From: Chiloscyllium plagiosum
Lineage: Eukaryota
Length of the DNA stretch: 27,814 nt
Reading direction: 5' to 3'
NCBI RefSeq assembly: GCF_004010195.1
Contig: NC_057718.1
Location: 62,415,619 to 62,443,432 of the forward strand
Position numbers and translations under genes: made by a program. The notes under the pieces were generated by a model. The model saw nothing but the letters and a program-made list of their open reading frames with translations, did not search any database and was not told the DNA's origin. Of the stretch, positions 1 through 27,814 are shown piece by piece; within the stretch, counting starts at the first letter, position 1; each line of letters starts with the position of its first letter.

Positions 1-200
1 AATCTGACTTTGATATGGACAGCATGATTTAGAAGTTTGTTACTGATGCTCAATTTGGAAATAAAGCAAATAGTGATGTGGATTGTAACAGACTTAATGT
101 AACAATGTGGAGAAGTATAAATTGATTAGCTTTTGTAGGAAGAATGAAGAGGAGCAAAATAAAATAAATGATAGAATTTTAAAGAGCACGTGGGGAACAG
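1..200 (+). mobile_element. Degraded CR1-type LINE reverse-transcriptase fragment
   Basis: Translates to KFVTDAQFGNKANSDVDCNRL (decayed KFADDTK..G...S.EDC..LQ) followed by an NVEKY.L..F.RKN-like segment. Confidence 0.6.
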
Positions 201-560
201 TGAACATAGGTACTGCAGTAGGCCATTCAGCCAGTTAATCCTACTCCACAATTCAGTGCAATCATGGCTGACCAAACATTTCAATGCTTTTTACTCAACC
301 AACCCCCATAACTTTGTGAAGGCTTTCTTATAGTACATCCAACTGTTTCTTTCTCACTAATGTTACTCTTAATTGCAACTACGTTGCTTGCCTCAGCCAC
401 TCCATATGGTAGCAAAGCTCATATTTTAATTGCTGTCTTGCTAAAGTTTCTCCTGAATTGCTTGTTGAATTTATGAGATTATCTTTTACAGATCTTCCCT
501 ATTTTTAGAAACCCAGACAAACAGAAACGTCTAATATTTAGCCAAATGAATCCATCAAGA
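201..560 (-). mobile_element. Old CR1 3' end fragment
   Basis: aacatagg...gtaggccattcagcc...atcatggctgacc is the reverse complement of a CR1 3' UTR; same motif at 3310 and 17560. Confidence 0.55.
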
Positions 561-731
561 TTTTATTTAAAAATTAATTGTTCTTTGATTTATGCATGCA
601 TTATTTTTTTCCTCCATTACTCCTTCCTGTAGATTAACAAAACTCTTAATATAAAATACATAGTCCAACCTTTCCTTCAGAAGCTTCTAAGATAAGTGAT
701 GGTATCTTTACAACACAGGAAGGAAGCTCAA

Positions 732-849
732 GTTCTGAAGGAGAATCACCAGTCTTGAAACATTAACAAGTGCTGCCAGATCTGCTGAGTTTCTCCTGCA
801 ATTTCTGTTTTTGTTCTTGCATCCATAGTTCTTTGTTCTATTCACATTA
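732..849 (+). mobile_element. Short PLE terminal-repeat insertion with decayed hammerhead motif
   Basis: Exact 11-bp TSD AGGAAGCTCAA (721-731, 850-860); gttCTGAAGG..GAAACATTaac followed by the tgctgccagatctgctgagtttctcc tail also seen near 16210. Confidence 0.7.
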
Positions 850-1341
850 AGGAAGCTCAAACTGATGGATGTGCTGATTTTGGTTATTTGGTACTGGAAG
901 ACAGTCTTTGAAGAAATCAGGAATTTGAAACATAAGCAACAGCAGATCAGGCCGATGTTAGAACAAATGTATTTTAAATCTTGGTCATAGCAAGAGAACT
1001 GATGGAACAGGTGACAAAGAGTAGTTAGGATACTTTTCGAAATTAATTATCAAATATAAGGAATAAAGTGCATACCAATAGAAGCACAAAATAATGACAT
1101 TAAAATTATATGTGGTACTGTAATTGGCCAGCACAAAGTTGAAGTTTTCCTTTTAGGTGATAATTTGGAGTGAAAAGATGATGTTGGGTTAGTTTTGCAG
1201 TATTTGATCTTTCAACCGCAGAGAGCACTAATGATAATTGGTTAAATGAAATTATGTCACCAGTAGTGACAAGACCTATCTTAAAAATCTAAAGCTATTG
1301 TGAATGAGTTAGTCATAATATATACATTTTTAAAGCTTTAC

Positions 1342-1447
1342 CTGCTTGAGAGATTTCTGCAACGTAAGTTCTCTCTGAAGTCTACTGGCTTCCTCTGATA
1401 ATCGCGTTACTTCCTTTTTCAATTCATATATCTGTTGCTGTCGTTCC
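1342..1447 (-). CDS. Coding exon of unnamed coiled-coil gene: (W)ERQQQIYELKKEVTRLSEEASRLQRELTLQKSLKQ; gene continues past window start
   Basis: Acceptor ttgttttcctgacccataaaag, donor CAG|gtaaag; 106 nt; first G completes the TG|G Trp codon from exon 4887-4772; open frame, heptad-like. Confidence 0.85.
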
Positions 1448-1529
1448 CTTTTATGGGTCAGGAAAACAAATATAGGACTAATTTGCAAAGATAAAATGCT
1501 ATGTATTACTTAATTAAGCTGTTATTCAA

Positions 1530-2385
1530 TTTGAAAAATCGCTGCAGGAATTACACAAAGTAGTATCTAGTGTCCAACAATCTTCATTAGTCAGAATATT
1601 CACTGGTGATTGAACAGTGTTCAATATCATTTGCACTTCCATACTGAAATGCAACAAGACTTGAATAACATTCAGGCTTGGACTAGTAAGTGGTAAGTTA
1701 ATATTTGCGTCACTCAAGTGCCAGGCAGTGGCTATTTCCAATAAAAGAGAACCTAATTATCTTCCATTGACATTAATTAGCATTGCCATCGCATAGATAA
1801 GGTGAATAGCCAAAGTCTTTTCCCAAGGTAAGAGGAGTCCAAAATGAGAGGGCATAGGTTTAAGGTGAATGGGGAAAGGTTTAAAAGTAACCTGAGGGGC
1901 AACTTTTTCACACAGTAGGTGGTACGTATATGGAACATGCTGCCAGAGGAAGAGGTAGAGGCTAGTACAATTACATTTTAAAGACATTTGGATAAGTTCA
2001 TGGATAGGAAAAGTTTAGAGGGATATGGGCCAAATGCAGGAAAATGGGACTAATTCAGTTTAAGAAACCTGGTCAGCATGGACGAGTAGGCCAAAGGGTC
2101 TGCTTCCATTCAGTATTATTCTATTATTCTATAATATCCTACTGTCAACGTTCTGGTGGTCATTATTGATCTGAAATTTCTCTGGATCAGCCTTACAAAT
2201 AATGTGGCTAGGTCAAAGGATAAGTCAAACTGGGGATTCTGTGGTGAGTAATTCACCTCCTGACTCTTCAAAGCCTGTCCACAAGTCAGGAGTGTGGTGA
2301 AGTACTCTCCACTTAACTGGATAAATATATTTCCAATAATATTTGCAAGACTTAACAAAACAGCCTGATTGATAGCCACTCCAAG
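1530..2385 (+). mobile_element. Degraded CR1/Zenon-like LINE RT region, split by a younger CR1
   Basis: MQQDLNNIQAWTSKW, KCQAVAISNKRE and QVRSVVKYSPL motifs; sequence resumes after the 1791-2133 insert. Confidence 0.65.
1791..2133 (+). mobile_element. CR1 LINE 3' fragment (5'-truncated)
   Basis: Similar to 13680-14019; ends in an (attctat)n tail. Confidence 0.85.
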
Positions 2386-2849
2386 GTACCTGCATGGGAT
2401 AATGTGAGGAGAAAAGGAAATATTAATGGAATGTTTCCATTGGATTCCTGTAATTTGAGCTTCAAGTATTTAGAGAAAGGTTTCATTTGGCAATGAGACT
2501 CAAGATGGGGATGCAACCAGGCACCTAACTTTAAGAAGTTATTGAATGCCTCTCAATACAATATCAATATATCCTGGAATGTTAAAAGCCAAGTGTGAGA
2601 AAATGTAATATAGTGTCTGTGGTTTATGCCTTTTTATTTACCTGTAAGATTACAATTGGATTTGTTTAAAGAAATAATCCAACCTAGGAACTACATACAT
2701 AATGCCAATGTATTTGTCCCAGAGACAAACTGGTTCCTGTGTATTCATATGAATTATATGTGATAATATTGGCTGATTATAAAATTCTTTATGTTCTTGT
2801 CACCAAGTGAACCTACTGATTGTACTTTGCTTTGTAAATGATCTATAAA

Positions 2850-3200
2850 GAATAAAAATAATTTGTTATAAAGTACATAATTAATTCAGATCTTGTATTT
2901 CTCAGATGATTATTAAACTCAATGTGGTGGCTAGTGGAACTTAAGATGTTTGGTGTACCTGAAATAATAATTTCTGACAATGGGCTGCAATGTATGTGCT
3001 GACCTTCTGGGGATGTATCTGTCAAATGGGGCACAATCCATGTGACTCTCATCACATTGCTCCTGATGAAACAATCTTGTGGAGCAAAAGACTTGCATCA
3101 TTAAATCATTTATTCTGAAGTGTCGGATAACAATACAGGGTTCTTGTGATAACACTTTACACCTCAGAGGATATGGGATTATCATCACCAGCAGAAATCA
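2850..3200 (+). mobile_element. Ty3/Gypsy integrase remnant
   Basis: From 2946 MFGVPEIIISDNGLQ (GxP..I.SDNG.Q motif), then KWGTIHVT and, frameshifted, EQKTCIIKSFILKCR...LHLR. Confidence 0.65.
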
Positions 3201-3309
3201 TATTTTAAAGGCAAGTGAGAATGATCTTGCCAAGTGCCAAGTGCCAAAGAAGGGAGATGCTTGGAGAAATTCAGTTGTACCCAAGAATATTGATTGGTTT
3301 GCCATGATC

Positions 3310-3377
3310 ATAAGACCATAAGAAATAGGAATAGAAGTAGACTGTTTGGCCCCTCCAGCCTGCTTCACCATTCAATA
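3310..3377 (-). mobile_element. CR1 extreme 3' end fragment
   Basis: ataagaccataagaaatagg...gcctgcttcaccattcaata is a reversed CR1 tail. Confidence 0.6.
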
Positions 3378-3690
3378 GGGGAGGCGAGGGCCTAATGGTA
3401 TTATTGCTAGACTATTAATTCAGAAACTCAGCCATTGTTCTGGGGACGCAGGTTTGAATCCTAGCACGGCAGATGGTAGAATCTGAATTGAATAAAAGTA
3501 AATCTGGAATTAAGAATCTAATGATGACCACAAAATCATTGGTGATTGTTGGAAGAACATATGAGGTTCACTAATGTCCTTCAAAGAAGGAAATCAGCCA
3601 TCCTGGTCTGGCCTACATATGACTCCAAACCTGCAGCAATATGGTTGACTTTCAGTTGCCTTCTGAAATGGCCTCACAAGTCATTCAGGT
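3378..3690 (+). mobile_element. tRNA-derived SINE-like head contiguous with the downstream LINE
   Basis: A-box-like GGGCCTAATGG (3388-3398) and B-box GGTTTGAATCC (3451-3461). Confidence 0.7.
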
Positions 3691-4300
3691 GTATCAATTG
3701 CTACAAAGTCTCAAAGGAGTGAAACCAGAAAGATCACCTGGCATCCACTAAGCATCGGAAAAGACAATGGCAGAAACAGCCCAGTCAATCGGACAAAGTT
3801 TTCCTCAGTTGGGGGCTAGTGCTAAAATTGAGAGAGCTGTCTCAAAGACTAACCAAACAACAGTTTGACATAATCATGTTCACAGAATCATATCTCACAG
3901 ACAATATCCCAGACACCACCATCACCATCGCCACCATCGTGGTGTCTGGGATACTGTCTATAAGATGTGATTCCGAAAGTATGACTATGTCAGGCTGTTG
4001 CCTGCCAGTAGTAGGACAGATCCAGCAGAGGTGGCTGAACAGTGGTATACAGTCAAGAGGGAGTTGCCCTGGGAGTCCTCAACATTGACTCCAGAGCCAA
4101 TGAAGTCTCGTGGCTTCAGGTTAAACATGAGCAAGGAAACTTTCTGCTAAAAGTCACTTCCTCCCTTGACTGATGAATCTGTAGTCCTCTGTGTGGAACA
4201 ACACTTCAAGGAAGCACTGAGAGTGGCAAAGATGCAAAATGTACTTTGTGGGGGTTTCCATTTCCACCACCAAGAGTGGTTCAGCAGCAGCACTACTAAT
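3691..4300 (+). mobile_element. CR1/Zenon-like LINE AP-endonuclease N-terminus (degraded)
   Basis: GLVLKLRELSQRLTKQQFDIIMFTESYL (APE motifs I/II) and NVLCGGFHFHHQEW (decayed GDFNVHHxEW). Confidence 0.75.
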
Positions 4301-4319
4301 TGCACTGTCTCACCATTGA

Positions 4320-4570
4320 TCATAAAACCCCAATTTCAAATCCCACTCCATGGCCTGCACAATTTTTGTCAAATTGAGGAAGAACAACACCATCACTGGT
4401 GCCATACATCAGACAAGTTGCCAAACCAAGGCCCATCTGCCAACTGGTTTGATGCAAATAATTTCCAGAATCACCTTAAGAGCAGGAGGAATATTCCTGG
4501 TCTCTTGGCCTTACTGATTTCTGCTGGAACAGTTGTGAAGATTTTACAGTTGACTTGGTATCTCCACTTA
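4320..4570 (+). mobile_element. Highly degraded Deu-domain SINE
   Basis: aaaccaaggcccatctgcc and aagagcaggagg..cctggtctcttggcc resemble the SINE at 23275. Confidence 0.4.
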
Positions 4571-4771
4571 GAAAGGAAAGAAAGTAAACCAGGAATCTTA
4601 TGGTCCACAAACTATGAGCAGAGGCAATACTAATATCTCTAACGTCATTAGACTGCTGCAGTTGCTGTTTAAATTCATGTAAAGGATAACTAATTAAGAT
4701 AGTTAATATAATCCAATATGACTCACAACAGATTTAAAAAGAGGAAGAAAATTAGTGCAGAAAAAAAGTAC

Positions 4772-4887
4772 CAAGATTTTCCTTGTAAAATCTCTGAAAT
4801 TTGTTGTTTCAGTTTGCTGATCTTCTCATCTCTGCAGCTGATTTCTGATGCACTTTTTCTTAACACTGCGGCTAATTTTTCCTCATG
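4772..4887 (-). CDS. Coding exon HEEKLAAVLRKSASEISCRDEKISKLKQQISEILQGKS(W)
   Basis: Acceptor gttttattttgcttaatacag, donor TG|gtactt; 116 nt, phase 0 to 2, joins in frame to the exon at 1447. Confidence 0.85.
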
Positions 4888-4977
4888 CTGTATTAAGCAA
4901 AATAAAACCACAGTAAGGTTTGGAATAAAATGGATCCTGTCAAAAACATATAAAATGTTATGATAAAAAACACTAAC

Positions 4978-5136
4978 CAACTTTTTGAGTTGCTCAGCCT
5001 TTTCTTCGAATTCCTTTCTATTCTCTTGAAGTTGTTGCAGCTTTTCTTCTGCTAATGTCTCTGCTTGTTTTAACTTTCCTTCTGTTTGTTCATGAGATTG
5101 TTGTTCTTCTTTAACCAACTGACTGTATTCAGAAAT
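4978..5136 (-). CDS. Coding exon ISEYSQLVKEEQQSHEQTEGKLKQAETLAEEKLQQLQENRKEFEEKAEQLKKL
   Basis: Acceptor aacatttccacag, donor TTG|gttagt; 159 nt, phase 0-0; E/K/Q-rich coiled coil. Confidence 0.88.
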
Positions 5137-5729
5137 CTGTGGAAATGTTAATAAGGATTAAAAACTTGTTTCTCAAGAGTATCTCCAATTAAAGTTATGG
5201 TGTACAAAAAATATTTTTGCGATTGAGTACAATAATTGTGGGATAAAAGTCATATTTCTCAACACCTACCTTATGAAGTACTATTTGCTCTAAAATGACT
5301 GTCTTTGATTTTTATTATTCCTTTGTTCCAAAAGGCAAAAAGTTCAGAATTAGAAATGGTTGTGAGATTATCTGCTGCAGGTGATAATTCCACTGTCTGA
5401 ACAATTATTTGACTCTGGGGCCATCACTACTGAGTATGATTTGTCCTCATCAACAGGGAATAATGGATAAGAATGGACAAGGAAACTCCAGCCCTGGTGC
5501 TCACCTTCCACCCTGCCAACCTTCGCATAAACCAAATCATCCGCCGACATTTCCGCCACCTCCAAACAGACCCCACCACCAGGGATATATTTCCCTCCCC
5601 ACCCCTCTCCGCCTTCTGCAAAGACCATTCCCTCCGTGACTACCTGGTCAGGTCCACGCCCCCCAACGAACCACCGTCCCGTCGTGGCACACTCCCTTGC
5701 CACTGCAGGAATTGCAAAACCTGCGCCCA

Positions 5730-6100
5730 NNNNNNNNNNNNNNNNNNNNNNNNNNNNNNNNNNNNNNNNNNNNNNNNNNNNNNNNNNNNNNNNNNNNNNN
5801 NNNNNNNNNNNNNNNNNNNNNNNNNNNNNNNNNNNNNNNNNNNNNNNNNNNNNNNNNNNNNNNNNNNNNNNNNNNNNNNNNNNNNNNNNNNNNNNNNNNN
5901 NNNNNNNNNNNNNNNNNNNNNNNNNNNNNNNNNNNNNNNNNNNNNNNNNNNNNNNNNNNNNNNNNNNNNNNNNNNNNNNNNNNNNNNNNNNNNNNNNNNN
6001 NNNNNNNNNNNNNNNNNNNNNNNNNNNNNNNNNNNNNNNNNNNNNNNNNNNNNNNNNNNNNNNNNNNNNNNNNNNNNNNNNNNNNNNNNNNNNNNNNNNN
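5730..6100. other. Assembly gap (N run)
   Basis: Run of n. Confidence 1.
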
Positions 6101-6123
6101 CACACTTCAGGCTCTCTGCCTTT

Positions 6124-6159
6124 ATTCCTGATGAAGGGCTTTTGCCCGAAACGTCGATT
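6124..6159 (+). ncRNA. Minimal type I hammerhead ribozyme motif (PLE-type)
   Basis: attc CTGATGA A GGGC-TTTT-GCCC GAAA CG TC gatt: full core, 4-bp helix II, palindromic ACGT at helix III. Confidence 0.75.
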
Positions 6160-6279
6160 TTGCCTGTCCTCGGATGCTGCCTGAATTGCTGTGCTCTTCC
6201 AGCACCACTGATCCAGAATCTGGTTTCCAGCATCTGCAGTCATTGTTTTTAAATCCAGCCCCATCCCTACTAGCATAAG

Positions 6280-6546
6280 ATGCTTTATGACTTGGAGGAA
6301 GGGACCAAATATTTGCAAGATAAATTTTCACTGACACCAAGATAGGTTGAAGAAATTGTCAAGATGAGGTAAAGTGCCTACAAAAGAGATGTAAATGGGT
6401 GAAATGATTAGGCATAGATGTAGCAGGTGAAATTTAATGTGGCAAAATGTGAACTTCTCCAACTTGTCAAGACGACTAGAAAAGTGGTATACTATTTAAA
6501 TAGAGAGAAATTGCAAAATTCTGTAGTACAGAGGAATCTGGGTATT
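6280..6546 (+). mobile_element. Degraded CR1 RT fragment
   Basis: FTDTKIG, VKFNVAKCELLQL, YYLNREKLQNSVVQRNLG motifs. Confidence 0.7.
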
Positions 6547-6696
6547 GCAGCTATAAGACACCACTGAAGTAACTCCAAAGAGGCCAGTCTCCTATCACCA
6601 AGTCATCCTGTACTTAGATGTACATAGTAAATGATACTAGTCCAGCTTCCTCAGAGCCAGCACTCAGTGAACAGAACATCTGACGACGGTGTTTAT

Positions 6697-7030
6697 TTTT
6701 TTTTATTTTTAACCCCCACACTACCACCTAAGTGCGGTAGTCCTTATTTGTTTCCCCAGCACCCATGGTGTGTGTGTGCAGGTGTGAGACACAGTGAAAG
6801 ACACAAAGTGCACAAATCTTTATTCAAATTCCACCACCAGGAAGAAAGGAAAACACCCGGGTGGCCAGTGACAAACACTGCCCATCAAAGGGCTGTGCTG
6901 TGTGTTCAAAAACAGTGAAGGGGAGGGTAGGGACTAAATCAAAATAGAGTTGGAAGGAGAAATGATGCACTCCATTCTCTGCGGCGCCCACCTCTCCCTG
7001 AACAACTCCAGGGTGTTGATCGACACCGCG
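6697..7030 (-). mobile_element. Tx1-like LINE 3' end, copy A
   Basis: ORF end AVSINTLELFRERWAPQRMECIISPSNSILI*, AATAAA, 3' stem-loop ACTACC/GGTAGT (6720-6741), A-rich tail, flanking direct repeats. Confidence 0.7.
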
Positions 7031-7044
7031 ACGATCGTGTTTAT

Positions 7045-7391
7045 TTTTTTTTGTTTTTTTTTTATTTTAACCCCCACATTACCACCGAAGTGCGGTAGTG
7101 CTTATTTTTTCCCCCAGCACCCCTGGTGTGTGTGTGTGCAGGTGTGAGACACAGTGAAAGACACAAAGGGCTGTGCTGTGTGTTCAAAAACAGTGAAGGG
7201 GAGGGTAGGGACTAAATCAAAATAGAGTTAGGAAAACACCCGGGTGGCCAGTGACAAACACTGCCCTTCACAGCAAGGGACAGTGCTGTGTGTTCAAAAA
7301 CAGTGAAGGGGAGGGTAGGGACTAAATCAAAATAGAGTTGGAAGGAGAAATGATGCACTCCACTCCCTGCGGCGCCCACCTCTCCCTGAAC
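7045..7391 (-). mobile_element. Tx1-like LINE 3' end, copy B (internally rearranged)
   Basis: FRERWAPQGVECIISPSNSILI*; exact 14-bp TSD ACGATCGTGTTTAT (7031-7044, 7392-7405). Confidence 0.7.
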
Positions 7392-7699
7392 ACGATCGTG
7401 TTTATATCTATAAACCGGGGATCCCTGATTGGACCATGTTGACAGCCCCAAACGGAACTCAATATGAGATTCACCTGGCTCATTGCAATCACTACAGCCA
7501 GCATACCTGTGCGAGGGGACAAATTAATCTGAGATCTCACTGTAATGACACAAACTCTATGAAGGTCATAATTTTGCATGACACACCAATGTGTATTTGA
7601 CACTTCATGTTGACTCAATGGTTTTGTTCTGCAATCATCATTCCAACTGTCATAAACAATTTATTACCTATTAACTTGACTAAATCAATCTGTTAAATG

Positions 7700-8330
7700 G
7701 TGTATAGTGACTCATCAAATTCTTCGGCTAATATCTCTCCATCTGTCCCTGCTCATACTGCTTCCTTCTAGACATACTTTGTTTTCCTTGCTTGATAGAT
7801 CATCTTTTCCTTTTTGTGATGGTCTCCAACATATTTGCATCCTCCATTTTGTTTGTGATCATTCCATCTTTTCAGTCTCGAATGCCTATTTGAAGAATAC
7901 AAGGTGTAGCTTATTCTACCATAAATATGTTCTATCTGCTTATTTACAACCTCAGCATTTCTACACCTATTGACTATGTTTCTGAGAGCAAGTCTCCCCT
8001 CTCTCAGTAAATGCACTATCTTGGTAGGATCACATCTGCCACAATCTTGCTTTTAATAGTTCACCTTTCAGTTGTGCAATTTCACAGGATTCAGTGAGCT
8101 GTCTTAATGCAGTCACGTATTTATCACAGGGCATTTATTCATTTTGGACCTTGATACTAAAAATGCAATGTTTATAAATGATGTTCACTTGGGATTCAGT
8201 TTGTGACTTCAAGGCTTTCAAAATTTCTGCCATCTATTTTCTCTGTTCTTTGAGGAGTTTTAGGGTTGAAAATATTTTGATAAAGTTTCCCAAACTGAAT
8301 AACAGTGTGACTATTCATAGATGCTGTGGC
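7700..8330 (-). mobile_element. Ty3/Gypsy gag remnant
   Basis: AEILKALKSQTESQVNIIYKH...DKYVTALRQLTESCEIAQLKGELLKARL...LLREG...NRCRNAEV...CKYVGDHH (decayed zinc knuckle), with stops and frameshifts. Confidence 0.7.
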
Positions 8331-8579
8331 TTCTAAATTAAATATGTCACAATTTCACAGCATGGAAAAATTGCTAGTTCTTCTTCATATCGCCGTTCTT
8401 ATTGCAACCATTATGTCTTACCCAGTGTTTCAGTTGTGGCTTGCTTCTTTGTTCCTTTTCTATGGCTTTCACAACACCAAACATTCTTATGTACCTCTTT
8501 TAGTAGCTCTACTACTACACAACTCTCTAACACTCAATCTCAGTTCCATTAACACTATGTTATGATCGCGAAGTACAAA

Positions 8580-9065
8580 CAGCTTCCACTGTGATTTTAT
8601 TAACCTGCTGTATAAAAGAATCCCTCTTCACAAATCTTCCCGACCACCCTGCTCTGCCTACATCTTTTATTCATGACCTTAAATCCACTATTGTACCATT
8701 AGTTAATGGCAACGGCTCTTCTTTGCATACCTTATCCAAACCGGAATAACAACTTTGCACATCTCTACCTGATCTCCCTTCCTTCTACTTTGCATCAACT
8801 CTCAGAAGGTATTGAATATTATTATCTCATTCACATTTCATTGAAAATGTTTAAGGCAGAGGTAGATAGCCTTTGACTCCAATGCTCAACAAAACATCTA
8901 TCGGGTAGATGGCAGTGGAATTCAAAATACAAGTTGATTAGCCACAGAGAGAGTAAGGACTCCAGAGGCTAGAGGTCAGAGTCAATAAATGCGGAGCTGG
9001 GCAAGGTACAGTTTTTTGAATGATAGACCAGGCTTGAGACATTGAATGTTTTTCAGTTCTTATTT
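8580..9065. mobile_element. Cluster of very old CR1 3' fragments (minus ~8580-8790, plus ~8840-9065)
   Basis: tttaaggcagaggtagatag and accttatccaaacc motifs shared with other CR1 copies here. Confidence 0.45.
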
Positions 9066-9079
9066 AAAATATTTTTATG

Positions 9080-9558
9080 TCAAAAAGCCCAAGTTTTTCC
9101 AAACTAACTTTGTTCGAAATTTCTACAACCCTGGAACCATTCTGGCTAATCTCCTCTGCAGTCCGTCGAGCATCTTCACACCTTCTTAAAATGTGGGGAT
9201 CAGAACTGGGGCTTAACCAGATTTTTATAAAGGATCAGCATCACCTCAATACTTTTGTATTCAATATCTCTATTTATAAAACCCAAGGTCCTAAATGCTC
9301 TGTTAACTATTTGCTCACTATGTCCCATTGCCTTACATAAAGCCCCAGATTTCTTTCTCCCTACACATTCTGGTGGTATTAAACATACATTACCTCTTTA
9401 TATTCCTTCTGCTAAAATACATCACCTTGCATTTCTTTACACTAAATTCCATCCACCACTTGTCTCTAGCCAATCTGCTAGCTAACATATGTTCTCTTAC
9501 AGTCAAATGACATCTTCCCCATTGTTTTCCAAGCTACCAAGTTTGGTATCATTAGCAA
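9080..9558 (-). mobile_element. Old CR1 RT fragment
   Basis: Minus strand reads FANDTKLG; abuts the plus-strand CR1 at 9559. Confidence 0.65.
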
Positions 9559-9835
9559 AAGGTTTTTTTAGATTGGAAAATAACAAATGTAATTCCTTTA
9601 TTCAAAAGGTAGGGGAGGCAGAAATCAGGAAACTCCAGGCCGGTTAGCTTAACGTCTGTCATAGTAAATATTTGGGAAGAAAGTTTATTGTTGAAGATGT
9701 TATAACAGAGCACTTCGGTAAGTTCAAGGCAATCAGGCAGAGATGGTTCTGTCAAAAGGAAATCATGTTTAACTAATTTATTGAACTTCTTTGAAGAAAT
9801 AGGTTATGGTGTAGATGAAGGAAACCAGTGGGTAT

Positions 9836-10147
9836 TAGATTAGATTACTTACAGTGTGGAAACAGGCCCTTCAGCCCAACAAGTCCACACCGACCCGCCA
9901 AAGCGCAAACCACCCATTCCCCTACATTTACCCCTTTACCTAACACTATGGGCAATTTAGCACAGCCAATTCACCTGGCCTGCACATCTTTGAACTGTGG
10001 GAGGAAACCGGAGCACCTGGAGGAAACCCACGCAGACACGGGGAGAAAGTGCAAACTCCACACAGTCAGTCGCCTGAGTCGGGAATTGAACCAGGGTCTC
10101 TGGCGCTGTGAGGCAGCAGTGCTAACCACTGTTCCACCGTGCCGCCC
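9836..10147 (-). mobile_element. Full-length HE1-type V-SINE
   Basis: GGGCGGCACGGTGG head with A/B boxes, V-domain gtgtggagtttgcac..gcgtgggtttcctcc, (aatct)n tail. Confidence 0.9.
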
Positions 10148-10149
10148 AC

Positions 10150-10256
10150 TTTTTAACATTATAGGCAATTTAGCATGGCCAATTCACCTTACCTGCACAT
10201 TTTTCTTTGGGCTGTGGGAGGAAACCGGAGCACCCGGAGGAAACCCACACAGACAC
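10150..10256 (-). mobile_element. Partial HE1-type SINE (central part)
   Basis: Similar to 9940-10040. Confidence 0.85.
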
Positions 10257-11469
10257 GGGTATATTGCATTTAGATTTCCAGAAGGTATTTGAGGAGGTGC
10301 CACACCAAAGATTATTGCTAGTGGTGTCAGGGGGTAACATAGTGGCATGGATGGAAGATTGGCTTGCTCATAGAAATCAGAGAATAGAAATAAGTGGGTC
10401 TTTTTCAGACTGGCAGGATGTTACAAGTGGTGTGCCACAGGAGGCAGTGCTGGGGTATCAACTCCACAATTGATTTGACTGATTTGGATGGAGGTATTTA
10501 TGGAGGTCAGTAGCTAAACCTGCTGATGACACAAACATAGGTAGGCAAGTGGATTGTGAAGAGGACATAAGGAGTCTACAAAGGGGTATAAATAAACTAA
10601 GTGATTGGGCAAAGATCTGGCAAGTACAATACAATATGGGAAAGTGTGAAATTGTCCACTTTGGCAAAAAGAATAAAAAAGCACATTATCTAAATGGTGG
10701 GATGTTGCAGATCTTTGAGATGCAGAGAGATCCTAATGCATGAATCACAGAATATTAGTACGTAGGTATAGCAAGCAATCAGGAAAACTAATAGAATGTT
10801 ATGCTTTATTCCAAGGGTAACTAAATCAACAGTAGGGAGGTTATGCTTCAGTTATACAAGGCACTGGTGAGACCACTTCTGGAGTTCTTTGTACATCCTT
10901 TATTGACAGAAGGATGTTAATGCATTGGAAGCAGTCCAAAGAAGGTTTACTAGATGAATACCTGGAAAGAAGAGATGAGGTAAGGCTAGACAAGCTAGGT
11001 CTGTATCCTCTGGAGTTTAGAAGAATCAGAACTGATTTAATTGAAACATATAAGATCCTGAGGGGACTTGACCACGTGGATGTTGAAAGGATGGTTCCCC
11101 TTGTAGAAGAGTCGAGAACTAGATATTATAGTTCAAAAATAAGGGTGGTATCTATTTAAAACAGAGAGGAGGAAACAGTTTTTTTTCTCTGAGGGTTGTG
11201 AGTCTTTGCAATTCCGTTCCTCAGTGGATGCAGCATCTTTAAGTATTTTTAAAGCAGAGGTGGATTGATTCTTGATTAGCAAGGTGATGAAAGATTATCA
11301 GGGATATGCAGGAATGTAGAGAGGGTGAAAATCAAATTAACCATGATAGTTCTGAATAGCAGAGGGCCAAGTGGCCTGCTCTTGTCCCTGTCTGTATGTT
11401 AATACATGTTGCCTATCAGTATTCCTCCCACTTATTACCTCTACCATTTCCATTTTCACTAATACCTCA

Positions 11470-11760
11470 TAGGCATCCTTTTCCTTGGTCAAGTATTGAT
11501 TCAGCATTCTCACCTTGTTCAGACTTTCAGTTCACCAGACCCACCTCAATCCCCAATATCAGATTCAGCAATACCTCTTTAGTCATTTGACCAAAAACTT
11601 ACTGGATAAGCTTCAGAAATTCTTCCCCTCCTTTCCTTTTACTCTAACATTATCTCAATTGATACATGGGTAATTAAAGCCCCTCCCCTGCTACTCCCAT
11701 AAAATAACACTCAAGAATTCTTACAGATCTCTGATTTCCTTACAAATTTATTTTTGATCT
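11470..11760 (-). mobile_element. Old CR1 AP-endonuclease fragment
   Basis: ICKEIR..GGFNYPCIN*DNVRVKGKEGKNF (decayed GDFNYP.IDW). Confidence 0.55.
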
Positions 11761-11899
11761 TCTCTTCCATCACCTCACCTCATGTCTCTTTTCTTTCTTG
11801 TTCCAAGCACTTTGTATCTGTTTTAATGAACTCTTTTATGATGTATCCATTTTTGCCACAAGAGCCAGCACTTTGTGAACATTAACGTGTATAGACAGT

Positions 11900-12950
11900 T
11901 CCAAGGGAGTTCAAAGTATTCCATTTAATTCTGCGTGGAATTAGGAGTGGACTCTTTTCCAAAAGCTTCAATAGGTCAGTCAGGACAGTTCAGGGATCAC
12001 TGAAGAAGATTTCAAAGGAAATAGACAGTAAAGCTGGAAGTAATGAGGAAGAGGAACAGAGAGAAGCAGACTCTCTGTTAGTCAGTGCTGCTGTTACTTA
12101 TGTTTCAAAAGGCAACTGCACCACATGGGTTCAGAGTACTTGGGGCTAGATCAGAGGAATAACTTTGTAGTGACAGCTCAGGAAATTCCAGGGAACCTTG
12201 GAGTTCAGAAAAGGCTCTGGGCCACAAATAGTTCAGTGCAGCAGAGAATAGGGGTTGAAAATTCACAAGCAGTATTTGTTTTGTGCAAATGAGCAAGATT
12301 AGAGCTCATGAAAAATCCAGGGGTTGTACTTATTCGGTGAAGTTGGTGAATAGCTAAAGTTGTATCTATGCTTAAATACTGGTGTGCAATTTCCAAGAAT
12401 CGAAGGGAACATAGTCCTAAGAAAGAAAAGCAGACTACACACCTTGAGTGTCATTAAGACAGTGCATGACAGAGCACCTTTTGAGAGAGTTTCAAGGCCA
12501 GGTCATTGAAAGTGAAGAATTGTGATCCCTTGTGAACTTTAAGTAAGATTTGGTTACTATGTCAATAGTATCTATGGGGTTGCTGAAAAATACACGGGAT
12601 TTGTCTGATCACAGTTGCTATCTGACGTGTTGTGTAAGATGTTCCACCATTGATTGTCTCTTACCTATATTTGCCTCATGTTAAGTTTGGGATGTTAGAA
12701 TATGTGTTATTTATCTTTACACGGTCCAAACCTTTTTTTTTTGGCAATTATCTTTGCAAGTTTGTTTCAGTAACTTTAATATGTAATAAATAATTCAATT
12801 GATGGAAGAAACCTAGCTAAATTGTTTCTACATCTAGTCTAAAATCTATAAATTGGTCATAGTACCACATTTGATAAATTGAAAGTTTTATATGATCACT
12901 GGAAGATTAGAACTGGAAAGGAAATGGTATACTTCTGCAACCTCAGTTGT
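11900..12950 (+). mobile_element. Possible old solo LTR
   Basis: Non-coding, AATAAA near 12785, 3' end resembles shark LTR ends as I recall them; boundaries uncertain. Confidence 0.25.
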
Positions 12951-13059
12951 ACTGCTTTTACATAATTTTCTATTATTGTCACAACAGTTATATGTATATT
13001 GTCACTCAATAATCCTAATTACTATACTTTGTGACCGTACGTACATGCATTCTACACCT

Positions 13060-14575
13060 GTCATACAGTCACACAGCATGGAAACTGACCTTTCAGTCCA
13101 ACCAGTCCATGACAATATAATGCCAAACTAAACTAGTCCCACCTGCCTGCTCCTAGCCCTATACAAACCTTTCCTATTCATGTACTTAGCTACATACCTT
13201 TTAAACATTGTACCTGAGCCCACATCCACCATTCCTCTGGAAGTTCATTCTAATTGCGAACTGTTCTCTGTGTAAAATATTTGCCCCTCAAAATACCACC
13301 CTTGAAATACCACCCTTAAGGAAAACACACATACCATTAACCTTATTTATAGCCCTCATGATTTTATAAACCTTTATAAGGTCACCTCTCAACGTCCTAC
13401 ACTCAGTGAAAAAAATCCCAGCCTATTGAGTACAGGAGTTCGAAGGTCATGTTGCGGCTGTACAGAACATTGTTTAGGCCACTTTTGGAATATTGCGTGC
13501 AATTCTGGTTTCCTTCCTATTGGAAAGATGTTGTGAAACTTGAAAGGGTTCAGATAAGATTTACAAGGATGTTGCCAGGGTTGGAGGATTTGAGTAATAG
13601 GGAGAGGTTGAAAAGGCTGGGGCTATTTTCCCTGGAGCATTGGAGGGGTGACCTTATAGAGGTTTATAAAATCATAAGGGACATGGAAAAGGTAAATAGA
13701 TAAGGTATTTTCCCTGGGGTGGGGGAGTCCAGAACTAGAGGGCATAGGTTTAGGGTGAGAGGGGAAAGATATAAAAGAGACCTAAGGGGCAACTTTTTCA
13801 CGCAGAGTGGTGCATGTTTGGAATGAGCTACCAGAGGAAGTGGTGGAGGCTGGTACAATTACAACATTGGATGGGTGTATGAATAGAAAGAGTTTGGAGG
13901 GAAATGGGGTGGGTGCTGGCAGGTGGGACTAGATTGGGTTGGGATAACTGGTCAGCATGGATGAGTTGGACCGAAGGGTCTGTTTCCGTGCTATACATCT
14001 CTATGATTCTATGACTCTACCCAGCCTCTCCTTATAACTCAAACCTTCCTTACCCACAATATTCTGGTAAATCTCTTCTGAACCTTCTCTGGCTTAATAA
14101 TATCCTTCGTATAATATGGTAATCAGAACTGGACACAGTATGCCAGGCGAAGGCTCACCAATGTCCTGCATGATCTCAACATGACTTCCCAACTGCTATA
14201 CTCAAGGGACTGAGCAATGAAGGCAAGTGTGTTAAACACATTTTTAACCACCTTGTCTATATGTGATGCAAACTTAAGAGAATTATTTCTCTGAACTCTC
14301 TTCAGTCCCTCTGTTTTACAACACAACCCAAAGCTTTACCATTAATTGCATAAGTTCTGCCTCTGTTTGTTGTACAAAAATGCAATACCTTGCATTTATC
14401 CAAACTGAACTCTGTCATTTTTCAGTCCATTGACCCATTTGATCAACACCGCTTTGTAATCTTAGAAAATCTTCTTCACTGTCTATTAGGTGACCAATTT
14501 TGGCGTCATTCATAAACGTACTAAGCATGCTTTCTATATTCTCATCCAAATCATTTATATGAATGACAAACAAAC
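13060..14575 (-). mobile_element. CR1 LINE 3' portion (older), host of a nested CR1
   Basis: Minus-strand HIDKVVK..LAFIAQSLEY..LVSLRLAYCVQF; 3' tail at 13060. Confidence 0.88.
13425..14019 (+). mobile_element. Younger CR1 3' fragment nested antiparallel
   Basis: MLRLYRTLFRPLLEYCVQFW; (ctatga)n-type tail; TSD CCCAGCCT (13417-13424, 14020-14027). Confidence 0.92.
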
Positions 14576-14659
14576 ATGATCTTTCTTTTTCTGCTATCTA
14601 AAATGCTACTTCTTTCTGACATGGTTTTATGTACATTATGCCTCTTTTTACATTATATA

Positions 14660-15030
14660 AGCTGATGCCCACCTCCATGCAAATTTAGTCTAAACCCTTT
14701 CCAAACACAAAACTGAAATTCCCCCGAGGACATTAGTCTCAATTCTGTTGAGGGTCAGTGTGTTCCTATTGAACAAGTGCTTTCTGTCTGAGAAATCGCC
14801 CCAATGCTCCAAAAAGCTGAAGTCTGCCCTCTTGCACCAGGCCTCAAGCTACGCATTGATTCTCCCCTTCTTCCTATTTCTACTCTCATTGATATGTGGC
14901 ACTATCAATAATTCAGGGATTACTACCTCTGAGATCGTTTTTTTAACTTCTTCCTTCGGTTCGGAAAGTCTGACCTTAAGGCCTCAACACTTGCCTTCTA
15001 TGGTTTTGTTGCTGATCTGTACCATGACAT
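14660..15030 (-). mobile_element. CR1 ORF1 esterase-domain remnant
   Basis: EVVIPELLIVP...INA*LEAWCKRADFSFLEHWGDFSDRKHLFNRNTLTLNRIETNVLG. Confidence 0.65.
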
Positions 15031-15779
15031 CTGGCTTACCCCTTTCCCTTTGTATATATTCTGCACTTCTCAATTTCTTCTTTGATTAGTTCAGGATGTT
15101 GTCCATTGTTATTTTGCTTTGTGTGTACAATTTCATCTTTTGTTATTGTGCCCATTTACAAACTTTATCTCGCTCCTTTTTCTTCAGTCCTTCGCTGCTT
15201 CATTAGATTTACTTATATTTCCCTCAATCTAATATCAAGTGCAAGTCGAGTTTCTAAATCCAAGTAATTGCTATGAACTATAAGCACTACTAACTCAGCT
15301 ACAATTCCTGAAACCCTTTATTTTCTAATCCCCATCATTTACATTAATTCTTTAACAAGTGCACACTTCCTATTTGTTAGATATTTTAATATCCAGAAAC
15401 AATTCTCACACATTTAAGTTGATGTAGTAATCCATTGTGAGGACATTTTCAAAGGCATTCTGGAAGTTTAGGTATGCCATGTTATAAAATTTACAAAATA
15501 ACACTTAATTAAACAATTCCTCAAAGCATCTGAGTCAACAGTCGAATCACACAAGTAGTAGGTCCTTCACGACACAACAATAAACATCAAAGGTGGAATT
15601 TAATGCACCAGACGCAGGTCCTGCCAATATATCCAGAAGTGGGTGGACTTGCTGTTCCCAGCAGGAAACACTTTCTGTATGCAATTATACAGTGGACAGA
15701 CATTGCAGAAGTTTAGCAATTATGCACCTGGAATGGACAGGATGTTGGCCAATCTGTCATTAATGATAAATGCACAGAT

Positions 15780-16256
15780 TATCTCAATCTGAAACTTTGT
15801 TTCTCTTCACAAATACTGCATAACCTGCTGAACACTTTGGGCATCTTTTGCTGATCCTACCATTACACACTCATAATGCTGCAATGTCACTACATATTGT
15901 TTATACAACCATCAACCTATTGACTACCATCTCAACTTGTATCAGCCTTGAAACTCTTTCCATCACATTTGGCTTTTATTTCATCATGCACGAGCTGTCC
16001 TGTATCACACAACAATCTCCTACCCACCTTTACCTCTATCCCACTTTTTGCCAGTCACTAAAATATGCAGATATTGGAGAACTGAAATAAAGACTGAAAG
16101 AGATAACAGCAACAGAGAAAGAAACAAAGTTAGCATTTCAAGTTCAGTACATCTTCCAAAGATGTCATATTCAACATGAAATGTTAACTTTGTTTCTCTC
16201 TCCACAGACACTGCCAGACCAGCTGAGCTTCTCCAGCAATTTCTGTTTTATTTCCA
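15780..16256. mobile_element. Old PLE terminal-repeat remnants including a head-to-head inverted pair (16060-16256)
   Basis: gaaacaaagttagcatttca pairs with tgaaatgttaactttgtttc; tail ctgccagaccagctgagcttctccagc as at 772. Confidence 0.6.
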
Positions 16257-17559
16257 TTGGTCACCTTCAATTTGCCTTCCATCACTCTCGACTTCCCCTT
16301 GTACAAACATGACCTGCCTTCTCTTTTTGAGATGTGCCCTACTGTTTCTCAGCCAACATTCTTTCTTTTATCAACAAGAGCCTGCATAATGAAATTCCTC
16401 ATTCTCCTCTCCCCTACTCCATTAGCATTTCCAATGAACAAAAAGCAGATCCAAATCACTTAAATCCATCTCAAGGACTGGTTTTTCCTGCCAGTTTTAA
16501 CCAGGTGTGTGACCGAAGGTCTGTCTTCACCATTTGTCTAACATTCATGGAGGTATCAGTTAAACTGGAAAGCTTGCACTTTAATGAGAATATAATTGCA
16601 TGTTAATGTACTTCAATCACATTTCCATTATTTGTTATCTTGATGTCACCCTGCCACCAAGCTAAGACTGATACAATCCAACTCATTCCAACATCAGGAA
16701 ATTGAAACTTTCCTTCCTTACAATTCAGCACTCCTGTGAGCCTTTACCACCATTCCATCAGTCATTGTAGAATTCCACCCCACGGTTCTCGTAACAGTAA
16801 TAACAACATATAATCTTGAACTTTGACATTATTTTCATATGACTGTTATTCTGACAGCACTAATTGCAGCACGTTGAGCTGACAGCAATTTACATAAGTA
16901 TTGCCATGAGATAGTTTGATAAGGTAAGCTGATTTAAATCATCACATGTACTCTGTTCAAAGGCAGGTTCCTCTCTCATTCCTCTTTAGGTATTTTCATT
17001 TTCTAAGAACTTTCATAATTTTACAAGTCATCCATTATTGATATTCTTTTTCTTTTCCTCTTTTTGCTTCAGCTCTTTCCTTCATTACATTTTGCCAGCC
17101 CATTTCTTTTTGAAATGTGCCCTGCTCTATTTCTCTCCATTTTTCAAACTTTATTCAGCAAATTCCTTTGATTATTCACTCCTTACCATTTTATCACTTG
17201 TTTTCCTGTCCAGCTGATCCTTTCTTTTCTTCCCCAAACCCAAATGACAAAGCTAGTTAGAAAATCTATTTCCTCTTTCCTTAACTTCCAAGATCGACAT
17301 CCAAATATAGTATGCTGTTCATAAACTTGTTGAGTTGGTTATTCAGCTTTCTGGTCAGCAACTTTCCTTGTTATTATGTGCAGTCTGTCTCATCGCTAGA
17401 CTTGCTCTTATTTCTTAGTGGTCAAAGACAAAAGAGACTGAAAACATTTTTGACATGTAATCATGTAACTATACTATAGTTAACTGTAATGAGTGCAAAT
17501 GCTTTGAGGCTACTCCAGATGTATAGTTGGGCAGAAATTCATAAAATTGCTGAGAATAT

Positions 17560-17836
17560 AAAAACATAAGAAATAGGAGAAGGAATAGGCCGTCTGGCTC
17601 GTTGGGCCTGGTACACATTCAATAAGATCATGGCTAATCTTACAGCGGACCCAGCTCCACTTAATCACCCGTTCACAAAAACCCTTAATTCCTTTACTTG
17701 CAAAAATCTATTTATCTTTGCCTTAAAAACATTCAGTGAGATTGCCTCACTTGCTTCACTGGGCAGCGAATTCCACAGATTCACAATTCTTTGGGTGAAG
17801 AAGTGAATCTGTGGAATTCCCTGCCCAGAGAAGCAA
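17560..17836 (-). mobile_element. CR1 3' fragment with inverted duplication at its truncated 5' end
   Basis: CR1 tail at 17560; 34-bp arms 17751-17784 and 17803-17836. Confidence 0.8.
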
Positions 17837-17959
17837 ATTCATCTGAGAGATTGTCAGTTAACTGACATCAAACACTTTAAAAGCTCTTGAAATTTGGAAC
17901 AAAACATCCAAAAGGTGGATTCTGATAACTATATTCAATTTTCACCTCATGAGCATCTC

Positions 17960-18740
17960 TGATTTTATGCACTCTATCTTTGGTGGCCATGCCTTCATAG
18001 GCTAGACCTTAATCTATGAAATTTCCTACCTCTCACCTCTCACATTTACAGAGAGTCATAGAGATGTACAGCACAGAAACAGACCTTTCGGTCCAACTCA
18101 TCCACGCCGTCCAGATATCCCAACCCAATCTAGTCCCACCTGCCAGCATCCGGCACATATCCCTCCAAACCCTTCATATTCATATACCCATCCAGATGCC
18201 TTTTAAATGTTGCAATTGTACCAGCCTCCACCACTTCCTCTGGCAGCTCATTCCATATACCACCCTCTGCCTGAAAAGGTTGCCCCTTAGGTCTCTCTTA
18301 TATCTTTCCCCTCTCACCGTAAACCTATGCCCTCTAGTTCTGGACTCCCCCACCCCAGGGAAAAGACCTTGTCTATCCATGCGCCTCATGATTTTATAAA
18401 CTTCTATAACATCATCCCTCAGCTTCCGACGCTCCAGGGAAAACAGCCCCAGCCTATGCAACTTCTCCCTATAGCTCAAATCCTCCAACCCTGGCAACAT
18501 CCTTGTAAATCTTTTCTGAACACTTTCAAAGTTCATAACATCCTTCCGAAAGGAAGGAGACCAGAATTGCATCATCTTCATGCTTTTTCCTTTAAGAACA
18601 TACGTCTTTAACCAAAGCCTTTGGGCTTCTGACCTAATATCACCTAATATGGTTCAGAGTCATATCTTGTTTTATAACACTCCTGTTTTTCACCTTGCAG
18701 TGTTTTGATATACTAAAGATGCTTTAAAAATAAATATTAT
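17960..18740 (+). mobile_element. L2 LINE 3' remnant split by a CR1
   Basis: ggtggccatgccttc...tctttaaccaaagcctttgg...taaagatgctttaaaaataaa resembles an L2 3' end. Confidence 0.55.
18049..18573 (-). mobile_element. Young CR1 3' fragment
   Basis: MQFWSPSFRKD...VQKRFTRMLPGLEDLSY...; close match to 24921-25470. Confidence 0.92.
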
Positions 18741-18759
18741 ATGGTGAGTGAACGACATG

Positions 18760-20295
18760 TAAACTTCCAGCTGATTAGCGAAAGCAAGAAATTTGTCAAG
18801 GACAGGTTATGCCTGATGCATCTGTTTGAATTTTTTGAGAGGTGACTAAAGAAGTGAATAGGGAAATGTCTATGGATAACATTTACATGTCCTTCCAGAA
18901 ACTATTATAAAGTTCCTTGTAAGTCTGGAACTAAAGAACTTGAAACAAGTGTAAATGTAGGGAGATTTTACTGCAGCTGTATGAAGAAATAGTGAGACCA
19001 CATTTGAAGTACTGTGAACAATTTTCATTTGCTATTTGAAAAAGAAGACACAATTGCTTTAGAAATTCAGAAAAAGTTCCCTCAATTTGTTCCTTGGATG
19101 AAAGGGTTAGCTTATGAAAAAAATATTTTAAAAGGATAGTTCTAAACCTATTGGAGTTTAGGAAAATGAGAGGTGAAATTGTAACATCTGAAATCCTGAA
19201 GGAACTAGGAACTGGATATGTGAATTCCTGGAGGATGCTTCTTCTTGAAGGAGAGAGTAAAACCAGGGGACATTGTTTCAGAATAATAGGTCTCCTTTTA
19301 AGACAGGCATGAAGAGACTTTTTTTTCCCCTTATAGGATTGTCAAAGAAGATAGTGATAGCTGATCTTTAAATTTATTTAAGCCTCAGTTCAATAGATAT
19401 TTTGTAAGTAAGTGAGTCAAGGGTCATGAGGTGCAGACAGAAAAGCAGAGCTCAGACCACAGGCAGATTGGCTATGTTCATATGCAAAATGATAAATTGA
19501 CAAGATTACTTGAATGGACAAAACTGTGGCAAATGTCTTTCAATGTGGACGTAAAAAAAAACACTTTTCAAATGTTGAAAAGCTAGAAATAAAGAATGTC
19601 TAAAATAAAACATGGGTCTAAGTATAAAGATCATAACATACCATAAACAAGTACAGAACATAATCAAAAAAGCTAATATAATTATTTATATCTCATGAAA
19701 TAGAATTCACTATTTAAAGTGCTCATTTACTATGAATGGTCCTGGAGAAGGATGGAGACAAAGAAGGAAGGAAAGCAAGGAAAGAATGTTTGCTTTTATG
19801 TATCATTTTCATGACCAGCATACATCTCCATGTGCTATTCAGCAAGAGTAGACACTGTTGTGTAGGACAAGTAGAATTGTGTTCCCTGGAATTTAGAAAA
19901 TTAAAGGGCAATTTGATTGAAGTTTCAAGCACAAAGGGGAATAGATGGGCTAGATTAGAAGGAATCTATTTTCACGAGTTGTGGACTCTCGGAATAGGTG
20001 GCACAGTCCAAACATAAACAGCCAAGCTTTTCAGCTGTGAAATAAGAAACACCTTTCATACAGAGGGTGGTAGAAGTTTAGAACTTTTTTTTCACATTAC
20101 AATTGATGCTAGACTATTTATTAATTTTAAAAATAAGATTGATAGATTTTTATTTATCAAAGGGATTAAGTAATACAAGGCAAAGGTGGGTAAAGGAGTT
20201 AGGTCACGGGTAAGCCATAATTTCAATGAATGGCGAAAACAGTTTCAAGTGATAAATGTACCATTTCTGTCCCTGTATTCTTATGTTCCTATGTT
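18760..20295 (+). mobile_element. Two or more old CR1 fragments in tandem
   Basis: LYEEIVRPHLKYCEQF; SLEFRKLKGNLIEV; 3' tail ttcttatgttcctatgtt at ~20290. Confidence 0.7.
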
Positions 20296-20375
20296 AAACA
20301 TATATTTTATTCTGAACGATCAGAGAATAAAACCACACTGAGAATTGATGAACATTGCTGTTCAGCCTGCTTTAC

Positions 20376-20507
20376 CTTATGTTGCAATAGTTCAGTGATA
20401 TTGGTTATGATTACATCTTTTTCTTTTAGCTGTGTTTTCAGTTGTGCGGTTTCTTTTTCCAGTATACAGATTCTTTCCATCAGCTGTTTTTGATCATACA
20501 TAGAAAC
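20376..20507 (-). CDS. Coding exon VSMYDQKQLMERICILEKETAQLKTQLKEKDVIITNITELLQHK
   Basis: Acceptor catgatttgtag, donor AAG|gtaaag; 132 nt, phase 0-0; leucine heptads. Confidence 0.85.
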
Positions 20508-20653
20508 CTACAAATCATGAATGACGGTGTAATAAAATAATGAACATTTTTGTACTCAATTCAAAAGATGAGGATATTTGAATAAATAACTCTCTGCTGC
20601 CCATTAGCATGTGTAAAATTCATCATTACTTGGTCCAGGATACCATTTGTGAG

Positions 20654-20810
20654 TAACAATGAAAGTGCTAAAAGTACTCAGGAAGTTTTGCAGCATCTGT
20701 GAACAGGGTTAACATTTCAAGTTGAATATGACCCTTTATTTTAAATGTTCTGCAGAAGAGTCACATTTGATTTTAACATTAAGTGATCCAGAATATGTTA
20801 CTTTTTATCT
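20654..20810. mobile_element. Very old inverted PLE terminal-repeat pair
   Basis: gcagcatctgtg..gttaacatttcaagttgaatatgaccc (minus arm) next to gttctgcagaagagtcac (plus arm). Confidence 0.45.
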
Positions 20811-21017
20811 ATTGTTTTCATATACTAATTCAATTTCCCTTAAATTATGTTAATCTGAACCTCGATAGCCATATAATGTGACGTATTCTATTTTCTAATA
20901 AATTTGCAAAATATGTTCCAACTCCATTTTTACTGTGTTAAGTTTGAATCTTTATCTTCACTATTGTATCACCAAATATTATAAACAGCATTTAACTAGA
21001 TTTTCAAAAATTTCATA

Positions 21018-21636
21018 ATTTATGGACCACGCTAGACCCCTCAAAACATTTCAGGTAGCCCACACTCTAACTTTGCTAGTTGCTTTAAGCAGGTGTAAAG
21101 TGGATAGTCCAGGAGAAATGTTGCTTATCAAACCACTTAGTTTTATATAAAACAGAATTTATTTACAAGATTACCAAATGAAACATAAACAACAGAAAAC
21201 AGAATACTGAGAAACTTAACCTCTTCAAAAACCCAACAGATCATCTCAACTTAATTATGCTATTCAAAATACTTGCAACAATCCCCATAAACACCCCTTT
21301 GCACAAAAGGTAAAATCAAACACAGATTCTTACAAGATAGAAGTCAGAAAGAGAGTACCAGCTTGGACCTGCTTCTTTGGATCCAGCAGCTTTTTCCACA
21401 CTACTGCTAAAAACCAAATCAAACCAGAGAAAATCTAAGCTGGTAGAACTCACGTTGTACAAGTTTGTTTTTTAAACGTGAAAGCCTTCTGCCTGAGGCA
21501 GTATCTGATAGCTCATATCAAATTGGCACTAAAACTCTTCAATCCCAGATTTTTTTGGAGTCTGTGTCATTTACAACCTCTCTGAAATAAAAAGCCAAGG
21601 ACAGCATAACCTTGTTAAAACAGCAGCTTCGTCACA
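21018..21636 (-). mobile_element. Probable solo LTR
   Basis: Minus strand begins TGTGACG, has AATAAA about 140 nt before the far end, non-coding; no clear TSD. Confidence 0.45.
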
Positions 21637-21639
21637 CCT

Positions 21640-22180
21640 TTTAATCCCATCTATTGCAATAAAATGCTCCAAACTTCCAAATCCTTATAAATATAATTGC
21701 TCATTCATTCTACCATTCTAGTGGTACTCTGCCAATTCTGAATATAAAGTACACAATCCAACTTCAGCCTCTTCCAAGTTTAGAAAACATTCAATACGGC
21801 TTCAATGTTTTTATATTCAATGCTGTTATGTAATAAAAGCATTAATTGCACTTATATTATTAGAGTTATGTTGTTTACTGCACATTTGCCTTTAAAGATC
21901 CATTACTTTGCACTCCTAGACTTCTCCATTCCTTCACTCTGTCACATTTTGCTATATGAATATTCTTTGGTTTCACTCTTACCTTTTCAGAACATATTAC
22001 ATCACACTAAACTGCATCAGCTCCTCATTTTTTCCACATTGCTCGCCCTAACCTTTTAAAATGGTTTTGCAATCTTCATACCTTCTCCTCACTATTTGCT
22101 ACCATTTGGTATCTTCATCAAACTTTTCTAGATGCAAAGGTTTCGTCGTTGCAGTCAAACTGATCATTCTTGTTGCCAAT
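21640..22180 (-). mobile_element. Very old CR1 RT fragment
   Basis: Minus strand KFDEDTK; layout like 9080-9558. Confidence 0.5.
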
Positions 22181-22379
22181 AAAGTGCAGCACAAAATATG
22201 CACGTTTCTGGATGTAAGTTTGCTCGCTGAGCTGGAAGGTTTATTTTCAGACGTTTCATACTAGGTAATATCATCAGTGAGCCTCCGGTGAAGCACAGGT
22301 GTTATGTCCTGCTCTCTATTTATGTGTTTAGGTTTCCTTGGGTTGGTGGTGTCATTTCCTGTGTTGGTGATGTCATTAC

Positions 22380-22637
22380 AAACAGTACATTGGACAAACA
22401 GGCAGAAAACTAGCCACTAGGATACATGAACATCAACTAGCCACAAAAAGACATGACTCACTATCACTCATATCCTTCCATACAGATGAGAAAGGACACT
22501 ACATTGAGTGGGACAACACATCCATCCTAGGACAAGCCGAACAGAGACACGCACGACAATTCCTAGAAGCATGGCATTCCAACCACAACTCTATCAACGA
22601 ACACATCGATTTGGACCCCATCTACTATCCTCTGTGA
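22380..22637 (+). pseudogene. PLE GIY-YIG endonuclease C-terminal fragment, no start codon
   Basis: KQYIGQTGRKLATRIHEHQLATKRHD...H..EKGH..EWDNTSIL...RQFLEAWHS..NSIN; 85 open codons. Confidence 0.88.
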
Positions 22638-22723
22638 AAAAGAACTGGAAATGACATCACTAACCCAAAGAAAGCTCAACACATAAATAGAAAGCCAGAC
22701 ATAACACGCATGCTTCACTGTAG

Positions 22724-22766
22724 GCTCCCTGATGATGTTACCTAGTATGGTGATGAAATGTCTGAA
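22724..22766 (+). ncRNA. Hammerhead motif (CpG-decayed) in PLE terminal repeat
   Basis: CTGATGA T GTTACC tagtat GGTGAT GAAA TG TC; the inverted copy near 22250-22280 keeps GAAACGTC but has a helix II deletion. Confidence 0.55.
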
Positions 22767-23274
22767 AACAAACCTTCCAGCTCAGCGAGCAAACTTACAT
22801 CCAGAACCTCAACCTGACCTACAAATCTTTTCAAACCTCACTAATATGCATGTTTATATAGTCATTCAGAACTTCTCACCACTGCATAAAATATAGCATG
22901 GACGCAAAACTTGTCAAATGCCCACCAATTTTATGTGAGTATGGATACATATTTTTATGATGTTAAACAAGAATTATATGCAATTTGTAGGAATTTAGTG
23001 AATGCTGAATAAATGTATCAGCAATAGTCAGGGAGAGGGTAATACAAATCATAACAAGCTAAAAGTGATTTGAAAAGCAAAAGGATAACCACAATGACTT
23101 TACTTCAAAGAGTGATCTCATGACAAATACTTACATAGAATCAAACAGTGCCACACTTCATCAAAGATGATACTGGTAAATGATTCATTAATTTGTTCAA
23201 CGATAAAATTCCAGGAATATACAAGAACAAATTCATCAGTGGAAAGACCATTGTAAAAGCTACACTTGCTATTG

Positions 23275-23678
23275 TGCCTTAGTGATTCAATGGTAACATT
23301 CTCATATCTGAGTTAGAGGGCTGTGGGTTCAAATCATGTTCCAGAAACTTGGCTATGAATTCCAGACATGCACTTCAATGATGCTGCAATATCAGAGATG
23401 TCATCTTGATGAGATGAGATGTTAAACCAAAGGAACATTTGTCACCTCAAGTGAACATTAAAGATTACATGGCACTACTCTGAAGTGTCCTGACCAATAT
23501 GGGTCTCTCAATCTATGTCACAAAAAAAACATTGTCAGGTAATTATCCCACCCATATTTGTTGTAGCAAATCGACTATCAAGTTTCCTACACTGTAGCAG
23601 CAATGACACTTTAAAAGTATTTAATTTGCTGAAAGAAATCTTAAAAGGCACTATACAACATGGCAGCCTTTCTTTTTT
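23275..23678 (+). mobile_element. Old tRNA-headed Deu-domain SINE (SacSINE1-like)
   Basis: B-box GGGTTCAAATC, gagatgttaaacc..atggcacta..gtgtcctgaccaat core, L2-like tail aaaggcactatacaa. Confidence 0.65.
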
Positions 23679-23689
23679 AACTGTGCATC

Positions 23690-23900
23690 TCTAATAAAAA
23701 TAATTTGAGAGTTCATAGCAACTTTGATAACTTTGGAAAGCACAGGTATAATAACAATATTGTAGCAGTTGAAACAGTAAGAAACAACACTGTTCTTGGA
23801 GATGGGTGAAAGGACCAAATTTTCAAAGGATGATATGCTGCAAGATACTGATGAAGCAACAATAACAGGAGTGAACTTGTAGGGCAAGCATCCGAAGGTC
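23690..23900 (-). mobile_element. Highly degraded LINE RT fragment
   Basis: SPISKN...NCYNIVIIPVLSKVIK resembles the PxxK..NYRPISLL..LSKV motif. Confidence 0.4.
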
Positions 23901-23921
23901 AATAGAAGGCAGTATTGTTAA

Positions 23922-24142
23922 CAAGAATCGAGAGTATGATGCTGGAAAAGCAAAGCTGGTCAGGCAGCATCTGACGAATAGTAGACTCGACGTTTCGAGC
24001 ATAAGCTCTTCATCAGGAATCCTGAAGAGCTTATGCTCAAAATGTCAATTCTCCTGGTCCTCGGTGCTGCCTGACCAGCTTTGCTTTTCCAGCACCAAAC
24101 TCTCAACTCTGATCTCCAGCATCTGCAGTCCTCACTTTCTCC
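23922..24142. mobile_element. Fold-back mini-element made only of two head-to-head PLE terminal repeats
   Basis: Arms ~23930-24018 and ~24020-24104; exact 12-bp TSD CAGTATTGTTAA (23910-23921, 24143-24154); same family as the 6120-6250 tail. Confidence 0.88.
23985..24020 (-). ncRNA. Minimal type I hammerhead ribozyme motif, intact core, host sense strand
   Basis: AUUC CUGAUGA A GAGC-UUAU-GCUC GAAA CG UC GAGU; helix I AUUC/GAGU (one G-U); predicted cut between 23989 and 23988. Confidence 0.78.
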
Positions 24143-24186
24143 CAGTATTGTTAATAAATCAGGGTATGAAGAAAATTTCATCTTAC

Positions 24187-24459
24187 TTTGTTTGAGGCAT
24201 CCTTGGCAGAAATGTCATGTTTTTCTCTTTCAAAGTTTTTTTTTGATAGCGTCAACTTCTGTATTTTAACAGTATCAAAATGTATGGCTGGTTGTTTTGC
24301 TTCTGGAATGGACATGGCTACACCAGTTATACCAGTAAAATCTGGAGGGTCATTGATAGGTATGTCAGGACTGGAGATTGGACTGTTGTGTTTCAGGTTA
24401 TGATATGGTTGTATTGCTCCTACTTTCATCCTGAGCGTTTTAGGTTTGCTGTTAGACAT
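24187..24459 (-). CDS. Probable first coding segment MSNSKPKTLRMKVGAIQPY...DISAKDASNK (exon probably starts at 24520)
   Basis: 91 open codons in non-repeat DNA; donor AAA|gtaaga phase 0 matches the next exon; acceptor cttgattctcttgaaaactag at 24521; in-frame stops upstream of ATG. Confidence 0.7.
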
Positions 24460-24604
24460 TGAGTCATGAAGAGTTCAGATGACTGAATAAGCAATGTTCT
24501 TTTGTGAAAATTACTTCTTCCTAGTTTTCAAGAGAATCAAGACAATGGTCAGTAAAAAGTACCATCAGTAAACATTTCATGATTAACTAGTCATTAAACT
24601 TTAC

Positions 24605-24631
24605 CTTGTTTTCCACCAATGTACATATTGA
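24605..24631 (-). other. Putative 27-nt micro-exon (5' leader)
   Basis: Acceptor tgtgttttctcatgaaagcag, donor AAG|gtaaag, 84-nt intron to 24520. Confidence 0.45.
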
Positions 24632-24920
24632 CTGCTTTCATGAGAAAACACACAAATATTTAATTTGTAAATTGATTGTCTGGGGTGATCAGTGCTTCAG
24701 TACTTACATTATATACTTTCAACCATAGGGCTAAGTTTTACCAATTTTTAGTTCAGATGAAGCACCTCATCATGTAAACACCATGTGAAATTTAAAATTA
24801 ATAGGATATAGCCTGTTCTACAAAGCTATAAAACCACTGCTGTCCACTGAGCACATTGTTGTCCACCCACTTAAACAAGTTGGTATCCAAGCCAATGTCA
24901 GGTTTCCACATCATCATTTG

Positions 24921-27180
24921 GTCATAGAGTTGTAGAGATGTACAGCACGGAAACAGACCCTTCGGTCCAACCCGTCCATGCCAACCAGATATCCCAACCC
25001 AATCTAGTCCCACCTGCCAGCACCCGGCCCATATCGCTCCAAATCCTTCATAATCATATACCCATCCAGATGCCTTTTAAATGCTGCAGTTGTACCAGCC
25101 TCCACCATTTCCTCTGGCAGCTCATTCCATACATGTACCACTCTCTGTGTGAAAAGGTTGCCCCTTAGGTCTCTTTTATATCTTTCTCCTCTTACCCTAA
25201 ACATATGCCTTCTAGTTCTGGACTCCCCAACCCCAGAGAAAAGACTTTGCCTATTTACCCTATCCATGCCTCTCATAATTTTGTAAACCTCTATAAGGTC
25301 ACCCGTCAGCTTCTGACGCTCCAGGGAAAACAGCCCCAGCCTGTTCAGCCTCTCCCTGTAGCTCAAATCCTCCAACCCTGGCAGCATCATTGTAAATCTT
25401 TTCTGAACCCTTTCAAGTTCCCTCACAACATCTTTCCAGTAGGAAGGAGACCAGAATTGCATGCAATATTCCAACAGTGGCCTAACCAATGTCCTGTACA
25501 GCTGCAACATGACCTCCCAACTCCTGTACTCAACACTCTGACAATAAAGGAAAGCACACCAAATGCCTTCTTCACTATTCTATCTACCTGCGATTCCACT
25601 CTCAAGGAGCTACGAACCTGCACTCCAAGGTCTCTTTGTTCAGCAACACTCTCTAGGACCTTACCATTAAGTGTAGAAGTCCTGCTAAGAATTGCTTTCC
25701 CAAAATGCAGCTCATTGGCCTATCTGATCAAGATCCTGTTGTAATCCAAGGTAACCTTCTTCACTGTCCACTACACCTCCAATTTTGGTGTCATCTGCAA
25801 ACTTACTAACTGTACCTCTTATGCTCACATCCAAATCATTTATGTAAATGACAAAAAGTAGAGGACCCAGCACCGATCCTTGTGGCACTCCACTGGTCAC
25901 AGGCCTTCAGTCTGAGAAACAACCCTCCACCACCACCCTTCTATCTTTGAGCCAGTTCTGTACCAAATGGCTAGTTCTCCCTTTATTCTGTGAGACCTAA
26001 CCTTGCTAACCAGTCTCCCATGGGGAACCTTGTCGAACACCTTACTGAAGTCCATATAGATCACATCTACTGCTCTGCCCTCATTAATCCTCTTTGTTAC
26101 TTCTTCAAAAAACTCAATCAAGTTTGTGAGACATGATTTCCCATGCACAAAGCCATGTTGACTATCCCTAATCAGTCCTTGCCTTTCCAAATACATGTAC
26201 ATCCTGTCCCTCAGGATTCCCTCCAACAACTTGCCCACCACCGATGTCAGGCTCACCAGCCTATAGTTCCCTGGCTTGTCCTTACTACCCTTCTTAAAGA
26301 GTGGCACCACATTAGCCAATCTTCAGTCTTCCGGCACCTCATCTGAGACTATCGATGATACAAATATCTCAGCAAGAGGCCCAGCAATCACTCCTTTAGC
26401 TTCCCACAGAGTTCTAGGGTACACCTGATCAGGTCCTGGGGATTTATCCACCTTTATGCATTTCAAGATATCCAGCACTTACTCCTCTGTAATAAGGACA
26501 TTTTGCAAGGTGACACCATCTATTTCGCTACTTTCCATATCTTCCATATCCTTTTCCACAGTAAATACAAGGTGGCTCAGTGGTTAGCACTGCTGCCTCA
26601 CAGCACCAGGGTCCCAGGTCCAATTCCAGCCTCAGGTGACTGTCTGTGTGGAGTTTGCACATTCTCCCCGTGTCTGCGTGGGTTTCCTCCGGGTGCTCTG
26701 GCTTCCTCCCACAGTCCAAAGATGTGCAAGTCAGGCGAATTGGCCATGTTAAGTTGCCCATAGTGTTAGGTGCATTAGTCAGAGGTGAAATGGTTCTGGG
26801 TGGGTTACTCTTCGGAGGGTCGGTGTGGACTGGTTGGGCCAAAGGGCCTGTAGGGAATCTAATCTAATCTAATCTAATCTAATCTAATCAAATACTCATG
26901 TAGTATCTCTCCCATTTTCTGCGGCTCCACACAAAGGCCGCCTTGCTGATCTTTGAGGAGCCCTATTCTCTCCATAGTTATCCTTTTATTCTTAATGTAT
27001 TTGTAAAAACCCTTTGGATTCTCCTGAACTCTATTTGCCAAAGCTGTCGCATGTCCCCTTTTTGCCCTCCTGATTTCCCTCTTAAGTATACTCCTACTGC
27101 CTTTATACTCTTCTAAGGATTCACTCGATCTATCCTGTCTATACCTGACATATGCTTCCTTCTTTTTCTTAACCAAACCC
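24921..27180 (-). mobile_element. Young 5'-truncated CR1 (HER1-like) LINE ORF2, frameshifted, with internal deletion near 25712
   Basis: [52 protein letters not shown] in the ORF track. Confidence 0.96.
26569..26889 (+). mobile_element. HE1-type V-SINE nested in CR1
   Basis: GGTGGCTCAGTGG A-box, V-domain, (aatct)n tail. Confidence 0.92.
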
Positions 27181-27222
27181 TTAATTAAAGACAGTAAGTA
27201 CCAAAAACTTTCATGTACTTAC

Positions 27223-27340
27223 CCCCACACTCTGGGTTCCTCAACTGTTCCAGAATCTTCCATCGGCCTCCGAAATCGTTCCGGCGCCATTAATCACGCG
27301 TCTGCTACATCGCCCGCAGCAACAACCGCCGCCGCGGACC
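27223..27340 (-). other. Probable first exon of the minus-strand gene (start unknown)
   Basis: Consensus donor GGG|GTAAGT at 27222 on the edge of the CpG island; ATGs at 27290 and 27263. Confidence 0.6.
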
Positions 27341-27814
27341 AAGACGTCACTTCCGCCCCACCGACCTCGCAGCCTCCGCGATCGCCGCCCAGACAACCGC
27401 CTCCACGATCGCCAGGAAGACCATCGCCGACACATTCGCGGGCTGCGGCTATCGGGAATAACACTGTCTTGGTCGTCGCCACAGCCACTTCCGCCCCCTG
27501 GGTTGCCGCCGCCGCAGCCACTTCTGCCCCCCAGTGACATCACTAACCTGCATGACCACAACGCCGCATGTGTCTCCGCCCCCACGCTGATCTCCGTCAC
27601 CACGCTTAACTCCACCCCCACGCCGATCTCTGTCACCACGTCTAACCCCGCCCCCCCATGTCGATGTCCGTCACGTCTAACCCCGCCTCCATGCCGATCT
27701 CAGTCACCACGCCCAACTCCGCCCCTACGCCGATCTCCGTCCCCGCCCCCACACCCAACTCCGCCCCCACTCCCAGCTCCAGCCCTACACCAGGTCCTAG
27801 CTCCCAGCCCTGCC
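27260..27814. promoter_or_regulatory. CpG-island promoter
   Basis: Abrupt GC/CpG enrichment; ETS-CRE-GC composite GACGTCACTTCCGCCCC (27343-27359), further CACTTC(C/T)GCCCC at ~27487 and ~27519, YY1-like CGCCATT (27285-27291). Confidence 0.75.
27574..27770. repeat. GC-rich minisatellite, ~36-bp unit (two 18-bp halves), about 5 copies
   Basis: ctccgcccccacgctgatctccgtcaccacgcttaa (27574-27609), ctccacccccacgccgatctctgtcaccacgtctaa (27610-27645) and so on. Confidence 0.8.

Follow-up and report, generated by a model that had tools for sequence, protein, structure and literature searches.

Palindromic Penelope-like terminal repeats in the shark Chiloscyllium plagiosum: a decayed intronic copy and a possible footprint of double-primed reverse transcription

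Palindromes built of two head-to-head terminal repeats (pLTRs) of a Penelope-like element (PLE) number some 10^5 in the genome of Chiloscyllium plagiosum, and we consider it about an even call that they are the footprint of double-primed reverse transcription, a process that would account for the inverted pLTRs which Penelope elements carry. The pattern among young copies of the family points to a capped RNA that would be copied from both nicked strands of the target. One old copy lies in a host intron within the window, by which we mean the whole 27,814-nt stretch analysed here (RefSeq assembly GCF_004010195.1, contig NC_057718.1, positions 62,415,619 to 62,443,432, forward strand). This copy is very probably an ordinary old insertion, likely neutral as we infer, with a hammerhead motif that is likely idle in the host intron.

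Anatomy of the intronic insertion

The whole insert consists of two asymmetric head-to-head pLTRs and contains no open reading frame. Its parts, together with the flanking host exons and target-site duplication (TSD), are as follows.

20376..20507, - strand: next host coding exon
23910..23924, + strand: left TSD, an exact 12 bp that lengthens to 15 bp with a single mismatch
23925..24020, - strand: inverted tail-less pLTR arm, host-sense
23983..24022, - strand: minimal type I hammerhead motif, nominal cut 23989/23988
24022-24017/23988-23983, - strand: helix I; 24016-24010, core CUGAUGA; 24008-23997, helix II; 23996-23989, GAAAC-GUC
24014..24024, no strand: head-to-head junction CAGGAATCCTG, axis 24019, with 1-2 nt of microhomology
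24020..24142, + strand: pLTR arm with the tail, in the same sense as the element; its hammerhead is decayed, with a 3-nt deletion and CpG changes
24108..24142, + strand: 35-nt PLE tail, on the + arm only
24130..24138, - strand: donor-like site AAA/GTGAGG within the antisense tail; 51 nt past the true donor and not part of the long hairpin
24143..24157, + strand: right TSD
24187..24459, - strand: coding exon of the host gene, which encodes an uncharacterised shark coiled-coil protein; donor AAA/GTAAGA at 24186

The duplicated sequence CAGTATTGTTAA is exact at 23910-23921 and 24143-24154, which is the 12-bp TSD of the first-pass annotation, and shows one mismatch when stretched to 15 bp. Because young relatives mostly carry TSDs of 13-16 bp (42 of the 54 young family copies that have one; 76 were examined, 22 were without, and a shifted control gave 0 of 76), the TSD of the intronic element is likely 15 bp. 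The insert would then span 23925-24142, about 218 bp and not the 221 bp first given. The reading of CAGTAT, past the 3' end, as element sequence rather than TSD was rejected, as copies diverge immediately after and young copies stop at CACTTTCTCC. The two repeats do meet head-to-head where the annotation had placed the axis, near 24019, and their alignment, about 88 nt long, contains 13 mismatches and one gap. Read in its own sense, the element lies on the + strand of the window. The tail-less arm extends from the A at 24020, the inferred start of the RNA, and stops about 38 nt before the 3' end of the family.

The host intron that contains the element is 24186-20508, and the element begins 44 nt past the donor, in agreement with the earlier figure of about 45 nt. 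Four shark proteins match the exon that ends at 24187 (the best at 98%, from Chiloscyllium punctatum), and all four of these homologues continue from it into the exon at 20507; the splicing described here is deduced from the gene models of these homologues. More host exons lie near 5139-4771 and 1446-1342. No Pfam family fits the gene convincingly and its homologues are uncharacterised shark proteins. At 4978-4888 it has a 90-nt in-frame intron without a stop, retention of which would preserve the frame.

The parent element

A longer copy of the element, L106, has a GIY-YIG domain (Pfam PF01541, 23.8 bits against a cut-off of 22.6) directly upstream of this same pLTR, and reverse-transcriptase fragments adjoin the repeat at other loci. 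All of the longer copies seen are broken or gapped. Since the repeat follows a GIY-YIG coding stretch in the longer copies, we assign it as the pLTR of an endonuclease-containing (EN+) PLE, which bears out the PLE origin proposed for the insert at the outset. The features of that class are present: a GIY-YIG reading frame before the pLTR, a tail of 30-40 nt at one end (35 nt here), and an inverted head-to-head pLTR with a TSD. Judged by its sequence, the intronic insert belongs to an already known type, PLE insertions that are truncated and inverted and carry a minimal hammerhead.

A CxxC motif ahead of GIY-YIG in the L106 linker makes the Neptune clade of PLEs a candidate placement, the clade name following PMC8557442. 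In the parent (L106 1400-1640, and L034) the inferred start is preceded, at a distance of about 30 nt, by a long pyrimidine tract and an acceptor-like TTTTATCTTAG, and an ATG within the pLTR opens the frame MLPDLLRFSS..., which continues through the tail.

The layout with an inverted pLTR, one tailed end and a TSD is known for PLEs from the available portions of PMC3846280, PMC8557442 and PMC8969392. The EN+ PLEs described there resemble the shark family in having a head-to-head inverted pLTR beside the 5' end, a one-end tail of 30-40 nt, a TSD, a parent with C-terminal GIY-YIG and a reading frame that starts within the pLTR. They differ, as far as those portions go, in that the insert here is pLTR only and that such palindromes number about 10^5.

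Abundance and decay

To estimate abundance we used 50 stretches of 10 kb picked blind (476,519 called bases; the genome is 3.56 Gb). They held 21 head-to-head pairs and 47 solo arms, or 44 palindromes per Mb, which extrapolates to about 150,000 palindromes in the genome (93,000-229,000). A first genome search gave 4,922 candidates, 40 of them scored, and 29 of 29 other fetched loci match on both strands. Exact genome matches to the 3' half of the core number 107,008 (control, 36). The first-pass annotation had proposed counting genomic copies with the junction: the exact junction 12-mer has 4,747 matches against 120 for the control, and the junction is not unique to this locus. It appears to recur because it forms anew whenever an insertion is made, and not through propagation of a palindromic unit. 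For the young subfamily, a 54-base stretch has 18,232 matches, that is, at least 18,232 near-identical young arms.

Decay was compared against 37 sister arms. Non-CpG changes affect 12 of 86 positions in the minus arm (a few of them at the junction) and 8 of 111 in the plus arm; the sisters average 7.8%. The core is retained in 4 of the 37 sisters, and the change of GAAA to AAAA, a CpG decay change, is found in 12. In unselected DNA, core and helix II are kept in 12 of 46 solo arms versus 2 of 20 palindrome arms, counts that cover the arms spanning the core irrespective of their orientation to genes. The minus arm shows no sign of selection and has decayed like its sister copies. Its unusually good form does count against a neutral reading: only 1 of 111 other old arms combines the core and helix II with a helix I of 4 or more contiguous pairs. 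Among 10^5 copies, however, many such arms are still to be expected, and the motif is probably a chance good fold at a locus that was chosen for that feature.

The sequence after the cut was tallied by hand in 100 matches to the 3' half of the core, among the matches listed: 82 have GATT, 17 GAAT and 1 GACT, and the GAGTC variant of the minus arm is found in none, which likewise weighs against neutrality. The 17 cores with GAATCT after the cut form a perfect 4-bp helix I and are likely a separate subfamily with a better-formed ribozyme.

Young copies

The young set was drawn from one subfamily in the first 12 Mb of one contig and was chosen so that one arm reaches -99, with coordinates counted backward from the 3' end. 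From the 100 matches listed, 90 loci were taken; 5 of these, each the second arm of an insertion already counted, were dropped, leaving 85 copies, 43 palindromes and 42 solos. One tailed arm and one shorter arm are paired in 41 of the 43 palindromes; one of the others has two tails and one has none. Solos are divided into 17 tailed versus 25 tail-less, and the pairing in the palindromes departs from independent choice with p 2.5e-11. The 3' ends of young copies fall in two clusters that bound the 35-nt tail. Of the 41 one-tailed palindromes, the tail-less arm reaches further toward the 5' end in 21, the tailed arm does so in 11, and the two stop within 3 nt of each other in 9.

The 5' ends have a sharp edge. 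After exclusion of 9 ends beside unknown bases, 119 young 5' ends remained; 45 of them fall between -130 and -126, while the interval from -131 to -165 has none. This edge coincides with the A of TCATTCC, a sequence that fits the initiator consensus; the same A is the first base of helix I. Read-through matches, which keep the parent's C ahead of ATTCC, were set aside, and a hand tally of the first 100 of the 9,009 others gave G at that position in 64, where 25% would be expected (p ~1e-16); an earlier, smaller set of loci gave a weaker 19 of 50. An extra G opposite the cap is found in other retrocopies, and the extra G here could also stem from a preference of the target or of the joining step.

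Junctions vary among the young palindromes, with microhomologies of 1-3 nt or short inserts, and those that recur have the tail on either side. The junction of the intronic element, CAGGAATCCTG, is present in 2 of the 43. RNA cut by the hammerhead was considered as the main template and rejected: 283 starts fall at the cut site versus 216 at a single control position three nt away, and many of the 283 are microhomology junctions.

A model for palindrome formation

We propose that the capped RNA would begin at the A of TCATTCC, on the 5' strand of helix I, the cap and the start both being deduced from the DNA. The element's endonuclease would make a staggered cut of about 14-15 nt, and each freed 3' end would prime its own cDNA, one at the first and one at the second of two internal start sites that are separated by 35 nt. 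The two cDNAs would be extended toward the cap, and their 3' ends would be joined through a few bases of microhomology. In the pre-mRNA the antisense arm emerges first and would pair with the hammerhead arm, a by-product of insertion geometry on this model. Twin priming of L1 produces inversions by priming from both target strands and joining at microhomologies. It shares these two features with the proposed route and differs in that the L1 parts cover different stretches of RNA, whereas the arms of the shark element cover the same one.

The model with two cDNAs is the simplest we can offer, given the rules seen in young copies and the cutting and extension of both strands by a PLE protein in vitro (PMC11167929). 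That protein belongs to the Poseidon element of Anolis carolinensis (PAc), and synthesis begins at two internal sites, one at either end of the tail (PMC11167929). PAc resembles the shark family in its two 3' ends bounding the tail and in giving no sign that hammerhead-cut RNA serves as template. The start sites of PAc were the same between strands in vitro, whereas the shark palindromes nearly always pair one of each; the two families likely belong to different PLE clades. In its boldest form our proposal would give the uncut hammerhead a role as an RNA pairing device, its self-complementary ACGU holding two templates for a dimeric protein, and this extension we regard as distinctly doubtful.

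The origin of the palindromes, though not the other points, has an alternative, proposed in PMC3846280, in which a single antisense template gives rise to the second arm through self-priming or fold-back. Many junctions contain short palindromes and microhomologies, and in 20 of the 41 the tailed arm is equal to the other or reaches beyond it, as fold-back permits. In the remaining 21, however, the tail-less arm holds 5' sequence that is absent from the tailed arm, while only the tailed arm has the tail. Neither arm contains the other in these 21 palindromes, which therefore cannot be products of simple fold-back copying. We judge this origin unlikely and retain priming from both strands as the working model.

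The hammerhead motif and its predicted folding

The motif of the minus arm reads GGAUUC-CUGAUGA-A-GAGC(UUAU)GCUC-GAAAC-GUC^GAGUCU. The intact core with helices I and II that had been reported in this arm is indeed present, with 6 bp in helix I (2 of them G-U) and 4 bp in helix II. The plus arm was correctly described as broken by a TGA deletion and a GAAA to AAAA change: 3 nt of its core are missing and AAAA is present. A core of CUGANGA/GAAA/NUH, the pair G10.1-C11.1, an extra base after N9 and the lack of a loop III identify the motif as a minimal PLE hammerhead (min-HHR). C15.2 adjoins G16.2, so that helix III is without a loop and cannot close within one molecule, as it does in an active monomeric hammerhead. 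The junction CAGGAATCCTG supplies helix I with its two outer G, which are absent from the parent; in the young parent form helix I has 2 contiguous pairs. An Rfam scan of the window returned no hammerhead family, only 8 weak hits at other places.

The minimal type I hammerheads of metazoan PLEs, in the sections available of PMC4209133 and PMC6765202, likewise lack loop III and have a palindromic 15.2-16.2, a short helix I, an extra nucleotide after position 9 and G10.1-C11.1; dual motifs on opposite strands are already known from the same sections. The intronic copy differs from the motifs given there in its 6-bp helix I, which derives partly from the junction and partly from a private change. 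A single minimal PLE motif gave no cleavage in vitro and dimers cut weakly, according to the accessible text of PMC4209133. The anole PLE ribozyme cut only with the PLE protein and was dispensable for insertion (PMC11167929). Non-LTR retrozymes (bioRxiv 10.64898/2026.07.22.740005), in the available extract, are also non-autonomous, PLE-derived and equipped with a type I hammerhead, but form head-to-tail tandems with at least 2 ribozymes in the same sense, whereas here the arms are head-to-head and there is one; we rejected a retrozyme identity on the orientation of the arms.

The minus strand is predicted to fold as a single long hairpin (-145.1 kcal/mol, z -14.3), and 0 of 200 shuffles were equally stable. 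We folded the nascent minus-strand RNA at 7 lengths. At 7 of 7, forcing helices I and II of the hammerhead costs 18.3-26.2 kcal/mol, an equilibrium prediction like the other folding costs given here, and the probability of helix II is <1e-6. When the antisense arm is left out, the hammerhead fold is still disfavoured by 6.0-8.5 kcal/mol (3 lengths). The stretch just after helix I, minus strand 23972-23982, has private changes that make it complementary to the catalytic core, and because of these the arm is predicted to misfold even alone. The predicted accessibility of the donor is 0.39 both with and without the insert.

The annotation had the complementary arm transcribed first in the pre-mRNA, an order with which we agree, and had it sequester the ribozyme in a hairpin of about 90 bp; such a hairpin is what the folding predicts. 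Since the hairpin is predicted to bury the hammerhead by 18-26 kcal/mol at all transcript lengths tried, the minimal hammerhead would be permanently folded away, that is, off and not a switch. Sequestration is predicted, yet there would be little to switch off and no on state is predicted.

Effects on the host transcript and the palindrome as a unit

An effect on the transcript that does not involve catalysis might come from the donor-like site of the antisense tail, or from editing or processing of the hairpin as happens to other inverted repeats. The hairpin is very stable, and AAA/GTGAGG (at 24135), which resembles the general donor consensus, lies outside it; use of this site would bring in an in-frame TGA. 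However, the predicted accessibility of the true donor is unchanged by the insert, the four shark gene models use the true donor, and the tail site is an unchanged feature of the element family. We therefore hold such an effect to be very unlikely. Many antisense tailed copies would bear the same donor-like site.

The palindrome could also be a non-autonomous unit, like a MITE or SINE, copied whole from a palindromic master. Many copies are alike in length and layout, as the 29 of 29 fetched loci matching on both strands illustrate, and the exact junction was found 4,747 times. Against this, junctions vary and tail polarity swaps among the 43 young palindromes, only 2 of which have CAGGAATCCTG, and solos with the same ends are equally common (42 versus 43). 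A MITE-like propagated palindrome was rejected on the variation in junctions and polarity, and we rate a palindromic master as highly improbable.

The first-pass annotation itself had envisaged a functional hammerhead which the antisense arm keeps inactive and whose release would act as a switch, affecting cleavage of the intron or its splicing. A host-sense strand with core, helix II and a helix I of 6 bp is a rare state among old arms, the antisense arm is transcribed first and predicted to pair with the motif, and the donor is only 44 nt away. The motif lacks loop III, however, and single minimal motifs do not cut (PMC4209133, in its accessible text). No folding window is predicted at any of the 7 lengths, the fold being disfavoured even without the antisense arm, and predicted donor accessibility is the same with and without the insert. 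In the one other host-sense motif found in the intron, helix II is broken and helix I differs; no sign of selection was seen, and by chance about 0.2% of donors are expected to have a palindrome within 50 nt. The further suggestion that a built-in off state explains tolerance of the element found no support, as in the sampled DNA solos (47), taken without regard to their orientation to genes, outnumber palindromes (21) and keep core and helix II at least as often. A hammerhead switch at this donor is, in our assessment, barely credible, and the preferred reading remains an idle motif in an ordinary insertion.

Other repeats in the window

The same intron contains a second head-to-head PLE insertion, of another family, at 22195-22855 (arms 22206-22362 and 22644-22806). 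Its TSD is 13 bp long and has one mismatch; it includes a fragment resembling GIY-YIG and, near 22277, the remnant of a host-sense hammerhead in which helix II is broken. At 6124-6241 there is a solo pLTR of a related family; it is on the + strand, opposite in sense to the host gene, and has an intact core and helix II. Hairpins at 3890-3968 and 17750-17837 have weak Rfam matches to microRNA families, far under the gathering scores, and are likely inverted repeats of other mobile elements. Decayed LINE reverse-transcriptase sequence, presumably CR1, occupies 24980-27220 and 18050-18570, and a SINE-like insert near 26600-26850 is one that we take to be tRNA-derived. At 6720-7400 there is a GC-richer repeated stretch with A-rich ends and two or three overlapping copies.

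Discussion

In literature listings we found no published description of the shark element family, and our search found no published PLE description of the double-priming model, the rule of one tailed and one tail-less arm, the 5' edge or the extra G; in both cases subscription papers and repeat databases were outside the search. The formation of tandem and inverted PLE structures is named as an open task in the accessible text of PMC8557442, and a role of PLE hammerheads in vivo is unshown in PMC11167929 and in the available part of PMC4209133.

The intronic locus itself matters little, being one decayed copy among very many, and the pattern at the level of the family matters more. The rules seen in young copies (the pairing of arms, the 5' edge, the extra G and the lack of an excess at the cut site) can be counted, and an existing in vitro system could test them. 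A vertebrate genome with more than 100,000 hammerhead half-cores argues that such motifs are inert by default.
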